Shown here: piece after piece, positions 1 to 64,000 of the stretch | Numbering within the stretch: the stretch's first letter is position 1 | How the letters are laid out: every line of letters begins with the position of its first letter | Assembly: GCA_964457245.1 (NCBI GenBank) | Contig: CAYWET010000003.1 | Location: 77,006 to 141,005 of the forward strand | DNA length: 64,000 nt | Source of the DNA: an uncultured Chryseobacterium sp. | GTDB lineage: Bacteria; Bacteroidota; Bacteroidia; UBA10329 | Direction: 5' to 3' | Made by a program: the position numbers and the translations under genes | Notes under the pieces: model-generated | Database searches by the model: none | What the model saw: only the letters and a program-made list of their open reading frames with translations | Told to the model about the DNA's origin: nothing

Positions 1-798
1 AACAATCAGCCGATCTTCGGTGCTTTCAAGGGCTCGTATCTCTTGAGGTTCCACCTCAAAAGTAAATCGCTTCCATTGCCCATTCTCCATCCAGTACACA
101 GTGTCAATTTCGTTTTCAACAGATAGGCCTACATATAGTCGATTGTTGAACCATGTACAAGCAACATACTCTCCGTTAGGAATATCACTTAGGGAGTTCC
201 AATTGGCGAAGTCGGCTAAGTTAATTCCGTTCAACAGACCGTACAATACACCCGATTCTGTTGCAGCGTACAATCGATCTCCCGATACAACAGCATCATT
301 CACTTTCAGCGCGGTTCCAGCGGAGCCGATCGAATAACTATCCTTGATTTCGTGCTTTATGATATCCATTACCACTATACCGAATCCACAAGCCAAGTAA
401 GCATAATCACCGTTAACATGGATGTTGTTTATTGTTTTCAGACCCAGTATCTGTTTGTTCTTAATGTCCGGAACATTGATGATCTGACCATCCTGAATAA
501 GGTCAATATTGGTATTGTCGTATGCTACAATCAACGTATTGTGCTCTTGACTCCATACAATGGAGGAAAAGCCAATGTCTGACAGCCCACTAACCTTAGA
601 AATCCGAACGACATCACCCTCGGTCTTATGGTGCTTGAAGAGACCGCTCTCAGTCGCTGCATAAATCCATTCGCCAGCATCAGCCACCTGAACACCTTTG
701 TTGTAAGGTAAATGATCACGCCATTGCCCAATTGCAACTTGACCGAATAAGGGGAGGCTGAATAGAACTACTGGAAGTAGAAACAAGCAGCGTGACAT
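1..798 (-). CDS. Secreted beta-propeller protein, N-terminal part (PorZ-like / two-component-regulator-propeller-like). The 3' end lies beyond the window start.
   Basis: Absent from the supplied ORF track because it runs off the window edge. My own minus-strand translation from the ATG (complement of 796-798) stays open to position 1: MSRCLFLLPVVLFSLPLFGQVAIGQWRDHLPYNKGVQVADAGEWIYAATESGLFKHHKTEGDVVRISKVSGLSDIGFSSIVWSQEHNTLIVAYDNTNIDLIQDG... It has a signal peptide followed by propeller-blade-like repeats. The family name is from memory only. Confidence 0.55.
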   Translation of the reverse strand, partial: MSRCLFLLPVVLFSLPLFGQVAIGQWRDHLPYNKGVQVADAGEWIYAATESGLFKHHKTEGDVVRISKVSGLSDIGFSSIVWSQEHNTLIVAYDNTNIDLIQDGQIINVPDIKNKQILGLKTINNIHVNGDYAYLACGFGIVVMDIIKHEIKDSYSIGSAGTALKVNDAVVSGDRLYAATESGVLYGLLNGINLADFANWNSLSDIPNGEYVACTWFNNRLYVGLSVENEIDTVYWMENGQWKRFTFEVEPQEIRALESTEDRLIV

Positions 799-935
799 CC
801 TAGTGGTAATGGTTTGAGACATACGTGACAAGTATAACTGTTGTGTGCGGAATTAACTGCAATCTGCTGAATATATTGCATGGGGTCAGCATAAGTCATT
901 TACATAGATTTGTCAGACACGCCCGCAACATCCGG

Positions 936-3872
936 ATGAACAACCTTCGATACATCGGAATCTTTTTGTTTTTGTTAACCATTGTAGGTTGCTGTTATTG
1001 GGAGGTTGCCTCTTTCAGTCATTCGCTTAAATGGGATATGCTCGATTGCTATTTCCCCTGGCGTTACGCTGCAAGCGAAAGCATCATACACGGTGCGTTC
1101 CCGTTTTGGAATCCATATCAGCATCTGGGTTATCCTATTCATGCAGATATGCGATCGGTCTTTTACCCCGAAACCTTCTTTGTTGCGCTGTTATTCGGTG
1201 GATATTCGCTCAAAACGCTACACTTTCTATTTGTCTTTTACATAGCCCTTGCCGGGCTCGGAATGTACCGTCTGAGCGAGCTGTTCGTTAAGAACCAATG
1301 GGCCAAGTTAGCGGCAGCAATAGCTTACATTTTATCGGGATATTTCGTGGGACATGGCCAAGAAATGTTTGGCATAATTGCCGCCACCTGGATTCCTTGG
1401 GTGCTGTATTATTTCATGCAGTTTCAGCAATCGCTTTCGTGGAATCATTTCTTGAAACTGCTGTTCTTCCTATTCCTTCAACTGACTGGAGGATACCAAG
1501 CTCTGAGCCTGATTCTTGCTTATTTATTGGTGCTTTTGGGTCTACTTGTAGTCATCTCGAGGTACCGGTCAGGTGGTATTAGCGGTTTGATGCCGCTGAT
1601 CAGGAAAAACCTTGTACTCCTGGGTGGACTTGTTCTGTCTCTGACGGTGTTGGCCGCTGTGTATATTCAGGTAACGCCTCATGTTTCAAGGCTTACCAGC
1701 TTAAGTTTAGAAGAGGTGCATTTTGGCGCTCTTACCTCTCAGGCGTTGCTTTCATTCATTGCGCCATTTTCAGTGGCCACCAACGCCTCTTTTTTGGGTA
1801 CAGATGTTTCCATGGCCAACGTTTATGTAGGTATGATCATACTTGCACTTTTCCTTACAGGATTGTTCTTTCCGAAGGATAAACGGCTAACGTTAATATT
1901 ACTCTTTGGGGCCGCATGCCTATTAGCCGCTCTTGGCCCAGAATTACCTGTAAGAGAGTTTCTCTATCGATACGTTCCTGGAATGAACCTGTTCAGGATG
2001 TCAAGCTTTTTCTCCTATTTCTCACAACTTGCTATTATTCTGGTTGCTGCTCATGGCCTTGATCAACTGACCTCACGTTCTTTTGGTGCAACGAAACGAT
2101 TGACATACGGTAGTCTGCTTATGCTAATCGTTGCATTGGGTGTTGCTGTTGCAACAATATTGGATAAAGCTTCAGGGCCAGACTTACTCGGTAGTTTGCT
2201 TCAAAACCCAACTTTCTCCTATTCCGAACTGAGTTACCACCAACGCCTATTGATGCATTCGGCTATTCAGTTTTGTGTATTAGCCGTATTTCTTGTTTTC
2301 ATCTTCCTAGTTCGAAAGAACCCTAGAATAATAGGCCCAACGATAGTGTTGTTCATCATTCTGGAAATGGGCATTTCAGTACGACTGAATATAGACGCCA
2401 CGGTTATTGGCCAAGAATCGCCTGTAATAGGACAACAACGGATTGACCAACAACCAAAGGGATTCCCGATTCCGAGTTTGGAGCAATCCTTACGCAGCAA
2501 TGCTCAGAACAAACCAAAGCTATCCCCGCTTTATCATAACCTCAACACGTTCACTAAAACCACAACTGTTGAGGGTTTTAATAGCTTTCAGCTAGCGCGA
2601 TTCAGTCAATTTGAGCAGAGTGAGAATCTATCGGAATCGTTAGAACGACCTCTGGTGTATTCATCCGACCCGACTGCATCCATCCGGATCGAAGAATATG
2701 AATCGAACAGCATTGTCTGTACGGTTTCTTCAGACCATCAAAATCGACTGGTGCTGCAGCAAGTGTACTATCCCGGTTGGGAAACGACTGTGGATGGTCA
2801 TTCAGTGCCAACTGAACTTCAGTACGAAACCTTTCCTGCTACAAGTCTGGATTCAGGTCATCACCTCGTGGAATTCCGCTACCAGAATCGTCATGTAATA
2901 ATCGGATTCATTATCTCGGCTATTGCCTTTATGCTGATTTTGCTGGCAGTTCTGTTTCACAACTTCAAGCAACGGCTTGGGGTCCGAAATTCTGTGCTTG
3001 GTTCAGGGCTTACAATTACGTTACTGTTGGCTCTGATGGGTTTCCAATGGTCCAAAACCTCCTCCATGGAAACGCTTCGAAATATTGAATACGCCAACCT
3101 CGTAAGCGAGCTTCAAAAGTTGAACCTCACGAATTCCAAGGTTTTTCTGCAAGTAGACAAACCAAGCCTAATGGACAGCCTACTCAATCTAGAAAAACTT
3201 GAAGCTGAAGTTGTTCTTTCTGATCTTAGAGCCTGCGTTGGTATGTCGCGTTTCTCGCGAGAGTTCCGAGGTGATGCAAACTCAAAAACGTTTGTTTACG
3301 CTGGAAGCATCCTTCCAGAAGACCAAGTTGTTCAGCAACTCATGGAAAGCGAACTGAAGCTCGTGGAATCAAAACATTTTGGCAGAGCATTCATTCATGT
3401 GTTCGAAAGAACTGCTGAAGACAAAACCTTGTTCCGCTCCTCAATCAACTTTGAAAAAGCTGACAACAATTTTGATCTAGATACCCTTGCAAAAGCTCAT
3501 TCTGGGCTGTTCGATCATGTGATCTCTACCCAACAGAACGGCAGTCCACCAATTGCATTTCGGGTTGGAGATGTGACATCGGAAAAACGAGTTAAAATGC
3601 TTTTTGGATTGTGGGCTCGAATACCAATTGAGAACCCTGGCGAGGCCAACATGTGGGTCAATGTTTCTCGAAATGGAAAGGAATTGTGGAGTGGCGTTAA
3701 AAGGATAAACGACTGCAGTATTGAAAGCGGAGAATGGTTTGAAACAATGATGTTGGCTCAGCCAGATGTTGACCTTTTGCCTGATGATGTGGTTAAAGCG
3801 TTTGTTTGGGGTGGCAGCAAAGGAGAGCTGAGGATTGACGACATGTGGCTGACGGCCTCTTCGACCGATTAG
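936..3872 (+). CDS. YfhO-family (GT-C-like) polytopic membrane protein with a large C-terminal soluble domain
   Basis: The ORF runs 825-3872. The likely start is ATG 936 (MNNLRYIGIFLFLL...), since 825 is a GTG. The first ~530 aa contain many TM helices. The N-terminal motif FPWRYAASESIIHGAFPFWNPYQHLGYPIHAD is typical of YfhO-family proteins. Confidence 0.75.
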   Translation: MNNLRYIGIFLFLLTIVGCCYWEVASFSHSLKWDMLDCYFPWRYAASESIIHGAFPFWNPYQHLGYPIHADMRSVFYPETFFVALLFGGYSLKTLHFLFVFYIALAGLGMYRLSELFVKNQWAKLAAAIAYILSGYFVGHGQEMFGIIAATWIPWVLYYFMQFQQSLSWNHFLKLLFFLFLQLTGGYQALSLILAYLLVLLGLLVVISRYRSGGISGLMPLIRKNLVLLGGLVLSLTVLAAVYIQVTPHVSRLTSLSLEEVHFGALTSQALLSFIAPFSVATNASFLGTDVSMANVYVGMIILALFLTGLFFPKDKRLTLILLFGAACLLAALGPELPVREFLYRYVPGMNLFRMSSFFSYFSQLAIILVAAHGLDQLTSRSFGATKRLTYGSLLMLIVALGVAVATILDKASGPDLLGSLLQNPTFSYSELSYHQRLLMHSAIQFCVLAVFLVFIFLVRKNPRIIGPTIVLFIILEMGISVRLNIDATVIGQESPVIGQQRIDQQPKGFPIPSLEQSLRSNAQNKPKLSPLYHNLNTFTKTTTVEGFNSFQLARFSQFEQSENLSESLERPLVYSSDPTASIRIEEYESNSIVCTVSSDHQNRLVLQQVYYPGWETTVDGHSVPTELQYETFPATSLDSGHHLVEFRYQNRHVIIGFIISAIAFMLILLAVLFHNFKQRLGVRNSVLGSGLTITLLLALMGFQWSKTSSMETLRNIEYANLVSELQKLNLTNSKVFLQVDKPSLMDSLLNLEKLEAEVVLSDLRACVGMSRFSREFRGDANSKTFVYAGSILPEDQVVQQLMESELKLVESKHFGRAFIHVFERTAEDKTLFRSSINFEKADNNFDLDTLAKAHSGLFDHVISTQQNGSPPIAFRVGDVTSEKRVKMLFGLWARIPIENPGEANMWVNVSRNGKELWSGVKRINDCSIESGEWFETMMLAQPDVDLLPDDVVKAFVWGGSKGELRIDDMWLTASSTD

Positions 3873-4802
3873 TCAATGCCGCTCTCTGATAATGTATGTT
3901 GGTCTGCGCTTGCCTTCCATGAAGGCTTTACCCACATATTCACCTAGAATACCCAGCATGATAAGTTGAACCCCACCAATGAATAGAACACTGGCCGTGG
4001 TACTTGCCCAACCTGGTATGGCGTTATCCGTGAAGGCAAAAATGTAAATGACATAGACGCCATAAATCCCGGCCAAAGCGGCAATGACCAAACCCAGAAC
4101 CATGGCCAACTGCAACGGTCGTACGCTGAAAGAGGTAATTCCAGACATGGCCAACGAGAACATTTTCCCATACGTGTAATTGGATTTTCCCGCGTATCGG
4201 TCTTTCGCTTTGAACTTGACCGAAGTCTGCCTGAAGCCTGCCCAGCTTACTAACCCTCTGAAGAACAGATACGATTCGTCCAGGTCTTTGATCACATCAA
4301 CCACCTTTCGGTCCAGCAAACGATAGTCTGCCGTTCCAGGATGAATGCGAACCGAAGTGAGTCTCTGGGCAATTCGGTAAAACAACTTCGAGGTTGTTCT
4401 TTTTAACCAAGGAAGGTCATCTCCGTCTTCGCGCTGCGTGTAAACCACCTCAAAACCTTCTTTCCACTTCTTTATAAGGTCTGGAATAATCTCTGGCGGA
4501 TGTTGCAGATCTGCATCCATGCTGATCACGCAATTGCCAATGGCATTATCCAAGCCTGCCTTCAGCGCAGCCTGATGTCCGAAGTTTCGGGAAAGTTGGA
4601 GCAGCCGTATGTTCTCATCCGATTTCTGTAGGTCTAGGATTCTCTCTGGCGTGTTGTCAGAGCTGCCATCATCCACAAAGATGAGCTCATATTTCTCGAA
4701 CGTGGATAAAACCGGTTGCAGTTGCGTGTAAAGCTCAGCGATATTCGCAGCCTCGTTGAAGCATGGTACAACAACCGATATCAGCACACTTTCCTCTGCC
4801 AT
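3873..4802 (-). CDS. GT2 polyprenol-phosphate glycosyltransferase (GtrB/CsbB/ArnC-like)
   Basis: Motifs VVVPCFNEAANI, FVDDGSSDNT and MDADLQHPPE are present, plus two C-terminal TM helices (LAMVLGLVIAALAGIYGVYVIYIF; ASVLFIGGVQLIMLGILGEYV). Confidence 0.85.
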   Translation of the reverse strand: MAEESVLISVVVPCFNEAANIAELYTQLQPVLSTFEKYELIFVDDGSSDNTPERILDLQKSDENIRLLQLSRNFGHQAALKAGLDNAIGNCVISMDADLQHPPEIIPDLIKKWKEGFEVVYTQREDGDDLPWLKRTTSKLFYRIAQRLTSVRIHPGTADYRLLDRKVVDVIKDLDESYLFFRGLVSWAGFRQTSVKFKAKDRYAGKSNYTYGKMFSLAMSGITSFSVRPLQLAMVLGLVIAALAGIYGVYVIYIFAFTDNAIPGWASTTASVLFIGGVQLIMLGILGEYVGKAFMEGKRRPTYIIRERH

Positions 4803-4825
4803 GTGGCTAAGGTAGTTTTTGGCAA

Positions 4826-6994
4826 TCAGTTTTCCTCATTCGCCCAGCCGACCACGGCCAAGTCTATCTGCCGCTTTTCGAGAGAGACAGCCAGCACCTT
4901 CACCACTACGGCATCGCCAAGGGTGTAAGAGTTTCCGGTGGTGGAACCAACTACGCTCATGGTGTCTTCATCAAAATCGTAGAAGTCGTCTGGAAGGTCG
5001 CGCAAGCGGATCATGCCTTCGCATTTGTTCTCCTTGATCTCTACAAAGATTCCCCATTCGGTTACGCCAGAAATAAGCCCTTCGAACTCATCTCCAATAT
5101 GGTCTTTGAGGAACTTGGCCTGCATGTATTTGGTACTTGCCCGCTCGGCCTCGGTGGCCTTCTTCTCCATATCGGAACTATGCAGACAGAGGTCTTCGTA
5201 ATCTTTATTGTAGGCCGATTTTCCGCCATCGAGGTAACGCTGTAGTAGCCGATGCACCATTACATCAGGGTACCTTCTGATAGGTGATGTGAAGTGCGTG
5301 TAATAATCGAACCCGAGACCGAAATGACCGATGTTGTCGGTGCTGTATTCGGCTTTAGCCATGCAACGGATTGCCAGTGTGCTGAGCATATTCTCCTCGC
5401 CTTTTCCTTTGATATCGGCTAGGAGTTTATTCAACGATTCGGTGAGGATCCTACGTGGCCCCAGCTGCACTTTATAACCTAGCTGACCAGCAATTTCCAC
5501 CAGCATTTCCAAGCGTTCCTGCTGTGGATCGTCATGAATACGATAGACAAACGTTTTTGGCTGCCCTTGCTTCGGGTTTCCGATAAAAGCGGCCACTTGC
5601 TTGTTGGCAAGCAACATAAATTCCTCAATGAGTTTGTTGCTATCCTTGTATTCCTTCAGGTAAACCTCAATCGGGTTGCCTTCATCATCCAGACGGAACT
5701 TCACTTCTTCCTTCTCGAACGCAATAGCCCCGTTGTCGAAACGCTTTTCGCGAAGTTGCTGTGCAAGGCTGTGCATGGTGAGCACCTCCTCTTTCAGCGG
5801 GCCATCTCCTCCTTCTATGATTTTCTGGGCATCATCGTACGTAAAACGTTGGTCTGAATTGATGATGCAACGCCCGAACCATTCGTTGATGACCTTGGCC
5901 TTGTCGTCCATTTCGAACACGGCAGAGAACACGAGTTTCTCTTCGTTGGGACGTAACGAACAGACCTTGTTGCTGAGTTTTTCGGGAAGCATGGGAATGA
6001 CCCTATCCACGAGATAGACCGATGTTGCACGGCTAATGGCTTCTTCATCCAACGCGGTGCCGGGTTGCACATAGTGCGAAACATCGGCAATGTGGACCCC
6101 GATCTCCCAGTTTCCGTTTTCGAGTTTTTGGATGGAGAGGGCGTCATCAAAATCCTTGGCATCATCTGGATCGATGGTGAAGGTGGTTATCTGACGGAAG
6201 TCGCGCCTCATGGCAATCTCATCTGCCGATATCACTTCAGGAATTTCGTCCGCTTCCTGCTCTACATCTTCTGGGAAGTACAGCGGGAAATCGAACTCGG
6301 CCAAGATGGAATGCATCTCGGTTTCCATGTCGCCTGGTTCGCCCAGCACGGTAACCACATGGCCAATGGGGTTGTGCGCACGCTCTGGCCAATCCATCAT
6401 TTTTACAATGACCTTGTCGCCATCTTGCGCGCCTTTCAATTCTCCTAACGGGATGAAGAAATCGACCGGCATATTGCGGTTATCGGGCACCATGAAGGCG
6501 ACCTTGCTCTTGCGGTTAATGGTGAGTTTTCCGACAAAGGTTTCGCGCGCACGCTCGAGCACCTCCACCACTTCTCCTTCTATTCTACTGCCTTTATGGT
6601 TGGCGTACACATGCACCTTGACGGTATCGCCCGGCAGTGCTTGACGCACCTTACGCGGTGAGATGCGGATATCTGTATCGAACTCGGCCACGGTGACGTA
6701 CGCGGTGCCGGTACTGGTAATATCAACTTTGCCCACCAGTTTCGGTGCGGGCTTATGCTTGAGTTGGTACTTGCCTCTTTCGACTTCGCGCACCAAGCCA
6801 TCCCCTTTCATTTGGTTGAGGGTTTGCGCCAGTTTGGCTCTTCCGTCTTTATCGGTGATCTCTAGCCGCTTGGCTATCTGTTTATAATTGAGTGCCCTGT
6901 TTGGGCTTTTTCGCATGGTTTCCAGAATGGGTTCTTGGAAAACCGATTGGGAACGGCCTTTCTTCTTACCCTTAGCTTTCTTCTTCTTTTTCAA
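4826..6994 (-). CDS. rnr: Ribonuclease R
   Basis: 722 aa. It has a Lys-rich N-terminus, an RNB core (TIDPDDAKDFDDALS; HFGLGFDYYTHFTSPIRRYPD) and a C-terminal S1 domain (GLISGVTEWGIFVEI). Confidence 0.95.
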   Translation of the reverse strand: MKKKKKAKGKKKGRSQSVFQEPILETMRKSPNRALNYKQIAKRLEITDKDGRAKLAQTLNQMKGDGLVREVERGKYQLKHKPAPKLVGKVDITSTGTAYVTVAEFDTDIRISPRKVRQALPGDTVKVHVYANHKGSRIEGEVVEVLERARETFVGKLTINRKSKVAFMVPDNRNMPVDFFIPLGELKGAQDGDKVIVKMMDWPERAHNPIGHVVTVLGEPGDMETEMHSILAEFDFPLYFPEDVEQEADEIPEVISADEIAMRRDFRQITTFTIDPDDAKDFDDALSIQKLENGNWEIGVHIADVSHYVQPGTALDEEAISRATSVYLVDRVIPMLPEKLSNKVCSLRPNEEKLVFSAVFEMDDKAKVINEWFGRCIINSDQRFTYDDAQKIIEGGDGPLKEEVLTMHSLAQQLREKRFDNGAIAFEKEEVKFRLDDEGNPIEVYLKEYKDSNKLIEEFMLLANKQVAAFIGNPKQGQPKTFVYRIHDDPQQERLEMLVEIAGQLGYKVQLGPRRILTESLNKLLADIKGKGEENMLSTLAIRCMAKAEYSTDNIGHFGLGFDYYTHFTSPIRRYPDVMVHRLLQRYLDGGKSAYNKDYEDLCLHSSDMEKKATEAERASTKYMQAKFLKDHIGDEFEGLISGVTEWGIFVEIKENKCEGMIRLRDLPDDFYDFDEDTMSVVGSTTGNSYTLGDAVVVKVLAVSLEKRQIDLAVVGWANEEN

Positions 6995-7185
6995 GTAGTT
7001 GTATTCAAATTATGGATGCAAAGGTAGGGATATTGGAAGGGGCGGAGTTAACGGGTGATGAAGTTATGAAGTAGGTATCAGTGAGTAACTAGCAAGAAAA
7101 TCAGAATACGTCCGTAAATAGGTTACTAACTTGCATCCAAGTTTTAAACCGCAAAGGGACTAAACCAAATCTAATTCAACGATTG

Positions 7186-8409
7186 ATGGAGATTTCGCTA
7201 AAAGAAGAAAGGAAACAATCAGTTGCACATCAGCTTACTCCCAAAAAATCGATACCCCATATCATTAAGTACATGGGGTCAAAACGAAGCCTAATTGATT
7301 TTCTAGCAGAGTCTTTCAACGAAATTTATGATGGAGAGCCAATCTGTGACCTGTTTGCTGGAACCGCAGTTGTTGGGGGAGCGTTTGGCGGTGGAGCCCA
7401 GATCTATTCCAATGACATACAAGAGTATTCAGCTGTACTAGCAAAAACATACCTTGGAGATTATGACTGGTCTATCTATGAAAACGTTCTTGAGAGCGTC
7501 ATAGAAATAGCTCAATCTCACGTTAGTCAAGTTCGCAGACTATACCCTGATCTCGTATTCGATTACACGGTAGATTTAGACTTCAATTCCTTTAACGCGT
7601 TAGAACAAGAACAGCAAGAACTCATCTATTTTGATTTCAATGACCTAGAGCATCACCTATTCATTAAGAATTACTCTGGAACATATTGGTCATTTGACCA
7701 GTGTCTTTGGATTGATGCTATTCGAACCGCTGCTAATAGCTACTCTGATACTCCCGTTTACAATGTAATTCTATCAAGCCTCATGTTTGCCATGGCGTAC
7801 AATGCCCAAAGTACTGGGCATTATGCCCAGTATAGAGATGCATATGATGAGGTTTCAATGAAGGATATAATTACCCATCGTAACAAGGAAATTGTCCCGT
7901 ATTTCAGACGAAAGATGGAAGAGCTGATGGCGTTTACGGAATCAAATAAATTGAACCATGTTTATTCATCCATAGACTACCGGGAATGTTTAGACCAAAT
8001 TCCTGAAGGAACTCTGGTCTATGCAGATCCTCCTTACGTATTCGTTCACTATTCAAGATTCTATCATGCTTTGGAAACTTTAGTATTGTATGACTACCCT
8101 GAGGTTAAGTACAAAGGGAGATATCGAACCGACCGTCACCAATCACCTTTTTGCAAAAGAACCGAGGTAGTGGGAGCTTTTGAAGATTTGTTTGAAAAGG
8201 TGGCTTCCAAAAATTCGAAACTTGTTTTAAGCTATTGTAATACGGGAATGATTACTTTGAATAACATTCTGGACATTGCTGCTGACAAATTGAGTGATGA
8301 GTATCGAGTATATACCAAAGAGATGGATTACCTGCACAGCACAATGGGTCGATTGAAAGATAAATCAAGAGATGTGAAAGAATATTTGGTTATTGCAGTA
8401 CCTGAGTAA
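7186..8409 (+). CDS. D12-class (Dam-like, alpha-group) N6-adenine DNA methyltransferase
   Basis: Motifs found: KYMGSKRSL (motif X-like), DLFAGTAVVGG (FxGxG, SAM binding), NDIQEY, and the catalytic ADPPY (DPPY codons at 8026-8037). About 200 aa between motif I and DPPY is a putative target-recognition region. ATG 7186 follows the track's TTG at 7183. Confidence 0.8.
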   Translation: MEISLKEERKQSVAHQLTPKKSIPHIIKYMGSKRSLIDFLAESFNEIYDGEPICDLFAGTAVVGGAFGGGAQIYSNDIQEYSAVLAKTYLGDYDWSIYENVLESVIEIAQSHVSQVRRLYPDLVFDYTVDLDFNSFNALEQEQQELIYFDFNDLEHHLFIKNYSGTYWSFDQCLWIDAIRTAANSYSDTPVYNVILSSLMFAMAYNAQSTGHYAQYRDAYDEVSMKDIITHRNKEIVPYFRRKMEELMAFTESNKLNHVYSSIDYRECLDQIPEGTLVYADPPYVFVHYSRFYHALETLVLYDYPEVKYKGRYRTDRHQSPFCKRTEVVGAFEDLFEKVASKNSKLVLSYCNTGMITLNNILDIAADKLSDEYRVYTKEMDYLHSTMGRLKDKSRDVKEYLVIAVPE

Positions 8410-8411
8410 GC

Positions 8412-10229
8412 ATGTCTGCCAAAAACGATTTTTCAAAAGTTAGGGGTTCTTGGACCAAGTTTGATTCTGTAAAAGTTTTAGCTGTGGTGTACAGCATAGA
8501 GACCCTGGAGAGGTTCAAAGCAAAACAGATTCAAATTGATGAACCAATACTTCGTTCATTTTTAGGCATTAAGTCGCTTAAAGATCCATTACCAAAATAT
8601 TGGTTGGAGATTCAAGACTACCCTCAGGAAAAAAGGCTTTTCGCACTTTTTGCCAGCTTATTCCGAAATGGCAAGGTGATACGGCTGTTTGCGGAAAAAT
8701 ATTCCAAAGGAGAAATGAAGGGTGTAATGAAGCTTGGCTCACCCCATTCAAAGCAAGAGACCAACCTCAGGAGTGCCTTAATAGAATCAGGTGCTGCAGC
8801 GTTGATTTATAGAAAGTCTGATTCGGTACCTTATGACTTCTCCCCCATATTTCAAAATCCGAAAGTGGGACGATTGTTTAAAGAGGTCTTGAAAGAAAGA
8901 GTATCGCGCATCGCGAAAAACCCTACTGAAGGTGAGTTTTATGCGGTTTGTGAGGAAAATCAATTCCACAAGGCACTTAGTCTGACAAAAACTCAGTTCC
9001 GAAACTGGCTTGAGGGTGAAACTGATATAAATTACAGTGAAACTTCAGCAAATTATCTCGATGAGATTCGAATTTCTGGGTTCTACTCGATTGGCGAAAT
9101 TATTCTCTCAGGGTTGAAGGATACCAAAGAGATATACCTACTTGGGGAAAATGGAGATGGCAAATCCTTAGTCTTGATGGCAATTTATCTTGCTTTCAAC
9201 CGACATTTCGTTTCGGAACAAACCGATCAAGAAAGTACTGGGAAAGCGGTTGATATTATAAGGGCGAACAAAGGTGTCTTCTTAGAAGCTGTCGACAGTA
9301 ATGGCAAAACCTATGGTGCTAAGAATACTGGATATCTGAGCAACCTTTTTGGATATGGAACTCACAGAGGCCGCTATTCAACCGATAATGCTGAGGAGTA
9401 TGGTTTCATGTCTCTGTTCAGTAGCGAAGAGGAACTTACAAATCCTAACTCATGGCTACGAAACCAACGGCATCTAGAATTGGAAAAAGCACTGGGCCAA
9501 AATAACATGGTTGGTGAAAACAAATCACTGCCAAAATCTTTCCCGACTGAACCCTTGTTAGCCATGTTTCATGATTTGCTGGAAAGGAATATTGAAATAA
9601 CATTTAAAGGTCCAGACGTCATTTTTAATGAAAAGGGTGCTCAACTAACTTTTGATCAATTATCTGAGGGCTACAAGAGTATATTAATCTTCGTTTCCGA
9701 CCTTCTGAAACGGCTTCAGGAAAATCAGCCAACCGTTAATGATGTTAAGAAGTTTAAGGGAATCGTAATTGTAGATGAAATTGATCTTCATCTGCACCCT
9801 AAATGGCAGAAAAACATCGTTAAAAAACTTAGGAAGCTGTTGCCGGAAGTCCAGTTTATTCTTTCCACCCACAGCCCAACTATGATTCAGGGCGCATCAA
9901 ATGACGCTGTAATTTATCGCATTTACCGAAACACTGTGGACGGAAAAACGAAAGCTTCCGAACCCTATTACCGAAATGAGCTAAACTACATGATGGTAAA
10001 CACACTACTTACCTCCTCTTTGTTTGGTTTGGACAATTCCCGATTGGATAATGAGAATCAAAATTCAGATACAAGCGAAACCTATTTGCTATACCGAATC
10101 AACGAGATTATTTCTGAAAAACTGGAGCAGGAGAAAAGGGATGGCAAGGAGTTTATCAGTGACGATACGATAGATGAATTAATCAAGAAGGCCATTGACC
10201 AAGAACTTGGAAAAAATGATCAAAATTGA
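8412..10229 (+). CDS. ABC-type (AAA_21/PtuA-like) ATPase with an unassigned ~240-aa N-terminal domain
   Basis: Walker A GENGDGKS (9144-9167), ABC signature LSEGY (9660-9674), Walker B IVIVDEIDLHLHP (from 9762) and H-loop LSTHSP. The start ATG is 2 nt after the methyltransferase stop (TAA gc ATG). Confidence 0.75.
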   Translation: MSAKNDFSKVRGSWTKFDSVKVLAVVYSIETLERFKAKQIQIDEPILRSFLGIKSLKDPLPKYWLEIQDYPQEKRLFALFASLFRNGKVIRLFAEKYSKGEMKGVMKLGSPHSKQETNLRSALIESGAAALIYRKSDSVPYDFSPIFQNPKVGRLFKEVLKERVSRIAKNPTEGEFYAVCEENQFHKALSLTKTQFRNWLEGETDINYSETSANYLDEIRISGFYSIGEIILSGLKDTKEIYLLGENGDGKSLVLMAIYLAFNRHFVSEQTDQESTGKAVDIIRANKGVFLEAVDSNGKTYGAKNTGYLSNLFGYGTHRGRYSTDNAEEYGFMSLFSSEEELTNPNSWLRNQRHLELEKALGQNNMVGENKSLPKSFPTEPLLAMFHDLLERNIEITFKGPDVIFNEKGAQLTFDQLSEGYKSILIFVSDLLKRLQENQPTVNDVKKFKGIVIVDEIDLHLHPKWQKNIVKKLRKLLPEVQFILSTHSPTMIQGASNDAVIYRIYRNTVDGKTKASEPYYRNELNYMMVNTLLTSSLFGLDNSRLDNENQNSDTSETYLLYRINEIISEKLEQEKRDGKEFISDDTIDELIKKAIDQELGKNDQN

Positions 10230-11031
10230 TAAGGATTTAAATGGTGTTCCTCCCTCTCTTCAACTTCCAGAACGTCAGTACTTCTCTGGAACAATTCCGA
10301 GACCGCCCAAAACAACTCATCAAAGACGAAGAGAGTTAATTGACCAAGGTAAATACATTGATACCGCCCAATACAACTCCCGTTACAAACAGTCTGACAC
10401 CAAAGAGGCCTTAAAGCTTCTGTACCATAATAAATGTGCTTACTGTGAACAGGTGGTGGAACAAACACATGTTGAACACTATCGACCAAAGAGCACATAC
10501 TATTGGCTCGCTTACTCATGGGACAATCTTCTATTATCGTGCCCTACTTGTAATAAGCATAAGGATGTTAATTTTCAACTGGACGGCCCAGAGGCAAGTT
10601 TGTTGAATGCAAAGGAAGCGTTGTCGAATATTCATGCCTTGAGGACAAGCTATGATGACACCGAGCTACCTCGGTTAGTAAACCCTGAGGTTACAGATGT
10701 AAGTGGACAAATCGTTTTTAATCAATCAGGCAATGTAGATTCTGCTGACAGCAGACTCGCCTACACAATTGAGGTATGCAAGATAGATAGAGCTACTCTC
10801 AATGATCAACGAAAAAAACTACTTGAAGTGTTTGCCCGCGATGTAAGGTCAGCTCTACTTGAAGCTTCGGACACCAACAAACAAGAACTTCTAGTTGGTT
10901 CAATAATCACAAAATTTATTCGAGATTCTTGTGACAACGAAATGGCCTTTCTTGCGTTTAGACGTTTCGCTATAGCAAGCAACTGGCTTAAAGAAATAAT
11001 CATTGAAGTCAAACGGATGCCATCCAATTAA
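10216..11031 (+). CDS. HNH endonuclease (TIGR02646 / PtuB-like)
   Basis: CAYCEQVVEQTHVEHYRPKSTYYWLAYSWDNLLLSCPTCNKHK (10435-10563) gives CxxC...HxEH...N...CxxC zinc-finger HNH architecture. ATG 10216 overlaps the end of the ATPase gene by 14 nt. The track's TTG at 10195 is an alternative start. Confidence 0.8.
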   Translation: MIKIDKDLNGVPPSLQLPERQYFSGTIPRPPKTTHQRRRELIDQGKYIDTAQYNSRYKQSDTKEALKLLYHNKCAYCEQVVEQTHVEHYRPKSTYYWLAYSWDNLLLSCPTCNKHKDVNFQLDGPEASLLNAKEALSNIHALRTSYDDTELPRLVNPEVTDVSGQIVFNQSGNVDSADSRLAYTIEVCKIDRATLNDQRKKLLEVFARDVRSALLEASDTNKQELLVGSIITKFIRDSCDNEMAFLAFRRFAIASNWLKEIIIEVKRMPSN

Positions 11032-11049
11032 GTTGTGACTAACTAAGCC

Positions 11050-11415
11050 TCACCCACCCCTCTCAATCCGCCTAAGCACCTCCTCAATCTCCTGAGGAGA
11101 TTTACCCACAAGCAATTTCGCCACCTCTGGCACGGTCGGCTTTTTCAGTACACGCAGGTGGTGCTTTGGGTCCCCCTTCCAAGTAAAAAGGTCATTCGGC
11201 AGGCAGTTGAACGTTTCGCACAATCGTGTCATCATACTCAGGCGTATCTCCTTGGGCTCGCCATTCAAGAGTCCACGGGCCTCACTGGCCGTATAGCCAT
11301 GGTTCATTAGAAAAGAACGCCCAGAACGGATGCCGTTCAGCGCTAACAAGCGGTGTATGTCTACATGTATCGTATCATTTGAATTCATGCTTATCACAAC
11401 GTTCTTTAGGTTCAA
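11050..11415 (-). CDS. XRE-family helix-turn-helix transcriptional regulator
   Basis: ...LLALNGIRSGRSFLMNHGYTASEARGLLNGEPKEIRLSMMTRLCETFNCLPNDLFTW is a typical Cro/C1-type HTH with the Bacteroidota xxFNCxPNDLF tail. The true start may be the internal MNSNDT. Confidence 0.7.
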   Translation of the reverse strand: MNLKNVVISMNSNDTIHVDIHRLLALNGIRSGRSFLMNHGYTASEARGLLNGEPKEIRLSMMTRLCETFNCLPNDLFTWKGDPKHHLRVLKKPTVPEVAKLLVGKSPQEIEEVLRRIERGG

Positions 11416-11485
11416 ATTAGTATCAGCTAATGCATGTTTTTTGTTAAAAACAAGGGCAAATTGGTTGTTCCTTCACTAAAAAGTG

Positions 11486-11674
11486 ACGTTCAACCGCAAA
11501 CATTGGCTTTGTAACCGCCAACAAAAGTTTTGCAATAGCAGATCAGGAGTTTGCAACAGCAAACCCCAACTTTTCCTTCACCAACATCAGTTTTGCAACC
11601 GCAACATGGCAACTTTCCTCCGCCAATTCCGCGTTTGCAATAGCAAACCACCCACGTTCAACAACAGATCGGTG
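11486..11674. repeat. About nine tandem 21-bp units carrying the palindrome GTTTGC-N4-GCAAAC (putative operator array)
   Basis: 16-mers start at 11486, 11507, 11528, 11549, 11591 and 11633, giving spacings of 21, 21, 21, 42 and 42. Perfect copies are GTTTGCAACAGCAAAC (11549-11564) and GTTTGCAATAGCAAAC (11633-11648). Degenerate units fill the in-register positions 11570, 11612 and 11654. Confidence 0.8.
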
Positions 11675-11815
11675 GTTATTCAGAACACAGAATATCACAG
11701 CCATAACAATGCCGTGGGTTTCCAACCCGTTTTAGATGCAAATGGCGCAATGCTTCACTTTAGATAAAGCAGCCCGCCCAAAAGCAAAAAGACAAACACT
11801 TAAAACCTGGAAATC

Positions 11816-12766
11816 ATGACAGACGAACAATCAAATCAACTCGATATGCTTCTTGTCCTTAGAGACTTCTATACAGACAATCAAGCAGCCATCGATGCCA
11901 TTCCTGTGCTTGCATTGAACTTCCCAACAATCGCCACAAACATTGCCGTCATCAACAGCAATGTGGCAGGGCAGTCCGCTAATATTAAAGGGGTAACGCA
12001 AAACAAGACCAACCTCCGCACAAACCTCAACGAACTCACATTCAACATTCTTGGAATTGCCCGTGCATGGGCCGTTGCAGAAGACAATGCAGCGCTGGCT
12101 GAAGAGTTCAGGGTTACAGAATCTGGCCTCGAGAAAATAAAAGACGACACCATGGCCGCCTACTGTACGCATCGCTACACATTGGTCAACGATAACTTGG
12201 CTTCTATGGCAGATTACGGAATTGTATTGGCCACAATGACCACATGGCAAGATGCAATTACCGATTACGGGAATGCCGTGGCTAGTCCCCGTGAAGCCAT
12301 TAACACAAGAAGCACGCACACAGATAATCTAAAGACCGTCTTTGATGATACCATGAAACTCCTGAAAGAGAACATCGACCCCGTAATGCTCAACTTCAAA
12401 ACCTCCGACCCCGCTCTGTACAGTGGTTATGAAAAAGCAAGAATCATTATCGACCGAACAGGGCAAGGTGGTGGCACCCCTACCCCGCCAGAAGAGGCCA
12501 AGTTATCGGGGCAAATTACAGACAGTAGTACGCTAACGCCATTGTTTGAGGTTTCCGTTACCATGACGCCTTCTTCATCAAGCGAGCCACCGATTACTGT
12601 ACTTACCGATGCCAATGGCAATTACTTGATCGAGAATATACCGCCTGGTGACTTTGATTTCTTGGCCGAAAAGGTGGGTTACGAACCCGTAAGCAACTCA
12701 GGCACTATAACAGCAGGTGAGAGTGCTGTCTATAATATTGAGATGGTGCCTGTTGCGGAGCCTTGA
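11816..12766 (+). CDS. Hypothetical protein: helical N-terminal domain, Gly/Pro/Thr linker and a CarboxypepD_reg-like beta-sandwich
   Basis: 316-aa ORF with no signal peptide. The C-terminus ITVLTDANGNYLIENIPPGDFDFLAEKVGYEPVSNSGTITAGESAVYNIEMVP matches the carboxypeptidase-regulatory-like fold pattern. Confidence 0.6.
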   Translation: MTDEQSNQLDMLLVLRDFYTDNQAAIDAIPVLALNFPTIATNIAVINSNVAGQSANIKGVTQNKTNLRTNLNELTFNILGIARAWAVAEDNAALAEEFRVTESGLEKIKDDTMAAYCTHRYTLVNDNLASMADYGIVLATMTTWQDAITDYGNAVASPREAINTRSTHTDNLKTVFDDTMKLLKENIDPVMLNFKTSDPALYSGYEKARIIIDRTGQGGGTPTPPEEAKLSGQITDSSTLTPLFEVSVTMTPSSSSEPPITVLTDANGNYLIENIPPGDFDFLAEKVGYEPVSNSGTITAGESAVYNIEMVPVAEP

Positions 12767-12832
12767 TGGTCAGGGTTCACGTAAGATTATAACTTAGTGC
12801 AAACCATTAGTCTTGAAACCAACCCCAATCAC

Positions 12833-13330
12833 ATGAATTTGCACGACTACCCGCATGTTTGGCCCAAAATGATTCCGCAGTTGGAATCTGCATTATTACG
12901 CCATGAAGAAGCGCTTACCAAAATGGCCAACTTCAAAAAGAAGTACACCTCAGTAAAGAATAAAGCAAAACGGATAGAAAAGTATTTGGTAAACGCGGAC
13001 CAGGAGACAAAAAGATACCTTGAGCTAAGCAGTTTGAACTACCTCCGATACGCGGAGAACAAATTCACTCTTGTAAACAAAAAACTGAAGCGCTTTAGAG
13101 AACACGAGGTAAAATCCTGTGATCGATCTCTTAGACTACTGAAAGGCCCAACCTTAGACCCGAACATTACTCAATGGCACATCAAAAACGTTTCGGCTCA
13201 CCTACACCATGTAAATAGCCTACTCCACGAAGTTTCCGATATGGTCCGAATTGCCAAGGGGCATCTGACCAAAGTAGACGACATGAAGAAGTATTTGGCT
13301 CAGGTACGAAGGCGAAGTAGGCTATCCTAA
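12833..13330 (+). CDS. Hypothetical Lys/Arg-rich helical protein
   Basis: The ORF runs 12797-13330 with a GTG start; the first ATG is at 12833 (MNLHDYPHVWPK...). No recognisable motifs. Confidence 0.4.
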   Translation: MNLHDYPHVWPKMIPQLESALLRHEEALTKMANFKKKYTSVKNKAKRIEKYLVNADQETKRYLELSSLNYLRYAENKFTLVNKKLKRFREHEVKSCDRSLRLLKGPTLDPNITQWHIKNVSAHLHHVNSLLHEVSDMVRIAKGHLTKVDDMKKYLAQVRRRSRLS

Positions 13331-13411
13331 AGCCCTCTCACCCTCTAATGCAGGTTAGAAATGAATGACGTCAAACTAGCTTGCTTGCTAATACCTAAAA
13401 GCTAATCGCTT

Positions 13412-15313
13412 TTAGTAAGCCCTCACATTCTTCCCTTCCATAAAGTTGATGAAGGCTCTGTTTACCACGCGGTTTCCGCCTGGTGTTGGGTAGTTTCCAG
13501 TAAAGTACCAATCTCCCAAATGGTCTGGACAGGCTGAGTGCAAGCCTTCAATGGATTGGAAAATGAGCTTCACTTCGGCATTGATGGTCTTCGGAGAGAT
13601 GATCTCAGCAGCTTTATCAGAAAGTTGCTCCGCGGTGAAGGGTCGGTAAACATCTTTTACCACATTCACGTTCTGCTCAATTGGCAATTCCATCTGCGCT
13701 TTGGCTTTCTCGTAAACATCATCCAAGATGTTTTCCTGCTTGGTTTCTTTCAGGAGTTCAACCGCTGCACGGAACACCATGAAGTCGCCCAACTTGGCCA
13801 TGTCAATGCCATAGCAATCTGGGTAACGAATCTGTGGCGCACTGGAAACGATGATGATCTTCTTCGGGCCCAAACGGTCAACAATTCTGAGTATGGACTG
13901 CTTCAAAGTGGTTCCCCGAACGATGGAATCGTCAATCAGCACCACATTATCCTCGCCCCGTTTTACCGCACCATAAGTAATGTCGTACACGTGCGAAACG
14001 AGGTCATCGCGATGCACATCATCGGTAATGAATGTTCTAAGCTTTGCATCCTTGATGGTGAGTTTCTCAACCCTTGCTCGCATGTTCAGAATATCGCGAA
14101 CCTGCTGCGCATCCAACGAACGTTTGCCCGATAGAATCTTGTCTGTTTTAAGGATATTGATGTAATCCTCAACGCCTTTTACCATTCCATAGAAAGAGGT
14201 TTCAGCCGTATTCGGGATGAACGAGAAAACGGTGTTCTTCACATCATAATCCAATTCCTTGAGTACTGGCGCAACCACCAATCTCCCAAGCTCTTTACGC
14301 TCTTGGTAAATGTCCTTGTCGCTACCGCGAGAGAAGTAAATACGCTCAAACGAGCACGATTTTCTTTCCAACGGCTCACGGAACTGCTCCTCAGAAACGG
14401 TTCCGTCTTTCTTCATAATCAGTGCGTAACCGGGCTTGATTTCTTTCACCTCTTCCCATTGCACATTGAAAGCGGTTTGAATGGCCGGACGTTCGCTGGC
14501 CACAACAATCACTTCATCATCCATATACCAATGCGCGGGGCGGATTCCTGCAGGGTCGCGCATCACAAATGCATCGCCATGACCGATCATTCCAGCAATG
14601 GCATAACCGCCATCCCATTTCTTGGCAGACTCTGTCAAGATCTTTGGGATGTCCATGTTTTTGGCAATGAGCGGTGTCGCCTCCAATTTTGAGTAGCCCT
14701 TCTCTTTATAATCGTAATAGAGTCTATCGTTCTCCTCATCAATGAAGTGCCCGATCTTCTCCAATACGGTTATCGTATCTGCCTTTTCCTTCGGGTGCTG
14801 ACCGATCTCTATCAGTTGTTCGAACAACTCATCAACATTGGTCATGTTGAAGTTGCCGGCCAACACCAAGTTCCGTGTCATCCAGTTGTTCTGACGCAAG
14901 AACGGATGGCAATGCTCAATGCTATTTCCACCGAAAGTTCCATAACGCAAATGCCCAAGAAACAACTCGCCCGTATAGGGCAAATTCTGCTTCAACCATT
15001 CAGGGTCTTGAACATGCTCCGGGTGTTTTTCAAACTCCTCCTCAAACCGCTTGTTGATGTGCGCAAACAGGTCTTTGATAGGCGTGGAAGTGTTCTCACG
15101 ATGACGGCTAATGTATCGCTTGCCAGGCTTCATATCGAACTTGATATTGGCCAAACCAGCGCCATCTTGCCCACGGTTGTGCTGCTTCTCCATAAGGAGA
15201 TACATCTTGTTCAGGGCATAAAAACTTGAGCCGTATTTTTCCTTGTAATAGCTGAGAGGTTTCAGCAAGCGGACCATTGCAATTCCGCACTCGTGCTTTA
15301 TAGCGTCACTCAT
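13412..15313 (-). CDS. purF: Amidophosphoribosyltransferase (long Bacteroidota form)
   Basis: The N-terminal nucleophile context MSDAIKHECGIAMVRL shows a class-II glutamine amidotransferase. PRTase motif VVLIDDSIVRGTT. Confidence 0.95.
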   Translation of the reverse strand: MSDAIKHECGIAMVRLLKPLSYYKEKYGSSFYALNKMYLLMEKQHNRGQDGAGLANIKFDMKPGKRYISRHRENTSTPIKDLFAHINKRFEEEFEKHPEHVQDPEWLKQNLPYTGELFLGHLRYGTFGGNSIEHCHPFLRQNNWMTRNLVLAGNFNMTNVDELFEQLIEIGQHPKEKADTITVLEKIGHFIDEENDRLYYDYKEKGYSKLEATPLIAKNMDIPKILTESAKKWDGGYAIAGMIGHGDAFVMRDPAGIRPAHWYMDDEVIVVASERPAIQTAFNVQWEEVKEIKPGYALIMKKDGTVSEEQFREPLERKSCSFERIYFSRGSDKDIYQERKELGRLVVAPVLKELDYDVKNTVFSFIPNTAETSFYGMVKGVEDYINILKTDKILSGKRSLDAQQVRDILNMRARVEKLTIKDAKLRTFITDDVHRDDLVSHVYDITYGAVKRGEDNVVLIDDSIVRGTTLKQSILRIVDRLGPKKIIIVSSAPQIRYPDCYGIDMAKLGDFMVFRAAVELLKETKQENILDDVYEKAKAQMELPIEQNVNVVKDVYRPFTAEQLSDKAAEIISPKTINAEVKLIFQSIEGLHSACPDHLGDWYFTGNYPTPGGNRVVNRAFINFMEGKNVRAY

Positions 15314-15361
15314 GGTGGATTCTAAGGCACAAAGGTACTTAAACCTAATGAGGTTGAAAGG

Positions 15362-16501
15362 TCAGTAATCGAGTACCGGAGCCGTTTCGTTCAACACGTT
15401 TTCAACGCTAACGTAAGGCAGATCGAACGCTTCCGAAACGCCTTCGTAAACCACATCACCGTTCACCACGTTGAGACCTTTTTTCAACTCTTCGTTCTCA
15501 GCGCAAGCTTTTCTCCAACCTTTATCGGCCAATTGCAGTGCATAAGGAAGTGTTGAGTTTGTAAGGGCAATGGTTGACGTGCATGGAACCGCTCCTGGCA
15601 TGTTCGCAACGCAATAATGCACCACATCATCCACAATAAAAGCTGGGTCTTGATGGGTCGTTGGCGTGCAGGTTTCCACGCAGCCTCCTTGGTCTACCGC
15701 AACATCTACGATCACCGTACCCGGACGCATAGATTTAAGCATGTCCTTCGTGATCAATTTCGGAGCTTTTGCACCTGGAATAAGAACCGCGCCCACAATC
15801 AGGTCATGGGTTTGGATAAGCTTTCTGATGTTGTACTCGCTGCTGAATTCGGTAACCACATGATGCGGCATGATGTCGTTGATGCGTCTTAGTCGAGGCA
15901 AATCAATGTCCAGAATGGTAACATGCGCTCCAAGACCCGCTGCCATTTTCGCTGCTTGAACCCCAACAATTCCACCACCGAGGATCAACACTTTTCCTGG
16001 TGCCACACCTGGAACTCCGCCCAACAGTACACCACGTCCTTTAACTGGCTTTTGCAGATAGCGGGCACCTTCCTGAATGGCCATTCTTCCAGCCACTTCA
16101 GACATGGGTACCAAAAGAGGAAGCGATCGGTCTTCTTTTTCCACGGTTTCGTAAGCCAAGCAAACTGCTCCACTATCGATCATAGCAAGCGTAAGGGGTT
16201 CGCTTGATGCAAAATGGAAATAGGTGAAAATGAGTTGGTCTTTTCTGCACCGCGCATATTCTTCGGCAATCGGCTCTTTCACTTTCATGATCATTTCGGC
16301 AGATGCCCAAACCTGATCGGCTGTTGCCAAAATCTCAGCGCCAACCGCCTTGTAATCCTCATCAGGGAAACCGCTACCGTCTCCAGCCAAGGTTTCAATC
16401 AATACGGAATGACCTCTTTTAATGAACTCATGCGCTCCTGAAGGAGTCAGTGCAACTCTGCTTTCATTGTTCTTGATTTCCTTTGGAACCCCTATTATCA
16501 T
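15362..16501 (-). CDS. ald: Alanine dehydrogenase
   Basis: MIIGVPKEIKNNESRVALTPSG and a Rossmann motif VLILGGGIVGVQAAKMAAGLGA. Confidence 0.95.
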   Translation of the reverse strand: MIIGVPKEIKNNESRVALTPSGAHEFIKRGHSVLIETLAGDGSGFPDEDYKAVGAEILATADQVWASAEMIMKVKEPIAEEYARCRKDQLIFTYFHFASSEPLTLAMIDSGAVCLAYETVEKEDRSLPLLVPMSEVAGRMAIQEGARYLQKPVKGRGVLLGGVPGVAPGKVLILGGGIVGVQAAKMAAGLGAHVTILDIDLPRLRRINDIMPHHVVTEFSSEYNIRKLIQTHDLIVGAVLIPGAKAPKLITKDMLKSMRPGTVIVDVAVDQGGCVETCTPTTHQDPAFIVDDVVHYCVANMPGAVPCTSTIALTNSTLPYALQLADKGWRKACAENEELKKGLNVVNGDVVYEGVSEAFDLPYVSVENVLNETAPVLDY

Positions 16502-16539
16502 GATGCAAGTGTTTTGGTTTCAACAAAAATCTGTACTTA

Positions 16540-16559
16540 ACCCCTAATTATTTAGGGGT
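16540..16559 (-). terminator. Perfect 8-bp hairpin between the voltage-sensor-like gene and ald
   Basis: ACCCCTAA ttat TTAGGGGT. There is no strong U-tract on the minus strand, so terminator function is uncertain. Confidence 0.35.
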
Positions 16560-16611
16560 CTCTTGTGATTTTTTCTGGTTTTTTACAATTGGCCTGTTGA
16601 AAACCCAGGGG

Positions 16612-17619
16612 TTACTCAGCCTGCTTCCAGCGTTTTACCTCCACTTGCTCTTTAATGATGTCGATGCTTTTGTTGATCATCTCCACACTCATTTTATTGA
16701 GTTCCTCATCTTCCTCTTCCAACAGCATCATATCCATGGTCACATCGGCCAGTTCGCTGATAACCTTGGTATTCTCTTCGCTGCTCATATCTTTCATCAT
16801 GCCCTCGATGACGGCATAGGTTATCTGCGCTACAGCTGTTTCCAGCTTTCCGGTAATGGTGCTTCCCACCAATGGGATGGCCGCAATGTCTTTTACTTCC
16901 GAGTTGTTGCGGACCGCCTCGGCAACTTTTCTGTTAACGTAAGCCTGAAGTTGTTCTTGATAGCGCTCATAATGTTGTTCGCTGGCAGCAGTTATTCGGC
17001 TCGAAAGCCATTCGACCAAGACTTCTTTCTGCGGACGGATAACCTCCACAATAATGCGACTGGCAACAGGAGTTCCGTGCTTCAACTCGTCTTGGACTCC
17101 GCTCAAGACATTCACCACAACACGGTCGGAAACCTCCTCTACAATGACCGCGCTGTAGCGCTGATAGATGCGGAAGAAATACGATTGGCGCAAATCAATA
17201 ACGCTCATTTTGTGAAGGCGTAAAACCATACTTCCCACTCGGAAAATCCGCAGGAATCGAAACTGCCCTAACGGGATGCAACCGAGCACATCATACCAAT
17301 GCAGAAATGGATAGAAGAACCATTTGTGATGCTTCTGATGGTAAACCGCAAAGAACCATCGCGTACAGAACTCTGCAATAAAAATGGCAACGAAATACAG
17401 ATCGTAGCGATAGAAGTTGCGGTGCAAATGCGTGTTGTACCAATCGTAAAACGCAGGGAAATACTGATGAATAAACTCGTTGCTGACGTTAATGGTGAAA
17501 TTCCATTCGAAGAGGATGTAAAGCAGGTTGATGACCACGAGATTGACCATCAGTAGATCTACGATAAACAGCGTTGTGCCGCGCTCGTCCTTGAATTTCG
17601 ACCAATTGATTTTCATCAT
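16612..17619 (-). CDS. Voltage-sensor-domain-like membrane protein (S1-S4 only) with a cytoplasmic acidic helical domain
   Basis: Four TM segments. S2 carries an acidic residue (IAEFCTRW) and S3 carries Asp (HWYDVLGCIPLG). S4 is FRFLRIFRVGSMVLRLHK, with Arg at every third position (17209-17265). No further hydrophobic segments follow. Confidence 0.65.
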   Translation of the reverse strand: MMKINWSKFKDERGTTLFIVDLLMVNLVVINLLYILFEWNFTINVSNEFIHQYFPAFYDWYNTHLHRNFYRYDLYFVAIFIAEFCTRWFFAVYHQKHHKWFFYPFLHWYDVLGCIPLGQFRFLRIFRVGSMVLRLHKMSVIDLRQSYFFRIYQRYSAVIVEEVSDRVVVNVLSGVQDELKHGTPVASRIIVEVIRPQKEVLVEWLSSRITAASEQHYERYQEQLQAYVNRKVAEAVRNNSEVKDIAAIPLVGSTITGKLETAVAQITYAVIEGMMKDMSSEENTKVISELADVTMDMMLLEEEDEELNKMSVEMINKSIDIIKEQVEVKRWKQAE

Positions 17620-17677
17620 ATCACGAAGTTAACTGCAATGGGAATACTACATTGCGACCAACTCAATTGAACCGCAG

Positions 17678-18031
17678 ATGTCTGAAGAATTAAAGCCTTG
17701 TCCAGTTTGTAAATCGCCTTACGGCTACGCAATGAACCACGCCATTTACGCATGCCCAGAGTGCGGCCACGAATGGAATGTGCAGGAGGAAGACAACGAA
17801 GAACCTCAGGAAGAAGCATTTGTTGTAAAGGATGTGAACGGCAATGTTCTGCAGGACGGTGATTCAGTAACTGTAATCAAAGACCTGCCAGTGAAAGGCG
17901 CCAAAGGGCCCGTAAAAGCTGGCACCAAAGTGAAGAACATCCGTTTGGTGAATAGCGACCACAACATCGATTGTAAAATCGATGGATTTGGTGCGATGGG
18001 ACTCAAGTCTGAGTTTGTGAAGAAGGCCTGA
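17678..18031 (+). CDS. phnA: PhnA/YjdM zinc-ribbon protein
   Basis: [10 protein letters not shown]...CPECGHEW zinc ribbon followed by a C-terminal PhnA domain ([21 protein letters not shown]...[10 protein letters not shown]). Confidence 0.9.
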
Positions 18032-18050
18032 GGCTTCGACTTCGCTCAGC

Positions 18051-19094
18051 CTACGGCTTCTTATCCAAATGATTCCAACCCTGCGCTTGCAGATCGATCA
18101 ATTGGTCGGCAGCAACCAGGTTGTAACCATCTGATTTCTCGGTAATGTGACCAATAACCCGAATAGCCGGATTGGTTTCTATCCGCTTATAATCTTTGAT
18201 ATCAACCGTGAACAGCAACTCGTAATCTTCGCCTCCATTCAGCGCGGCCGTGGTCGGATCTAAGTTCAGTTCTTCGGCTGCAATTCCTGTGGTGTGATCA
18301 ACTGGAATCTTATCGATATAAACACGACAACCCACTTCGCTCTGCGTGCAGATGTGCATCAGGTCAGAACTCAAACCATCTGAAATATCCAGCATGGCGG
18401 TCGGCTTCACTTTTTCGAGTTCAAGAATATCGATGATCTCTGCTCTGGCCTCTGGTTTCAGTTGGCGCTCCAACACGTAATCGTGTCCAGAAAGATCGGG
18501 TTGTATGTCTGGGTTTTCTTTGAAGATCTTCTTCTCTCTTTCGAGTAATTGCAAGCCAAGGAATGCAGCACCAAGATCGCCCGAAACACAGATCAGGTCG
18601 GTTTCCTTTGCGCCATTTCTATAAACGATATTGTCTTCTTCCGCTTCTCCGATTGCGGTAACGCTAATGGTCAATCCGCTTAGCGAACTGGTGGTATCGC
18701 CACCTACCAGATCCACATTGTATTTCTCGCAGGCCAGTAGAATTCCGGTGTAGAGTTCATCTACTGCCTCCAACGAAAACCGACTTGAAAGTCCGATGGA
18801 AACCGTGATCTGGGTTGGTTTTCCATTCATGGCGTAGATGTCGGAGAGGTTAACCACCACGGCTTTGTAGCCCAAATGCTTCAGCGGTGCGTAGCTCAGA
18901 TCAAAGTGAATGCCTTCCAGCAGCATATCGGTTGTTACCAGCGTTTTCTTCTTATCGCTTCCGATAACGGCTGCGTCATCACCAATTCCTTTCACGGAAC
19001 TCTTTTGGCGTAGTTCAACCCCTGATTTGATCTTGTCAATCAGTCCGAACTCTCCGAGTTCGCTCAATTCGGTTCTTTCGTTGTTTTCAAACAT
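18051..19094 (-). CDS. thiL: Thiamine-monophosphate kinase
   Basis: LGEFGLIDKI...GIGDDAAV...LLEGIHF motifs. The ATG at 19094 (MFENNERT) is preferred over the upstream in-frame ATG at 19130. Confidence 0.9.
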   Translation of the reverse strand: MFENNERTELSELGEFGLIDKIKSGVELRQKSSVKGIGDDAAVIGSDKKKTLVTTDMLLEGIHFDLSYAPLKHLGYKAVVVNLSDIYAMNGKPTQITVSIGLSSRFSLEAVDELYTGILLACEKYNVDLVGGDTTSSLSGLTISVTAIGEAEEDNIVYRNGAKETDLICVSGDLGAAFLGLQLLEREKKIFKENPDIQPDLSGHDYVLERQLKPEARAEIIDILELEKVKPTAMLDISDGLSSDLMHICTQSEVGCRVYIDKIPVDHTTGIAAEELNLDPTTAALNGGEDYELLFTVDIKDYKRIETNPAIRVIGHITEKSDGYNLVAADQLIDLQAQGWNHLDKKP

Positions 19095-19131
19095 GCGGCA
19101 AAGGTCGTAAATGGAAAATAGTCTAAACAAA

Positions 19132-19155
19132 AGAGCCGCGATAAATCGCGGCTCT
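19132..19155 (-). terminator. Rho-independent terminator of typA
   Basis: 10-bp stem AGAGCCGCGA / TCGCGGCTCT with a 4-nt loop. On the minus strand it is followed by TTTTGTTT. Confidence 0.65.
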
Positions 19156-19162
19156 TCGTCCT

Positions 19163-20983
19163 TTAAAACTTCACATCGCTTAGCGCAGCATTCTTAGCGC
19201 GCTTGCGTTCGTGTTCTTTCAATAATGTTTTTCTCAATCGGAGTGATGAAGGTGTGGCTTCCACGTATTCATCCGCTTGGATGTATTCCAACGCTTCTTC
19301 CAACGAGAATTTTCTTGCTGGCGCGATCTTCACTTTATCGTCCGCTCCTGCAGAACGCATGTTGCTCATCTTCTTGGTCTTGGTGAGGTTCACAACCATA
19401 TCGTCTGCACGGGTGTTTTCCCCCACAACTTGTCCTTCGTAGATAGCTTCGCCCGGATCAACAAAGAAACGGCCGCGATCCTGCAAGTTGCTGAGCGTAT
19501 ATGGAATGGCGGTTCCAGCCTCCATCGAGATCAATGAACCATTCAAACGACCTGGAATTTCTCCTTTGTATGGTTGATATTCCTTGAATCGGTGACTCAT
19601 GATGGCCTCACCAGCCGTTGCCGTAAGCAATTGATTTCTGAGACCGATGATTCCGCGAGATGGAATGGTGAACTCAAGCAACATACGGTCTCCTTTCGGC
19701 CCCATGTTCACGATTTCGCCCTTACGGTTAGTTACCATTTCCACAGCTTTCCCGTGTACTTCTTCCGGCAGGTCAATGGTAAGGTCCTCCACAGGTTCGC
19801 ATTTCACACCATCAATTTCTTTGATGATTACCTGCGGCTGACCGATCTGTAGCTCGTACCCTTCTCTTCGCATCGTTTCAATCAATACTGAAAGATGCAA
19901 TACACCTCGACCGTAAACTTGGAAGCTATCTGCAGAATCCGTTGGCTCTACGCGCAGCGCAAGGTTCTTCTCCAATTCCTTTTCCAGACGCTCACGCAAA
20001 TGACGCGAGGTAACGAACTTTCCTTCTTTACCGAAGAACGGAGAATCGTTAATGGTGAAAAGCATACTCATTGTAGGCTCATCGATGTTGATCGGTGCCA
20101 TTGCCTCTGGATTCTCCACATCTGCAATCGTATCACCGATCTCAAATCCTTCCAACCCGACCAATGCACAGATCTCGCCAGCTTGAACCTCTTCCACCTT
20201 GGCTTTGCCCATTCCTTCGAACACATAAAGCTCTTTGAGCTTGCCTTTGGTTGTTGTTCCATCGCGCTTGATCATGGCCACTTGCTGGCCGGCTTTCAAC
20301 GTTCCGCGATACAATCTTCCGATGGCGATTCGGCCAATGTATGGCGAGTGATCCAACGAAGTGATTTGCATTTGCGTGGTTCCTTCCGCTACTTTCGGTG
20401 CTGGAATGTGCTCGATAACCTGCTCCATCAAATAATCGATGTTGCCTGTTGGCTTAGTGGCATCTTCGCCCATCCAACCCATTTTGGCCGAACCGAAAAC
20501 CGTTGGAAAATCCAACTGCTCCTCCGTTGCTCCAAGGTTGAACATCAGGTCGAAAACAGCTTCTTGCGCCTCGTCTGGCGTACAGTTCGGCTTGTCAACC
20601 TTGTTCACCACAACAATCGGTTTCAAACCTAATTCGATGGCCTTTTGAAGCACGAAACGCGTCTGTGGCATCGGCCCTTCAAAAGCATCAACCAACAGCA
20701 AAACACCATCTGCCATGTTCAGCACACGCTCTACTTCGCCTCCGAAGTCGCTGTGTCCTGGGGTGTCGATGATGTTGATCTTGGTGTCGCCCCAAGTAAC
20801 CGAAACGTTCTTTGATAGAATGGTAATTCCACGTTCCCGCTCGAGGTCGTTGCTGTCCATTACCAACTCTCCCATGGTTTCGTGTTCTGCAAAAACCTTG
20901 GCGGCTTCTAGCATTCGGTCAACCAACGATGTTTTGCCGTGGTCAACGTGCGCAATAATTGCAATGTTCCGTATTGATGTCAT
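19163..20983 (-). CDS. typA: Translational GTPase TypA/BipA
   Basis: [31 protein letters not shown] and NKVDK G-motifs. Length and domain order match BipA. Confidence 0.95.
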
Positions 20984-21103
20984 GCCCTTGAAAATCAGCG
21001 CGCAAAGGTACGGTTAAGTTTGGCTTATGTTTGTGCAAAATTCTATCAACGACAAGTGAAACCGACTCCCATCACAAAAGGCCTGTTTATAGGTGGTTTC
21101 GGA

Positions 21104-21391
21104 ATGCTTCTGATCAGCGTGCTTTTCTCAATAAGCGGGTGGCCCGCAGCTGAGATGTTTGCCATCCTCGGTTCCACCATTTCAATCGGTTTCTACTTCG
21201 TTTTTAGCAGATTCAGCAACAGGCGTTCGAATTACGCCCGCCACATTGTTCTTATTGCACTTTCAGCAGCAATCATTCTTAAATCATTCGGAATTGCGGC
21301 CGGGTCATGGTTGTTACTAGTGGCATTTGTTGCGTTTCTCGTGTGGTTTGCATGGTCGGTTTTAGAGGAAATTCCTCCTTCTGAAGACTGA
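21104..21391 (+). CDS. Small membrane protein (3 predicted TM helices)
   Basis: The ORF runs 21020-21391 and starts with TTG; the first in-frame ATG is at 21104 (MLLISVLFSISGW...). No known motifs. Confidence 0.4.
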   Translation: MLLISVLFSISGWPAAEMFAILGSTISIGFYFVFSRFSNRRSNYARHIVLIALSAAIILKSFGIAAGSWLLLVAFVAFLVWFAWSVLEEIPPSED

Positions 21392-21412
21392 TTTAATCCG
21401 CATCTTTGCCGC

Positions 21413-21985
21413 ATGAGCGCTGGCAAACTCATCATTTTCTCCGCCCCGAGCGGATCGGGCAAAACCACCTTGGTTCATCACCTGCTTTCTAAACCTGAAT
21501 TGAAACTGGCGTTTTCGGTTTCGGCCACTAGCCGTGCTAAACGACCCAACGAAACAGATGGAAAGGACTACTATTTCCTTTCTGCCGATGAATTCAGAAA
21601 GCGAATTGACGCTGGCGATTTTCTCGAATGGGAAGAGGTTTACACAGACCAGTTCTATGGAACGCTTCGTTCAGAAATTGACCGCATTCACGCAGAAGGA
21701 AAGCACGTAATGTTCGATGTTGATGTTGTCGGTGGATTGAACATCAAGAAGCAATTCGGAGATGATGCATTGGCGGTTTTTGTGAAACCTCCTTCAATCG
21801 AAGAATTGGAAAATCGGCTGAGAAACCGTTCTACCGAAAGTGAGGAAAGCCTCAGAAAGCGTGTTGGAAAAGCTGCCGAGGAAATGCAATACGCCAGTCC
21901 GTTTGATGTGATTCTAGTAAACGATGACCTCGAGACGGCAAAAGCGGAGGCAGAAAAGCTGGTTTCTGATTTTACAAATAGTTGA
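21413..21985 (+). CDS. gmk: Guanylate kinase
   Basis: IIFSAPSGSGKTTL P-loop and SATSRAKRPNETDGKDYYF. Confidence 0.95.
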   Translation: MSAGKLIIFSAPSGSGKTTLVHHLLSKPELKLAFSVSATSRAKRPNETDGKDYYFLSADEFRKRIDAGDFLEWEEVYTDQFYGTLRSEIDRIHAEGKHVMFDVDVVGGLNIKKQFGDDALAVFVKPPSIEELENRLRNRSTESEESLRKRVGKAAEEMQYASPFDVILVNDDLETAKAEAEKLVSDFTNS

Positions 21986-22026
21986 TTGTGATTCCTTCAG
22001 AAAAAATCCTCCGCCTCACTTCGGCA

Positions 22027-22072
22027 CCTCCTTTTCAAGGAGGAAGGGGCTCTTTCCCCCTTTCAAAGGGGG
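22027..22072 (+). terminator. Twin hairpins downstream of gmk (REP-like element or terminator)
   Basis: CCTCCTT ttc AAGGAGG (22027-22043) and CCCCCTTT c AAAGGGGG (22056-22072), followed by tgtttt. Confidence 0.5.
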
Positions 22073-22133
22073 TGTTTTGAATGTGTAGCTTGCGGAACAT
22101 TTCGAAACGGGGGATTTGTATATAGCTGAACAG

Positions 22134-22709
22134 ATGAAAAAAGTTGCACTGTTCTTCGGTTCGTTCAACCCAATTCATATTGGGCACATGATTATTGCCG
22201 ACCACGTTGCCAACCACACGGATTGCAAGGAAGTTTGGTTCGTGGTTTCGCCACACAATCCGCACAAGGAAAAGAAGACACTTTTAGCGGACCACCATCG
22301 TTTGGCAATGGTTGTTCGAGCAACAGAAAACGATATGCGATTCCGCGCTTCGGACATTGAGTTTCATCTCGGCCAACCTTCTTATACCATCAACACGCTC
22401 GTTCATCTGAAGGAAAAATATCCTGAAGTTGAGTTTTCGCTCTTCATGGGAGGAGACAATCTTGCGTCTCTTCATAAATGGAAGAATTACGAGGCGATTC
22501 TGGAAAATCATCCGATTATCTGCTACTCCAGGCCCAACACAGATGTTCAGAATTTGAATCTCGAAGGAAACATTACCATCCTTGACGCACCTTTGATGCA
22601 GATATCATCGAGTCATATCAGAGACCAAATTGCAAAAGGACATAGCGTGAAGTACCTGATGCCATTGGAAGCTTGGCAATATTTGGATGAGATGAATTTC
22701 TACCGATAA
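22134..22709 (+). CDS. nadD: Nicotinate-nucleotide adenylyltransferase
   Basis: MKKVALFFGSFNPIHIGH (the (T/H)xGH motif) and ISSSHIR. ATG 22134 lies inside the track ORF that starts at TTG 22116. Confidence 0.9.
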   Translation: MKKVALFFGSFNPIHIGHMIIADHVANHTDCKEVWFVVSPHNPHKEKKTLLADHHRLAMVVRATENDMRFRASDIEFHLGQPSYTINTLVHLKEKYPEVEFSLFMGGDNLASLHKWKNYEAILENHPIICYSRPNTDVQNLNLEGNITILDAPLMQISSSHIRDQIAKGHSVKYLMPLEAWQYLDEMNFYR

Positions 22710-22739
22710 TCATCGATATGTTTTACATTTAATCTGTCT

Positions 22740-24461
22740 ATGGGAGAAAGTGTTTCGTTTTTGAGTTGGGGGCTGCCCCTTTTTTCCGTCATCATTCTAC
22801 TGTTGGTGTGGTGGTTCTTGAACAGCCGTCTGAATCGACTGCGTCTCAACGACCAGCTGGAACTAGGGAAAATGGAAGCAGAGCGCTTGAAGCAACTCGA
22901 CCTCGTAAAATCTGATTTCTTCTCGAACGTTACCCACGAATTCCGCACGCCATTGACGCTGATTCTTGGTCACTTGGATCAGGTAATTCCCAACATTACA
23001 GACGATAGGGCGAAGAAGGAACTGATTGTTGTAAAACGAAATGCCAAGCTTCTCGAAAAACTGATCAATCAACTGCTTGATATTGCAAAGATCGAGGCGG
23101 ACAGAATGGATATTGATCTCCGCAAGGGAAATATTGTTCCGCTTCTGAATGAGATTCAGCGTTCGTTTGCTTCTCTTGCCGACAGAAAAGGTGTTGGGCT
23201 GGATTTTGAAGTGAAGCAGGAGACAATCAACATGGAATTCGACCCAGACAAGGTTGAGTTGATTTTCTACAACCTGCTTTCAAACGCATTCAAATTCACG
23301 GATAAAGGAAAGGTCAGTCTTACAGTAGATACCGCTGAAAAGGACGGGAAACAGTTCTGCAAACTTGTTGTGCAGGATACAGGTATCGGAATTGTAGAAG
23401 AACAGATTCCGAAGGTATTCGACAGGTTCTATCAATCTGAAAACTCCCGTTGGAGAAAAAATAAGGGAACAGGGATTGGTCTGGCTTTGGTAAAAGATCT
23501 GGTTGAACTCCACGAAGGAACCATTGACCTTAAGAGTATTTCTGGCGTTGGAACCGAGATTACTATCATGCTTCCCGTTGAGCACCAACTACTGAATCAG
23601 GATTCCGAAATGGAAATTCCTGCCTTGGAACCAATCGACCCAGACTTGGAAGTGGCAGTTGAATTTGATTCTTCTGAACAGAAACTGACGGAAGAAGAGG
23701 TTAACGCACAGAACATTGTCTTGGTTATTGAGGATAATGACGACATCAGAAACTTCCTTCGATTAACGCTCGAACCGACTTTCCGCGTTTTCGATACCAT
23801 TGATGGCGAAACAGGAATTGAAAAGGCAACCGAGATTATTCCAGATGTAATTGTTTGCGATGTAATGATGCCAGGGAAAGATGGTTTCGAGGTCACGAAA
23901 ATCTTGAAGAAGCAAGAAAAGACCAGCCACGTTCCTATTATTCTTCTCACAGCGAAAGCTGGTGTCGAGAACAGAATTACTGGTTTGGAAACTGGTGCTG
24001 ATGCTTACGTTCCAAAGCCGTTCAGCTCAGATGAATTACATGCTCGCATTAAAAACCTGATTGACGGAAGAAAGAAACTGAAAGAGAAATACTCGCGCTC
24101 ACTTTTGGTTAAGCCAGAGGTTGTGGCCGAGCCGTCAATGGAAGAGAAATTCTTGCTGCGGGTAAAGAAAGTAGTGGAAGAACATCTGGATGATGAAAAC
24201 TTCAGCGTTGAAGAACTCAGCAAGAAAGTAGGCATGAGTCGTGCGCAGCTTCACAGAAAACTGATTGCCCTTACAGGCAAAAGTGCAAGCCGTTTTGTGC
24301 GAAATTATCGCTTGGAGCACGCTTACCAATTGCTGGAAAACAGAGTTGGCACGGTTTCTGAAATTGCATACCGCGTTGGCTACAGTAGCCCAGCGTATTT
24401 TACCAAGTGTTTTACCGAAGATTTCGGCATCTCTCCGAGTCAGGTTAAGAAGGACACTTAG
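22740..24461 (+). CDS. Hybrid sensor histidine kinase / response regulator with a C-terminal AraC-type HTH and no extracytoplasmic sensor domain
   Basis: One N-terminal TM helix, the H-box SNVTHEFRTPL, HATPase motifs (DTGIGI, GTGIGLALV), a receiver domain (LVIEDNDD...DVMMPGKDG...LTAK) and an AraC HTH (VGYSSPAYFTKCF). Confidence 0.85.
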   Translation: MGESVSFLSWGLPLFSVIILLLVWWFLNSRLNRLRLNDQLELGKMEAERLKQLDLVKSDFFSNVTHEFRTPLTLILGHLDQVIPNITDDRAKKELIVVKRNAKLLEKLINQLLDIAKIEADRMDIDLRKGNIVPLLNEIQRSFASLADRKGVGLDFEVKQETINMEFDPDKVELIFYNLLSNAFKFTDKGKVSLTVDTAEKDGKQFCKLVVQDTGIGIVEEQIPKVFDRFYQSENSRWRKNKGTGIGLALVKDLVELHEGTIDLKSISGVGTEITIMLPVEHQLLNQDSEMEIPALEPIDPDLEVAVEFDSSEQKLTEEEVNAQNIVLVIEDNDDIRNFLRLTLEPTFRVFDTIDGETGIEKATEIIPDVIVCDVMMPGKDGFEVTKILKKQEKTSHVPIILLTAKAGVENRITGLETGADAYVPKPFSSDELHARIKNLIDGRKKLKEKYSRSLLVKPEVVAEPSMEEKFLLRVKKVVEEHLDDENFSVEELSKKVGMSRAQLHRKLIALTGKSASRFVRNYRLEHAYQLLENRVGTVSEIAYRVGYSSPAYFTKCFTEDFGISPSQVKKDT

Positions 24462-24490
24462 ACCCCTACCATTTTTGTCTCATCTTGGAT

Positions 24491-24525
24491 TTGCAACGAA
24501 TTTGCACTCGCGTTGCAACATTTTT
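24491..24525 (+). terminator. Hairpin plus T-run downstream of the hybrid kinase (terminator or operator)
   Basis: TTGCAACG (24491-24498) and CGTTGCAA (24511-24518) form an 8-bp stem with a 12-nt loop, followed by cattttt. Confidence 0.4.
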
Positions 24526-24665
24526 ACATATTCTCTACGTATCTCACGCAACTTTCACTTTTGTAACAACATAAGTTGAGACACCCGTCTTAACTCTCGG
24601 CACCGATCTGGAAGCCTGATGATCCATTCCTCCTGAAATTTGACTCAGTCATTCACCTAAAGGAA

Positions 24666-26081
24666 ATGGTCATGAAAAATCAGGCATCAAAACACGGACA
24701 GAGGAGTGCTATGCAAGCGGCAGGAAATGAAAACTCCTCGCGCGTACCATTAGTAGCCGCAGTTATTCTTTACTCAACTATGCTTGTGCTTCTTGCCAAC
24801 CTCGCGTTAGCGGAATCCAGTAGTCTTGGTGCATTGATCAAGGTGAACAACCAATTGGATGGCAACGCTTTTGCAAAATTGGATGCAAAGGTTAAATCCA
24901 CCACCGGTAACGTTATGGCCATTGACTTGCCAAAAGCTTCCTTGGCCAGCGTTTCCAATGTTAAAGGTGTTTGCAACACACAACTTGACCACACCCGAAA
25001 CAACGCTCAGGATCTGGACGCGGAAGCAGCGAAGAACAAGTACGCAGGAGTTGGAGTGGTTGTGGGAATCTTGGACAACAATGGTGTGTTGGGTTCAGAT
25101 GCCGTTGCCAAACTCAAAAAGGTTGAGAAGGCAGCTAACGTGGGATTTATCTCTTACGTTTCCGACAACCCTAGTTCTACAGTGATCATGCGTAACATCA
25201 ACGGTGGTGAAAGCAACTTAATCCAAGCGCTTTTATATATGGAAGATTACGCCAAAACGGTGGGCAAGCCGTTGGTGATTGAGATGAACGTTGGTACCGA
25301 AGAGTTGAGCAACCCATTGTTTGTTCAGGTATGCCAAAAGTTTGCCGATGCTGGCGTGCAGTTCCTTGGCGCAGACCTTTCAACTGGCTCTGTTTCCAGT
25401 TCGGTTCCTGTCCAAATGGCGTTCAGCACATTCGACCCAAAAACTGGAAAAATCACCGATAGATCTGAATTCTGGGCTATCGAAGAGGTAAAGCAACAGC
25501 AGATCATGTTATTGGGTTCTGATGAGCAAACTTGCTCCATATTCTTTCAGACCGAGTACGGCTTCGACAAGGTTTTCATGTCAAACAATTCTGACGACTT
25601 TGTAATGGTTACACTCATTACTGCCGATGGAAGCGTGAACTACTACCACGTAACCCGCAAAGAGACCGCGCTTATCCCGCGCACGTTGATGAACGGCACG
25701 CCCATTTTAGAAGATGGACTGACCGGAGTATTCCCATTCCATTCCAAAGGAATCTTATTCAACGGAGCAATGGCCACCAAGCAGTTTGTAAGTCTTAATA
25801 GCTCAAGAGACAACGTTCAGCTTAATGCCAAGAATGGCCTATCCATGCAGGTTGGCTCGCCATCTGACAGAACGTTGGCCATGAACTTGAAGAACATTAG
25901 TCCAGCACTTGAAATTGAAATTAAAGACGCAACCGGTGCCATTGTTTACCGAAGTCAACCAGACGAAGAAACAAGAAGCATCAGTACTAGAATTGATCTA
26001 TCAAGTGGTGTAGAAGGTCTGTATTTCCTAGACTTGACATCCCCCGATTTCCACCAGACCTTCGCGCTGCTGATGGATTAA
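24666..26081 (+). CDS. Secreted hypothetical protein, possible T9SS type A C-terminal sorting domain
   Basis: N-terminal hydrophobic signal/anchor (LVAAVILYSTMLVLLANLALA). The C-terminus ...GVEGLYFLDLTSPDFHQTFALLMD resembles a T9SS CTD. Confidence 0.55.
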   Translation: MVMKNQASKHGQRSAMQAAGNENSSRVPLVAAVILYSTMLVLLANLALAESSSLGALIKVNNQLDGNAFAKLDAKVKSTTGNVMAIDLPKASLASVSNVKGVCNTQLDHTRNNAQDLDAEAAKNKYAGVGVVVGILDNNGVLGSDAVAKLKKVEKAANVGFISYVSDNPSSTVIMRNINGGESNLIQALLYMEDYAKTVGKPLVIEMNVGTEELSNPLFVQVCQKFADAGVQFLGADLSTGSVSSSVPVQMAFSTFDPKTGKITDRSEFWAIEEVKQQQIMLLGSDEQTCSIFFQTEYGFDKVFMSNNSDDFVMVTLITADGSVNYYHVTRKETALIPRTLMNGTPILEDGLTGVFPFHSKGILFNGAMATKQFVSLNSSRDNVQLNAKNGLSMQVGSPSDRTLAMNLKNISPALEIEIKDATGAIVYRSQPDEETRSISTRIDLSSGVEGLYFLDLTSPDFHQTFALLMD

Positions 26082-26088
26082 TGGAAAA

Positions 26089-26114
26089 GCCCCGAAAAAT
26101 TTCGGGGCTTTTTT
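26089..26114 (+). terminator. Rho-independent terminator
   Basis: GCCCCGAAA aa TTTCGGGGC followed by TTTTTT. Confidence 0.75.
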
Positions 26115-26157
26115 GTTAGGCTCATTTGCATTTTCGAAAACGCATCAGAATTTACGG

Positions 26158-26165
26158 TACTTTTG
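26158..26165 (+). promoter_or_regulatory. Bacteroidota -7 box (TAnnTTTG) upstream of the cold-shock gene
   Basis: TACTTTTG lies 26 nt upstream of ATG 26191. No well-spaced -33 TTTG was seen. Confidence 0.4.
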
Positions 26166-26190
26166 GCGCTTATTAATTTTTAACCAAGCA

Positions 26191-26382
26191 ATGAAAAAAG
26201 GTACAGTTAAGTTCTTTAATGATTCCAAAGGTTACGGATTCATTATTGACGAAGAGTCAAAAGCAGAGTATTTCGTTCACGTTTCTGGTTTGATCGATGA
26301 GATCAAAGAAGACGATAACGTAGAATTCGAATTGAAAGAAGGAAGAAAAGGCCTGAACGCAGTTGACGTTAAGGTTATCTAA
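26191..26382 (+). CDS. Cold-shock protein (CspA family)
   Basis: MKKGTVKFFNDSKGYGFI...YFVHVSGL carries the RNP1 and RNP2 motifs. 63 aa; the track ORF 26113-26382 begins upstream at a non-ATG codon. Confidence 0.95.
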   Translation: MKKGTVKFFNDSKGYGFIIDEESKAEYFVHVSGLIDEIKEDDNVEFELKEGRKGLNAVDVKVI

Positions 26383-26408
26383 TATTTTGAGTCTTTTTAA
26401 AATGAAAA

Positions 26409-26439
26409 GCCCCGCTCAAACGAGTGGGGCTTTATTTTT
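26409..26439 (+). terminator. Rho-independent terminator of the cold-shock gene
   Basis: GCCCCGCTC aaac GAGTGGGGC followed by TTTATTTTT. Confidence 0.8.
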
Positions 26440-26567
26440 GACCTAACTCGTGCTGAAAATGCAAACTTCTATTTTTATACTCAATGAAACCGGCCCGTTT
26501 TGAGGTTGGCCCCTTCTGAAAGTCAATAGTAAAGCCCTTCAACCTGTTTTAGAATCGCTTAGCAACC

Positions 26568-26972
26568 ATGGAACACATTGAACATCTTGGAATAGCCGTA
26601 CGAAGTTTGGATACCTCAATTCCCATTTACGAGGCGTTGCTGAACACAAAATGCTACAAGCAAGAAGCGGTTGAAACGGAGCATGTGATAACTGCTTTCT
26701 TCCAAACATCAAACAATAAAATCGAACTGCTTCAGGCGACTTCTTCGGAAAGTGCCATTGCCAAGTTCATTGAAAAACGAGGAGAAGGCATACATCATGT
26801 GGCGTATGCTGTTTCCGACATCTATTTTGAAATGGAACGATTGCGTTCTGAAGGGTTTCGAATATTGAATGAACACCCCAAACAAGGGGCCGACAACAAG
26901 CTTATCTGCTTCGTTCACCCAAAAGACACTTCAGGGGTTCTGATGGAGCTCTGTCAGGAAATTTCAGAATAG
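26568..26972 (+). CDS. mce: Methylmalonyl-CoA epimerase (VOC superfamily)
   Basis: MEHIEHLGIAVRSLD...GEGIHHVAY...HPKDTSGVLMELCQ. Confidence 0.85.
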   Translation: MEHIEHLGIAVRSLDTSIPIYEALLNTKCYKQEAVETEHVITAFFQTSNNKIELLQATSSESAIAKFIEKRGEGIHHVAYAVSDIYFEMERLRSEGFRILNEHPKQGADNKLICFVHPKDTSGVLMELCQEISE

Positions 26973-27587
26973 GTCAAAGATTGTTTCGCCTTCATCTGCA
27001 CGGAGATGACATGTGTGAAGACCTATGCTTTTTGCGCCTTCGATGTGTTGCGGAGAATCGTCAATAAAAAGCGTTTCTGAAGGCTTATATCCCTGTTCTT
27101 TTACCACCATTTCGAAAATCCTCGGTTCGGGTTTCCGCATTCCTGTTCTACACGAATAATAAACTTTATCAAAGAACCCGCTGAGGTCTTCGTGGCCGTG
27201 CGCTTTTTTCAATTCATCTTCAAAAGACGTTACATGAATCTCGTTGGTATTGCTCAGCAAGCAAATACGTTTTTCTTTGCGAAGCGCATCCAACAAACTC
27301 AACCTTTCTGCTGGAAGGTCTAAAAGCATTGCGTTCCACGCTTCATCCAGTGTCTCATCCGAAACCGAATTACTGAACACAGTCCTCAACCCATCTCTGA
27401 ATTCGATGGGTGAAATCTTTCCTCTTTCAAACTTGTCAAAAAGGTCTGTTTGACTAAGCTGTGAATAGCTTTTCTCAAAATCCTCAATTCCAAGACGCTG
27501 AAACGCGTCTATCGTTCTATTGTAATCAAGGTTTAGAATTACGCCCCCAAAGTCGAAAATGATGTTCGGGTAATCTTTCGGTCTCAT
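26964..27587 (-). CDS. HAD-superfamily hydrolase, subfamily IA
   Basis: IIFDFGGVIL (DxG variant of motif I), LLSNTN (motif II) and FIDDSPQHIEGA (motif IV). Confidence 0.85.
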   Translation of the reverse strand: MRPKDYPNIIFDFGGVILNLDYNRTIDAFQRLGIEDFEKSYSQLSQTDLFDKFERGKISPIEFRDGLRTVFSNSVSDETLDEAWNAMLLDLPAERLSLLDALRKEKRICLLSNTNEIHVTSFEDELKKAHGHEDLSGFFDKVYYSCRTGMRKPEPRIFEMVVKEQGYKPSETLFIDDSPQHIEGAKSIGLHTCHLRADEGETIFDLF

Positions 27588-27620
27588 ATTTTCTCTGTTG
27601 GTCAGCAGCGGCCAAATATA

Positions 27621-27628
27621 TACTTTTG
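27621..27628 (+). promoter_or_regulatory. Bacteroidota -7 box (TAnnTTTG) upstream of tRNA-Met
   Basis: TACTTTTG lies 37 nt upstream of the tRNA, with a TTG at 27598-27600 about 20 nt further upstream (-33-like). Confidence 0.45.
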
Positions 27629-27664
27629 CCGTCCGCTCGATTTGAACGGAATGCTGAAAAGCAC

Positions 27665-27738
27665 GGGCCTATAGCTCAGTTGGTTAGAGTACCGGACTCA
27701 TAATCCGTTGGTCCCTGGTTCGAGCCCAGGTGGGCCCA
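27665..27738 (+). tRNA. tRNA with CAU anticodon: elongator tRNA-Met (a lysidine-modified tRNA-Ile2 cannot be excluded)
   Basis: Folded by hand into a 74-nt cloverleaf. Acceptor stem GGGCCTA/TGGGCCC, D-arm GCTC-AGTTGGTTA-GAGT, anticodon loop CTCATAA, T-arm CCTGG-TTCGAGC-CCAGG, discriminator A. No encoded CCA. Confidence 0.9.
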
Positions 27739-27740
27739 CA

Positions 27741-27775
27741 GAAAACCGCCTCGTTTGAAGCGGTTTTCTCATTTT
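27741..27775 (+). terminator. Rho-independent terminator after the tRNA
   Basis: GAAAACCGC / GCGGTTTTC form a 9-bp stem with a 10-nt loop, followed by tcatttt. Confidence 0.7.
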
Positions 27776-27850
27776 CAGCCCTACTCTCTTTTTCTCTGCC
27801 GAGAAAGAAAATAATGTTTCCGCTTGACCTCCGTTAAAAAGTCGATTGAA

Positions 27851-30800
27851 CTACCTCTCAGTCTTCAGGCCAATTCCCAATTGCTCCTCAATAAGCTGAA
27901 GCCGTGCTTCATTGGTTTCTTTTTCGGTTTTGAGTTCAGTTTTTAGAGACTGAATTTCTTCCTCCTGCTCCTTATTAACCTGAATAAGCCATGCGGTGAG
28001 TTTGCTGTAATCGACCGACTTATATCCGTTCTCATCGGTACTCACGCATTGCGGTAGAATCTCTTCAATTTCCTGCGCAACCACACCAACTTGCTGTGTG
28101 CTGTCAACGCCTTCTTTCCAGTTGTAGAAGTAGCCGTTTACTTGCTGCAGTTTGCTCAAAGCATCAGGAATGATCTCAAAATCCTTCTTCCATCTAAGGT
28201 CGCTGAAGGTGTTCCAAGCATTCGCGCGAGCCACGGTGCCGTCTCCGCTTTCGCCTACTTGTAGTTTGTAACTGGGGCTGATTGTTCCGATGCCCACATT
28301 GCCCGATACTTCTTGGATGGTCATGGCCGTACCTATCCCATCTTCGGTGAACTGAAGGTCTTTCGCGTTCATCTCAATTTTCCACGTGTTGGCATCTGTA
28401 TCTTCCAGTATCAGAACTGGACGTGGATTGGCTATCCTGATGCCTTGATAGTCACCTCCGATCGTGCTATAAACCGTAAGTCGGCTCGTTGGGCTATCCG
28501 TACCGATACCCACATTTCCGGCCGTATCGATTACCATGGCCTCTGTGCCGCCAACGTCAAAACGGATGAAATCCTCGTCCGAACTTTCCTCTACTTGAAT
28601 TTTGGTGTCTCCATCAGCATCAGCCACTATGGGTAGCGTAATATCGACCGAATTGCCATCTTCAATACTCAGTTCAGTGCCTGAAAGGCTCAGTTGCTGA
28701 TCATCAGTATCTACGGCTGCATCTGCCCAGCTGATGGTTCCGCTACCGTCTGTGCTCAGTACTTGACCTGAGCTACCATCTGAATAGGGAAATTGATAGT
28801 CGTTTATTGAGACGCCACTGGAGGAAACGCGGAACCCCTTCTCCTGCGCAGCAACATAGGTTCTGAAACCGTAATCGCGTAAGTCATAATTTCCTCCTCT
28901 ACCATCTTCATAAACGCCAGAATTATCAAACCGCCATCTGTAACCCGAACTCAGCACTATTGTGTACTGTTGGCCTGCCTCTACCTGTACGCTGTCGGTT
29001 GGAAAGCTGTGCCACCCTGAACTTGGTGCTGAAACTATGGATGAGATATACAGTAGCTCTCCATCGGTTCCCTCTCCCTCGTAAAAGGAAATCGTCATAT
29101 CATCGCCACTTCCTGAAAACCTGAGATCTATTTGTGTGAGGTATCCCGAAACGCCTGCTGTTAACGACTGCCATTCAGCAACATTATCAAATGAATTACC
29201 ATTGGCGGTCTCAACGGATTGGTCTATGGCCGAACTATCTATACCGCTGGTCTTCACATGAAAAGTCGTTATCGGTGACAACCCTATTCCGAGTCCATCA
29301 CTATTGAGTACCATTTTCTCATTACCTGCAATGTCAAAACGAATGATGTCCTCATCGGTGCTTTCCTCTACCAGTATCTTGGTATCGCCATCGGCATCGG
29401 AGATGATGGGCATGGTGTCAGCTGATGCGGCCTGCCAAGTTGCGTTTCCATCAGCATCTGAGGTAAGCACATAGCCATCTGCTTGGTTGCCATCTTCGTA
29501 CTTGATGCTGCCGTCAATATGCAGGGTTGCATCTGGCGTGCTGGTGCCAAGGCCTGTGTTTCCATTCTTGAGAATGACCATGGCATCTGATGTTGCTGTT
29601 GAACCCGTTCCATTGCCGATAGTAAAAAGACGGTCGTCCTCATCCCAATCATTAACATTATCTGGAGTGTAACTGGTATTGTACCGTCCTATGGTAATCT
29701 CATATCCGGATGGGGCTGAGACGTAATTACCAATTCCTATTGCTCCTGGTCCGCTGGTAGTTGAATAGGTGCCCAAGGCCATTGAATAGTCGCCAGTGGC
29801 TTCGGAATAGGAGCCTATGGCAGTAGAATTGGCCCCGCTAGCGGTAGAATAAAAACCGAAAGCCATAGAGTAAGTGTTGCTGGAGGTGGCTACAGCACCA
29901 AGTGCCACAGACCCATTACCGCTTGCGGTTGAACCAGTTCCGATGACCGCGGATTTAAGGCCACTTGCAGTAGTTCCAAAACCCATCGCGGTTGCGTAGT
30001 CTCCAGTTGCTCGAGTATTGTATCCACTTGCAAATGAACTCAGCCCAACGTTATCGGAATTCCAATGCGTATTGGTAACTGTCCCTGCTCGAAAGGCACC
30101 TTTTCCTTTATCAAAAAAGAAGCGACTATCATGATCTGCGTTCCCATCATCATCCAACTGCGTAGATCCGAACACGAAGTCGTCTGAGGTCTCATCTACG
30201 GCACTGCCCGGCAATACCACTCCGCCAAGGGTGTCGAAGACCATGGTTGATGAAGTTGCCGAAATGGTATCGTTGCTGATGCTGATGTTGTCTCCAGCAA
30301 TGTAGCTTCCCGTGGCACCTGTTGGCCCCTGAGCACCTGTTGGCCCGGTGGCACCGTCTGTACCTGTCGGACCTATCGCGCCATCTGCACCTGTTGGACC
30401 TGTAGGGCCAGTCGCTCCAAAAAGACCGGAACCTTCTTGTTGCCAACTGGCGTTTCCATTGGCATCAGAAGTAAGCACGTATCCGTCAGCTTGGTTGCCA
30501 TCAACCAATTTCATGCTTCCTACCACATGCAGTTTAGCTTCTGGTGCGCTGCTGCCGATACCTACATTGGCATCATTGCCCAACACCACCGAGTTACTTT
30601 GTGTAACGGTAGCGTCTGCCCCAATTGCCGTGGCGTTGTTGATGGTTGCACTGCCATCTGCCCCATAACCGATGTAAGTGTTCTTCTGGCCCGTGGTATT
30701 GCCATTACCCGATAAGTAGCCGATGGCCGTGTTATATGGCCCCGTAGTGTTAGACCCTGCCTTAAATCCGATGAACGAGTTGGCATCTGAACTCACATTG

Positions 30801-31777
30801 GCCAGACCCGCTTCCGAACCGATGGCCAGATTGTAACGTCCTGTTGTGTTGTTGAAACCTGAAAGACGACCGATGAACGTGTTGAAATTACCATCGGTGT
30901 TGTTCTGACCCGCCTTGTAACCGATAACAATATTGTTGGAGGCCGTGGTACTAAGCATTCCAGCTGAAGTACCCAGATAGATGTTGGTCGAACCAGTTGT
31001 ATTCTCTCTTCCTGCCTTGTTTCCGATAAACAGGTTGTTCGAGCCCGTGGTATTCTCCTTACCCGATTTGTTGCCGATGAACGTGTTATCTACACCTGTA
31101 TTGGAATCATGATCTGTTGCGGTTCCAACATAGGTTGAAGTGTTATCCACCGCCAGTAGCATTTCCGAATTGCTCAGAATACGTGAATCTACGGCCAGAT
31201 CAAGGTCTCCTTCGGTAGTGAAACGCGCTACTTCGGTGTCGTTTGTTCTGATGGCTAGGTCCTGTCCATCAGTAGTTCCAATGAAGTTGGTGGCATCATC
31301 CGTGCCGCTGTTACCGTTTATGGTCCAATCGTTGGGATCGGAGCGGGTGCCTCCATCCACGTCAGCTGTCCCGCTCCTTGCAGCGTAGAGTGCGTAGGGC
31401 ACACTCAGTAGTTGGGAGGTTCCCACCTCCTCAAACTGGCCACTATTGTCCGCATCCAACCAAACACGCAGGTAGTGGGATGCAGAGCCCCAATCAATAT
31501 TCTCGAAATCGCCTTCCAATACTTCCCCAGCACCAATATGCAGGTTAAAAAGTCCGAGCTTGTTGGTCAGCACAACATGTTCTTCCGCGTACACTGGACG
31601 GTCGAGGTCGGTATCGCTTATGATGGCCATTCGCAAGGAAACTTCTGTATCTGTCAATGGCTTACCATCTGCATCGCGTGCAACGGCCTGATAGTTGAAC
31701 TTCTGAGGTGCTTGCTGGGCAACAGCATAATTAAAAGAACTGAGAATTAGAATGGATAGAAATAAGAGCTTTTTCAT
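27851..31777 (-). CDS. Giant secreted fibre protein with a C-terminal phage-tail-fibre-type intramolecular chaperone (peptidase S74-like) domain
   Basis: Signal peptide MKKLLFLSILILSSFNYAVAQ. YadA/Hep_Hag-like repeats (NxxxGxxAGxxNTTG), a collagen-like run (GATGPTGPTGADGAIGPTG...), two DADGDTKIxVEESxDEDxIRFD motifs, and the C-terminus SDLRWKKDFEIIPDALSKLQQVNGYFYNWKEG...VGVVAQEIEEILP followed by a coiled coil. Confidence 0.85.
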   Translation of the reverse strand: MKKLLFLSILILSSFNYAVAQQAPQKFNYQAVARDADGKPLTDTEVSLRMAIISDTDLDRPVYAEEHVVLTNKLGLFNLHIGAGEVLEGDFENIDWGSASHYLRVWLDADNSGQFEEVGTSQLLSVPYALYAARSGTADVDGGTRSDPNDWTINGNSGTDDATNFIGTTDGQDLAIRTNDTEVARFTTEGDLDLAVDSRILSNSEMLLAVDNTSTYVGTATDHDSNTGVDNTFIGNKSGKENTTGSNNLFIGNKAGRENTTGSTNIYLGTSAGMLSTTASNNIVIGYKAGQNNTDGNFNTFIGRLSGFNNTTGRYNLAIGSEAGLANVSSDANSFIGFKAGSNTTGPYNTAIGYLSGNGNTTGQKNTYIGYGADGSATINNATAIGADATVTQSNSVVLGNDANVGIGSSAPEAKLHVVGSMKLVDGNQADGYVLTSDANGNASWQQEGSGLFGATGPTGPTGADGAIGPTGTDGATGPTGAQGPTGATGSYIAGDNISISNDTISATSSTMVFDTLGGVVLPGSAVDETSDDFVFGSTQLDDDGNADHDSRFFFDKGKGAFRAGTVTNTHWNSDNVGLSSFASGYNTRATGDYATAMGFGTTASGLKSAVIGTGSTASGNGSVALGAVATSSNTYSMAFGFYSTASGANSTAIGSYSEATGDYSMALGTYSTTSGPGAIGIGNYVSAPSGYEITIGRYNTSYTPDNVNDWDEDDRLFTIGNGTGSTATSDAMVILKNGNTGLGTSTPDATLHIDGSIKYEDGNQADGYVLTSDADGNATWQAASADTMPIISDADGDTKILVEESTDEDIIRFDIAGNEKMVLNSDGLGIGLSPITTFHVKTSGIDSSAIDQSVETANGNSFDNVAEWQSLTAGVSGYLTQIDLRFSGSGDDMTISFYEGEGTDGELLYISSIVSAPSSGWHSFPTDSVQVEAGQQYTIVLSSGYRWRFDNSGVYEDGRGGNYDLRDYGFRTYVAAQEKGFRVSSSGVSINDYQFPYSDGSSGQVLSTDGSGTISWADAAVDTDDQQLSLSGTELSIEDGNSVDITLPIVADADGDTKIQVEESSDEDFIRFDVGGTEAMVIDTAGNVGIGTDSPTSRLTVYSTIGGDYQGIRIANPRPVLILEDTDANTWKIEMNAKDLQFTEDGIGTAMTIQEVSGNVGIGTISPSYKLQVGESGDGTVARANAWNTFSDLRWKKDFEIIPDALSKLQQVNGYFYNWKEGVDSTQQVGVVAQEIEEILPQCVSTDENGYKSVDYSKLTAWLIQVNKEQEEEIQSLKTELKTEKETNEARLQLIEEQLGIGLKTER

Positions 31778-31804
31778 AATATGTGTTTTTGGATGGATTT
31801 GGAA

Positions 31805-34800
31805 TTATTTGGAGGTTTGGGTAGTTGAATTCAACAATGCTTTCAGCATCTCTATATCTTCCGATAGGGAAGCATAGTTGGTGGTAAGGCTTGCATTCTC
31901 TGAGTTCAGCTTTTCAATGATTTCCTGCTGCTCTTTATTGACCTGAATAAGCCATGCGCTCAACTTGCCGTAATCGACCGATTTGTAGCCGTTCTCATCC
32001 GTGTCAACAGCCTGCGGCAGAATGGCTTCAATTTCCTGAGCGACCACGCCTAACTGTTGCGTGCTATCTGCCCCTTCTTTCCAGTTGTAGAAGTAACCAT
32101 TGACCTGATCAAGCTTGGTCAGCGCATCTGGTATGACCTCAAAATCCTTCTTCCATCTGCGGTCGCTGAAGGTGTTCCAAGCATTGGCGCGGGCAAATGT
32201 TCCATCTCCGTTTTCACCGACTTGAAACTGGCTTGAAGGAGCTGTTGTACCCACACCAACGCGACCTGTCATATCTTGAATAAACAGATGAGTTCCAATA
32301 CCAACCTCAGTAAATTGCAGGTTACGCGCGTTCATTTCCATTAGCCAAGTGTTAGCATCGGTGTCCTCCATTGTGAATACCGGGCGCGGGTTGGCAATTG
32401 TTATACCACGTGAGGCCACCGTGCCAAACACTTCCAAATTATCGTCAGCGTTTGTAGTACCTATGCCCACATTGCCGAAAGCGTCTATCCGCATCTTCTC
32501 TGTTGGAATTTGCGTGACCGAACTACTGCTGCCAAGAGGAGTTGCCGTTTTGAAAACGATTTCCGACAAGGGGTTGATACCTCCATTACCTGTTGCGGCT
32601 CCACTGGAAAGAATGAGTGTACCACCATCATTGTTGGGCGTTCCAGATTGTGCGTTTCCGGCTTGAATTATCAGGTCATGACCATCTCCAGCAGTGGTTT
32701 CTTCAACACCAATGGTTCTATCTGCATTACCTCCCAGAGTAAGGTCGTAAGTTGGTGATGATGTGGCGATACCTACGCGACCTGCATTATCAATGATCAT
32801 CCTCTCGGATCCGTTGGTATCAAAGCGAATCTTGTCGTCATCAGAGCTTTCTTCTACCTGAATCTTGGTATCACTATCAGCGTCAACTATCTCATCACCA
32901 GAAGCCGTTGTTAAACTAGTTGGGTTCGTCCACGCAACATTCCCAGAACCGTCTGTAACCATCAGGTATCCATTGGTTCCATCGGCCGCTGGAAGGCTGT
33001 ATGCGTTATTGATATTCAGCGTTCCGTTGACGCGGAGAAGATTATTGTCGAATTCTCCATAAATAAGCGGTGTATTCGAGTTTGAATTCTCAATGTAAAG
33101 ACGGTTTCCGTTGACCTCGTTCTGACCAGCACGATAACCGAGCATCACACTTCCGTTTCCATCATTGTTCTGTCCAGTTAGAAAACCGAGGAAAACATTC
33201 TCCGATCCGGTGCTCTCCTCGCCAGATAAAAGACCAATCATTACATTGTCTTCTCCCGCTGTATTCTGTTCTCCAGATTGCGGCCCGATGGCAATATTTC
33301 CTCCAGTATTATTGCCCTTCAACGAGCTGTAGCCAATGGCAATATTCGCGAATGAATTTGTGCTTGAGGCCAATGCCTCACTACCGATAGCAATGTTGGC
33401 GATGCTATTATTCTGAGCAAGTGCATTGTATCCAATAGCCACATTATCATACCCTGTTATGTTATCTCTCCCAGCATTTTTACCCACATAGGTATTCTTG
33501 TTATTACTTAGGTCATCATCTGTTCCGGCATTTTCTCCGATGAAAACAGAATTCCCGTTATTGACAGCCTCCAATCGAGAACCCGCCATGCGCCATTTTT
33601 CCGTGCCACGGATGTCAAATCTGATAATGTCTTCATCTGTGCTTTCTTCAACCTGAACCTTGGTATCCGAATCAGCATCAGAAAGTTCATCTTGAACGGG
33701 AATCGAAACGGTTCCGCCACCATTACTAAGCGAGATGTCATTGCCTGTAATGCTAAGCGTTTGAATCTCATTAGTAGAACTGCCGTCTCCATCTGCTGCA
33801 GTAGTAATCATTGTCGGGTCTGTCCATACCATAGTACCATTGGAATTTGAAATAGGGATGTAACCTGTCTGCTGGTTTCCATCTACCATCCTTATTGATC
33901 CTACCACGTGCAGTTCTTCAGCTGGTGCAGTAGTATTAACACCCACCATACCATCTCCATTTCCATCAATGGTCATTACATGTTTGGTTCCTACATCTGC
34001 ATTGGCATCCGTGCCAGCGTCCCACAAAAAGAAGTCGATAGCGTTGGTGGCATCCTGACCAGAATTATGCCTTGTTTTTATCGCATGCTGAAAAGTCGCC
34101 CCACCATTATATCCGAGGGCAATCTGATTAGAAGCGAAAGAACTTCCATCATTTCCATTTCTAACTAATAAGGATGTGGTACCAGAACCGTCTCCCGCTA
34201 CATCCAAGTTGGCTTCAGGAGATTGATGCCCAACGGCCAGGTCTCCATTAATACCAACAATATCATTATCAAACTCACCATAAATAAGTGGAGAGGTTGT
34301 GTTGGTATTTTCTATGTATAATTTATTATCTCCGGTTTCTGGCCATCCAGCAGAATATCCTAGAAAAACGTTGTTGCTTCCGGTGCTACCGTAACCTGCT
34401 GAATAACCCAAATAGGTGTTGTTTGAACCCATGTTATTGTTGTGGCCAGACCAGCTTCCAATTGCCACGTTGTACTGACCAGTTGTATTATCTTCCATGC
34501 TATTGTAGCCCAAGGCCGTATTACCGAGCCCCGTTGTGTTGCTTGCAAGAGTGCTTCTACCTACCGCGGTGTTCAGTCTGCCCGTGGTATTGCCGGTCAA
34601 AGCATCTTTTCCGAAAGCAGAGTTTGAATTTGCCGTTGTGTTCGACTCCAATGCGCCATCTCCTACCGCTGTATTATCACCACCCGTTGTATTGCTGGTT
34701 AGTGCATTGCCAACAGCTGTGTTACGGTTTCCTGTCGTATTCGAAGTCAATGCTTGATACCCAAATGCCGAGTTGTTCGAGCCGGAGTTCACGTTAAGCG

Positions 34801-36916
34801 CCTGAAATCCGAATGCAGCACTTGAAGGGGTTCCATAATCCAAGTAGCCGGCCTTCTCGCCATTTACTCGGATTGTGAGCGGCTGCGCATCCGTTGTACC
34901 AATGAAATTAGTTGTGGGATCGGTTCCCGTATTCCCTGCCAAGCTCCAACTTTGGTTTGAAACAACGGTGGTAGGATCAGTCCAAATCATTGTTCCGTTG
35001 GCATCAGATACAGGAATGTAACCCACCTGTTGGTTGCCATCAACCATACGGATGGCACCTTGCACATGAAGTTCATCATTAGGCGAAGTTGTACCGATTC
35101 CAACATTTCCATCTCGCGTAATGGTCATCCGCGCATCGGCAAGAGTAGCTGATGAGTTATCAGCTACATCGTTCAGCAGAAAGTGCAGACTGCCGCGTGC
35201 CCAAGCTGCTGTGCGTTCATTCACAATGGCAGCTTTGGCCCAATTGCCATTGGTTTCGTTGCTAAAACCCAACCCAACAGAATTACCTCCCGACTGCGTG
35301 TCATTACTATTACGCAAGAACAAGGGCAAGTTGTAACCATTGTTGGCCACTTGAATATGAAGCTTCTGCTGAGGAGTATTCGTTCCTACACCCAGGTTTC
35401 CAGTAACCGAAGCTGTTCCTGCAACCTCAAATAAGGTTGTTGGAGTTGTTGTTCCTACGCCCACATTGCCGTTACTGGTAATTGTCATTCTGGCATCGGC
35501 TAGAGTGGCCGAGGTGTTGTTGGTTGCATTGTTTGTCAGAAAATGAAGACTACCTAACGCCCAAACACCTGTACGCTCGTTCACTATGGCGGCTTTGGCC
35601 CAGTTGCCGGTCGTCTCGTTGGTAAAACCGATGCCGACCGAGTTTCCACCAGACTGGGTGTCATTGCGGTTTCGTAGAAGCAATGGCAAGTTATAACCAT
35701 TGTTTGCTACCTGTACATGCAGCTTTTGAGAAGGGTTAGTGGTACCAACACCAACATTTCCAGAAACAGTGGAATACTGGTTATTTCCATTGATTGTCCA
35801 ATCACCATCATCCGCAGTAGTAATGGTGGCTGGATCCGTCCAGATCATTGTTCCGTTTGCATCCGAAACTGGGATGTATCCAGAGGCCTGATTGCCATCC
35901 ACCATCCGAATGGAACCATCCACGTGTAGTTCATCGTGAGGCGATTGTGTCCCGACACCCAAGTTTCCGTTGATACCGATTATTTCGTTATCAAACTCTC
36001 CATAAATGAGCGGGCTCGTAGTACTTGAGTTTGCGATGTATAAACGGTTTGAGTTACCCTCACTTCTACCAGCACCGTTTCCGATAAATACATTGGAAGA
36101 ACCGGAAGACCACTGGCCTGCCGCCCTTCCAAGGAAGACATTCCTATCCCCCGTGTTGTCTTCTCCAGCATAAGGACCAACCATAACGTTTTCGCCACCT
36201 GTGCCGTTATCCTGTCCTGCGGCAAGCCCAAGTAGAACGTTTGAACCGCCACCGGTTTTATTCCTACCTGCAGAACCTCCAATGACTGTGTTACCGCCTC
36301 CTCCGGTCATGAACTGTCCTGCAGTATTACCCATCATTACGTTCCAGCTTCCACCTTGCATGTTTCCACCTGCGTTGGCCCCAATAAATGTGTTCACCTC
36401 ACCACTCGCTAAACCGCCTCCAGCCTGAAAACCGACCACCGTGTTATATCCTCCGGTAACTGTTGAACTCAAATTATTGCCCAGATAAACGGAGTTGCTT
36501 GTGGTGTGCAGATATGGAAAGTTCCCTATCCTTTCCAGCTGGAGTACCTGATTGCCAGCAACGTCAAACCGGATGATGTCTTCATCGGGGCTTTCTTCTA
36601 CTTGTACTTTGGTGTCAGCATCTGCGTCTTCCAATAGGTTTGATGTGCCAGTACTACCAAAATCAACCCACTGCGTTCCGTCCCAACCCTCGAAGTTGGT
36701 TCCGTTCCATCTAATGGTTCCAGCACCTCCTTGTGGTGCTGTGGTGTTGTTGTTGAAATCGGTGCCTATCTTGATGGCTCCATTCACATCCAACATTTCC
36801 AAAGGATTTGGCTCGTCAATACCCATTCCGCTCTGAGCATGAACCACTTGTAGAGCAGAGACCAAGAATAGAATGAGACCGATAACGAGACCCTGAATGA
36901 ACGTTGACTTTTTCAT
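31805..36916 (-). CDS. Giant secreted fibre protein, tandem paralog with the same S74-like C-terminal domain
   Basis: The likely start is ATG 36916 (MKKSTFIQGLVIGLILFLVSALQVVHA); the track begins at 36964. Three DADxDTKxQVEESxDxDxIRFD motifs, YadA-like repeats, an internal 120-aa duplication, and the C-terminus SDRRWKKDFEVIPDALTKLDQVNGYFYNWKEG... Confidence 0.85.
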   Translation of the reverse strand: MKKSTFIQGLVIGLILFLVSALQVVHAQSGMGIDEPNPLEMLDVNGAIKIGTDFNNNTTAPQGGAGTIRWNGTNFEGWDGTQWVDFGSTGTSNLLEDADADTKVQVEESPDEDIIRFDVAGNQVLQLERIGNFPYLHTTSNSVYLGNNLSSTVTGGYNTVVGFQAGGGLASGEVNTFIGANAGGNMQGGSWNVMMGNTAGQFMTGGGGNTVIGGSAGRNKTGGGSNVLLGLAAGQDNGTGGENVMVGPYAGEDNTGDRNVFLGRAAGQWSSGSSNVFIGNGAGRSEGNSNRLYIANSSTTSPLIYGEFDNEIIGINGNLGVGTQSPHDELHVDGSIRMVDGNQASGYIPVSDANGTMIWTDPATITTADDGDWTINGNNQYSTVSGNVGVGTTNPSQKLHVQVANNGYNLPLLLRNRNDTQSGGNSVGIGFTNETTGNWAKAAIVNERTGVWALGSLHFLTNNATNNTSATLADARMTITSNGNVGVGTTTPTTLFEVAGTASVTGNLGVGTNTPQQKLHIQVANNGYNLPLFLRNSNDTQSGGNSVGLGFSNETNGNWAKAAIVNERTAAWARGSLHFLLNDVADNSSATLADARMTITRDGNVGIGTTSPNDELHVQGAIRMVDGNQQVGYIPVSDANGTMIWTDPTTVVSNQSWSLAGNTGTDPTTNFIGTTDAQPLTIRVNGEKAGYLDYGTPSSAAFGFQALNVNSGSNNSAFGYQALTSNTTGNRNTAVGNALTSNTTGGDNTAVGDGALESNTTANSNSAFGKDALTGNTTGRLNTAVGRSTLASNTTGLGNTALGYNSMEDNTTGQYNVAIGSWSGHNNNMGSNNTYLGYSAGYGSTGSNNVFLGYSAGWPETGDNKLYIENTNTTSPLIYGEFDNDIVGINGDLAVGHQSPEANLDVAGDGSGTTSLLVRNGNDGSSFASNQIALGYNGGATFQHAIKTRHNSGQDATNAIDFFLWDAGTDANADVGTKHVMTIDGNGDGMVGVNTTAPAEELHVVGSIRMVDGNQQTGYIPISNSNGTMVWTDPTMITTAADGDGSSTNEIQTLSITGNDISLSNGGGTVSIPVQDELSDADSDTKVQVEESTDEDIIRFDIRGTEKWRMAGSRLEAVNNGNSVFIGENAGTDDDLSNNKNTYVGKNAGRDNITGYDNVAIGYNALAQNNSIANIAIGSEALASSTNSFANIAIGYSSLKGNNTGGNIAIGPQSGEQNTAGEDNVMIGLLSGEESTGSENVFLGFLTGQNNDGNGSVMLGYRAGQNEVNGNRLYIENSNSNTPLIYGEFDNNLLRVNGTLNINNAYSLPAADGTNGYLMVTDGSGNVAWTNPTSLTTASGDEIVDADSDTKIQVEESSDDDKIRFDTNGSERMIIDNAGRVGIATSSPTYDLTLGGNADRTIGVEETTAGDGHDLIIQAGNAQSGTPNNDGGTLILSSGAATGNGGINPLSEIVFKTATPLGSSSSVTQIPTEKMRIDAFGNVGIGTTNADDNLEVFGTVASRGITIANPRPVFTMEDTDANTWLMEMNARNLQFTEVGIGTHLFIQDMTGRVGVGTTAPSSQFQVGENGDGTFARANAWNTFSDRRWKKDFEVIPDALTKLDQVNGYFYNWKEGADSTQQLGVVAQEIEAILPQAVDTDENGYKSVDYGKLSAWLIQVNKEQQEIIEKLNSENASLTTNYASLSEDIEMLKALLNSTTQTSK

Positions 36917-37227
36917 GCCTTTGAGATTTTGATGTTTCAAAGTTCTAGGCACGTGCACCCTCAACGTTTACACTTTTAGAATGTGGTTTTACACTATTCT
37001 GAAATCGGGGAGGATGAACAGCTGTTTTTGAACTTAGAACAAAGGTCTTGGCTAAATGCCTGCATTATGCGACAACTTTCGGTAGAATGGGAATCTTTAA
37101 CGGGAGCGTTACTCGTGAATTTCTTAATGTTTTGAACTTAAATAGATATGAAAACTGGTAACATTCAATCAATCGATAGACGAATTCGTAATGCATCTGA
37201 TATCACCATGCATTATACCTTTGGGTT

Positions 37228-38721
37228 ATGCGCATAAAGCTCTCGGAGGAAGTGTTTAAACTGATTCAAAGTCTTTCTAAAACAGAGAAGGCTTATCTGA
37301 AGAAGTCAACCCTTACAAGGTCGTCAAGTCAATTGTCGGATGCTTTTGACATCATCAACAGCTTTGATGATTTTGATGAAAACGCCACTGCCGAGAAACT
37401 TCGTACCAAAGGACATGAACCAAGGGTTATTTACAAACGGTTGCTACCCGTTCTTCTGAAGTCGCTCAACCAATACCATTCTGGTAGCACTTCAGAAATA
37501 CAGGCGCAGGAAATGGTCATCACTTCTCGGATTCTTTTGGACAAGAACTTGGCAAGTCTCGCCTTAAATCAAATGGAGAAGGGTATTTCTCTGGCCAAAG
37601 AAGAGCAACATCTGCCTGCGTTGGTGAAGCTCATTAACTTGAAACAGACTGCCAATACCTCAAAGTACTCACCGTCCACAAATGATGATGACGAAAATTA
37701 TCAGCAGGCTTTGGAGGCCATTGGTCATTTGGAACAACAGATACATTATGAGCACCTGTACAGAAGACTAATTGGTCTTACGCAAACTTCAGACACATCT
37801 AAAGCAAACAGGTTAAAAACCATCAGTGAAATACTTGAGCATTCTGCCATGCAGCGTTCTGTAGAAGATTCGCCACAAAACTTTTTAACCAAAAACAGAA
37901 TCTGCGCGGTTGCCAACTTCTATGTCGGAAGATGGGAAGATGCGTTGAGCAATTGCAAGGAACTGCTGAAACGGGTTCCAGAATTTCAAAGTGGCGAACA
38001 TTCGATAAACATGACCCGCATCTCGCTACTGTTGAACACAGCCCATATGCATTGGGCAACCTACAACGGCCCAGCGTTCATTGAAACTCGAAAACTAATT
38101 GACGAAGCAGAACCGTTCCTTTCAGAACTTCCAGAAAGGAATCTGGCAAAAGTATGTACGGGAATTCGGGCCGCAGATCAGGCTCATGCCATTTCATCAG
38201 GAACCTTAGAGCGTTCGGTTGACATCGGTATGCAGATAATAGAAGGAACCAAAGCTCTTTCGGCACCTGTTGACATAAAGACCGCCATGCTGGGTATTGT
38301 ACTGGTTCAGTTTTTAAGAGGTGACTATCAGAAAGCACTCCAGTACATCAATACCACGTTCCTTACGCATGAGAGCACTTACCTGAACGACCATATTCGA
38401 TGGTTGGAATTGCTGTGCGTTTTCTATGGAGATGATTCAACCCTGTTTGAAGCCAAATGGCGCTCTTTGAATCGCCATCTCAAAAAGGTTGAGTCAGGTT
38501 ATGATTGGGAAGAGCTGATTCTGAAAGCTCTAAAAAAGGCTTACGGTAAGCCTAAGGCAGAGCAACAGAGTGTTATGTCCAGGCTACATCAAGACCTAAT
38601 TCCATTACAAGAGGAGATCAGAACAAGAATGCCTGGGGTTTTTGATTTTGTCGTTTGGGCGGAAAGCGTTGCCGTTGGTAGGCCGATGATCTTGCAGATA
38701 AAAGAAAAGTATTTGAAATAA
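37228..38721 (+). CDS. Hypothetical all-helical (TPR-like) cytoplasmic protein, divergent from the fibre genes
   Basis: 497-aa ORF with no signal peptide or TM helix. It shows the helical repeat character of scaffold or regulatory proteins. No catalytic motifs recognised. Confidence 0.6.
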   Translation: MRIKLSEEVFKLIQSLSKTEKAYLKKSTLTRSSSQLSDAFDIINSFDDFDENATAEKLRTKGHEPRVIYKRLLPVLLKSLNQYHSGSTSEIQAQEMVITSRILLDKNLASLALNQMEKGISLAKEEQHLPALVKLINLKQTANTSKYSPSTNDDDENYQQALEAIGHLEQQIHYEHLYRRLIGLTQTSDTSKANRLKTISEILEHSAMQRSVEDSPQNFLTKNRICAVANFYVGRWEDALSNCKELLKRVPEFQSGEHSINMTRISLLLNTAHMHWATYNGPAFIETRKLIDEAEPFLSELPERNLAKVCTGIRAADQAHAISSGTLERSVDIGMQIIEGTKALSAPVDIKTAMLGIVLVQFLRGDYQKALQYINTTFLTHESTYLNDHIRWLELLCVFYGDDSTLFEAKWRSLNRHLKKVESGYDWEELILKALKKAYGKPKAEQQSVMSRLHQDLIPLQEEIRTRMPGVFDFVVWAESVAVGRPMILQIKEKYLK

Positions 38722-38855
38722 TTTTTTCTACTAACATTAGTAAACCACGGCTTTCCCTTTGACCATTCACCTCTTCGCATTGATGGTTCGCTTTTGATTA
38801 CAACATAGATACCAAGTGGTTTTGTGCTCCTGACGCAGATAAGGTAAGCCCACAG

Positions 38856-38882
38856 AAAACCCAGCATCTGCGGGGTTTTTTA
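38856..38882 (+). terminator. Probable rho-independent terminator
   Basis: AAAACCCAGCA tc TGCGGGGTTTT is a hairpin with one mismatch, followed by a T-run. Confidence 0.45.
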
Positions 38883-38914
38883 TTTCCTTTACAATGAACT
38901 CACAAATCAAAAAC

Positions 38915-39574
38915 ATGAAAAAGCTAGTCGTTGTCTTTTTTCTCTCTCCTTTTTTCTCCTTTGGCCAAACACCAATAACGGTAACCGAAAAAATGGAGGC
39001 AATTGATGGCAAGAGCCGAAACAGCCTAACGGTTGTGATCAAAGACGCTAACACCGATGACGTGAAGAAAGCGTGGAAGAAAAAGCTGAAGGACCTGAAA
39101 GGAAAGGTATCCGATAAGACCATCATTTTTGGTGATGATTGCCAGGCTAAATCTATGGGAGACAATACATTCGATGTTTACTCTGTAGTGGAAGAGGCAA
39201 CCGATGAAGGCGTGAAGTTGGTGGTGGCATTCGATCTTGGAGGCGCATATCTGAGCACCTCTGATCACCCAGATAAATATCCGGCTGCAGAAGCCATTGT
39301 GAAGGGGTTTGCAGTAGAGCAGGCAAAAGAGGCCGTTAATGTAGAGATTGCAGCAACGGGCAAGGTCCTGAAGGATTTTGAAAAGGAACTAAGCGGTTTG
39401 GAAAAGGACAAGTCCAAATTGGAGAAGGACATAGAGGACTACAAGAAGAAAATTGAAGAGGCCAAAGCAGATATTGAGAAGAATGTTGCTGCCCAAGCGA
39501 ACAAAAAGACGGAGATCGAAGGGTTAAAAGCCGCTGTAATCGACCTTGAAAAGAAGGTAAAGTCAATCCGTTAA
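38915..39574 (+). CDS. Secreted protein with a C-terminal coiled coil
   Basis: MKKLVVVFFLSPFFSFGQ signal peptide and a Lys/Glu-rich heptad C-terminus (LEKDKSKLEKDIEDYKKKIEEAKADIEKN). Preferred over the overlapping antisense ORF 38767-39165. Confidence 0.6.
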   Translation: MKKLVVVFFLSPFFSFGQTPITVTEKMEAIDGKSRNSLTVVIKDANTDDVKKAWKKKLKDLKGKVSDKTIIFGDDCQAKSMGDNTFDVYSVVEEATDEGVKLVVAFDLGGAYLSTSDHPDKYPAAEAIVKGFAVEQAKEAVNVEIAATGKVLKDFEKELSGLEKDKSKLEKDIEDYKKKIEEAKADIEKNVAAQANKKTEIEGLKAAVIDLEKKVKSIR

Positions 39575-39586
39575 GCTTTACCGACA

Positions 39587-40393
39587 ATGAAAAGGCCTGT
39601 AAGCGTCTTTCTTCTGCTAATCGCGTCTGTGACCTCGGTTTGGCCGCAGAATGAAAGTCCTTACAACTTCAACTGGAAGCGTGAGCTCGTTAATGCTTCC
39701 GCAACCGGCTTAGTTGCCGCTGGTGGAATTGTGGCCCGGTTGCAAACCACTGGTTTGACGCCTTCTCAGGTCAATTCGCTGGATTCTTATGAGATTCCTG
39801 GCTTCGATCGTCCGATTATCAAAAAATGGAATCCGGACGCGGCATTGGCCAGTGACATTTTCCTTTATGGTTCGTTTACGCTTCCTGCGTTTATGATGCT
39901 AAACAAGCGGGCTCGGAAAGATTTCCTCGTGGTGGGATTCATCTATGCGGAAACAGCATTGCTAACACTAGGACTAACGGAACTGACCAAAGGTCTTTCT
40001 AAACGCGCCAGGCCATACGCTTACAACCCTGATGTGGAAATGCATTACAAGACCGATAGAGATGCCCGACTTTCGTTTTTCTCGGGGCACACGTCTATAA
40101 CCGCTGCGCTTTGCTTTACTACCGCCAAGCTTTTCTCAGATTACTCTGATAATTCAACCCACGAAGCACTGGTTTGGACGGCCGCAGCGGTACTTCCACT
40201 TGCTACTGCGTTCTTGCGCGTTGAGGCTGGAAAACACTTTCCTTCCGATGTTATTGGCGGGTATTTGATCGGTGGCGCTGTTGGGTACCTGATCCCTTGG
40301 TTACACAAGAAGAAGCCGCTTACCAAAGGCATGTCCTTAAGTCCAGTTGGACTTGAGGGTGGTGCTGGACTTTACTTTAGCTACAGGCTTTAG
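39587..40393 (+). CDS. PAP2-family phosphatase
   Basis: KRARPY, FFSGHTS and RVEAGKHFPSDV give the three PAP2 motifs (KX6RP, SGH, SRX5HX3D-like). Confidence 0.85.
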   Translation: MKRPVSVFLLLIASVTSVWPQNESPYNFNWKRELVNASATGLVAAGGIVARLQTTGLTPSQVNSLDSYEIPGFDRPIIKKWNPDAALASDIFLYGSFTLPAFMMLNKRARKDFLVVGFIYAETALLTLGLTELTKGLSKRARPYAYNPDVEMHYKTDRDARLSFFSGHTSITAALCFTTAKLFSDYSDNSTHEALVWTAAAVLPLATAFLRVEAGKHFPSDVIGGYLIGGAVGYLIPWLHKKKPLTKGMSLSPVGLEGGAGLYFSYRL

Positions 40394-41325
40394 CGGTCGT
40401 ACTGACCCAAAAGCTGCATCAACTCATTCAGTTTAGGAGAAAGCACAAGTTCCGTTCTACGGTTTGTTGCTCTTCCCTCTTTCGTAGCGTTAGTTGCCTT
40501 GGGCGTGAACTCTCCTTTTCCAGAAGCAGTCAGTCTATCTGGTTCTACTCCGTTAGTGGTCAGTATGCGAACTACCGAAGTTGCACGCGCCACGCTCAGG
40601 TCCCAGTTGTCTTTAAATCGATTGGTATTGATAGGAATGCTGTCTGTGTGGCCTTCAATGGCCATTCCAATGTCGAGGTTCTTCTTCATTACCTCCGCAA
40701 TTTTTGTCAGCGCTTCTTGCCCCTTTGGCTCCACCGCATCACTACCTGATTTGAAGAGCAGTTTATCACTCATCGAAACATAAACCTTTCCATCGCGCAT
40801 CTCAACACTCAACTCATCGGCATCAAAACCCATCAAGGCCTTTTTCACACGGTCCGAAAGCGCGGTCATCAACTCGTCTTGCTTCTTAATGATCTCTTCC
40901 AGCATCTTCAAGCGCTCTTCCCTGTTCTTAAGTAGTTCTTCTTTTTCGTCCAGCTCTTTCTGCTTAGCGGCAAGGTCGCTGCTAAGACCGGCCACTTGCG
41001 CTCCCGAAGACTTTCTTAAGTCATCGAACTTCACTTGAGAATCTTTTAGGTCTTCAGAAAGATTTTCAGCTTGAGTTCTTGCCGCTTTTAGGTCATCCTT
41101 TGTAGCTGCTAGGTCTTTTTCCGTTTGCTCCAGAACACCTTCTAGCTCAGACGTTCTTTCGCAAAGCGAATCACGCTCATGGAACGCTTCTTTGAACTTT
41201 TTCGATTGGAAGAATTCCTGCGTGGGCGTGTATGCTTCACCACATGGTTTAACCGAAGCACAAGACGAAATGAGCAAGGCCCCCGCCAGCCACAACAGTA
41301 CACTTTGAGCCGTATTAGATTTCAT
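40390..41325 (-). CDS. OmpA/MotB-family lipoprotein with an N-terminal coiled coil
   Basis: Lipobox LISSC and a long coiled coil. OmpA-like C-terminus IEGHTDSIPI...NWDLSVARATSV...NRRTELVLSP. Confidence 0.85.
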   Translation of the reverse strand: MKSNTAQSVLLWLAGALLISSCASVKPCGEAYTPTQEFFQSKKFKEAFHERDSLCERTSELEGVLEQTEKDLAATKDDLKAARTQAENLSEDLKDSQVKFDDLRKSSGAQVAGLSSDLAAKQKELDEKEELLKNREERLKMLEEIIKKQDELMTALSDRVKKALMGFDADELSVEMRDGKVYVSMSDKLLFKSGSDAVEPKGQEALTKIAEVMKKNLDIGMAIEGHTDSIPINTNRFKDNWDLSVARATSVVRILTTNGVEPDRLTASGKGEFTPKATNATKEGRATNRRTELVLSPKLNELMQLLGQYDR

Positions 41326-41518
41326 ATTTTCATGTTTAACGATTCAAAACTATCTCATACCCTTGCTTCGAAATTGACATCATTGAAATGTTATTCACCA
41401 TATATGTTTCATTAATTCTGGACAACAATTATCAAATCCCGTGAGGGTCTATTTCGTACTTTGCATTGAACAACCCCACATTTAAACGTTCGTCATACGT
41501 TTGCTTGCACCCCTTAAC

Positions 41519-44500
41519 ATGATACGCTTGAAGCGGTTTCTTTTGGCAATTTTCGCACTGTGCACTCTTGCTGGTAAAGCACAGGAATGTGGTATTATTT
41601 ACATCTCGCCAAGTGGTGCTTCAAGCGGAACAACCGGAACGCGTTCGAACCCAGCTGAGCTGACTCATGGCCTGAGTTTGTCAAGTGCAACAAATAATGT
41701 GCTTTGGCTGGCCGCAGGGGTTTATACCCTGAATAGCGAGGTCTCCATTCCAAATGATGTTACCATTGAAGGAGGGTTTGACCCGACAACTTGGATAAAA
41801 AGCAATGCTACTCCTACCATTTTAAACCGCACTGCCGTAAATCCGCTTCCAGCTCCTGCAAATGCCCTTGTTGGGTTAGCAGGGCTTAACGCAAGTGGCT
41901 TTATCCTTCAAGACCTTACCATTAATGTTGCTGGTGCCGCAGCTCCAGAAGTTTCATTGTACGGTATTTATTTGGCTGCCTGTTCCAATTACAATATTGT
42001 TCGTTGCGAAGTGACGACAGGACAAGCAGGTCCGGGTCTTGCGGGTACTGCAGGCACCGCTGGCACTGCTGGAACGGCCGGTGCGGCAGGACTTCCTTGG
42101 GGATACGAAAACGCGCCTCCTCCCGGTGGTGCAGGTGGCGTGGGAACATTCAATGGCGGTAATGGTGGGTCTGGAGCAAGACACAGCCCTAATGCCTCGT
42201 CCAATGGTTCAAACGGACAAGGTGGTTGTGGCGGAGCTGGAGGAAACACAGGTGACGGACCACCCTGCGGTTGCGGAATCTTCGGTACAAGCAATAATTC
42301 GGACTGCGGAGGTTCAGCTCCTACAGCGGGACAAACAGGGGGTGTCGGGGCTGCCGGATCAGCTGGTACAGTTGGTGGGCAAGGTACTTACGCGAGTGGT
42401 TACTTCCTTCCTGGTGGAGCAGGTGGCAACGGCACCGATGGTGGAGATGGCTGCGGTGGCGGTGGTGGCGGTGGCGGTGCGGGCAGACAACAGAATGGAA
42501 ATGACGAGGTCGGTGGGTCTGGTGGCGGTGGTGGTGCCGGAGGATCTGGTGGGTCTGGTGGCACGGGTGGGACCGGTGGTGGCGGATCTTTTGCCGTATT
42601 CTTATGGAATAACGGAGCTAACGCGAACATAGTGGATTGTGATTTGAACGCTGGTGCAGGAGGGGCTGGCGGTACCGGTGGAACTGGCGGGGCCGGTGGT
42701 GCGGGTGGAGCAGGAGGTGCTGGTGGACCGGGATTTGGTTGTGGAATAAGCAATGGTGCCCCGGGTGGTAATGGTGGTGCGGGAGGCGATGGTGGTTCTG
42801 GCGGTGCAGGGGCCACGGGGCCAAGTTCTGACCTTGAAGAGCAAGGCGGTGGAACTCCCGTTTCAGCAAATGGAATCGCCAGTGTTCCTGGTAATCCGCC
42901 TGTGATTTCAGTTGACAATTACGGATGTACAAACGCTGACATCATTTTTACGGCCAACGGTTCTGGTTCTTGGGATTTTGGTTCAGGCGCCAACCCTCAA
43001 ACAGGTTCTGGTTCTGGGCCAATTGCGGTAACCTATCCCACAACCGGAAGACGAACCATCACTTTCAGTGGTACTGCATTTACCGATTTCATTGGCATTT
43101 ACAACAATGGCCCAACACTTCCTACAATTACCCCAGCAAACCCTACCGTAGATGCTGGTTGTCCAAATCAATTTAGTACAACACTCATCGGCAGCCAATA
43201 TGACTGGGACTTTGGCCCTGTAGCCTCACCTCCAACTGAATCCGGCCCTGCGGTGACTACAACTTCAGATGTGATTTTCAGTACTCCTGGAACGTATTGG
43301 ATCAAAGTAACCGTATTGACCGACTGCTGTGGTCCTGTAACAGATTCGACACAGGTTACGGTTCAATCAAACGCTTACGATGTGACGCTTACAGCAAGTA
43401 CCACATCCATCTGCGAAGGTGACCCGATAACCTTTACAGCCGACCCGGCTACTTACGATAACTATGAGTTCTTCATTGACGGAGTTTCGGTTCAGAACGG
43501 TGCCTCTAACGTATTCACCAGCGCCACCATTCATCAAGGAGACAGCATTTACGTGGAGGCTTTTATTGGTAGTTGCTTCGCGAATCCGAGTGACACGATT
43601 GTACCAACGGTGAACCCAATTCCTGCCGTAACGCTTACTTCTGATGACCCCGATAATGAAATCTGCGAAGGAGAAACCATAACGTTTACGGCTGCTCCTG
43701 CTGGATACGACAACTACGAATTCTTCAATGGCGGCAACTCTCTTCAAAGCGGAACCAGCGAAATTCTGTTCGGTACAGTTCCTGTGAACAACAGCATTAC
43801 TGTAATTGCCACCGATAACGGCTGCCCAAGTACCGCCAGCCAGCCTATTGTTACTCAGGTTAATCCTCTACCCGTCATTACATTGACAAGTTCTGACCTG
43901 AATGACAGTATTTGCGATGGCGACCAGTTGGTCTTCACCGCTTTACCAATTGGATTGGCCAATTATGAGTTTTTTGAGGGGCTTGCATCGGTTCAATCTA
44001 GTGCTTCCAATATTTATCAGACCAGTTCTTTGGTTTCCGGAACGGATGTTTCGGTTATCGGAACAAGTACGGATGGATGTGTTGGTGCGCCAAGCAACAT
44101 CATTAATACCATCGTCAGCCCTTATCCGAGTGTTACCCTCAGCGCTCCGGTCACTGAAATCTGTGAAGGAGAACCGATCACGTTTACTGCCTCTCCGTCT
44201 GGGCTGGACACCTATGAGTTCTTTGATGGAGCAACCACAGTACAGAATTCTGCTTCCGAAATTTGGTCAACCACAGGACTGGTCAGCGGGAACAGCATTA
44301 CCGTTGAGGGAACTCAGTACGGATGTACAAGTGCCGCAAGCACTCCTGTTTCCATAACGGTAATTACTTCTCCAACCGTTGATCCTGGAAGCGACATCGA
44401 ACTTTGTATAGATGCTCCCGATGAAACATTGACCGGGTTCACGCCAACCGGAGGAACTTGGGCGGGGCCAGGAATCACAAACCCAACAGGTGTGTTCTCG

Positions 44501-45586
44501 CCAGCCTCTTCTGGAGTTGGCTCCTTTACATTATCCTATTCCGCTTCCAACTCGAATTGTACGACCACCGAGACAATCACAGCAATCGTCCACGACCTTC
44601 CAACGGTGGTAGCTGGAACTTATGGTCCAATTTGCGATGGAGAAAGTGTTTCGTTCAACGCTTCTGGAGCCGTAAGTTATTCTTGGGACCCACCAACCGG
44701 ATTGTCCAGCACAACAGTTGGAGACCCCACCGCTTCTCCAACAACAACCACAACATACACGGTCACAGGTACCAATCAATTCGGCTGTGTAAACTCCGAC
44801 CAGACCACTTTGATAATAGAACCCGTTCCAACCGTGGCCTTTTCTGCGCCTGATGTCTGTGTTGGAGATTTTATGGCTTTCGAGAACCTCTCAAATCCCT
44901 CAACAGTTACGTATTTGTGGGACTTTGGAGATGGTCAAAGCTCACGGGATACGACTCCCGTAATTCTTTACCAGGCTGCCGGAACCTATGACGTTACGCT
45001 TCAAGTCACATGGGGAAATTGTTCCGCCCAAACAATCCAGCAGGTTACGGTCAACCCAACGCCAACTTCCTCTTTCCTTGCCATGCCGCGTTCGGTTACT
45101 GCCATTGAACCTTTGGTCAATTTCGAAGACCTAAGTCCTAACGCTGTTTCATGGAATTGGGACTTTGGCGATTTTACTCCCTTCTCGGATGAACAAAACC
45201 CAAGTCACCTCTATGCTGACACTGGGGTAATGGTCATCACCTTGGTGACTGCGAACATGTTCGAATGCAAGGATACAATAACTGATTCCATCTACGTTTC
45301 TCCTGTCACCACACTTTATGTTCCTTCGGCCTTTACGCCAGATAGAGACCGAGTCAATGACCGTTTCCTTGCGTATGGAAAGGATATTTTTTGGTTCGAT
45401 TTCCGTGTTTTCGATAGGTGGGGAAAAGAGCTCTTTTTTACTGATGATATCCTGACGGGTTGGGACGGTACCGACAGTAAAACAGGCCGAGAAGTAAAGG
45501 CAGGACTTTACGTTTATCAGATTCTTTACGAGGATTATCGCGGGCGGCAGTACAAGAAGCTTGGGCGGGTTTCGCTTATCCGTTAA
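41519..45586 (+). CDS. Large T9SS type B (gliding-motility-associated C-terminal domain) secreted protein with a beta-helix N-terminus, Gly-rich region and PKD/Ig-like repeats
   Basis: Signal peptide MIRLKRFLLAIFALCTLAGKAQ. Gly-rich region at 42020-42820. Repeated ICEGxxITFTAxPxxxxNYEFF modules and a PKD-like WDFGDG motif. The C-terminus YVPSAFTPDRDRVNDRF...FDRWGKELF...GWDG...AGLYVYQI is the type B sorting domain. Confidence 0.85.
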   Translation: MIRLKRFLLAIFALCTLAGKAQECGIIYISPSGASSGTTGTRSNPAELTHGLSLSSATNNVLWLAAGVYTLNSEVSIPNDVTIEGGFDPTTWIKSNATPTILNRTAVNPLPAPANALVGLAGLNASGFILQDLTINVAGAAAPEVSLYGIYLAACSNYNIVRCEVTTGQAGPGLAGTAGTAGTAGTAGAAGLPWGYENAPPPGGAGGVGTFNGGNGGSGARHSPNASSNGSNGQGGCGGAGGNTGDGPPCGCGIFGTSNNSDCGGSAPTAGQTGGVGAAGSAGTVGGQGTYASGYFLPGGAGGNGTDGGDGCGGGGGGGGAGRQQNGNDEVGGSGGGGGAGGSGGSGGTGGTGGGGSFAVFLWNNGANANIVDCDLNAGAGGAGGTGGTGGAGGAGGAGGAGGPGFGCGISNGAPGGNGGAGGDGGSGGAGATGPSSDLEEQGGGTPVSANGIASVPGNPPVISVDNYGCTNADIIFTANGSGSWDFGSGANPQTGSGSGPIAVTYPTTGRRTITFSGTAFTDFIGIYNNGPTLPTITPANPTVDAGCPNQFSTTLIGSQYDWDFGPVASPPTESGPAVTTTSDVIFSTPGTYWIKVTVLTDCCGPVTDSTQVTVQSNAYDVTLTASTTSICEGDPITFTADPATYDNYEFFIDGVSVQNGASNVFTSATIHQGDSIYVEAFIGSCFANPSDTIVPTVNPIPAVTLTSDDPDNEICEGETITFTAAPAGYDNYEFFNGGNSLQSGTSEILFGTVPVNNSITVIATDNGCPSTASQPIVTQVNPLPVITLTSSDLNDSICDGDQLVFTALPIGLANYEFFEGLASVQSSASNIYQTSSLVSGTDVSVIGTSTDGCVGAPSNIINTIVSPYPSVTLSAPVTEICEGEPITFTASPSGLDTYEFFDGATTVQNSASEIWSTTGLVSGNSITVEGTQYGCTSAASTPVSITVITSPTVDPGSDIELCIDAPDETLTGFTPTGGTWAGPGITNPTGVFSPASSGVGSFTLSYSASNSNCTTTETITAIVHDLPTVVAGTYGPICDGESVSFNASGAVSYSWDPPTGLSSTTVGDPTASPTTTTTYTVTGTNQFGCVNSDQTTLIIEPVPTVAFSAPDVCVGDFMAFENLSNPSTVTYLWDFGDGQSSRDTTPVILYQAAGTYDVTLQVTWGNCSAQTIQQVTVNPTPTSSFLAMPRSVTAIEPLVNFEDLSPNAVSWNWDFGDFTPFSDEQNPSHLYADTGVMVITLVTANMFECKDTITDSIYVSPVTTLYVPSAFTPDRDRVNDRFLAYGKDIFWFDFRVFDRWGKELFFTDDILTGWDGTDSKTGREVKAGLYVYQILYEDYRGRQYKKLGRVSLIR

Positions 45587-47696
45587 GCCCTTTCATCGAA
45601 AGCGAAATTCGCTTACGCGGAACATCCACTTCCATTACGCGAACCTTAACATGCTGATGCACTGAAACCACATCAGTTGGGTTCTTCACAAAACCGTCTG
45701 CTAATTGCGAAATATGAACCAACCCATCTTGCTTGGCGCCTACGTCCACAAACGCTCCGAAAGCCGTGATGTTGGTGACAATTCCTGGCAATTCCATTCC
45801 CGGAATGAGGTCGCTGATGGATTTGATGTTCTCGTCAAACTCAAACAATTTGATGATGCGTCTTGGGTCGCGACCGGGTTTTAAAAGCTCTTCCTTAATG
45901 TCTTCCAAGGTTGGCAAACCGACCTCGGCAGTAACGTAATTGGAGAGGTTGATCTCGTTGACCAATTCTTCGTTGCCAAGCAACTCCTCAACAGAAACCA
46001 TCAGGTCTTTCGCCATGCGTTTTACGATGGAATAGCTTTCTGGATGAACAGCTGAATTATCCAATGGATTTTTACCATCAGAAATTCGCAAAAAACCTGC
46101 GGCCTGTTCAAAGGCCTTGGCTCCCAACCGCGGAACTTCTTTCAATTGATCTCGTGATGAAAAAGGGCCATTCTGCTTTCTGAATTCCAGAATGTTTTCT
46201 GCCAACTGCGGCCCCAATCCAGATACTTGATTGAGCAAATATTGACTAGCGGTATTAAGGTTCACGCCAACTTGATTTACGCAACTCTCGGTCACACGGT
46301 CGAGGGAGGTTTTCAGCATCTTCTGATCTACATCGTGCTGATATTGCCCAACGCCAATTGCCGAAGGATCGATCTTCACCAACTCCGCCAACGGATCAAT
46401 TAACCTACGCCCAATGCTCACGGCTCCACGCACCGTTACATCAAATTGTGGAAACTCATCGCGCGCCACCTTACTAGCCGAATAAACGGATGCCCCCGCT
46501 TCATTCACCACAAAAAGCTGCACTTTTCTATCAAAATGGATGTTCTTGACCAGCGCTTCCGTTTCACGGCCTGCGGTTCCGTTTCCGATGGCGATTGCTT
46601 CAACTTTATGCTGCTCCACCAACGTTGAAAGCTTCTTCATGGCTTGCGAACGCTCGTTCCTTGGCGGATGCGGATAGATGTTCTCGTTGTGCAGTAGATC
46701 ACCTTGCGCTGAAAGACAAACGACTTTGCATCCCGTCCTGTAACCGGGGTCGATGGCTAAAACGCGCTTTTCACCCAATGGCGGAAGCATCAATAATTGT
46801 CGCAGGTTTTCCGCAAAAACCTTGATAGCCTGTTCATCAGACTGTTCTTTGAACGTGGTTCGCATTTCCGTTTCGAGCGATGGTTGCAGCAAACGTTTAT
46901 ATGCATCTTTTGCAGCCGTCCGAACCTCGTCCGAACTGGCTGTGTGACCTTTCACAAAAAAGCGTTCGAGAATCTGAAGCGCACTTTCTTTTGCAGGCGC
47001 GATGGAAACACGCAGAAACCCTTCTTTCTCGCCACGCATCATCGCCAAAAACCGGTGTGATGGCACACGCTTCAAAAATTCTTCGTGCTTGAAATAATCA
47101 CGGAATTTCTCGCCTTCCTCTTCTTTTCCTTTTACGCCTTTTGATGTGATGGTCGCATCCTTCAAGAACAACTGACGAAGCCGCGACCGCAATGCAGCAT
47201 TCTCATTCATCCATTCGGCAATGATGTCTCGCGCACCTTGTAGCGCTTGCTCCACCGAAGCGACTTCGCCTTTCACAAAACGCTCTGCGGCCGTTTCTGG
47301 GAATCGTTCGTTCTGCGCCATTAGGATCTTTGCCAATGGCTCCAATCCCAATTCTTTGGCTTTGGTTGCACGGGTTTTCCGCTTTGGGCGATAAGGTAGA
47401 TAAAGGTCCTCCAACTCCTGAAGCGTTGCTGCTGCTTCCACTTTCTCGCGAAGCTCCCTCGAAAGCACATCCTGCTCTTTCAGCGATGCAAGAATGGCTT
47501 CCCTGCGCTTTTCGAGTTCAAGCAGTCGTTCATGCAGATCTTTGATGTTGCCTATTTGCACCTCGTCTAGACCGCCCGTGGCCTCTTTCCTGTATCGGGA
47601 AATGAATGGAACCGTGGCTCCGCCTTCTAAAAGTTCCAGCGTTTTCGCAACCTTATTCGGCTTGCAACCGATCTGCGCAGCAATCTTTTCTACCAT
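45576..47696 (-). CDS. tex: Tex-like transcription accessory protein (S1 RNA-binding domain)
   Basis: The N-terminus TLELLEGGATVPFISRYRKEATGGLDE is Tex-specific. YqgF-like and HhH regions and a C-terminal S1 domain (GIVTNITAFGAFVDVG) follow. Confidence 0.95.
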   Translation of the reverse strand: MVEKIAAQIGCKPNKVAKTLELLEGGATVPFISRYRKEATGGLDEVQIGNIKDLHERLLELEKRREAILASLKEQDVLSRELREKVEAAATLQELEDLYLPYRPKRKTRATKAKELGLEPLAKILMAQNERFPETAAERFVKGEVASVEQALQGARDIIAEWMNENAALRSRLRQLFLKDATITSKGVKGKEEEGEKFRDYFKHEEFLKRVPSHRFLAMMRGEKEGFLRVSIAPAKESALQILERFFVKGHTASSDEVRTAAKDAYKRLLQPSLETEMRTTFKEQSDEQAIKVFAENLRQLLMLPPLGEKRVLAIDPGYRTGCKVVCLSAQGDLLHNENIYPHPPRNERSQAMKKLSTLVEQHKVEAIAIGNGTAGRETEALVKNIHFDRKVQLFVVNEAGASVYSASKVARDEFPQFDVTVRGAVSIGRRLIDPLAELVKIDPSAIGVGQYQHDVDQKMLKTSLDRVTESCVNQVGVNLNTASQYLLNQVSGLGPQLAENILEFRKQNGPFSSRDQLKEVPRLGAKAFEQAAGFLRISDGKNPLDNSAVHPESYSIVKRMAKDLMVSVEELLGNEELVNEINLSNYVTAEVGLPTLEDIKEELLKPGRDPRRIIKLFEFDENIKSISDLIPGMELPGIVTNITAFGAFVDVGAKQDGLVHISQLADGFVKNPTDVVSVHQHVKVRVMEVDVPRKRISLSMKGLNG

Positions 47697-47717
47697 GCTG
47701 CGAAGTAATTGATTTTG

Positions 47718-48413
47718 CTACGGAAAAGAGCTGTCAGTAAGCCACTTCACCACCATCTCATCGGTTAAAACCTTACCGATAACGCGGTACTTGCTCGAGC
47801 GGAGTGGATGGTCTGAACTCAGGTTTTCGGAAACCACTCCACGAGACCAATTGAAATAGTCGGAATGTACGAATTGGCACTTGCCACCGTGGTTCATGAT
47901 GTAGCCTGTATGGTTGTCCATGCCTACCACGTAAAGGCCATCGCCCCAAGCACATATTTCGCTTTCTATATGGTTGATATCAGCAAAGCGATAACGCTTG
48001 ATGTTACTCGAAGTAGTCATTTCCTTGATCATGCTTTCTGAAGGCAACTCCGCCCACCGAACGCGCGGAATACGAAACCCTAGATCACGCATAGTCGTGG
48101 TAACGAAATAACCGCAAGCGATATGACCCGTTCGTGGTTTTTCGGTGGTGCCATTGTAATCCCATTTGGTGCCATACCAGCAAGGAAAAACCTTTGCCGT
48201 CATGGTGGTGAAAAGGAACTGCTGTGCACAGCGCACAACAGAATCCTTATCACACTTTGGGTCGCGGTAAGCGCGACTTAACTCTGATTTTCTCGTATTG
48301 ATTTCAGTCTTGACCTTATCGTAATCCAATTTGGTCTGTGAACAGCCTGATTGCGAAATCACAACCACTAAGGACAACGCTCCCAACATCCACTCTCTTC
48401 CCTTCTTCATCAC
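47718..48413 (-). CDS. Hypothetical lipoprotein immediately downstream of gldM
   Basis: Lipobox ISQSGC. Possible Cys/His pair (GHIACGYF ... MDNHTGYI) that might indicate a papain-like fold; this is speculative. Confidence 0.55.
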   Translation of the reverse strand: MMKKGREWMLGALSLVVVISQSGCSQTKLDYDKVKTEINTRKSELSRAYRDPKCDKDSVVRCAQQFLFTTMTAKVFPCWYGTKWDYNGTTEKPRTGHIACGYFVTTTMRDLGFRIPRVRWAELPSESMIKEMTTSSNIKRYRFADINHIESEICAWGDGLYVVGMDNHTGYIMNHGGKCQFVHSDYFNWSRGVVSENLSSDHPLRSSKYRVIGKVLTDEMVVKWLTDSSFP

Positions 48414-48422
48414 AATCTCCTC

Positions 48423-50036
48423 TCAAATGATCTCCTCTACAATGTCTCCCAAATCATGCTCAACACCATCATCTCCAACGGCTTTTATTCCGAGGAAGTA
48501 CACCTTGTAATGATTTTTCACTTTATCTAACAATTGTTGTGTTTCTGTGGTGAATCGCGCTCCATAATTCACAGTTTTCCCTACGATTTCTCCACGATTG
48601 TCCACTACAAGCACCCGATATTTCTTGGCGGTGCAGGTCAGGTCAAAAACAAAACTGTCGTCATACCTAACAACTAGGCCTTCGGATACGCGAGCCGCCT
48701 GTGCAGATATTCTTTTCTCCGGGTCTACAAATCCCCAGTAAGCAAATGGTCGTGGTAACCGTTTCACTCGAAATTCCATTTTCCCCATTGGTCTGATTGT
48801 TCCGTCAGCCATTCTAGCTGATACAGAAATGCTTGCTTCATTTCCAGGCTGGGCCTGCATCTTCGCCACATACTTTCCGTTGGATTTTTTAATCAGTTGG
48901 TGACCTCCAGAAATCGTAGCAACGATGTTTTCTGACGGAACACCTGGCACGGAAATATCGACTGGATTTTCAATCCCCCTGTACAGCACATTCATTTTGG
49001 TTGGCGAAACCACTAAGGATGGCCTTGCCACGATGTATTCCGAACGGAAAGGGTAGCTCTGCGTTTCGCCTTCACTGTTCACCAGATCAACCATTCCTTC
49101 GTAGGTGAAAATGCCTTCTGAAGTGGTGCGTTTGCGGAAGATGCCTTTGCCGTTTTCTGTCAAGCAAGTGTCTTCCATGGAAATAAGCTCATTGGCCTCT
49201 TCATTCAATTTCCCGATGCGGACTTTAGGCGAACGCGTGGTGCTGTATGCCGCCACGATAATGTCGGACTGGTACTCCTCGCCAAGCAGCACGTAATTGC
49301 TCTGCGGCAGAACGGTGGCGGCAATGGTATCGAAGAAGAAATCCTTCTTGTTGAACGAGCGGTAGAGTTTGCTCACCACATCATATTCCACATCGGCCAC
49401 ATCCATTTGCAGTTTGGAGAGAATGACCAACGAGGCCACGAGCGGTGTGTGGTAAAAGTTGTTGGTTTCCCATGTTGAAGTTGCGTCAGCCAGTTTGCGG
49501 TCAGAGAGGTCGATGCGCTCATTGAAAAACTGTTTGTCGCCTTCGCTCAGAAGCTCGCGCATTGAACTTTGGTACTCTGCAATTTTGGTTTTGAGCACGT
49601 TTGCCAATCCATCGGAGCCATCTTCCTTCTCTCCAACAAGAATGTTGGTTGGGATGTCGTAATGGTCCTTTTTGGAAAGACTGCCGATGCTCATGGTATC
49701 GGCAACGGTTCGGTCGACCTTTTCGGTTTTGGAAATAAGCGTGGTTTTAACGCTATCGATGAACGAGTTGAGTTCCTGTGCCTTTTCGCGGGCTTGTTGC
49801 GAACGGTCCCAGTATTGACCCACTTTTTCCGAATCGATGGCCATGGCCAGATCGAAATCGGTGTAGAGCGCATTCATCTTTTTGCCCGTGGTTTCGGAGC
49901 TAGCCGCCAGGCTCTCGTTTACAATGACAAACGCATCGAGTATGTCTTTGGAAATGTTGAGCGCCAGCAGGGCGGTAAGAACGAGATACATCATCCCGAT
50001 CATTTTCTGTCTTGGTGTTTCTTGCTGTCCAGCCAT
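48423..50036 (-). CDS. gldM: Gliding motility / T9SS protein GldM (PorM family)
   Basis: The N-terminus MAGQQETPRQKMIGMMYLVLTALLALNISKDILDAF and the internal VARPSLVVSPTKMNVLYRGIENPVDISVPGV closely follow the GldM pattern as I recall it from Flavobacterium johnsoniae. Confidence 0.85.
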   Translation of the reverse strand: MAGQQETPRQKMIGMMYLVLTALLALNISKDILDAFVIVNESLAASSETTGKKMNALYTDFDLAMAIDSEKVGQYWDRSQQAREKAQELNSFIDSVKTTLISKTEKVDRTVADTMSIGSLSKKDHYDIPTNILVGEKEDGSDGLANVLKTKIAEYQSSMRELLSEGDKQFFNERIDLSDRKLADATSTWETNNFYHTPLVASLVILSKLQMDVADVEYDVVSKLYRSFNKKDFFFDTIAATVLPQSNYVLLGEEYQSDIIVAAYSTTRSPKVRIGKLNEEANELISMEDTCLTENGKGIFRKRTTSEGIFTYEGMVDLVNSEGETQSYPFRSEYIVARPSLVVSPTKMNVLYRGIENPVDISVPGVPSENIVATISGGHQLIKKSNGKYVAKMQAQPGNEASISVSARMADGTIRPMGKMEFRVKRLPRPFAYWGFVDPEKRISAQAARVSEGLVVRYDDSFVFDLTCTAKKYRVLVVDNRGEIVGKTVNYGARFTTETQQLLDKVKNHYKVYFLGIKAVGDDGVEHDLGDIVEEII

Positions 50037-50190
50037 GATGTTGAGTTTTGATTAATACAATCCTTGTCCAGCACCTCCCGATAGTTACCGGGAGTGTGTG
50101 GTGGTTTTTGGACTGATAACCGGCCGGAAATCTGGGTGTCCTTGCTAATAGAATGCAGGAAATGAAAAAGGGAACAGAATTTTTTTGCGG

Positions 50191-50274
50191 CCGTCATTGC
50201 GAGCGAGGAACGAGCGAGGCAATCTCATTGTAAACCGATGGAGATTGCTTCAGGCTATGCCTTCGCAATGACGG
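50191..50274. repeat. Nested palindromic (REP-like) element
   Basis: Outer arms CCGTCATTGCGA (50191-50202) and TCGCAATGACGG (50263-50274). Inner arms GCAATCTC (50219-50226) and GAGATTGC (50241-50248). Confidence 0.65.
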
Positions 50275-50484
50275 TGGCAGATGGCGCGCGTTAGGGATTG
50301 AAGCGGCATCCTTTTTTCATTCACTTACACTTCGAGAACCTCAGTGTCCGTTCTGAAAAAAGATATAGCGAAAAGCCCGACCCCTTGCGCAGCTTGGGGT
50401 AACGCCCTAATGAGAATTTGCGATTGGCAATAGACGATTTACAATTTGTTCTTTGCGTCTTAGCGCCTTTGCGTGCAAAAACGT

Positions 50485-50709
50485 TTAGCCGAATTCGAGG
50501 ATGAGCCAGAGCACGAGGAGCACGAGCAGGATGATGAGAAATCCTTTTCGGTAGCGGTAAATGGGGCGCTTGTAGAGCGGTTCGGTCATGCGCTGGTAGT
50601 TGTGCGTGAGCTTGCCGAAATCCTTGTAGCGGCTCATTTCCTCTTCGGAAGGAACCTCGTTGAAGGAGCTCTTCTTGTCCGTTTCGGTATTTGCGTGGTA
50701 GCGCGTCAT
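50485..50709 (-). CDS. Small single-pass membrane protein, possible anti-sigma partner
   Basis: 74 aa with a C-terminal TM helix (FLIILLVLLVLWLILEF). Its start overlaps the sigma-factor stop by 4 nt. Confidence 0.5.
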   Translation of the reverse strand: MTRYHANTETDKKSSFNEVPSEEEMSRYKDFGKLTHNYQRMTEPLYKRPIYRYRKGFLIILLVLLVLWLILEFG

Positions 50710-51260
50710 TTGGTATGGCCGAAGTTGGTCATTATTGTTCTTAGTCGGTCGAGGGCGCGGTAGGTGCGCACCTTGGCGTTGTCGGCGGATAGGCTCAAGA
50801 TCTCTGCCATTTCTTTGAACGACCGCCCTTCAAAGTAACGCATCTCTATATAAACGGTGGCTTCCTCGTCCAGTTCATTGAGGCCGCGAAGCAGCAGGTC
50901 GAGGTTGCGTTCGTGCTCGTGTTTTTCGTCCAGCCCTTCGAACACGGCATGCAGGTCAGCATGGCTCAGCGGAACGGACGTGTTCTTGTTGGTTCTGCGC
51001 TGATATTGCCGCACTTCGTTGAGGGCAATCTGTATGAGCCACGAAGAGAATGGTGCGCCCGAAACCTGGTATTTGGGCAGCGCGTTGATGGCTTTCATGA
51101 ATGTGAGCGAGGTGAGTTCGCCCGTGAGTGCCTGATCGCGTACCCGTTTGTAAATGAACCCGAAAACGGTGCTGAAGTGCGCATCGTAAAGCGGGCCGAA
51201 GGCGTTGATGTCCTTCTGCGCTTTGCGGATGAGTTCGGCCTCCTGTTCGCGGGTAAGCAT
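50706..51260 (-). CDS. ECF-type RNA polymerase sigma-70 family factor
   Basis: Region 2 (FSSWLIQIALNEVRQYQRR) and region 4 HTH (SFKEMAEILSLSADNAKVRTYRALDRLR). Confidence 0.9.
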   Translation of the reverse strand: MLTREQEAELIRKAQKDINAFGPLYDAHFSTVFGFIYKRVRDQALTGELTSLTFMKAINALPKYQVSGAPFSSWLIQIALNEVRQYQRRTNKNTSVPLSHADLHAVFEGLDEKHEHERNLDLLLRGLNELDEEATVYIEMRYFEGRSFKEMAEILSLSADNAKVRTYRALDRLRTIMTNFGHTK

Positions 51261-51278
51261 TGGTGGGTTGGAAAGTAC

Positions 51279-51761
51279 TTAGAACTCGAATTTGAGTTTG
51301 GTATTGCCTTTTCTGGCGAGGCCGCTCTTTTTGCGGCCATTGATGTTGACGTTAACCATATTGGTCTGGTCGTCAAATGCTTCGAGCAGAAAGCTGTTAT
51401 CGACTTCCAGAGATTGCACTTTCTTCACATCCTTGACCTCCACGTAGCACCATGTGGCATCGAGTTCGGCTTCCTTTCCGAGGTAGATGAAATCTGTCGG
51501 TTTGCCGTTGACGGTGAGTTTGAAATGGCGTTTCAGGTAGCTTTCGATGTATTCGTTGGCTTCGGGTGGTTCGTTCTCGGTACCGAGTTCCATTTTGGGT
51601 GCGCCCGCTTGTTGCAATGCCGTTATAAGGTCATCGGTAAACAACTTGATGGAGGTTTCGAGGGTTTTGTTCTCGGTATTGTGGCTGATCTCCATAAGCG
51701 ACAAGTGGAATTCGTGTGCCGAGAATAGAACAAGAAGTATGGAAAGCAATGCTGTTTTCAT
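51279..51761 (-). CDS. Secreted hypothetical protein (possibly DUF6702-like)
   Basis: Signal peptide MKTALLSILLVLFSA followed by HEFHLSLMEISHN. The family name is from memory and unverified. Confidence 0.55.
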   Translation of the reverse strand: MKTALLSILLVLFSAHEFHLSLMEISHNTENKTLETSIKLFTDDLITALQQAGAPKMELGTENEPPEANEYIESYLKRHFKLTVNGKPTDFIYLGKEAELDATWCYVEVKDVKKVQSLEVDNSFLLEAFDDQTNMVNVNINGRKKSGLARKGNTKLKFEF

Positions 51762-52205
51762 CTATTGAATTGACGTGATTGCATATTCCGTTCCATTCAT
51801 GTTGAAGCTTTCCCCAGAGCGTTTTCCCAGCATCTGTTTGGCAATGGGCGATTGCGAAGAAACCACAAAAACATCTGTTCCGTTCTGGTTGATCTTGCCC
51901 AATCCAACGGCAATATAAAACGTGGCTCGGTTGGTCTGCACCAACGCGCCTTTCTGAACGGTTTCGAACGTCTGGTCGGGTTTAATTTGTTCCAATTCTG
52001 TGACAACCGCTTTTGCTTCGGCCAACTGCTTTTGGAGTTTTTCCTGTTCCAGATGAATCATGGCGCGACCTGTTTCGTGCTTGTCGCCAGCCGTGCTTTT
52101 GCTTTCTGTCTGTACCGCATCGCGCATGGAAGCGAGTTCGACTTCCAAGGCATTCACCTTATCGGAGGCCAATTCCAAACAATGATTGTAGAGCGCGGTC
52201 TTCAC
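51762..52205 (-). CDS. GreA/GreB C-terminal-domain-like protein
   Basis: N-terminal coiled coil, then ...VQKGALVQTNRATFYIAVGLG...VVSSQSPIAKQMLGKRSGESF, resembling the Gre-factor C-terminal domain. Confidence 0.55.
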   Translation of the reverse strand: MKTALYNHCLELASDKVNALEVELASMRDAVQTESKSTAGDKHETGRAMIHLEQEKLQKQLAEAKAVVTELEQIKPDQTFETVQKGALVQTNRATFYIAVGLGKINQNGTDVFVVSSQSPIAKQMLGKRSGESFNMNGTEYAITSIQ

Positions 52206-52258
52206 GCTCCGAAGTTAGCTTGTTTCTTACCTTTCGTTTCCAACAAACACAAAGGACT

Positions 52259-52642
52259 ATGAATAAGAATGTTGTCGGATGGTTTGAGATTCCAACAGGA
52301 GATATGGAACGCGCCATTCAGTTTTACAAAGATGTTTTCGGGTTTGAATTCCATCGGATGAAAATGCCGCAATTGGATATGGCCATGTTTCCCTCTGTAG
52401 ATGAAGGAATGGGTAGCGGTGGCGCTTTGGTTCACAATGCGGAATTCTACAAACCACTGGACAATGGCGTGCTGATTTACTTCACTTCAGCCGCTGGCGA
52501 TGTGGCCAAGGAACTGGAAAAGGTACAGGCGGCTGGTGGACAAGTCCTTGTGCCGAAAACACAGATGTCCGAAGAGTACGGCTACATGGGTCTTATCCTC
52601 GACAGCGAGGGAAACCGCATTGGTATTCACTCTAGAAAGTAA
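52259..52642 (+). CDS. VOC (glyoxalase/bleomycin-resistance) family protein
   Basis: MNKNVVGWFEIPTGDMERAIQFYKDVFGFEF... The track ORF from 52013 has an implausible N-terminal extension antisense to the neighbouring gene. Confidence 0.8.
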   Translation: MNKNVVGWFEIPTGDMERAIQFYKDVFGFEFHRMKMPQLDMAMFPSVDEGMGSGGALVHNAEFYKPLDNGVLIYFTSAAGDVAKELEKVQAAGGQVLVPKTQMSEEYGYMGLILDSEGNRIGIHSRK

Positions 52643-52645
52643 GTC

Positions 52646-54955
52646 TTACTTCCCTCTTTCCTTTGCTCGCTTAGCGCGCTGCATTGGGTTTTCATGGTCG
52701 TAACCGCCACGCTTGAACAACTCGAAACGTGTCGGCTCTTGCTTTGGCGGCCAGTAGTTGTTGCTTCGGTCGATGTCGGCAGTTTCCAACGTTGGGTCTA
52801 GTACTACTCGCACCAATTCCTTCTTCGAATAGAAGATTTTGCTCACATTCTTATCATTCTGCTTCCAGATCTCGGCAGGAATGCGGTGCGTTTCTTTCGT
52901 GCCATCCGAATATTCGAATTCAAGAATCACAGGCATGACCAAACCACCCGGAGAAGAGATGTCTATCTGGTAGTAGTTCATTCCTGAATTCAGCAGTTCC
53001 TTCTCTTCATCGTCCAAGCGGGCCAAGTACTTATCGTATTCTTCGCTGTCTAGAATCGTCCACTTGAAAGGGTCGTATTCGTTATTGTAGAAATCGCGCG
53101 TTTTGGCATCTTTTTCTACCATGCTTTGGTAAGCATCTTTATTGCGGATGTTACTGATGTATTGCTCCTTTTGCTCATCCTGTTTCTTGGCCAATGGCTT
53201 CTCTACAGATGGATCTTGAGTATCGATCTGGAACCATTTTACCGCGTCCAAACTTTGGTCGCAGTGGTCGGTGGTGTAGAACCAGCCTCTCCAGAACCAA
53301 TCAAGATCAACGCCTGATGCATCTTCCATGGTGCGGAAGAAATCGGCTGGTGTTGGGTGTTTGAAAGCCCAACGTCTTGCATATTCCTTAAAAGCATAAT
53401 CGAACAATTCCCGACCTAAAACCGTCTCACGAAGAATATTCAATGCCGTTGCTGGCTTTCCGTAAGCGTTGTTTCCAAACTGCTTGATGCTCTCACTGTT
53501 GGTCATGATCGGCACCATTCCATTCTTGTCGCCTTTCATGTAATCGACAATATTCGGTGCTGGACCTCTACGGGCTGGGAATTCCTTGTCCCATTCTATC
53601 TCGGTGAGGTATTCCACAAACGAATTCAACCCTTCGTCCATCCACGTCCACTGGCGCTCGTCTGAATTGATAATCATCGGGAAGAAGTTGTGGCCGACTT
53701 CGTGAACGATAACACCGATCATTCTGTGCTTGATGTAATCGGAATACGTCCCGTCTTTTTCTGGTCTTCCGAAGTTGAAACAGATCATCGGATATTCCAT
53801 ACCGATAGACTTCGCGTGAACTGAAATCGCAACGGGATATGGATAATCGATGGTGAATTTGCTGTAGGTTTTGAGCGTGTGCGCTACAACGCGAGTTGAG
53901 TACTGTTCCCAAAGCGGATTTCCTTCTTTCGGATAGTAACTCATGGCCATCACCTTCTTACCGGCAATCTCTACACCCATTGCATCCCAAATGAACTTAC
54001 GTGACGATGCAAACGCGAAATCACGAACGTTGGTGGCTTTGAATGTCCATGTTTTCTTCTCTTTCGTACCTTCTTTCTCGTTGTCTTCAGCCTCTGACTG
54101 CGTTACTATAATAACAGGGTCATCGGCATTTTTCGCTTCATCGAAACGACTTTTCTGCTCCGCAGTAAGAACTTGGCTGTAATTCTGGCAAAAACCAGTT
54201 GCGCCAACGATGTGGTCTGCAGGAACGGTAATGTCAACCTTGTAATCTCCGAACGGAAGCGCAAACTCGCCACTGCCCAAGAATTGCTTGTGCTGCCAGC
54301 CTTCAACCTCGTTGTAAACGCACAATCTCGGGAACCACTGCGCAATGGTATAGAGGTAATTTCCATCTTCTGGGAAGAACTCATAACCCGAACGACCACC
54401 GATTTCCATTCGGTCGTTGATGTTGTACCACCACTTCAGTTTGATGCTGGCTTTACCTTTCGCTTTAAGCGGTTTCGGCAGATCAACGCGCATCATGGTG
54501 TTCACAATCGTGTATGGCAACTCGTTCCCTGCGTTGTCTTTCACGTACTCTATCTTGAAACCGCCATCGAAATCGTTGTGCATTCTGGCCAACTCACCAA
54601 AACTCATTTTATCATCGATTTTCCCGGTCGAGATCTTCTTGGTATCGCTGTCCTTGGCGCGGACATTCTGATCCAACTGCAACCACAGATAGGTCAACTC
54701 ATCTGGAGAATTATTCACGTAAGTAATGGTGCTGGAGCCGTAAATGCGCTGCGTTTCGTCATCCAATTCCACCTTCATATCGTAATCCACTTGCTGCTGG
54801 TAGTACTCGTGCCCTGGCGCTCCACTTGCGGTTCGGTATACGTTCGGGGTTGGCAACTCCTGCCCCAACTGGCGGAATTTGTTGGTGTTGATGTTCTCTT
54901 GTGAGAAAAGGAAAAACGGAGAAAGGAGAAAAAGGAAAAGCGGGAAATTCTTCAT
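52646..54955 (-). CDS. M1-family zinc metallopeptidase
   Basis: Signal peptide. HEVGH followed by 18 residues and then E (VHEVGHNFFPMIINSDERQWTWMDEGLNSF). Confidence 0.9.
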   Translation of the reverse strand: MKNFPLFLFLLSPFFLFSQENINTNKFRQLGQELPTPNVYRTASGAPGHEYYQQQVDYDMKVELDDETQRIYGSSTITYVNNSPDELTYLWLQLDQNVRAKDSDTKKISTGKIDDKMSFGELARMHNDFDGGFKIEYVKDNAGNELPYTIVNTMMRVDLPKPLKAKGKASIKLKWWYNINDRMEIGGRSGYEFFPEDGNYLYTIAQWFPRLCVYNEVEGWQHKQFLGSGEFALPFGDYKVDITVPADHIVGATGFCQNYSQVLTAEQKSRFDEAKNADDPVIIVTQSEAEDNEKEGTKEKKTWTFKATNVRDFAFASSRKFIWDAMGVEIAGKKVMAMSYYPKEGNPLWEQYSTRVVAHTLKTYSKFTIDYPYPVAISVHAKSIGMEYPMICFNFGRPEKDGTYSDYIKHRMIGVIVHEVGHNFFPMIINSDERQWTWMDEGLNSFVEYLTEIEWDKEFPARRGPAPNIVDYMKGDKNGMVPIMTNSESIKQFGNNAYGKPATALNILRETVLGRELFDYAFKEYARRWAFKHPTPADFFRTMEDASGVDLDWFWRGWFYTTDHCDQSLDAVKWFQIDTQDPSVEKPLAKKQDEQKEQYISNIRNKDAYQSMVEKDAKTRDFYNNEYDPFKWTILDSEEYDKYLARLDDEEKELLNSGMNYYQIDISSPGGLVMPVILEFEYSDGTKETHRIPAEIWKQNDKNVSKIFYSKKELVRVVLDPTLETADIDRSNNYWPPKQEPTRFELFKRGGYDHENPMQRAKRAKERGK

Positions 54956-54984
54956 TCTGGTGACTTAAGTGGTTCTGAATGAAC

Positions 54985-55545
54985 TCAGAACGGGATTCTT
55001 TGGGCGGCCAAAAGTAACGAAATGGCACCTGCTATTAAGGAAACGGTAACATTCCAGAGCTTCGGTTTAACACTTATTGTGTTTACCACGACATATTGCA
55101 GTCCGAAAATGATGCTAACCACAATCAATTGGCCGATTTCCAGACCGATATTGAAAGCGAACAACGGCATCAGTAGTTCATCTCCTAAAAGCGAACGGAG
55201 GTAATTGGAAAATCCCATTCCGTGAATAAGACCAAAAACGAGCGCCATCAAATAGGTTGCTATGGCGGCTTTTTCTTGCTTCGCGAGAAGGTTTTTAGCC
55301 GCTGTTGCCACGATTGTTACAGGAATCAGAAACTCAATCCACGCGCTATTGACGGGAATGATATTCAAAACGGCAAGCGCCAGCGTGATGGAATGCCCGA
55401 GCGTAAAAGCCGTAACCAGCACCAGAATCTTCTTCCAGTCGCTATAAACGTAGGCCGAGCATAAAGCCAACAAGAACAGCATGTGGTCGTAGCCGTTCAG
55501 ATCGGTTATGTGCTCGAAGCCGAGTTGGAAATAGGTTGGGAACAC
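54985..55545 (-). CDS. HupE/UreJ-family membrane protein
   Basis: FQLGFEHITDLNGYDHMLFLLAL, then 5-6 TM helices. The GTG start overlaps the upstream stop by 1 nt. Confidence 0.8.
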   Translation of the reverse strand: MFPTYFQLGFEHITDLNGYDHMLFLLALCSAYVYSDWKKILVLVTAFTLGHSITLALAVLNIIPVNSAWIEFLIPVTIVATAAKNLLAKQEKAAIATYLMALVFGLIHGMGFSNYLRSLLGDELLMPLFAFNIGLEIGQLIVVSIIFGLQYVVVNTISVKPKLWNVTVSLIAGAISLLLAAQRIPF

Positions 55546-56735
55546 TATCGAATCGTAATCTTAGCATTATAAAGCTGCTCAACAGCAACTCCGAGATTGA
55601 GGTATCCCGTAAGAATGTTGGTCTCCTTATCCATATTCAAATCAGAAAACCATGTTTTCATACCTTCTTGTTTGATGGGGTTGGAGGTGGTGTATTGAAT
55701 TACTTTTCCAGCTAAACCCGTCTCCGAAAACACATAATTCTTATCAGAAAAATAGAGGCTCGATGCGGTTTCCGGCACTCCTTCCAATCGCGAAAGTACC
55801 TCTGGTCTAAACTCATCATGAAGCAAATGCTCAAGTGTGATTTTTAGAGTGTCGTTTTTTAAATCAAACACAAACGGCACAGAAACCTGCCCGACTCTTG
55901 GCTCTTTTTTCTTGTACCAACCACGGAAACGGTTGCTGCTTTCTTTCATGTAACCGATGAACCATGTTTGGCTCTTCTCATTAAGCCTTTCGGGGTGCGT
56001 ATCGTACCACCAGACCCATTCGTATGGATGCAGTTCTGCGCCTCCTGTGTGGTTGTAATCTGCCACAAAAACTCCATACATTCCGAATGTGGTGTGATCA
56101 GAACCAATATTGTGGTGTTCCTTGGAAGAGTTGGGCCGATAACACGGGTAGAACTTCTCGTTCAGTAGGTAAATGTGGTCAATGGGAGGTGTTATCTCGC
56201 AATGCAAGCGATAGCGGTCAATGTTCTCCAACGTTTCAGGATAAATGCATGGAGCTTCTTCCAAGTTCTTAATGCGTTTGAAGCGATTCTTTGCGCATTT
56301 CTGCTCGTACGCAGGCCAAACCACATCAATGTATTTTCTGGTATGTGGAATGAGGTTGAAGTTGACATCGTACTCAGTAAAATGTGGCGGCCAGCTTGGC
56401 ACACGAATACCGTCTCGTTCGGTGCCAACGAACTTGATCTTGGTCTTACTCAATGCCTTCCATTTATAACCGAACATACTGATGACCCAACCTGCTTCGG
56501 CTACTCTATGCCGCTGTGTTTTCGATGGCAAAACCGAATCAACCGAAAATGCCTTTACCAAATCGACCAAGTGTTCGTTCAGGCTGTCATTATCGGAAAT
56601 GAATTTTCGGTCTTTGGTCAGTAGCAGCCAATATTCGGGGGTGGGTTCAAACGTTGATACAGTAAGTTGCGTTTGCCCGAAGGATTGGAGAAAAAGGAGA
56701 AACGAGAAAAGAAAAAGTGGAGTTGTTTTTGTCAT
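55545..56735 (-). CDS. Secreted hypothetical protein
   Basis: Signal peptide MTKTTPLFLFSFLLFLQSFGQ. 396 aa, rich in Trp, Tyr and His. No recognised motif. Confidence 0.6.
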   Translation of the reverse strand: MTKTTPLFLFSFLLFLQSFGQTQLTVSTFEPTPEYWLLLTKDRKFISDNDSLNEHLVDLVKAFSVDSVLPSKTQRHRVAEAGWVISMFGYKWKALSKTKIKFVGTERDGIRVPSWPPHFTEYDVNFNLIPHTRKYIDVVWPAYEQKCAKNRFKRIKNLEEAPCIYPETLENIDRYRLHCEITPPIDHIYLLNEKFYPCYRPNSSKEHHNIGSDHTTFGMYGVFVADYNHTGGAELHPYEWVWWYDTHPERLNEKSQTWFIGYMKESSNRFRGWYKKKEPRVGQVSVPFVFDLKNDTLKITLEHLLHDEFRPEVLSRLEGVPETASSLYFSDKNYVFSETGLAGKVIQYTTSNPIKQEGMKTWFSDLNMDKETNILTGYLNLGVAVEQLYNAKITIR

Positions 56736-56787
56736 CGGTTGGTGGAATTAGGTACTTCGCTTCGCTCAGATTGACAAACTACGCTTG

Positions 56788-57315
56788 TCATTTTCCGTCC
56801 GTTCTTTTGAAGTCAACCTTGTCTCCAACCTCCACACCATGGATGTCGCAGAAGCCTTCAATCAACTCCAACACATAAAGCGCAGGGCCTCTAGATGGAA
56901 TTGATTTCTCCGATTTCGGAACGCAATATTTTGCAATGCTTTCGATGGTTCCGTCTTGCTTGATGTAAAGAATGTCAAGGCCGATAAGCGTGTTTCTCAT
57001 CCAAAAAGAACGCGGTTCTTCCCGCTCGAAAATGAACAGCATGCCTTGCGTATCGGGCATGCTTCTGCGGTGCATGAGACCGATAGTTCTTTCACTTTCG
57101 ATGTCCGCAATTTCTATGTCGATTTTGCGAATCGTATCGCCAGCGGCTTTTACCAAATAGAGCTCTCCTTCTTTCTTGAATTGTGGACCCGTAGCCCTGA
57201 CCTCAGAACGTCCCGCATCCTTATTTCCAGATGTTGAACTTGAAGGCGCATCGCTTTCGCAAGCTGCAAAAGACATTGCGATAAACATTAAAAAGATGTA
57301 CTTCAGTTTATTCAT
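56788..57315 (-). CDS. DUF192-domain lipoprotein
   Basis: Lipobox FAAC. GLMHRRSMPDTQGMLFIF...FWMRNTLIGLDILYI...YVLELIEG matches the DUF192 pattern. Confidence 0.7.
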   Translation of the reverse strand: MNKLKYIFLMFIAMSFAACESDAPSSSTSGNKDAGRSEVRATGPQFKKEGELYLVKAAGDTIRKIDIEIADIESERTIGLMHRRSMPDTQGMLFIFEREEPRSFWMRNTLIGLDILYIKQDGTIESIAKYCVPKSEKSIPSRGPALYVLELIEGFCDIHGVEVGDKVDFKRTDGK

Positions 57316-59174
57316 TTTCTCTCCTTCGGAAATGGGTAAATCCCGTTGATGTTGTTGAGGTCGGCCAATCGGTTTGACGGGTCAATCTCGATGCTGGCGA
57401 CTTTCTTCTTCTTGATGTCGAGTTCAAACGTATAGGTCGGGTTGGTCCATTCCCAATCTGGCAGAATGGTTCTTCCCTCCTGCTCTCTTTCTACCGGTTT
57501 TTCGCCCCGCATCAGCCCAACGGGTATGTAGTACCAAGATGTGTTTCCATCCTTGTCAACCACCTTAATATCTAGCGGCATTGGCATCGCTCCAACGCGT
57601 TCCAAAACAATTGCGGAACGGCCTTTCTTCCCCTTGTCCAACTCCTTTATGCTGTAATCGATGTGCTGGGTTGTTCCAACCCAAAGATCCATGAACCAAT
57701 TCAGTTCCAGCCCCGAGGTTTTTTCCATCACACGGATAAAATCATTCGGGTTTGGGTGCTTCATCTTCCACATGTTGAAGTAGCGTTTCATGCCTTTCCA
57801 AAAAGCGTCTTCTCCAATAATATATTGTAGTTGCATGAGAAACAGCGAGCCTTTTACGTAAGACGATATTCCGTAACAGTAATTGGTCTGGAAGTGATCT
57901 GCATGCGTTGTGAGCGGCTCTTGAAGACCGTTTGCATGAAGGTCTGCCAAACGCTGAATATCCGATACAAACGGGTTTGCGACTGGATTATCCTTTAGCG
58001 CATTCAACACATAATCCTGCGCGTAGGATGTAAAGCCTTCATCCATCCAAGGGTACTTGCTTTCATTGGTGGCCAAAACCCCATAGTACCAGTTGTGAAA
58101 CGCCTCATGAACCGTAACGCTAAGTAGGCTGCCGTAGCTTCTTCCGGCAGTTTGGATAAGCGTTGCCATAGGGTATTCCATGCCTCCATCGCCACCCTGA
58201 ATGGTACTGAATTGCTTGTACGGATACTTGCCAAATTTATCGTCCATGATTTGCCAAGCTTTTACCATGTCCTGCTGAAGTTTCAGCCAGTAGCCCGTTG
58301 TGTCTTCTTGATAAAGAAAATGAAGGGTTGGGCCGTTTGGCACATACTGAACATCATGGATGTAATCTGGGTCGGCAGCCCAAGCAAAATCATGCACCTG
58401 TGGCGCAACGAAATGCCAAGTAAGCTTGTCGCCCAGCGTTTCCTTTACTTCTTTTCCTTGCTCCTGATAGCCGTGACCTACTTCGTTCGGATTCTGCAAG
58501 TAGCCCGTTCCGCCCAAAACATAGTTTTTGTCTATCGTGATCTTAACATCAAACTCTCCGAAAACACCATGGAACTCGCGGCCAACGTACGGATCGGCAT
58601 GCCAGCCTTCATAATCGTACTCAGCCATTTTCGGGTACCATTGCGTCATAGAGAAATCAATTCCCTGCTGACTGTCTCGACCGCTTCTTCTGACTTGCAA
58701 AGGCACTTGTGAGTAGAAATCCATCAGGAATTCCGACTTGGCGCCAGGTAGAATCGGCTCTGGCAGATTTACCTCCAACACGGTTCCCTGAACTTTGAAC
58801 TCAGCGTATTTTCCATTCTGCGCCAAGGACTGAATGGTATGATAACCGATTTCTTCAGGTTTTAACTTAGATATCCTGTCTCCAACCCTTGGGTCTGGAT
58901 CGGGTATTGTTCTAGACCGAATGTCCATCATACTTCCTGGCTGAAAGGCGTTGAAATACAAATGATAGAAAACCTTTGTAAGTGTGTCGTGAGAGTTGTT
59001 GGTGTAAACCAGCTTTTGCTTGCCCGAAAACTGATGCTTCTCCACGTCCATATCAATCTCCATTTGATAAGATGCGTGTTGCTGCCAATAGCCGCGTTGG
59101 GCAATGGCGGAAGAGGAAACAAGAACAGCAAATAGAAGAGAAAGCCGCTGCAACGACTTGATGTGGAAAATCAT
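57312..59174 (-). CDS. M1-family zinc metallopeptidase (second copy)
   Basis: HEAFH followed by 18 residues and then E (VHEAFHNWYYGVLATNESKYPWMDEGFTSY). Signal peptide present. Confidence 0.9.
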   Translation of the reverse strand: MIFHIKSLQRLSLLFAVLVSSSAIAQRGYWQQHASYQMEIDMDVEKHQFSGKQKLVYTNNSHDTLTKVFYHLYFNAFQPGSMMDIRSRTIPDPDPRVGDRISKLKPEEIGYHTIQSLAQNGKYAEFKVQGTVLEVNLPEPILPGAKSEFLMDFYSQVPLQVRRSGRDSQQGIDFSMTQWYPKMAEYDYEGWHADPYVGREFHGVFGEFDVKITIDKNYVLGGTGYLQNPNEVGHGYQEQGKEVKETLGDKLTWHFVAPQVHDFAWAADPDYIHDVQYVPNGPTLHFLYQEDTTGYWLKLQQDMVKAWQIMDDKFGKYPYKQFSTIQGGDGGMEYPMATLIQTAGRSYGSLLSVTVHEAFHNWYYGVLATNESKYPWMDEGFTSYAQDYVLNALKDNPVANPFVSDIQRLADLHANGLQEPLTTHADHFQTNYCYGISSYVKGSLFLMQLQYIIGEDAFWKGMKRYFNMWKMKHPNPNDFIRVMEKTSGLELNWFMDLWVGTTQHIDYSIKELDKGKKGRSAIVLERVGAMPMPLDIKVVDKDGNTSWYYIPVGLMRGEKPVEREQEGRTILPDWEWTNPTYTFELDIKKKKVASIEIDPSNRLADLNNINGIYPFPKERK

Positions 59175-59278
59175 GAATCGAATTTGAGTGTTGGCAAAGT
59201 TAACCGCTCATACCAAAGACGAAAATCGCAATGTGTTAATGTATTCGGATAAATTTGCGCTGGAATCTGAGACAATCT

Positions 59279-59980
59279 ATGGCTGAAAGGAAGCACGATA
59301 ACTTCGATCAATTCGCAAAGGACTACAATGAGGTTCACGCGAAAACGCTGGACATGAGCGGTGCCGACCGTGACTATTTCAGTGAGTATAAGATTGAAGA
59401 GGTGGCGCGACATGAAGACGTTTCGTCCAAACTCAGCATGTTAGACTTTGGTTGCGGAGACGGCAACTCGGTTAAGTACATGCGGGAGTATTTTCCAAAT
59501 GCAGACCTGTTCGGAACAGATGTATCTGAAAAGAGCGTGGAAGAAGCTAAGGCCAAGAACATTCCTGAATCGCAGTTCAAGCCTTACGATGGCGAGACAT
59601 TACCCTTCGATAACGAGTCGATGGATGTGGTGTTTACCTCCATGGTGTTTCATCATATCAGCTTTGACAGACATGATGCGCTGCTGGGCGAAATAAAGCG
59701 AGTGCTTAAACCTAGCGGTCGGTTTTACATTTTTGAGCACAATCCGCTGAATCCAGTAACACGGAAAATTGTGCGTGAGTGCGAGTTTGACCATGATGCC
59801 ATTCTACTGCCGCACAAGTACACCAATCAGATGCTTGACAAAGGCGGTTTCGCAAGCAGAAACATCTGGTTTACGCTATTCCTGCCTCGTCATTGGGTTT
59901 TCCGTTGGGCGTTATTTACAGAACGTCTGATTCAATGGCTTCCGATAGGTGCGCAGTACTATGTGAGAGCCGTGAAGTAA
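59279..59980 (+). CDS. Class I SAM-dependent methyltransferase
   Basis: MLDFGCGDGN (motif I) and MDVVFTSMVFHHI. ATG 59279 lies inside the track ORF starting at 59255. Confidence 0.8.
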   Translation: MAERKHDNFDQFAKDYNEVHAKTLDMSGADRDYFSEYKIEEVARHEDVSSKLSMLDFGCGDGNSVKYMREYFPNADLFGTDVSEKSVEEAKAKNIPESQFKPYDGETLPFDNESMDVVFTSMVFHHISFDRHDALLGEIKRVLKPSGRFYIFEHNPLNPVTRKIVRECEFDHDAILLPHKYTNQMLDKGGFASRNIWFTLFLPRHWVFRWALFTERLIQWLPIGAQYYVRAVK

Positions 59981-59988
59981 GCCTCTTC

Positions 59989-60861
59989 CTACTGATTCCC
60001 TTTTTCTATCAACTGACAAACGTATTGACGCACGCTTATGGTTGTGGCTGAGGCCGCCCCCTGCTGCTTTTTGCTATACAGGCGGTCAACTTGATCTGGA
60101 GCGAAACCAAGATCAAGATTGAATTGCTTGCTAAACCATGCGGCCATTTTCATCAGGAACTTCGGAACAGGGAGGACAATTACCTTCCGATTGGTTTCCG
60201 ATTCTACCAGTTTAAGAAGTTCCTTGAACGATAACGCTTCGGGGCCATTGATGTACTCAGTTGCGTTGACGCTCGATTGGTTCTTGATCAAAGCCGAAAT
60301 TGCCTTTGCCGCATCTTCCGCATGAATAGGATACATCTTACTGGCCAAACCGACTGGACAGGGTTGTATTCCTCCTTGAATGGCTGACGCAATCGCACCA
60401 TCAATTCCCTCTCCTTTGCTTCCACCATAAACTTCGGCAGGTCGCAAAATCAACCAGCTTTCAGTCATTGCTTTAACCAACCGCTCTGCCTCCACCTTCG
60501 ATTCTCCGTATGCTCCGCTCTCCTTGGTTGCTGTTCTGGAACTGATAAACACAAATCTTGGATTGCCGTGTTTTTGAGCTTCCTCTATCAGATGTTTCGT
60601 GCCCTCCACGTTGATTCTGAAATACTCTTCCCCATCACGCGAGTGAGTGATTGCAGCTGCGTGAATGATAACATCAACTTTCTCCAAATAATCGGAATAA
60701 CTTCTGGGGTCATTCAGATCTCCTTTAACCCAGCTGATGTTTCCTTCATCATCGTTCTTTGTTCTCGACAGCGCGATAATTTGATATTCATTCTGTGAAA
60801 AATCCGCTAGCACCGAGCGCATTAACTCGGAAGAAGCACCTGTTACGAAAACGCGCTGCAT
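59989..60861 (-). CDS. NAD-dependent epimerase/dehydratase (extended SDR) family protein
   Basis: MQRVFVTGASSELM gives a Rossmann-type glycine motif variant, with VIIHAAA further on. ATG 60861 is preferred over TTG 60870. Confidence 0.8.
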   Translation of the reverse strand: MQRVFVTGASSELMRSVLADFSQNEYQIIALSRTKNDDEGNISWVKGDLNDPRSYSDYLEKVDVIIHAAAITHSRDGEEYFRINVEGTKHLIEEAQKHGNPRFVFISSRTATKESGAYGESKVEAERLVKAMTESWLILRPAEVYGGSKGEGIDGAIASAIQGGIQPCPVGLASKMYPIHAEDAAKAISALIKNQSSVNATEYINGPEALSFKELLKLVESETNRKVIVLPVPKFLMKMAAWFSKQFNLDLGFAPDQVDRLYSKKQQGAASATTISVRQYVCQLIEKGNQ

Positions 60862-60875
60862 GAAATGCAAGTTAT

Positions 60876-61583
60876 TTACTTACCGAAACGGTAATTGAAT
60901 AGGTTTTTGATGAATTCCCAGATTGCCGCTGGTTTTACAAAAGACGATCGGCCCTCCAGTTCATAAAACTCGATTGGAAGCTCCTTAAAACTCATCTGCT
61001 TGTCTCTGACATTGAGCATTATTTCAGCATCTATGAACCAATCGTCCGAACGAAGTTTCATTTGCTGATAGGCCGAAGCCTTCAAAATCTTAGGTTTAGA
61101 GTTGGCGTCTTTGGAGTTAATCCCTGGGAACATGAGGCCAAATAGAACGTTGTAAACCTTGCTGATAAATCTGCGGTAAGCGCCATCGCCTCTCTTCGTA
61201 CGATAGGTTTTTACCAAATCGTATTCGCCTCCGCGAACTTCGTGGAAACAGGCGGAGATACTCTCAATCGGAAACTGGCCATCTCCATCAATCACGCAGA
61301 TGTATTTGCCTGTTGCCGCATCCATTCCTGAGCGCATGTCCCAGCCCATCATGCCTTCTTTTGGTTTGCAAAGGGCAATGCAACGGGAGTTTTCTTCGGC
61401 TATTTTCAGAACGTAATCTCTGGTTCTATCTCCCGAACCTTCAATGTAATTGGCAACCAGCACTAACTCATAGCTATCAGTTAGCGACCTCGTGAGGTCT
61501 TCAGCTTTTTTGATAAAATCGACAACGCTTGCCCCAGAACGGAAACACAGAATAACTACCGAAAGCTCGACCTGTTCAGCCAT
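60876..61583 (-). CDS. GT2 glycosyltransferase (short, soluble, DPM1-like)
   Basis: LSVVILCFRSGASV and ICVIDGDGQFP (the DxD region). No TM helices. Confidence 0.8.
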   Translation of the reverse strand: MAEQVELSVVILCFRSGASVVDFIKKAEDLTRSLTDSYELVLVANYIEGSGDRTRDYVLKIAEENSRCIALCKPKEGMMGWDMRSGMDAATGKYICVIDGDGQFPIESISACFHEVRGGEYDLVKTYRTKRGDGAYRRFISKVYNVLFGLMFPGINSKDANSKPKILKASAYQQMKLRSDDWFIDAEIMLNVRDKQMSFKELPIEFYELEGRSSFVKPAAIWEFIKNLFNYRFGK

Positions 61584-61634
61584 CGAAACAAATCTAAGAT
61601 TATTGGTTCACGTTAGGATCACCAGAAACTGAAC

Positions 61635-62981
61635 TTATTCTTCGGGCTTGAGCGCAACCTGAAACGGAATGTCATATCGCATCCGGAAATCATCATTAAT
61701 CCACCCACTCGCGTCTACGGAAAACTCCCAGTAATGCAGCACACCAGAATCTGGAAGCTTTTGAATGAAAAGCGTGTCAGCAGTTGCTCCTTCAAAAGCG
61801 AAAATTTTTTCTGACCTGATATCATAAGCTTCAGAAAATTCCTTCCCGAGTTTTAGTTGTTGTGAGAGCGGGTTGTAAAGTTTGAACACCAGAAAAGCTA
61901 GAGCCAATGGCATAACAAACCTTGCGGTCATTTCTTTTATCGAAGCCGAAACCCACTTGTTGTAAGCGATATAAGCATAGAAAAGACACACAACAAAAAA
62001 TAGGAACGTGTGCATGGCAAACACCCTGTGCCACGCGGCATAGCCCGTGGCATAAACAAACAAAACACCATGAGCAAGGACAAACAAAAGATACGCCACG
62101 CCAGGTAGCAGGTACCACGCTTTAAGTGGCTTTTCGCGAACGAATGCTGCAACAGGAAGAACAGGAATCATGACCAACAACCCTATGAAAACACGGTCTA
62201 GCTTGGCAAGGTTAAATGAAATCAGAATGTTCTTGATTTCACGCTGATATTCGTGAATGTAATGAGCCATATCAAACCCTTCCGGGCTCATTCTATTGGC
62301 ATTTCCCGGGGCAAAGAGGTAAATGAGAAAGCACAGAAGCAGAAACACGTTTGCCATGGTAATCTGCTTTTTCCACGATGTGTTCTGGCTCCACGCATAA
62401 ACAACAAGCAACGTAGTTAAACCATAAAACAGAACGGCATACGTTGCCCTGCTTTGCATGATATAAGCGAATGGTAAAATCGCCCAAATGAATTTTTTTC
62501 GGCAGAGTAATCCCATTCCAATTTGTAGCGCAATTATTGGATGTGTGTAAACAACGGTTCCCATAACCCAATGCCATATCTCATCTTGGGCGCTGCTAAT
62601 CAGGTAAAGCACCGTCACGAATGTTGAGCCGAGCAAGACCGAATCGGTCATGTTTTTCTTGCCAGAAAGCGCCTGAGTTATTCCACCAAACATATAAACG
62701 GAGGAAAGCAGCAACATGACTTTTATACAGGAAATAATCAGACCTCCTAGAACACCAATGTAGAGTGCCCGCATCCAAAGTCCTTGCACAATCATACTCA
62801 GAAACGGGCCTTCCCACTCCATGTAAAAGCGTGAGGCGTACCCAATTCCTGGTAAGCCTTGCGAAGCGTAATACATTCCCGCAAAGTCGTCTGCATTTGG
62901 GCGGTAGTGCGAATCGACCAAAACATGAAACACCACAAAACCCAAGGCTGAGCCAATGGCCAATATGGTTTTCAGGTTCAT
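61635..62981 (-). CDS. Polytopic membrane protein, candidate GT-C-type glycosyltransferase
   Basis: About 11 TM helices. An acidic NADDF motif follows TM1 directly, where GT-C enzymes carry a DD/DE motif. Its start overlaps the upstream aminotransferase stop by 4 nt. Confidence 0.55.
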   Translation of the reverse strand: MNLKTILAIGSALGFVVFHVLVDSHYRPNADDFAGMYYASQGLPGIGYASRFYMEWEGPFLSMIVQGLWMRALYIGVLGGLIISCIKVMLLLSSVYMFGGITQALSGKKNMTDSVLLGSTFVTVLYLISSAQDEIWHWVMGTVVYTHPIIALQIGMGLLCRKKFIWAILPFAYIMQSRATYAVLFYGLTTLLVVYAWSQNTSWKKQITMANVFLLLCFLIYLFAPGNANRMSPEGFDMAHYIHEYQREIKNILISFNLAKLDRVFIGLLVMIPVLPVAAFVREKPLKAWYLLPGVAYLLFVLAHGVLFVYATGYAAWHRVFAMHTFLFFVVCLFYAYIAYNKWVSASIKEMTARFVMPLALAFLVFKLYNPLSQQLKLGKEFSEAYDIRSEKIFAFEGATADTLFIQKLPDSGVLHYWEFSVDASGWINDDFRMRYDIPFQVALKPEE

Positions 62982-64000
62982 CTTTTGTAGAAGTCTAAAA
63001 CGGCCTCAATTACCCGTTTTTGATCGGAATCTAGGCCATAATACAAAGGAAGCCTAACCAGAGTGTCGCTAAATCGGTCGGAATTCAAAAGCGCTTCTCC
63101 TTTGTATTTATTGGTAAAATACTTAGAACGATGAAGCGATTGGAAATGAAATGTGGCTTGTATTCCATGTTCCGACAGAAACGAAATCAGTTTATCTCGT
63201 TCGTCTTTGGAAGAATTAATCAAGTAAAACGTATGCCCGTTATGTTTCGCGTACGAAGGAATGTTTGGTCGCTCAACAATCCCTCTTTCTTCTATTTCCG
63301 CAAAAGCCTCGTAATAGTTGTTCCAGAAACCAAGGCGTTTCGCATTCACCTCTTCCAACCGCTCCAATTGAGCCAAAAGAAACGCGCTGTTCAATTCTGA
63401 CGGATAAAACGAACTTCCAAGGTCAACCCAGCCATAACTATTGACCTTTCCGTCTTTGAATTCCTTCTTATTCGTTCCCATGTCCCACACCACCTCGGAA
63501 CGTTTCAGTAACGAATCATCGTTTACCAAAATGGCTCCTCCTTCTCCGCAATGAATGTTCTTCGTATCGTGAAATGATAACGCACCAATTGTTCCAATTC
63601 CACCCAGCGGTTGGCCTTTGTAAAAACTTCCGATTCCCTGGGCGTTATCTTCTATCAGGTGAATGGAATGTTTGTTGGCAATGGCTTTCAAAGCGTCCAT
63701 TTCACAAGCAACCCCACCATAATGAAGAGCGACTATCGCCTTGGTTTTTGGTGTAATCAGTTCTTCAATCTTGGTCTCATCTATCGATGGATGATTGGAC
63801 CTACTATCAGCAAAAACAATCTTTGCACCTCGGTTGGCAAACGCGTTTGCTGTGGTAACAAACGCATACGAAGGAATGATTACCTCGTCTCCCTCTCCAA
63901 TATTCAAAATGAGTGCTGCGAACTCAAGAGCTGATGTGCAAGAGGTCGTTAGTAAGCACTTTTTGTAGCCAAGTTTCCTTTCTAATTCCGTTTGGCAGCG
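62978..64000 (-). CDS. DegT/WecE-type sugar aminotransferase (dTDP-4-amino-4,6-dideoxy-sugar transaminase-like); the 5' end is outside the window
   Basis: The frame stays open upstream of the track's TTG: ...ELERKLGYKKCLLTTSCTSALEFAALILNIGEGDEVIIPSYAFVTTANAFANRGAKIVFAD...HYGGVACEMD...SFHDTKNIHCGEGGAILVND. It aligns nearly motif-for-motif with E. coli WecE as I recall it. Confidence 0.9.
   Translation of the reverse strand, partial: RCQTELERKLGYKKCLLTTSCTSALEFAALILNIGEGDEVIIPSYAFVTTANAFANRGAKIVFADSRSNHPSIDETKIEELITPKTKAIVALHYGGVACEMDALKAIANKHSIHLIEDNAQGIGSFYKGQPLGGIGTIGALSFHDTKNIHCGEGGAILVNDDSLLKRSEVVWDMGTNKKEFKDGKVNSYGWVDLGSSFYPSELNSAFLLAQLERLEEVNAKRLGFWNNYYEAFAEIEERGIVERPNIPSYAKHNGHTFYLINSSKDERDKLISFLSEHGIQATFHFQSLHRSKYFTNKYKGEALLNSDRFSDTLVRLPLYYGLDSDQKRVIEAVLDFYKR

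What the first reader, a model, noticed from the sequence alone, without database searches (positions are those of the whole stretch)
7186..11031. Dam-like methyltransferase coupled to a Septu-like ABC-ATPase/HNH pair: candidate methylation-gated defence operon
Seen in sequence: three co-directional genes are packed for translational coupling. The methyltransferase stop TAA (8407-8409) is 2 nt from the ATPase ATG (8412). The HNH ATG (10216) lies 14 nt inside the ATPase gene, whose stop is at 10227-10229. Gene 1 has D12/Dam motifs (KYMGSKR, DLFAGTAVVGG, NDIQ, ADPPY at 8026-8037). Gene 2 has Walker A GENGDGKS, the LSEGY signature, Walker B IVIVDEID and LSTHSP. Gene 3 has the CxxC/HxEH/CxxC HNH core at 10435-10563.

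Established: Septu defence consists of PtuA (ATPase) plus PtuB (a TIGR02646-type HNH) and, as far as I know, carries no methyltransferase. ATP-dependent restriction systems of the CglI/NgoAVII type show that a methyltransferase, a nuclease subunit and a separate NTPase subunit can act together.

Inference: this may be a hybrid in which m6A marks self DNA and the ATPase-HNH complex attacks unmarked DNA. In effect it would be a restriction-modification system built on a Septu chassis. Alternatively the methyltransferase acts as an epigenetic antidote that makes the cassette addictive.
Basis: partly seen in the sequence, partly recalled or inferred. Interest (0 to 1): 0.85.

Follow-up and report, generated by a model that had tools for sequence, protein, structure and literature searches.

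The report
Methylase-gated Septu-type restriction operon
A DNA adenine methylase is locked into one operon with a Septu-type ATPase and HNH nuclease through a previously undescribed 200-residue domain on the ATPase, so an immune effector normally seen without a methylase has apparently been rewired into a restriction-modification system.

Summary
Gene 1 is a D12 m6A methyltransferase; genes 2 and 3 are PtuA and PtuB of Septu. It folds confidently (pLDDT 95.5) but matches nothing in PDB, BFVD, Pfam, NCBIfam, PADLOC or PHROGs.

This domain links the trio. Of 80 genomes carrying a relative of the methylase, 50 have the domain next to it, 25 have a BglII-family restriction endonuclease, and only one has both. 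Of 80 metagenomic loci chosen by the domain alone, 76 of 77 evaluable have the methylase directly upstream.

The domain is always N-terminal. It is fused to:
- PtuA, with PtuB following;
- a McrB-like P-loop ATPase, with a McrC-like nuclease following;
- DndB/DpdB-like proteins;
- a PD-(D/E)xK nuclease directly.

My best reading is that it reads the methylase's unmethylated target site and directs PtuA-PtuB onto unmarked DNA. No paper found describes this. Nothing has been tested experimentally, and the recognition sequence is unknown. I rate it a new variant of a known kind, interest 0.7.

The parts
7186..8409 (+). D12-class (alpha-type) N6-adenine DNA methyltransferase, 407 aa. Motifs: KYMGSKR (aa 28-34), DLFAGT (55-60), NDIQ (76-79), DPPY (281-284). 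The putative target-recognition region is aa ~141-240.
   Evidence: PF02086 2e-18 and PADLOC MTase_II 3e-34. There are 2145 homologues at E<=1e-5. Region 141-240 is about as conserved as the catalytic core across all partner classes.
8412..9011 (+). N-terminal ~200-aa domain of PtuA. It is a mainly helical fold with three short strands and no known relatives; I propose it reads the methylase's unmethylated target site. Conserved residues: S13, T15, K16, P61, W64, G104, K114, T117, N118, W199.
   Evidence: AlphaFold2 pLDDT 95.5. No PDB or BFVD fold match and no Pfam, NCBIfam, PADLOC or PHROGs hit. Only 67 clusters among 1.84 billion representatives, N-terminal in every credible hit. Next to the methylase in 50/80 and 76/77 loci. 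pI 9.8 against 5.0 for the rest of PtuA.
9012..10229 (+). PtuA ABC-type ATPase body. Walker A GENGDGKS (aa 245-252), signature LSEGY (417-421), Walker B IVIVDEID (451-458), H-loop LSTHSP (484-489).
   Evidence: PADLOC PtuA 1.6e-45 over aa 184-579 and PF13304/PF13175. Best solved relatives are retron Ec78 PtuA 9vkz (5e-22) and Septu PtuA 8ee4 (3e-16). Walker A, Walker B and signature are present in 80/80 class A sequences and the H-loop in 79/80.
10216..11031 (+). PtuB HNH endonuclease, 271 aa. It overlaps the end of ptuA by 14 nt. Zinc-binding CxxC at aa 74-77 and 109-112; catalytic H88, N104, N113.
   Evidence: PADLOC PtuB 7e-47, PF01844 5e-8, TIGR02646 49.7 bits against a cutoff of 52.15. 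Solved PtuB chains match at about 4e-6. The core residues are invariant in 76/76 sequences.

Best explanation
The three genes form one restriction-modification unit.

- The methylase puts m6A on a specific sequence in host DNA.
- The N-terminal 200-residue domain of PtuA binds the same sequence when it is unmethylated.
- That binding places or activates the PtuA ABC-ATPase oligomer with its bound PtuB HNH nuclease on incoming unmarked DNA, which PtuB cuts.
- Co-transcription with the methylase first, and translational coupling, keep the nuclease from outrunning the methylase.

Shown here:
- the gene identities;
- intact catalytic motifs;
- near-obligate linkage of the methylase and the N-domain;
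- substitution of the N-domain proteins for a classical endonuclease;
- reuse of the N-domain on four effector types.

Inferred:
- that the N-domain binds DNA rather than the methylase;
- that it discriminates methylation state;
- that the substrate cut is DNA.
For: 1. Forward linkage. Of 80 genomes with a methylase relative, 50 carry the N-domain protein beside it. Of these, 23 are PtuA+PtuB as in the window.

2. Reverse linkage. Of 80 metagenomic loci picked by the N-domain alone, 76 have the methylase directly upstream on the same strand. Three are cut at the contig end and one lacks it.

3. Substitution. Another 25 genomes pair the same methylase family with a BglII-family Type II endonuclease (PF09195, 1e-37 to 1e-47 for four typical ~200-aa members; 2e-19 for a divergent 291-aa one). 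The split is 49 N-domain only, 24 BglII-like only, 1 both, 6 neither.

4. Modularity. The N-domain is N-terminal in every credible hit and is fused to four effector types:
- PtuA;
- a McrB-like P-loop ATPase followed by a DUF2357+PDDEXK_7 protein, the McrC architecture;
- DndB/DpdB-like proteins;
- a PD-(D/E)xK nuclease directly, shown by the motif E...D...ExK and by Foldseek hits to AF1548, Card1, Can2, NucS and PaqCI.
In McrB-family proteins the N-terminus is where the specificity domain sits (PMC11090510).

5. Residues. The N-domain has no conserved acidic catalytic set. Its invariant residues are S, T, K, N, W, P and G, and it is basic.

6. Shared specificity. The methylase's putative recognition region is conserved across all partner classes. 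In L039 one methylase is flanked by both a BglII-like endonuclease and an N-domain module.

7. Weak co-divergence. Methylase and N-domain identities correlate only weakly (Spearman 0.33), and partner classes are interleaved on the methylase tree. This fits two parts that meet at a DNA site better than a co-adapted protein interface.

8. Active enzymes. The PtuA and PtuB catalytic motifs are conserved in 79-80 of 80 and 76/76 sequences.
Against: - Nothing here is experimental: no methylation motif, DNA binding or cleavage is shown.
- The N-domain has no recognisable DNA-binding fold.
- One locus, L092, has the N-domain PtuA plus PtuB with no methylase within 6 kb. Such a system is therefore not necessarily lethal alone, unless a methylase lies elsewhere in that genome.
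- Some PtuA-PtuB pairs are reported to cut tRNA-Tyr rather than DNA (PMC12673091; abstract of PMC13096335).
- Canonical Septu is reported to be gated by ATP level, not by methylation (PMC12673091).
- A search for an avoided palindrome in host DNA was inconclusive.
Confidence: 0.55

Rival explanations
1. Type III-like docking model. The N-domain does not read DNA. It binds the methylase, which supplies sequence recognition, and so recruits PtuA-PtuB (or the other effectors) to sites the methylase finds unmethylated, as Res binds Mod in Type III systems.
For: The N-domain occurs almost only next to this one methylase family. It has no recognisable DNA-binding fold. The methylase gene always comes first and is translationally coupled in classes A and B.
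Against: The same methylase family works with a free-standing BglII-type endonuclease that needs no docking. Partner classes are interleaved on the methylase tree, and methylase and N-domain identities correlate only weakly, at 0.33. Class C proteins are just the N-domain plus a nuclease, the usual layout of a two-domain endonuclease with its own reader. In class D the N-domain sits where McrB homologues carry DNA-specificity domains.
Confidence: 0.22
2. Methylation-gated abortive infection. The N-domain senses unmethylated DNA as in the main model, but activated PtuA-PtuB cuts host tRNA or other RNA and arrests the cell, rather than cutting the invading DNA.
For: Retron-Eco7 PtuA-PtuB degrades tRNA-Tyr (PMC12673091). 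A 2026 paper reports that Septu cleaves the variable loop of tRNA-Tyr (abstract of PMC13096335). The class B relatives L017 and L035 carry a weak, sub-threshold HEPN-like match at the C-terminus, a domain typical of RNases.
Against: The alternative partners of the same methylase are DNA endonucleases, namely BglII-family, PD-(D/E)xK and McrC-like. Canonical Septu PtuA-PtuB is reported to degrade DNA. Nothing in the sequence points to tRNA recognition.
Confidence: 0.13
3. Independent neighbours. A solitary or Type II methylase and an ordinary, self-sufficient Septu system simply sit side by side in a defence island.
For: Defence genes cluster, and Septu is known to co-localise with other systems such as Hma. 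One locus, L092, has this PtuA-PtuB without the methylase.
Against: The methylase is present in 76 of 77 evaluable loci, on the same strand, with 0-5 nt gaps across several phyla. The N-domain is found essentially nowhere else. There is near-perfect mutual exclusion with a BglII-type endonuclease. No PLSDB plasmid PtuA homologue carries the N-domain.
Confidence: 0.03

Closest known systems
Septu type I (PtuA ABC-ATPase + PtuB HNH; Doron et al. 2018; solved structures 8ee4/8eea)
   Same: The ATPase and the HNH nuclease are PtuA and PtuB by PADLOC models (1.6e-45 and 7e-47). They match solved PtuA and PtuB chains, have the same gene order, and have intact catalytic motifs.
   Different: Canonical Septu has two genes, no methylase, and is reported to be gated by ATP level. 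Here PtuA carries an extra 200-aa N-terminal domain, and a methylase is an almost obligatory third gene.
Retron type I-A / 'Septu type II' (reverse transcriptase + ncRNA + PtuA + PtuB; Retron-Eco7, Eco4)
   Same: It is another case where the PtuA-PtuB effector pair is put under the control of an extra upstream sensor or antidote module. NCBIfam's retron PtuA and PtuB models give the best partial hits.
   Different: The upstream gene here is a DNA methylase, not a reverse transcriptase. Scores are far below the NCBIfam equivalog cutoffs (128 against 500 bits; 65 against 150 bits).
LlaJI-type and other methylase-associated McrBC-like restriction systems
   Same: The logic is the same. An NTPase with an N-terminal DNA-specificity domain plus a separate nuclease subunit is paired with a methylase, and restricts unmethylated DNA (PMC1459862; PMC11090510). 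The class D relatives found here (L026, L029, L032, L039) are of this type and carry the same N-domain.
   Different: In the window the motor is an ABC ATPase (PtuA) and the nuclease is an HNH (PtuB). In LlaJI-type systems they are an AAA+ GTPase and a PD-(D/E)xK McrC.
CglI / NgoAVII ATP-dependent restriction systems
   Same: They are three-gene systems of methylase, nuclease subunit and NTPase subunit that act together (PMC4267653).
   Different: Here the putative reader sits on an ABC ATPase. There is no sequence relationship.
Classical Type II restriction-modification pairs with a BglII-family endonuclease
   Same: They use the same methylase family (43-57% identity to the window's), including a conserved putative recognition region.
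   Different: The restriction partner is a ~200-aa PD-(D/E)xK endonuclease instead of the N-domain-PtuA plus PtuB pair.
Hma (helicase, m5C methylase, ATPase), in which Septu is sometimes embedded
   Same: It is a methylase found near Septu genes.
   Different: Hma's methylase is an m5C enzyme and comes with a helicase. Only 0.7% of Septu systems are embedded in it, and Septu works independently of it. The window has no helicase, and its methylase is a D12 m6A enzyme.

Membership tests
Septu (PtuA/PtuB) | ABC-type ATPase PtuA with Walker A, Walker B and signature motifs | tested here: met
   PADLOC PtuA 1.6e-45. The motifs are at aa 245-252, 417-421 and 451-458 and are conserved in 80/80 relatives.
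Septu (PtuA/PtuB) | TIGR02646-type HNH nuclease PtuB encoded immediately downstream of ptuA | tested here: met
   PADLOC PtuB 7e-47, with a 14-nt overlap with ptuA. TIGR02646 scores 49.7 bits, just under its 52.15 cutoff. Solved PtuB chains match at about 4e-6.
Septu (PtuA/PtuB) | Self-sufficient two-gene system with no modification component | tested here: not met
   A methylase is directly upstream in 76 of 77 evaluable loci, and PtuA has an extra N-terminal domain absent from the PADLOC PtuA model match.
Septu (PtuA/PtuB) | Protects against phage | not testable with these tools
   This needs plaque assays.
Restriction-modification system (Type II-like, NTPase-assisted) | DNA methyltransferase with intact catalytic motifs | tested here: met
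   PF02086 2e-18. DPPY and FxGxG-type motifs are present and lie in the most conserved blocks of 79 homologues.
Restriction-modification system (Type II-like, NTPase-assisted) | Nuclease component genetically inseparable from the methylase | tested here: met
   50/80 loci in the forward test and 76/77 in the reverse test, with tight junctions.
Restriction-modification system (Type II-like, NTPase-assisted) | The same methylase family elsewhere serves a bona fide restriction endonuclease | tested here: met
   A BglII-family endonuclease is present in 25 loci, almost mutually exclusive with the N-domain proteins.
Restriction-modification system (Type II-like, NTPase-assisted) | Cleaves unmethylated DNA at or near a defined sequence, and methylation protects | not testable with these tools
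   This needs a methylome and cleavage assays. The palindrome-avoidance scan was inconclusive.
McrBC-like / LlaJI-type restriction | AAA+ GTPase (McrB) plus DUF2357-PD-(D/E)xK nuclease (McrC) | tested here: not met
   The window's motor is an ABC ATPase and its nuclease is an HNH. Only the class D relatives in Bacillota have a P-loop AAA protein followed by a DUF2357+PDDEXK_7 protein.
Retron type I-A (Septu type II) | Reverse transcriptase and ncRNA upstream of ptuA | tested here: not met
   The gene upstream of ptuA is the D12 methylase, and the next gene upstream is an RNase R-like ORF on the other strand. No search for a retron ncRNA was run.
Hma-embedded Septu | Flanking helicase, m5C methylase and ATPase genes | tested here: not met
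   There is no helicase in the locus, and the methylase is the D12 m6A class.

The most novel reading that the evidence does not exclude
The 200-residue N-domain is a new DNA-reading fold that acts as a portable sensor of an unmethylated site. By fusion it has converted at least four unrelated effector machines into methylation-gated restriction systems that all share one methylase family. The four are Septu PtuA-PtuB, a McrBC-like motor-nuclease pair, DndB/DpdB-like proteins, and a plain PD-(D/E)xK nuclease. If so, effectors usually regarded as infection-sensing or abortive can be switched to self/non-self discrimination by adding one domain and one methylase.
Probability: 0.5. Interest if true: 0.8.

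Novelty: new variant of a known kind. Interest (0 to 1): 0.7.

Why it matters
How Septu is triggered and aimed is only partly understood. Reports differ on whether PtuA-PtuB cuts DNA or tRNA, and on whether it is gated by ATP level or by retron msDNA.

This family offers a natural version in which the trigger may be simple and testable: an unmethylated site read by a defined domain. It also offers:
- a confidently folded domain with no structural relatives as a candidate new class of sequence- and methylation-sensitive DNA reader;
- a clear example of the same reader being swapped among four effector types on one methylase backbone, which bears on how defence systems evolve by module exchange.

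Practically, genome annotation pipelines would call these loci 'Septu plus an orphan methylase' and miss that they are one system.

Tried and rejected
1. A word-index search with the N-domain alone found only 7 short fragments. The exhaustive search replaced it.

2. A metagenome scan with an alignment spanning all N-domain classes failed for lack of a conserved stretch. It worked with classes A and B only, so the reverse test does not sample classes C and D.

It was rerun with database proteins only, giving a shallow 8-sequence alignment and pLDDT 82.

4. Foldseek hits for the class C nuclease domain have weak E-values (0.013 or worse), although local probabilities reach 0.99. The nuclease call rests mainly on the sequence motif.

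5. A profile of the methylase found no solved relative by sequence. A single BglII-like sequence found none either.

6. I tried to guess the recognition sequence from palindrome avoidance over 1.8 Mb of host DNA. GC-rich palindromes are generally depleted, GGATCC and CGATCG rank only 4th and 5th, and nothing stands out.

7. I considered the HTH gene at 11050-11415 as a controller protein. It has no counterpart in any of the 80 genome loci, so I rejected it.

8. I considered simple defence-island adjacency and rejected it on the linkage statistics.

9. No terminator or promoter signal above background was found in 6800-11800.


Full report
**Observation.** The three co-directional ORFs exist exactly as described.
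- The methylase runs 7186-8409 and its stop is 2 nt from the PtuA start at 8412.
- PtuA ends at 10229.
- The PtuB start at 10216 lies 14 nt inside PtuA, and PtuB ends at 11031.

- Gene 1 is a D12-class N6-adenine methylase (PF02086 2e-18; PADLOC MTase_II 3e-34).
- Gene 2 is PtuA (PADLOC 1.6e-45; AAA_21 and AAA_15).
- Gene 3 is PtuB (PADLOC 7e-47; HNH 5e-8; TIGR02646 49.7 bits, just under its cutoff of 52.15).

The closest solved chains are retron and Septu PtuA and PtuB. The operon is 39-40% G+C against 46-50% in its flanks, which fits horizontal acquisition.

The PtuA model matches only residues 184-579. Residues 1-200 are a separate domain.
- AlphaFold2, using 47 homologues, folds it with mean pLDDT 95.5: mainly helical with three short strands.
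- Foldseek finds no neighbour in the PDB (best E 0.64, TM below 0.3) or in BFVD.
- Pfam, NCBIfam, PADLOC and PHROGs have no model for it.
- An exhaustive HMMER search of 1.84 billion representative proteins finds only 67 clusters at E <= 0.001. The domain is N-terminal in every credible hit; the weakest (P0194, E 7e-4) matches only a 32-residue internal stretch. The proteins are about 375, 590, 730 or 980 residues long.

**Is the methylase co-conserved?** I fetched 80 genome loci encoding relatives of the methylase (43-73% identity) from Bacteroidota, Bacillota, Proteobacteria, Planctomycetota and others. A profile of the N-domain finds it next to the methylase in 50 of them. These proteins fall into four classes by their C-terminal parts.
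- Class A (23 loci, plus the window): a PtuA ATPase followed by PtuB.
- Class B (15 loci): a DndB/DpdB-like region. Most are followed by an unknown ~450-aa protein. Two are ~975-aa versions (L017, L035) with a weak, sub-threshold HEPN-like C-terminal match; L035 also has a weak, sub-threshold Hjc-like nuclease match.
- Class C (5 loci): the N-domain plus ~180 residues carrying a PD-(D/E)xK signature (VGTE, IDLVV, FYEIKT, QLLEYA).
- Class D (4 Bacillota loci): a P-loop AAA protein with weak AAA_5 hits, followed in three of them (the fourth is cut at the contig edge) by a DUF2357+PDDEXK_7 protein. That is the McrC architecture (PMC11090510).

The class C model (pLDDT 82) repeatedly hits PD-(D/E)xK nuclease domains such as AF1548, Card1, Can2, NucS and PaqCI. 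Local probabilities reach 0.99, but the E-values are weak.

**The remaining loci.** In 25 loci the methylase is paired with a ~200-aa BglII-family Type II endonuclease (PF09195; 1e-37 to 1e-47 for four typical members). The two kinds of partner almost exclude each other: 49 loci have the N-domain only, 24 have the BglII-like enzyme only, 1 has both and 6 have neither. Of those six, one contig is 1.6 kb, one methylase is truncated and one locus has an IS66 insertion. In the one locus with both (L039), a single methylase is flanked by a class D module and a BglII-like endonuclease.

**Reverse test.** I selected 80 metagenomic loci by the N-domain alone, using patterns from classes A and B.
- 76 have the methylase directly upstream on the same strand.
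- Three are cut at the contig end.
- One, L092, has PtuA and PtuB flanked by housekeeping genes with no methylase within 6 kb.
- 62 are class A, 17 are class B and one is truncated.
- 54 are complete trios, with methylase-to-PtuA gaps typically 0-5 nt and PtuA-PtuB overlaps mostly 4-17 nt.

Two IMG/VR viral contigs also carry the full trio. No PLSDB plasmid PtuA homologue includes the N-domain.

**Are the enzymes active?**
- PtuA's Walker A, Walker B and signature motifs are present in 80/80 class A sequences, and the H-loop in 79/80.
- PtuB's two CxxC pairs, H88, N104 and N113 are invariant in 76/76.
- The methylase's catalytic blocks are its most conserved parts. The region between motifs I-III and IV, where alpha-class enzymes carry their target-recognition domain, is about as conserved across all partner classes: 27 of 100 positions are at least 95% invariant.

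This last point suggests one shared recognition sequence for the whole family.

**What the N-domain does.** Its invariant residues are S13, T15, P61, W64, G104, K114, T117, N118 and W199 (K16 is nearly so). There is no conserved acidic set, so it is unlikely to be a metal-dependent nuclease. It is basic, with pI 9.8 in the window against 5.0 for the rest of PtuA. Three observations point to a non-catalytic reader of the methylase's unmethylated site.
- In class C it precedes a nuclease domain.
- In class D it occupies the position where McrB homologues carry their specificity domains.
- As a group, the N-domain proteins stand in for a sequence-specific endonuclease.

The main rival is that it docks onto the methylase, as Res docks onto Mod in Type III systems. 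Against that, partner classes are interleaved on the methylase tree; the window's methylase is sister to a class B locus. Methylase and N-domain identities also correlate only weakly, at Spearman 0.33.

**Mechanism proposed.** The methylase marks host DNA. The N-domain of PtuA binds unmarked sites on incoming DNA. The PtuA oligomer with bound PtuB then cuts. The gene identities, motif integrity, linkage, substitution and modularity are shown. DNA binding, methylation sensitivity and the nature of the substrate are inferred.

A variant worth keeping open is that recognition of unmethylated DNA triggers tRNA cleavage and growth arrest. Retron-Eco7 PtuA-PtuB, and by one report Septu itself, cut tRNA-Tyr.

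**Comparison with known systems.**
- It is built from Septu parts but fails Septu's defining property of being a self-sufficient two-gene system.
- It is not a type I-A retron, because the upstream gene is a methylase and not a reverse transcriptase.
- It is not Hma-embedded Septu, which has an m5C methylase and a helicase.
- It works like the NTPase-assisted restriction systems LlaJI (PMC1459862) and CglI/NgoAVII (PMC4267653), but uses an ABC ATPase and an HNH nuclease.

Of seven literature searches, the six aimed at Septu/PtuAB or related restriction systems found no description of a methylase-linked PtuA-PtuB or of this N-domain. The library does not cover most subscription journals or REBASE, so prior knowledge cannot be excluded.

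**Verdict.** I rate it a new variant of a known kind: restriction-modification with a Septu effector, linked by a domain with no known relatives. Interest is 0.7. The recognition sequence remains unknown, and a palindrome-avoidance scan was inconclusive.

Noticed in passing
window 11050-11415 (- strand): A Cro/C1-type HTH gene (PF13443, 9e-7) sits right after the operon, convergent with it. It has no counterpart in any of the 80 related genome loci, so it is probably not a controller protein of this system.
   Followed up: partly
window 11468-11650: In the intergenic region between the HTH gene and a 316-aa CarboxypepD_reg-domain gene, two repeat families are spaced 105 nt apart (TTCCTTCAC...GCAACCGCAA and TTTGCAATAGCA). 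They could be operator sites.
   Followed up: no
L039:3071-8888: One methylase is flanked by two restriction modules. Upstream and divergent is an N-domain P-loop ATPase plus a DUF2357-PDDEXK_7 nuclease. Downstream and convergent is a BglII-family endonuclease. This is the only locus of 80 with both.
   Followed up: partly
L092:6001-8588: An N-domain PtuA plus PtuB has no methylase within 6 kb and is flanked by an FMN oxidoreductase, an esterase with a Por secretion tail, and a glycosyltransferase. It is the only evaluable exception among 77 loci.
   Followed up: partly
L023:10888-13063 (likewise L025, L028, L030, L047): In five class A loci, the trio is followed by a pair of ORFs of matching sizes (~507 aa and ~220 aa). 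In L023, the only one scanned, the 507-aa protein is a GHKL ATPase (HATPase_c_3) and the 220-aa protein has no Pfam hit. This could be a second defence module.
   Followed up: no
L024:8839-10605 (- strand): An OLD-family protein (AAA_15 plus a weak, sub-threshold Toprim-like match; PADLOC AriA, Old and GajA hits) lies immediately beside the BglII-like endonuclease of that locus.
   Followed up: no
protein P0110: A 487-aa homologue of the methylase carries fused HTH domains (PF01381, PF13443), as seen in methylases that regulate their own restriction-modification operon.
   Followed up: no
L054:8250-9011 (probably also L075:9088-9738): A second methylase, of the MT-A70 type (PF05063, 3e-27), lies directly downstream of the D12 methylase in L054. 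L075 has a clustered homologue, which I did not scan.
   Followed up: no
L001:10423-11766, L007:10400-11758 and other class B loci: The ~450-aa partner protein of class B is conserved in position but has no significant hit in Pfam or PADLOC. One member was also scanned against PHROGs, with no hit. Its role is unknown.
   Followed up: partly
L161, L162 (IMG/VR contigs): Two contigs classed as viral carry the complete methylase-PtuA-PtuB trio, so the system may travel on prophages.
   Followed up: partly

Follow-up and report, generated by a model that had tools for sequence, protein, structure and literature searches.

What does a PtuA-type ATPase, as found in the anti-phage system Septu, gain from a long N-terminal domain that matches no Pfam or PADLOC family, encoded directly behind a DNA methylase gene? 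The question arose from a three-gene operon in a 64 000 nt stretch of DNA from an uncultured Chryseobacterium sp. (hereafter the window). The operon comprises co-directional and closely spaced genes for a D12 methylase, a 605 aa ATPase (ORF 8412–10229, plus strand) and an HNH protein (Table 1). Only 2 nt separate the methylase stop from the ATPase start, and the ATPase and HNH genes share 14 nt when the latter is read from its ATG at 10216. On inspection of the sequence, the catalytic motifs were intact in all three genes. The cassette (7000–11048 in the window) has a GC content of 0.40, compared with 0.43–0.52 in its flanks.

Table 1. Features of the methylase–ATPase–HNH cassette and its immediate neighbours, in window coordinates
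Feature	Position	Strand	Evidence or remark
RNase R gene	4826–6994	−	One side of the low-GC cassette
D12-class (Dam-like) N6-adenine DNA methyltransferase	7186–8409	+	Pfam PF02086, PADLOC MTase_II
N-domain, ATPase residues 1–205	8412–9026	+	
Linker, ATPase residues 206–212	9027–9047	+	Low model confidence
PtuA-type (OLD-family) ABC ATPase, residues 213–605	9048–10229	+	PADLOC, Pfam, NCBIfam, solved chains, motifs
PtuB-type HNH endonuclease	10216–11031	+	PADLOC, Pfam, NCBIfam, solved chains
Cro/C1-type HTH gene	11050–11415	−	Convergent on the HNH gene

The first-pass annotation of this DNA had placed the Walker A motif at residue 245, behind a long and unrecognized N-terminal region, and both observations held. 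The motif GENGDGKS occupies residues 245–252 (nt 9144–9167), followed by the signature LSEGY (residues 417–421, nt 9660–9674), Walker B VDEID from residue 454 (nt 9771) and the H-loop STHSP from residue 485 (nt 9864–9878), whilst residues 1–224 returned no Pfam or PADLOC match even at E≤10. The region is a genuine, separate domain and not the product of a mis-called start, as 144 homologues of approximately 595–605 aa align with it from residue 1 at 50–59 % identity, and a 40-sequence alignment contains 35 invariant columns at the N-terminus. Because these homologues of around 600 aa are conserved from residue 1, we take ATG 8412 to be the true start; the internal candidates M102, M106 and TTG235 were rejected for the same reason. 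In the structure model the ABC fold begins near residue 213, with beta strands at 216–238 preceded by a floppy linker at approximately 204–215, where pLDDT was 64–66 in blocks spanning residues 201–220 and fell below 50 at 209–212. In three homologues of 719–730 aa (P0131, P0267 and L134, the last at G311:C9:645530–649141), this low-confidence linker is the site of an extra segment of approximately 125 aa that parts the N-domain from the ABC ATPase, and homologues of 727–741 aa have an insert of that length here too. P0142 (741 aa) resembles them in size, and the G311 locus has a D12 methylase upstream (43 % identity).

Assignment of the C-terminal part to PtuA was consistent across resources. 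It matched the PADLOC PtuA model PDLC00287 at 1.6e-45 over residues 184–579 (PtuA models spanned 1e-45 to 1e-25), Pfam AAA_21 and AAA_15, NCBIfam PtuA at 5e-37 and solved PtuA chains at an E-value of 5e-22, with the latter alignments starting at query residue 211–214 or thereabouts. The HNH protein likewise matched PADLOC PtuB (PDLC00316, 8e-47), Pfam HNH (5e-8), NCBIfam PtuB (7e-18) and solved PtuB chains (E-value 4e-6); it has Cys/His motifs at nt 10435, 10468 and 10540, and scored 49.7 bits against TIGR02646, slightly below the cut-off of 52.15. Both proteins fell short of the NCBIfam equivalog thresholds (127.9 vs 500 bits for PtuA, 65.3 vs 150 bits for PtuB). By sequence, then, the window pair belong to the broad PtuA/PtuB families without being equivalogs of the retron Ec78 proteins. 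The distance from Walker A to the signature motif is 172 aa, approximately 90 aa less than the roughly 264 aa of solved retron-Ec78 PtuA (an alignment-derived figure), so the insert between these motifs is reduced as judged from the alignment. The gap had been described as short, which is correct, and the coiled-coil insertion within it as apparently absent; it is shortened, and absence is more than the comparison establishes.

The methylase matched Pfam PF02086 (MethyltransfD12) at 2.2e-18 and PADLOC MTase_II at 3e-34. It starts at ATG 7186 or TTG 7183 and displays the motifs FAGTA (nt 7354) and DPPY (nt 8026). No solved relative, from which a specificity might be guessed, could be found by sequence. 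Beyond the HNH gene, the stop of the Cro/C1-type HTH gene lies 18 nt from that of its convergent neighbour.

The N-domain was refractory to sequence-based recognition. It had no match in NCBIfam, its profile found nothing among PDB sequences at E≤10, and neither the ESM Atlas (no usable match) nor a phage collection (no match) contributed relatives. It is mostly helical, with conserved motifs S13-W-T-K16, W64, K114..T117-N118 and W199, and its net charge of +10 (the ATPase part has −13) agrees with binding of nucleic acid. Foldseek of model 1 against the PDB gave nothing significant. Across two independent models, BrxA (7ZGE, 3BHW) was nonetheless the top and almost the sole PDB fold match, BrxA and SspB together making up the best and nearly the only ones, and the predicted fold of the N-domain is BrxA/SspB-like, a putative tandem (winged-)HTH. 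A very weak resemblance to small winged-helix accessory proteins of BREX-type systems had been noted by eye, and it stands at the level of fold. At the level of sequence it does not: the Pfam BrxA profile (PF08849) gave no N-domain match at E≤10, and hhalign was negative whether run locally or globally and whether 27 or 127 sequences were used, with probabilities of 1.6 % and 1.0 % against an alignment of 14 BrxA sequences. The BrxA HMM found nothing in the genome from which the window derives. An N-terminal S-x-T motif can be seen by eye in both the N-domain and BrxA families, unsupported by any alignment, and a 594 aa ORF at locus L051 with a weak BrxA-HMM match proved unrelated to the N-domain family.

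BrxA (DUF1819) and SspB (DUF4007) act as accessory DNA-binding proteins in defence systems based on modification (PMC9240713, PMC12839542, PMC10853773). At approximately 200 aa, BrxA of BREX and SspB of the Ssp phosphorothioate system are close in size to the N-domain. The latter differs in being fused to enzymes instead of free-standing, in lacking a detectable sequence relation to either protein, and in its surroundings, which are neither those of BREX nor those of Ssp: the neighbouring genes encode a D12 methylase and PtuB.

Searching 1.84 billion representatives with a profile restricted to the N-domain identified 138 proteins. Fusion to a C-terminal PD-(D/E)xK nuclease was seen in 51 representative clusters, with E279, D289 and E302-x-K304 invariant; this nuclease-fused family, of 375 aa, has no solved relative by sequence. 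A further 17 clusters matched the PtuA-type ABC model, approximately 10 fusions of 575–670 aa were McrB-like AAA+ proteins (P0172 matched NCBIfam McrB at 4.5e-36), DGQHR/DndB fusions were present, and Pfam detected longer ABC-ATPase fusions (e.g. P0167 and P0223). The idea that the domain might also be joined to other effectors was thus borne out (PD-(D/E)xK, McrB-like, DGQHR/DndB), whilst its occurrence as a stand-alone gene, also envisaged, yielded no verified case: a search for shorter homologues returned six matches only, all on short contigs, and the 46 short sequences among the profile matches are possibly fragments. Fusion to PtuA, PD-(D/E)xK, McrB-like and DGQHR/DndB engines identifies the N-domain as a reusable N-terminal module, and the N-terminal position is that of the DNA reader in McrB homologues and in enzymes of the FokI/BpuJI type. 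Individual architectures included TPR repeats with the N-domain and an ABC ATPase (P0223, 1532 aa), the N-domain with an Hjc-like nuclease and DndB/DGQHR (P0150, 981 aa) and the N-domain with DGQHR (P0138, 732 aa). In the 3881 aa protein P0181, N-domain profile positions 105–128 matched twelve times with a 227-residue period, which is probably a chance match to a repeat motif and not a true domain.

Mapping of the neighbourhoods revealed a close association with adenine methylases. Among PtuA-type genome loci, a homologue of the window D12 methylase was found immediately upstream in 32 of 34, and PtuB followed downstream wherever the contig extended far enough. The two loci with no adjacent D12 methylase, L033 and L034, are the most divergent members. 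For the nuclease type we sampled 80 metagenome loci and assessed the 24 whose flanks each extended for 1.3 kb or more, all of which had an adjacent N6-adenine methylase, belonging either to D12 (13 loci, 42–50 % identity to that of the window) or to MT-A70 (11 loci). A McrBC-like arrangement on a Roseibium aggregatum plasmid comprised an HTH_17 gene directly upstream of a D12 methylase gene, an N-domain–P-loop NTPase and a DUF2357/PDDEXK_7 McrC-like nuclease, with the methylase 47 % identical to that of the window (E-value 7e-120). A controller-protein role is possible for this HTH_17 product or for the Cro/C1-type HTH protein of the window. With regard to the divergent loci, L033 (5875–8471) and L034 (3890–6570) retain the N-domain–PtuA and PtuB genes, with an N-domain approximately 28 % identical; their neighbours include AAA_14/DUF4143, YARHG and LeuA genes, and a 1272 aa ORF just downstream in L033 (8568–12386) had no Pfam match. 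At another locus (L095:287–4049), an N-domain–PD-(D/E)xK gene adjoins both an MT-A70 and a D12 methylase gene.

Linkage this tight might mean that the N-domain is a protein–protein adaptor through which the nuclease engine is held on the methylase, which alone would recognize the sequence, much as Mod supplies sequence recognition for Res in type III systems. That N-domain carriers almost always adjoin an adenine methylase, and that the window methylase and ATPase genes are so tightly packed, would suit such an arrangement. We nevertheless consider it quite unlikely, since closely related N-domains pair with both D12 and MT-A70 methylases, L033 and L034 have no adjacent methylase, the fold resembles DNA-binding proteins and the N-domain is net basic. 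In a quick maximum-likelihood tree, PtuA-fused N-domains formed one clade (support 100) and nuclease-fused N-domains the other, and within the latter the partner methylase family switched at least five times. Complex prediction for the methylase and N-domain scored 0.04, which gave no answer and is neutral on binding. The most conserved N-domain motifs are common to carriers paired with either methylase family, which is compatible with a generic reader, or with methylases that are isospecific, but would not obviously be predicted of a highly sequence-specific reader.

Taken with the predicted fold, the range of fusions and the charge, this linkage makes a reader of DNA or its methylation state the most plausible of the roles that the first-pass annotation had considered. 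We judge it probable that the N-domain reads either a DNA site or the methylation state of that site, and that the operon is a putative restriction-modification-like variant of Septu. Weighing against this reading are the missing sequence homology to BrxA, the lack of a significant Foldseek result for model 1, the motifs common to carriers with different methylases, and the two divergent PtuA-type loci that have no adjacent D12 methylase. The other role it had raised, a sensor of phage proteins, found no support. More broadly, the N-domain might respond to some non-DNA signal or serve in oligomerization or autoinhibition, with the methylase an unrelated neighbour. Other PtuA subfamilies do bear N-terminal extensions of unknown role: PDLC00287 has approximately 165 pre-ATPase positions unmatched by the window protein, and retron PtuA has approximately 60 residues ahead of the ABC fold. 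We regard this explanation as very improbable, given that single-chain restriction nucleases and McrB-like proteins have the N-domain as well and that it is methylase-linked in three architectures, a pattern not easily reconciled with a phage-protein sensor.

If the N-domain is a reader, the D12 adenine methylase would mark the host copies of a target site, and the putative tandem HTH of the N-domain would bind the unmethylated site, thereby recruiting oligomeric PtuA ATPase to foreign DNA, where PtuA would license bound PtuB, the HNH nuclease, to cut. The constant pair of adenine methylase and N-domain would form the self/non-self unit that sets the target, and the engine behind the N-domain would be interchangeable: a PD-(D/E)xK nuclease, a McrB/McrC-like assembly or, as here, PtuA/PtuB. 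DNA binding by the N-domain, its methylation sensitivity, the target sequence and DNA as the substrate of PtuB are all points that we infer.

Previous work bears on the last of these. Cleavage of tRNA-Tyr in its variable loop has been reported for Septu, and degradation of tRNA-Tyr for retron-Eco7 PtuAB (PMC13096335, PMC12673091), so that DNA cutting by the PtuAB of the window is not assured. The N-domain could accordingly read unmethylated foreign DNA and trigger abortive infection, with PtuA and PtuB cleaving host tRNA in place of the invading DNA; the window proteins are, after all, clear homologues of the reported tRNA cleavers. Against this, the N-domain and methylase also serve classical DNA nucleases (PD-(D/E)xK and McrC-like), which suggests a like-for-like exchange of modules, and an earlier structural study (Li et al. 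2024, cited in bioRxiv 10.1101/2024.10.26.620412) is credited with showing ATP-controlled cleavage of phage DNA by PtuAB. We consider the tRNA-directed outcome unlikely and favour the restriction-like reading, with invader DNA as the substrate.

Septu is recognized by its PtuA6:PtuB2 complex and its anti-phage activity. The ATPase core and HNH partner are clear homologues of those of Septu and of type I-A retrons (Ec78/Eco7), and in the window their genes are adjacent and overlapping. Relative to Septu, the window ATPase adds a 205 aa reader-like N-domain and loci of its type conserve a D12 methylase upstream; relative to type I-A retrons, there is no reverse transcriptase. Septu variants in PADLOC comprise a retron-linked type II and co-occurrence with Hma. 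As in type II-like restriction-modification, a methyltransferase adjoins a nuclease-bearing restriction component, the cassette being kept in nearly all the genome loci (32/34), and the two-gene and McrBC-like paralogous forms carry the methylase family of the window.

The type IIS enzymes FokI and BpuJI join a tandem wHTH recognition domain to a PD-(D/E)xK cleavage domain. An N-terminal DNA reader, a cleavage or motor module and a cognate methylase alongside are features that the window system would share with FokI/BpuJI and LlaJI/McrBC, and the paralogues that combine the N-domain with PD-(D/E)xK, or with McrB-like and McrC-like proteins, reproduce the FokI/BpuJI and LlaJI/McrBC layouts, respectively. 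The engine in the window, in contrast to all of these, is PtuA/PtuB. N-domain searches did not recover FokI or BpuJI, and 2FOK matched the nuclease part only. An OLD-family ABC ATPase with an HNH nuclease in a restriction-modification-like neighbourhood, as in the window, is attributed to Krishnan et al. 2020 in PMC12839542. Our literature searches, whose coverage did not extend to that ABC-ATPase survey (PMC7544218), returned no methylase-linked Septu and no description of the N-domain.

We tentatively propose, with less assurance than we attach to the reading of this single operon, that the N-domain represents an unnamed and widespread BrxA-like family of DNA or methylation-state readers, acting with an adenine methylase as a plug-in specificity module for at least four engines (PD-(D/E)xK, McrB/McrC-like, DGQHR and PtuA/PtuB). 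If so, the version in the window would be a distinct class of ATP-dependent restriction-modification built on Septu, and also a Septu with a known trigger, the unmethylated site. For the unsettled matter of infection sensing by Septu, a variant linked to a methylase and a putative reader offers a tractable case with a predictable and testable trigger. The N-domain fusions record how nuclease engines have been swapped behind a single putative recognition module, and naming the domain would improve annotation of restriction-modification and defence loci that now go by 'AAA family ATPase' or 'hypothetical protein'.

Of 401 genomes sampled from the phylum of the window, 2 had the N-domain, and its overall range takes in Bacteroidota, Pseudomonadota, Planctomycetota and Verrucomicrobiota, a rare and patchy distribution that fits a mobile defence cassette. 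One partial N-domain protein was labelled as originating from a Nitrososphaeraceae archaeon.

Follow-up and report, generated by a model that had tools for sequence, protein, structure and literature searches.

The locus analysed here lies in a window of 64,000 nt (contig CAYWET010000003.1, positions 77,006 to 141,005 of the forward strand), and all coordinates given below are positions in this window. Two divergent genes are separated by an intergenic region which carries an array of ten head-to-tail 21-bp units (11465..11674, with no strand assigned), recognized when the sequence is written in 21-bp rows and by autocorrelation. The gene on the minus strand (11050..11388) belongs to the XRE family according to its Pfam match (HTH_26) and its fold, and encodes a protein of 112 aa. 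The gene on the plus strand (11816..12766, 316 aa), hereafter Fam1, matches PF13620 with an E-value of 2.7e-12, and its AF2 model has a pLDDT of 84.6. The array is bordered by two non-repeat stretches, namely a gap beside the XRE gene (11389..11464), which is the presumed site of the XRE promoter, and a region on the plus strand (11675..11815), which presumably holds the promoter and the leader of the 316-aa gene.

In the preliminary description, the XRE gene was read from a TTG codon at 11415. The ATG at 11388 is more likely to be the start, because it corresponds to the MI(R/Q)L at which the orthologues start. With this ATG taken as the start instead of the TTG, the intergenic gap between the XRE gene and the 316-aa gene amounts to 427 bp, in which the array is placed 77 bp from the XRE start and 142 bp from the start of Fam1.

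At its N-terminus the XRE protein has a Cro/C1-type HTH. Its C-terminus is formed by a conserved helical extension (LL.GKSPQEIEE.LRRIE), in which L93 and G95 are nearly invariant. Residues 21-81 match PF13443 (HTH_26) with 29.5 bits (cut-off 22, E 9e-7). The AF2 model (pLDDT 82.6) shows the HTH domain followed by three short C-terminal helices. In the Foldseek search with this model, residues ~1-69 were aligned to the XRE-type domains of SaPI2 Stl, VanUg, CylR2, and C.AhdI with a query-normalised TM of 0.49 and an rmsd of 2.4-2.6, and a putative DNA-binding protein of Bacteroides fragilis (3bs3) was also among the matches. The alignments to Stl, VanUg, CylR2, and 3bs3 covered 64-70 residues with an rmsd of 2.3-2.9 and Foldseek probabilities of 0.97-1.0, with E-values of only 0.013-0.3, in agreement with a lambda-repressor-like fold of five helices. 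The respective sequence search of the PDB returned no HTH match at E<=1.

The family is represented by ~427 clusters at 50% identity in a library of 1.84 billion proteins. Its members are mostly 105-125 aa long, and two-domain tandem fusions, which form a set of 214-242 aa, are common. There was no homologue among 50,697 phage records, and the 72,556 plasmids gave only a weak, unrelated HTH match. Two giant proteins among the profile matches (P0046 and P0052) were discarded as spurious, due to low-complexity repeats.

Fam1 is composed of a long helical bundle (residues 1-209) and a C-terminal transthyretin-like/CarboxypepD_reg sandwich, with no evident signal peptide. In the fold search against the PDB, the matches covered the sandwich domain alone, and PHROGs, NCBIfam, and PADLOC were uninformative as to its function.

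The 21-bp units and the flanking gaps

Units are found in register at 11486, 11507, 11528, 11549, 11591, and 11633 when the sequence is laid out in 21-bp rows, and weaker ones at 11570, 11612, and 11654. All six copies and all three degenerate units that had been described earlier were thus recovered. A tenth unit is in register at 11465 (13 of its 21 positions agree with the consensus of the array), and therefore the array counts ten units and extends over 11465-11674. The consensus of the unit on the plus strand is TTTTTCAACCGCAAAC, followed by a variable spacer of 5 bp.

The self-match across 11486-11674 was 0.476, 0.510, 0.524, and 0.514 at lags of 21, 42, 63, and 84, respectively, compared with a background of 0.27 (sd 0.04) in the window. 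In 5000 shuffles, no lag between 5 and 63 gave a self-match as high as the one observed at lag 42. Tandem Repeats Finder reported no repeat on the array, because its units, which are ~50-75% alike, are too degenerate; autocorrelation is needed instead.

Three of the units are strong. The unit at 11549..11564 (GTTTGCAACAGCAAAC) agrees with the motif at 16 of 16 positions and has perfect arms (6/6 arm pairs), the unit at 11591..11606 (TTTTGCAACCGCAACA) has 5/6 arm pairs, and the unit at 11633..11648 (GTTTGCAATAGCAAAC) again has all 6/6 arm pairs of GTTTGC-N4-GCAAAC. The palindrome is perfect only at 11549 and 11633, with the remaining units showing 2-5 of the six pairs. From 11549 onward, strong and weak units alternate; the 42-bp repeat proposed for this part is present, but it is a modest super-period.

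The exact palindrome occurs at eight sites of the 4.03-Mb genome, two of which are in the array. The other six are single sites, and their spacers are mostly GC-rich (five are CCGNGG). The motif is therefore not a genome-wide repeat, whereas a common genome-wide repeat unrelated to the locus is what the preliminary description had named as contrary to its view. The genome search that it had proposed for defining a regulon or a dispersed repeat family produced neither, with the exact or with the relaxed motif.

In the 32 loci of single-domain XRE proteins, palindromicity was weak (mean z 0.44, with p<0.05 in 4 of 32 and p=0.043 for the array studied here), and in the loci of two-domain fusions the mean z was -0.15. 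The difference between palindromic units for single-domain and asymmetric units for two-domain proteins has the expected sign, but it is not significant. Owing to this weak palindromicity across the single-domain loci, the 6-N4-6 inverted repeat, which had been stressed in the preliminary description, is a local feature and not the rule, and the trait of the family is the head-to-tail direct repeat, whose units combine a core that is conserved with a spacer that varies.

The conserved positions of the unit are clustered. In 75 arrays, the lag-1 autocorrelation of information was 0.13, compared with -0.05 for permuted columns, and the power spectrum showed components at periods of 21 (z 6.8) and 10.5 (z 3.6) with none at period 3 (z -0.8). 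Such a pattern of core plus spacer is expected where a protein reads one major groove, or two successive ones, from the same side of the helix.

The same data bear on coding potential. An ORF of 94 codons (11483-11767) spans the array, and since 21 bp equal seven codons, the array could encode a small heptad-repeat protein. G015, a genome of the same genus, has an ORF whose frame relative to the repeat is identical, and the only other lag-21 peak of the window (29741-29960) is produced by a coding 7-residue repeat in a 1308-aa fibre protein, unrelated to the array, which shows that coding heptads give the same signal. However, a 3-base periodicity is missing from the conservation of the units, both here and in the 75 arrays, and the coding heptad repeat was rejected on this basis. 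The ORF of G015 ends elsewhere (73 aa), there is no Pfam match for the 94-codon ORF, and since both strands have open frames of 53-94 codons across the array, the ORF itself carries little weight. A coding array is thus extremely improbable.

In the gap beside the XRE gene, TTTTTTGTTAAAAA (11437-11450) is common to the locus studied and its orthologue in G015. The region between the array and Fam1 can be aligned across five orthologues (i.e., the genome studied, G015, and three metagenome contigs, whose Fam1 is 66-77% identical) and contains conserved stretches, for example, GTGGTTATTCAG, and CATTAAA.ACTGGAAATC directly before the ATG. The canonical -7 box of Bacteroidetes (TAnnTTTG) is absent from both 11389..11464 and 11675..11815. 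A scan of the locus for sigma-70-type promoters and terminators gave nothing above shuffled sequences, and there is no terminator after the array.

This lack of a recognisable promoter between the array and either gene is in line with an array that acts as RNA, either as a small RNA of its own or within the long 5' leader of the XRE gene or of the 316-aa gene, where its 21-nt repeats would bind or titrate an RNA-binding protein. In agreement with this, 25 of the 27 loci of the order have a positive G-skew on the XRE-sense strand, and a 159-nt contig of a probable RNA run (depth 2.4) overlaps the array of a distant homologous locus; the locus studied was found in none of the RNA runs, and those for two such distant loci gave only one or two short contigs of low depth. 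On the contrary, a metatranscriptome contig of another relative includes the XRE gene without the array, and the strand bias, as G-skew or purine content, is not kept in the other families of the class and is thus no universal strand mark. Rfam gave 0 matches at E<=5 over 10800-12400, and the folding z-scores of the array (-2.7 and -1.8) arise only from short palindromes. The features of a ToxI-type type III toxin-antitoxin system were also lacking: the units are ~50-75% alike, no terminator and no ToxN/AbiQ domain were found, and PADLOC had no match. Moreover, an exact period of two helical turns is natural for duplex DNA and has no such basis in RNA. A role as RNA is therefore considered improbable.

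Linkage to the XRE gene and divergence of the unit

The genome contains four genes of this XRE subfamily. Every one of them is directly preceded by a 21-bp array, and the unit differs from one array to the next; a paralogous array is at C9:61082-61501. Within the order (as defined by GTDB), an array was located at 30 of the 31 XRE loci from 15 genomes, with 7-15 units, ending 5-195 bp before the start codon or, in fusions, before the first domain. Among 401 genomes of the class, a profile search detected the XRE family in 26, which come from 11 genera. At the distant loci, which belong to about eight other families of the class, the array was upstream in 16 of the 16 examined (200-370 bp upstream).

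In total, 46 of 47 homologous loci from about ten families of the class have the array upstream of the XRE homologue, and the sole exception is a truncated gene copy of another locus. The linkage between the XRE gene and the array is thus very strong, which bears out the earlier view of a non-coding, phase-locked array tied to the adjacent gene.

The intergenic regions of the five orthologues align in register and have no indels within the array. In G015 the alignment includes 21 additional bp, which corresponds to the change of a whole unit. Position, register, and a length of ~10 units are kept, even though the flanking protein is only 66-81% identical.

These observations are difficult to combine with a neutral minisatellite formed by slippage or unequal crossing-over. 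The degenerate units and the shift of their number by whole units between orthologues are what such a process would leave, but the preserved position, register, and unit count, the linkage to the XRE gene across the class, and the conservation pattern of core plus spacer all argue against it. This origin is accordingly given a very low probability.

The sequence of the unit changes among the orthologues. The core is TTTGCAAynGCAAAC in the genome studied, TTTTCAAynnCCAAC in G015, and GGCATGCCnCCCCnAAC, that is, GGCATG(CC/AA)nCCCCnAAC, in the three metagenome orthologues. The putative recognition helix of the XRE protein shifts in parallel from YTASEARG or FTPSEARG to YT(P/S/A)DEVRG; arrays of the TTTGCAA type go with the helix ASEARG and those of the GGCATGCC type with the helix PDEVRG. 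Two proteins with identical helix residues (DGEARN) have units which are alike at 11 of the 15 core positions.

Protein identity and unit similarity are correlated over the 32 single-domain loci (Mantel r 0.55, p 5e-4), with unit similarity falling from 0.70 above 60% protein identity to 0.24 below 25%. This supports the proposal that the array is functionally tied to the XRE gene. Such co-divergence is as predicted if protein and site co-evolve; shared descent combined with homogenisation among the units of an array would equally give this correlation.

Fam1 is part of the same arrangement. Among its homologues with at least 41% identity, 15 of 16 are divergent neighbours of an XRE-family gene across a gap of 367-675 bp. 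In the 24 genomes of the order, 13 have both XRE and Fam1, two XRE only, one Fam1 only (a weak match), and eight neither (one-sided Fisher ~5e-4, by hand calculation). The XRE gene and Fam1 are therefore a conserved, co-occurring divergent pair in the order. The complete genomes G253 and G347 also have the module. A coiled-coil-like ORF of 177 aa follows Fam1 on the plus strand (12797..13330); it is probably not a core part of the module, because it is present in G015 but absent from the more distant orthologous loci.

The neighbours of the locus are, besides XRE and Fam1, Septu, a methyltransferase, and purF. The methyltransferase (type II) and the Septu genes PtuA/PtuB are located beyond the XRE gene, and purF is on the far side, as it is in one of the contigs. 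In G015, the DNA beyond the XRE gene contains a fragment of a type I restriction specificity subunit, and on the contigs this place is taken by restriction-modification genes of the HpaII or the EcoRII type. Since the flanking island varies and the module is kept, XRE, array, and Fam1 are located at the fixed edge of a defence-gene hotspot.

Other 21-bp arrays of the genome

A genome-wide scan revealed ~36 non-coding regions with a strict period of 21 bp, each with a private unit. The arrays have a median of 11 units (IQR 10-12), regardless of the neighbouring gene, and the core of each carries 13-34 bits across its units. Apart from the XRE genes, three families recur beside them. Fam1 has an array at its 5' side in 7/7 cases and Fam3 (orphan proteins of 82-101 aa) in 5/5, and for Fam2 (a helical domain of ~210 aa plus fn3) the array is clear in 6/9, with a weaker 21/63-bp periodicity in the other three.

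The partner of Fam1 across the array is an XRE gene at two loci and a Fam3 gene at another two, and this exchange points to Fam3 as a functional analogue of the XRE protein. Some arrays share their units. For instance, those at C5:127136, C4:113678, and C11:73779 are nearly identical, and the array of the two-domain XRE gene on C2 resembles the one at C19:57586. Judging from this similarity, such arrays could be targets in trans. About 19 arrays have no recurrent neighbour, and some of them are positioned between convergent genes. As arrays are found upstream of Fam1, Fam2, and Fam3 and at these ~19 further sites with no adjacent HTH gene, the XRE protein cannot be the universal reader of the class.

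This wide distribution speaks for a generic phase-locked scaffold, which would be read by a shared factor that senses period and length instead of sequence, or would act through the coherent curvature of any two-turn repeat. The XRE gene would then be one among several families with such an upstream element, and its product not the binder. The period and the narrow unit count are common to the ~36 arrays of the genome, which occur beside four unrelated families and in many cases have no regulator next to them. Furthermore, the -7 box was found upstream of the XRE genes of the order in 0 of 21 loci, against a baseline of 20%, which also fits a scaffold. In a wedge model, the ratio of end-to-end distance to contour was 0.84 for the arrays and 0.94 for random DNA (p 4e-6), and therefore the arrays are modelled as more curved than random DNA. 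However, perfect repeats of random 21-mers reached 0.77 in the same model, that is, the arrays are less curved than such repeats, and curvature looks like a by-product.

Other features also disagree with a scaffold of this kind. Each array keeps a private core, and the orthologues alter it, for which a reader blind to sequence would have no need. The arrangement of core plus spacer with its 10.5-bp component is that of protein recognition sites, and the XRE (4/4) and Fam3 (5/5) genes always adjoin an array. On balance, a scaffold read by a common factor is regarded as a doubtful, but still serious, alternative.

A tentative reading, which we hold to be possible rather than probable, is that the arrays form a general, hitherto undescribed class of bacterial phase-locked cis-elements with fixed period (two helical turns) and length (~10-12 units), in which the unit serves as a private address. 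Small dedicated array-reader proteins, for which the XRE subfamily with its two-domain fusions and Fam3 are candidates, would each polymerise on their own array, and on a few others with matching units, into a nucleoprotein filament of defined length. The result would be a modular, addressable switch system for cytoplasmic proteins made of a helical bundle and an Ig-like domain.

A candidate docking platform and its known counterparts

For the array studied here, we give an even chance to the explanation that it serves the adjacent XRE protein as a platform for cooperative docking on one face of the DNA, by which both the XRE gene and Fam1 would be controlled. In detail, each 21-bp unit, with its conserved core of ~15 bp and its variable spacer of ~5 bp, would be one binding position. 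As 21 bp are two helical turns, all ten positions would be on the same face of the DNA. The XRE protein, as a dimer or, in relatives, as a two-domain fusion, would dock unit by unit, polymerise cooperatively through its conserved C-terminal helices, and coat ~210 bp. Both flanking genes would then be transcribed according to the occupancy of the platform, and its many sites would make the response switch-like. This explanation is supported by the linkage of array and XRE gene, the co-divergence of unit and protein, the binding-site-like anatomy of the units, the XRE-type HTH domain, the co-occurrence of XRE and Fam1, and the precedent of P2 C described below. The common tandem fusions also fit, since they are expected if two or more HTH domains act together. 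The XRE protein as the binder, its stoichiometry, the polymerisation through the C-terminal helices, and the sign of the regulation are what we infer from the sequences.

Other observations speak against docking by the XRE protein. Most units lack the palindromic form that a symmetric HTH dimer would usually bind, no promoter could be placed, and arrays of the same period and length exist elsewhere with no HTH neighbour, so that a common reader could read the studied array too. Of the functions proposed in the preliminary description, a multi-site complex of cooperative or filament-like type is the most economical one, and an iteron function is unlikely.

Plasmid and phage iterons (P1, F, R6K, RK2, and pSC101), like the parC-type centromeres to which ParR binds, consist of direct repeats of 17-22 bp arranged in tandem, in a phase of about two helical turns. 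In these systems, a protein encoded adjacently binds cooperatively and autoregulates, and the complex has a defined size. The array shares with them the phased tandem direct repeats beside the gene of a DNA-binding protein, with a repeat length in the iteron range and in helical phase. The position of the array upstream of a small-protein gene also fits a parC- or tubC-type site.

From this likeness and from the position of the module at the edge of a variable defence island, a set of replication iterons or a partition centromere of an integrated mobile element could be considered. However, no adjacent Rep gene on a plasmid or phage replicon was found, and no ParA, ParM, or TubZ gene is adjacent at the studied or the orthologous loci. 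Unlike iterons and centromeres, which work with an initiator or a partition NTPase, the arrays exist as dozens of private copies in the chromosome (~36 in this one), with an XRE-type protein as the candidate binder. There is no meaningful phage or plasmid homologue, and the module is kept while the island beside it varies. An origin of this kind has, in our view, only a slight probability.

The operators of LytTR regulators (AgrA, ComE, and AlgR type) are 9-bp imperfect direct repeats located 12-13 bp apart, and thus have a period of 21-22 bp. They usually comprise two or three repeats, and the regulator adjacent to the array is of the HTH_26 and not of the LytTR type, although a LytTR protein could act on it in trans.

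The closest counterpart to the proposed docking of the XRE protein is the C repressor of phage P2, an XRE-type protein whose dimer binds cooperatively to 8-bp direct repeats placed 22 bp apart (PMC2995052). One dimer is bound per repeat, only one HTH reads the core, and the repeat sequences differ among heteroimmune relatives (PMC2995052). Likewise, the array combines a small XRE-type HTH protein with non-palindromic direct repeats about two helical turns apart (exactly 21 bp). In P2, however, there are two repeats, which overlap the -10 box of the early promoter of the phage, whereas the array is chromosomal and has ~10 repeats with no recognisable promoter; two half-sites over a repressed promoter are thus not what is found. 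No sequence relationship was detected in the PDB search or in the phage records, and a context of phage immunity is also absent, with no phage genes near the locus.

Head-to-tail cooperative multimers on variable numbers of direct repeats are described for BldC of Streptomyces (PMC5859096), and head-to-tail filaments of the excisionase type for Apl (PMC7498355) and RdfS (PMC11963761), with the sites of Apl one helical turn apart. These proteins differ from the XRE protein in their folds (MerR-like and winged helix) and, where the spacing is given, in its being shorter. By analogy, the array resembles the operators of P2 C and the iterons, but belongs to neither, because each of the known families departs from it in at least one of the features compared, namely homology and phage context, a Rep or partition gene, or the fold. 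Searches of open-access text on 21-bp, iteron-like, or phased repeats of Bacteroidetes gave no description of this element.

If the XRE protein docks on its array as proposed, it would represent a hitherto undescribed regulatory design of the chromosome, with ten or more phased operators per regulator and a private specificity for each paralogue. The design is conserved across a bacterial class and is repeated dozens of times per genome, and the XRE subfamily and Fam3 are the first concrete candidates for the readers of 21-bp arrays. The arrays and their readers would then constitute a natural set of orthogonal protein-DNA address pairs and a tractable model for cooperative filament assembly on DNA. 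They would also offer a first handle on several widespread families (a helical bundle with CarboxypepD_reg or FN3) which always carry arrays.

Phased arrays across the genome

The array between the XRE gene and Fam1 belongs to a wider set. The whole source genome, G000, has about 36 arrays that are non-coding and keep strictly to a period of 21 bp. The number of units has a median of 11 and the sequence of the unit is private to each array. Examples are located on contigs (C) of G000 at C66:10298-10654, C22:7452-7787, C62:2937-3167, C11:86485-86778, C75:1999-2418, C1:25610-25924, C10:30069-30299, C19:57586-57816 and C72:9552-9845. Super-repeats of 63 bp occur in the arrays on C72 and at C24:27007+, and one of 42 bp in the C10 array. 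For some arrays, the flanking genes are convergent and none of the genes nearby is a candidate regulator.

A near-identical unit, TCATAAGTCTGCTCAATTCTC, is common to three arrays (C5:127136-127366, C4:113678-113908, and C11:73779-74009). The C4 and C11 copies also have their flanking sequence in common, including an ORF of 112-128 aa. These three arrays would represent a small regulon under the Fam3 protein encoded at C5:127423 or, alternatively, a recent duplication.

Within the window, the lag-21 periodicity at 29741-29960 equals that of the array in strength. Here, though, the repeat is coding, with units of 7 residues (YadA-head-like), and belongs to a fibre protein of 1308 aa (27851-31777, minus strand). 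It serves as an internal control for the lag-21 signal of the array.

Protein families downstream of the arrays

Fam3 is an orphan family of 82-101 aa with the C-terminal end W.IERV and without a match in Pfam, PHROG or NCBIfam. Its five members in G000 are placed at C48:25481-25744, C5:127423-127728, C11:86824-87072 and C7:23023-23322 on the plus strand, and at C29:37261-37506 on the minus strand. All five carry a 21-bp array 4-131 bp upstream, and in two of them a Fam1 gene lies opposite across the array, in exactly the layout of the XRE genes. Besides the XRE family, Fam3 is a second candidate for a family of proteins that read the arrays.

Fam2 consists of nine paralogues in G000 (~210 aa, helical N-domain and fn3), located at C17:55184-55840, C60:3588-4247, C74:1712-2335, C63:6545-7210, C1:67002-67634, C37:23744-24364, C24:26386-27006, C57:8083-8706 and C52:19208-19831. 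A clear 21-bp array is found upstream of six genes, the remaining three showing only a weaker 21/63-bp periodicity. None of the nine has an adjoining regulator gene.

XRE genes and their upstream regions

Two tandem copies of the XRE domain often share one reading frame of 221-263 aa, as in loci L018 (related genome G014:C102), L020/L027 (G016:C132), L024/L035 (G014:C139), L021/L030 (G023:C5) and L006/L008 (G000:C2:16113-16799). One open frame of 330 aa among them may contain three XRE domains. At each of these loci only one array is present, and it precedes the first domain.

Positions -150 to -1 of the start were scanned in 37 XRE-family loci (L004-L065) for the canonical Bacteroidetes -7 box, TAnnTTTG. 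The box was found upstream of none of the 21 XRE genes of the small order containing G000, the baseline being ~20% of the G000 genes with long upstream gaps. Transcription of these 21 genes may depend on another type of promoter. At the locus of a distant XRE homologue (L063, G253:C1), a 159-nt contig of depth 2.4 overlaps the upstream array (locus coordinates 1979-2136) and a second one spans the XRE gene at depth 4.2, both being of low depth and coming from a related strain, in a run only guessed to be RNA.

Defence genes beside the XRE module

A defence block occupies 7183-11031 of the window, composed of a type II D12-class adenine methyltransferase (7183-8409), Septu PtuA (8412-10229) and Septu PtuB/HNH (10195-11031). 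In the orthologous loci, other restriction-modification genes are found in its position. The stretch that separates the XRE module from the genes upstream of it therefore acts as a hotspot for defence genes.
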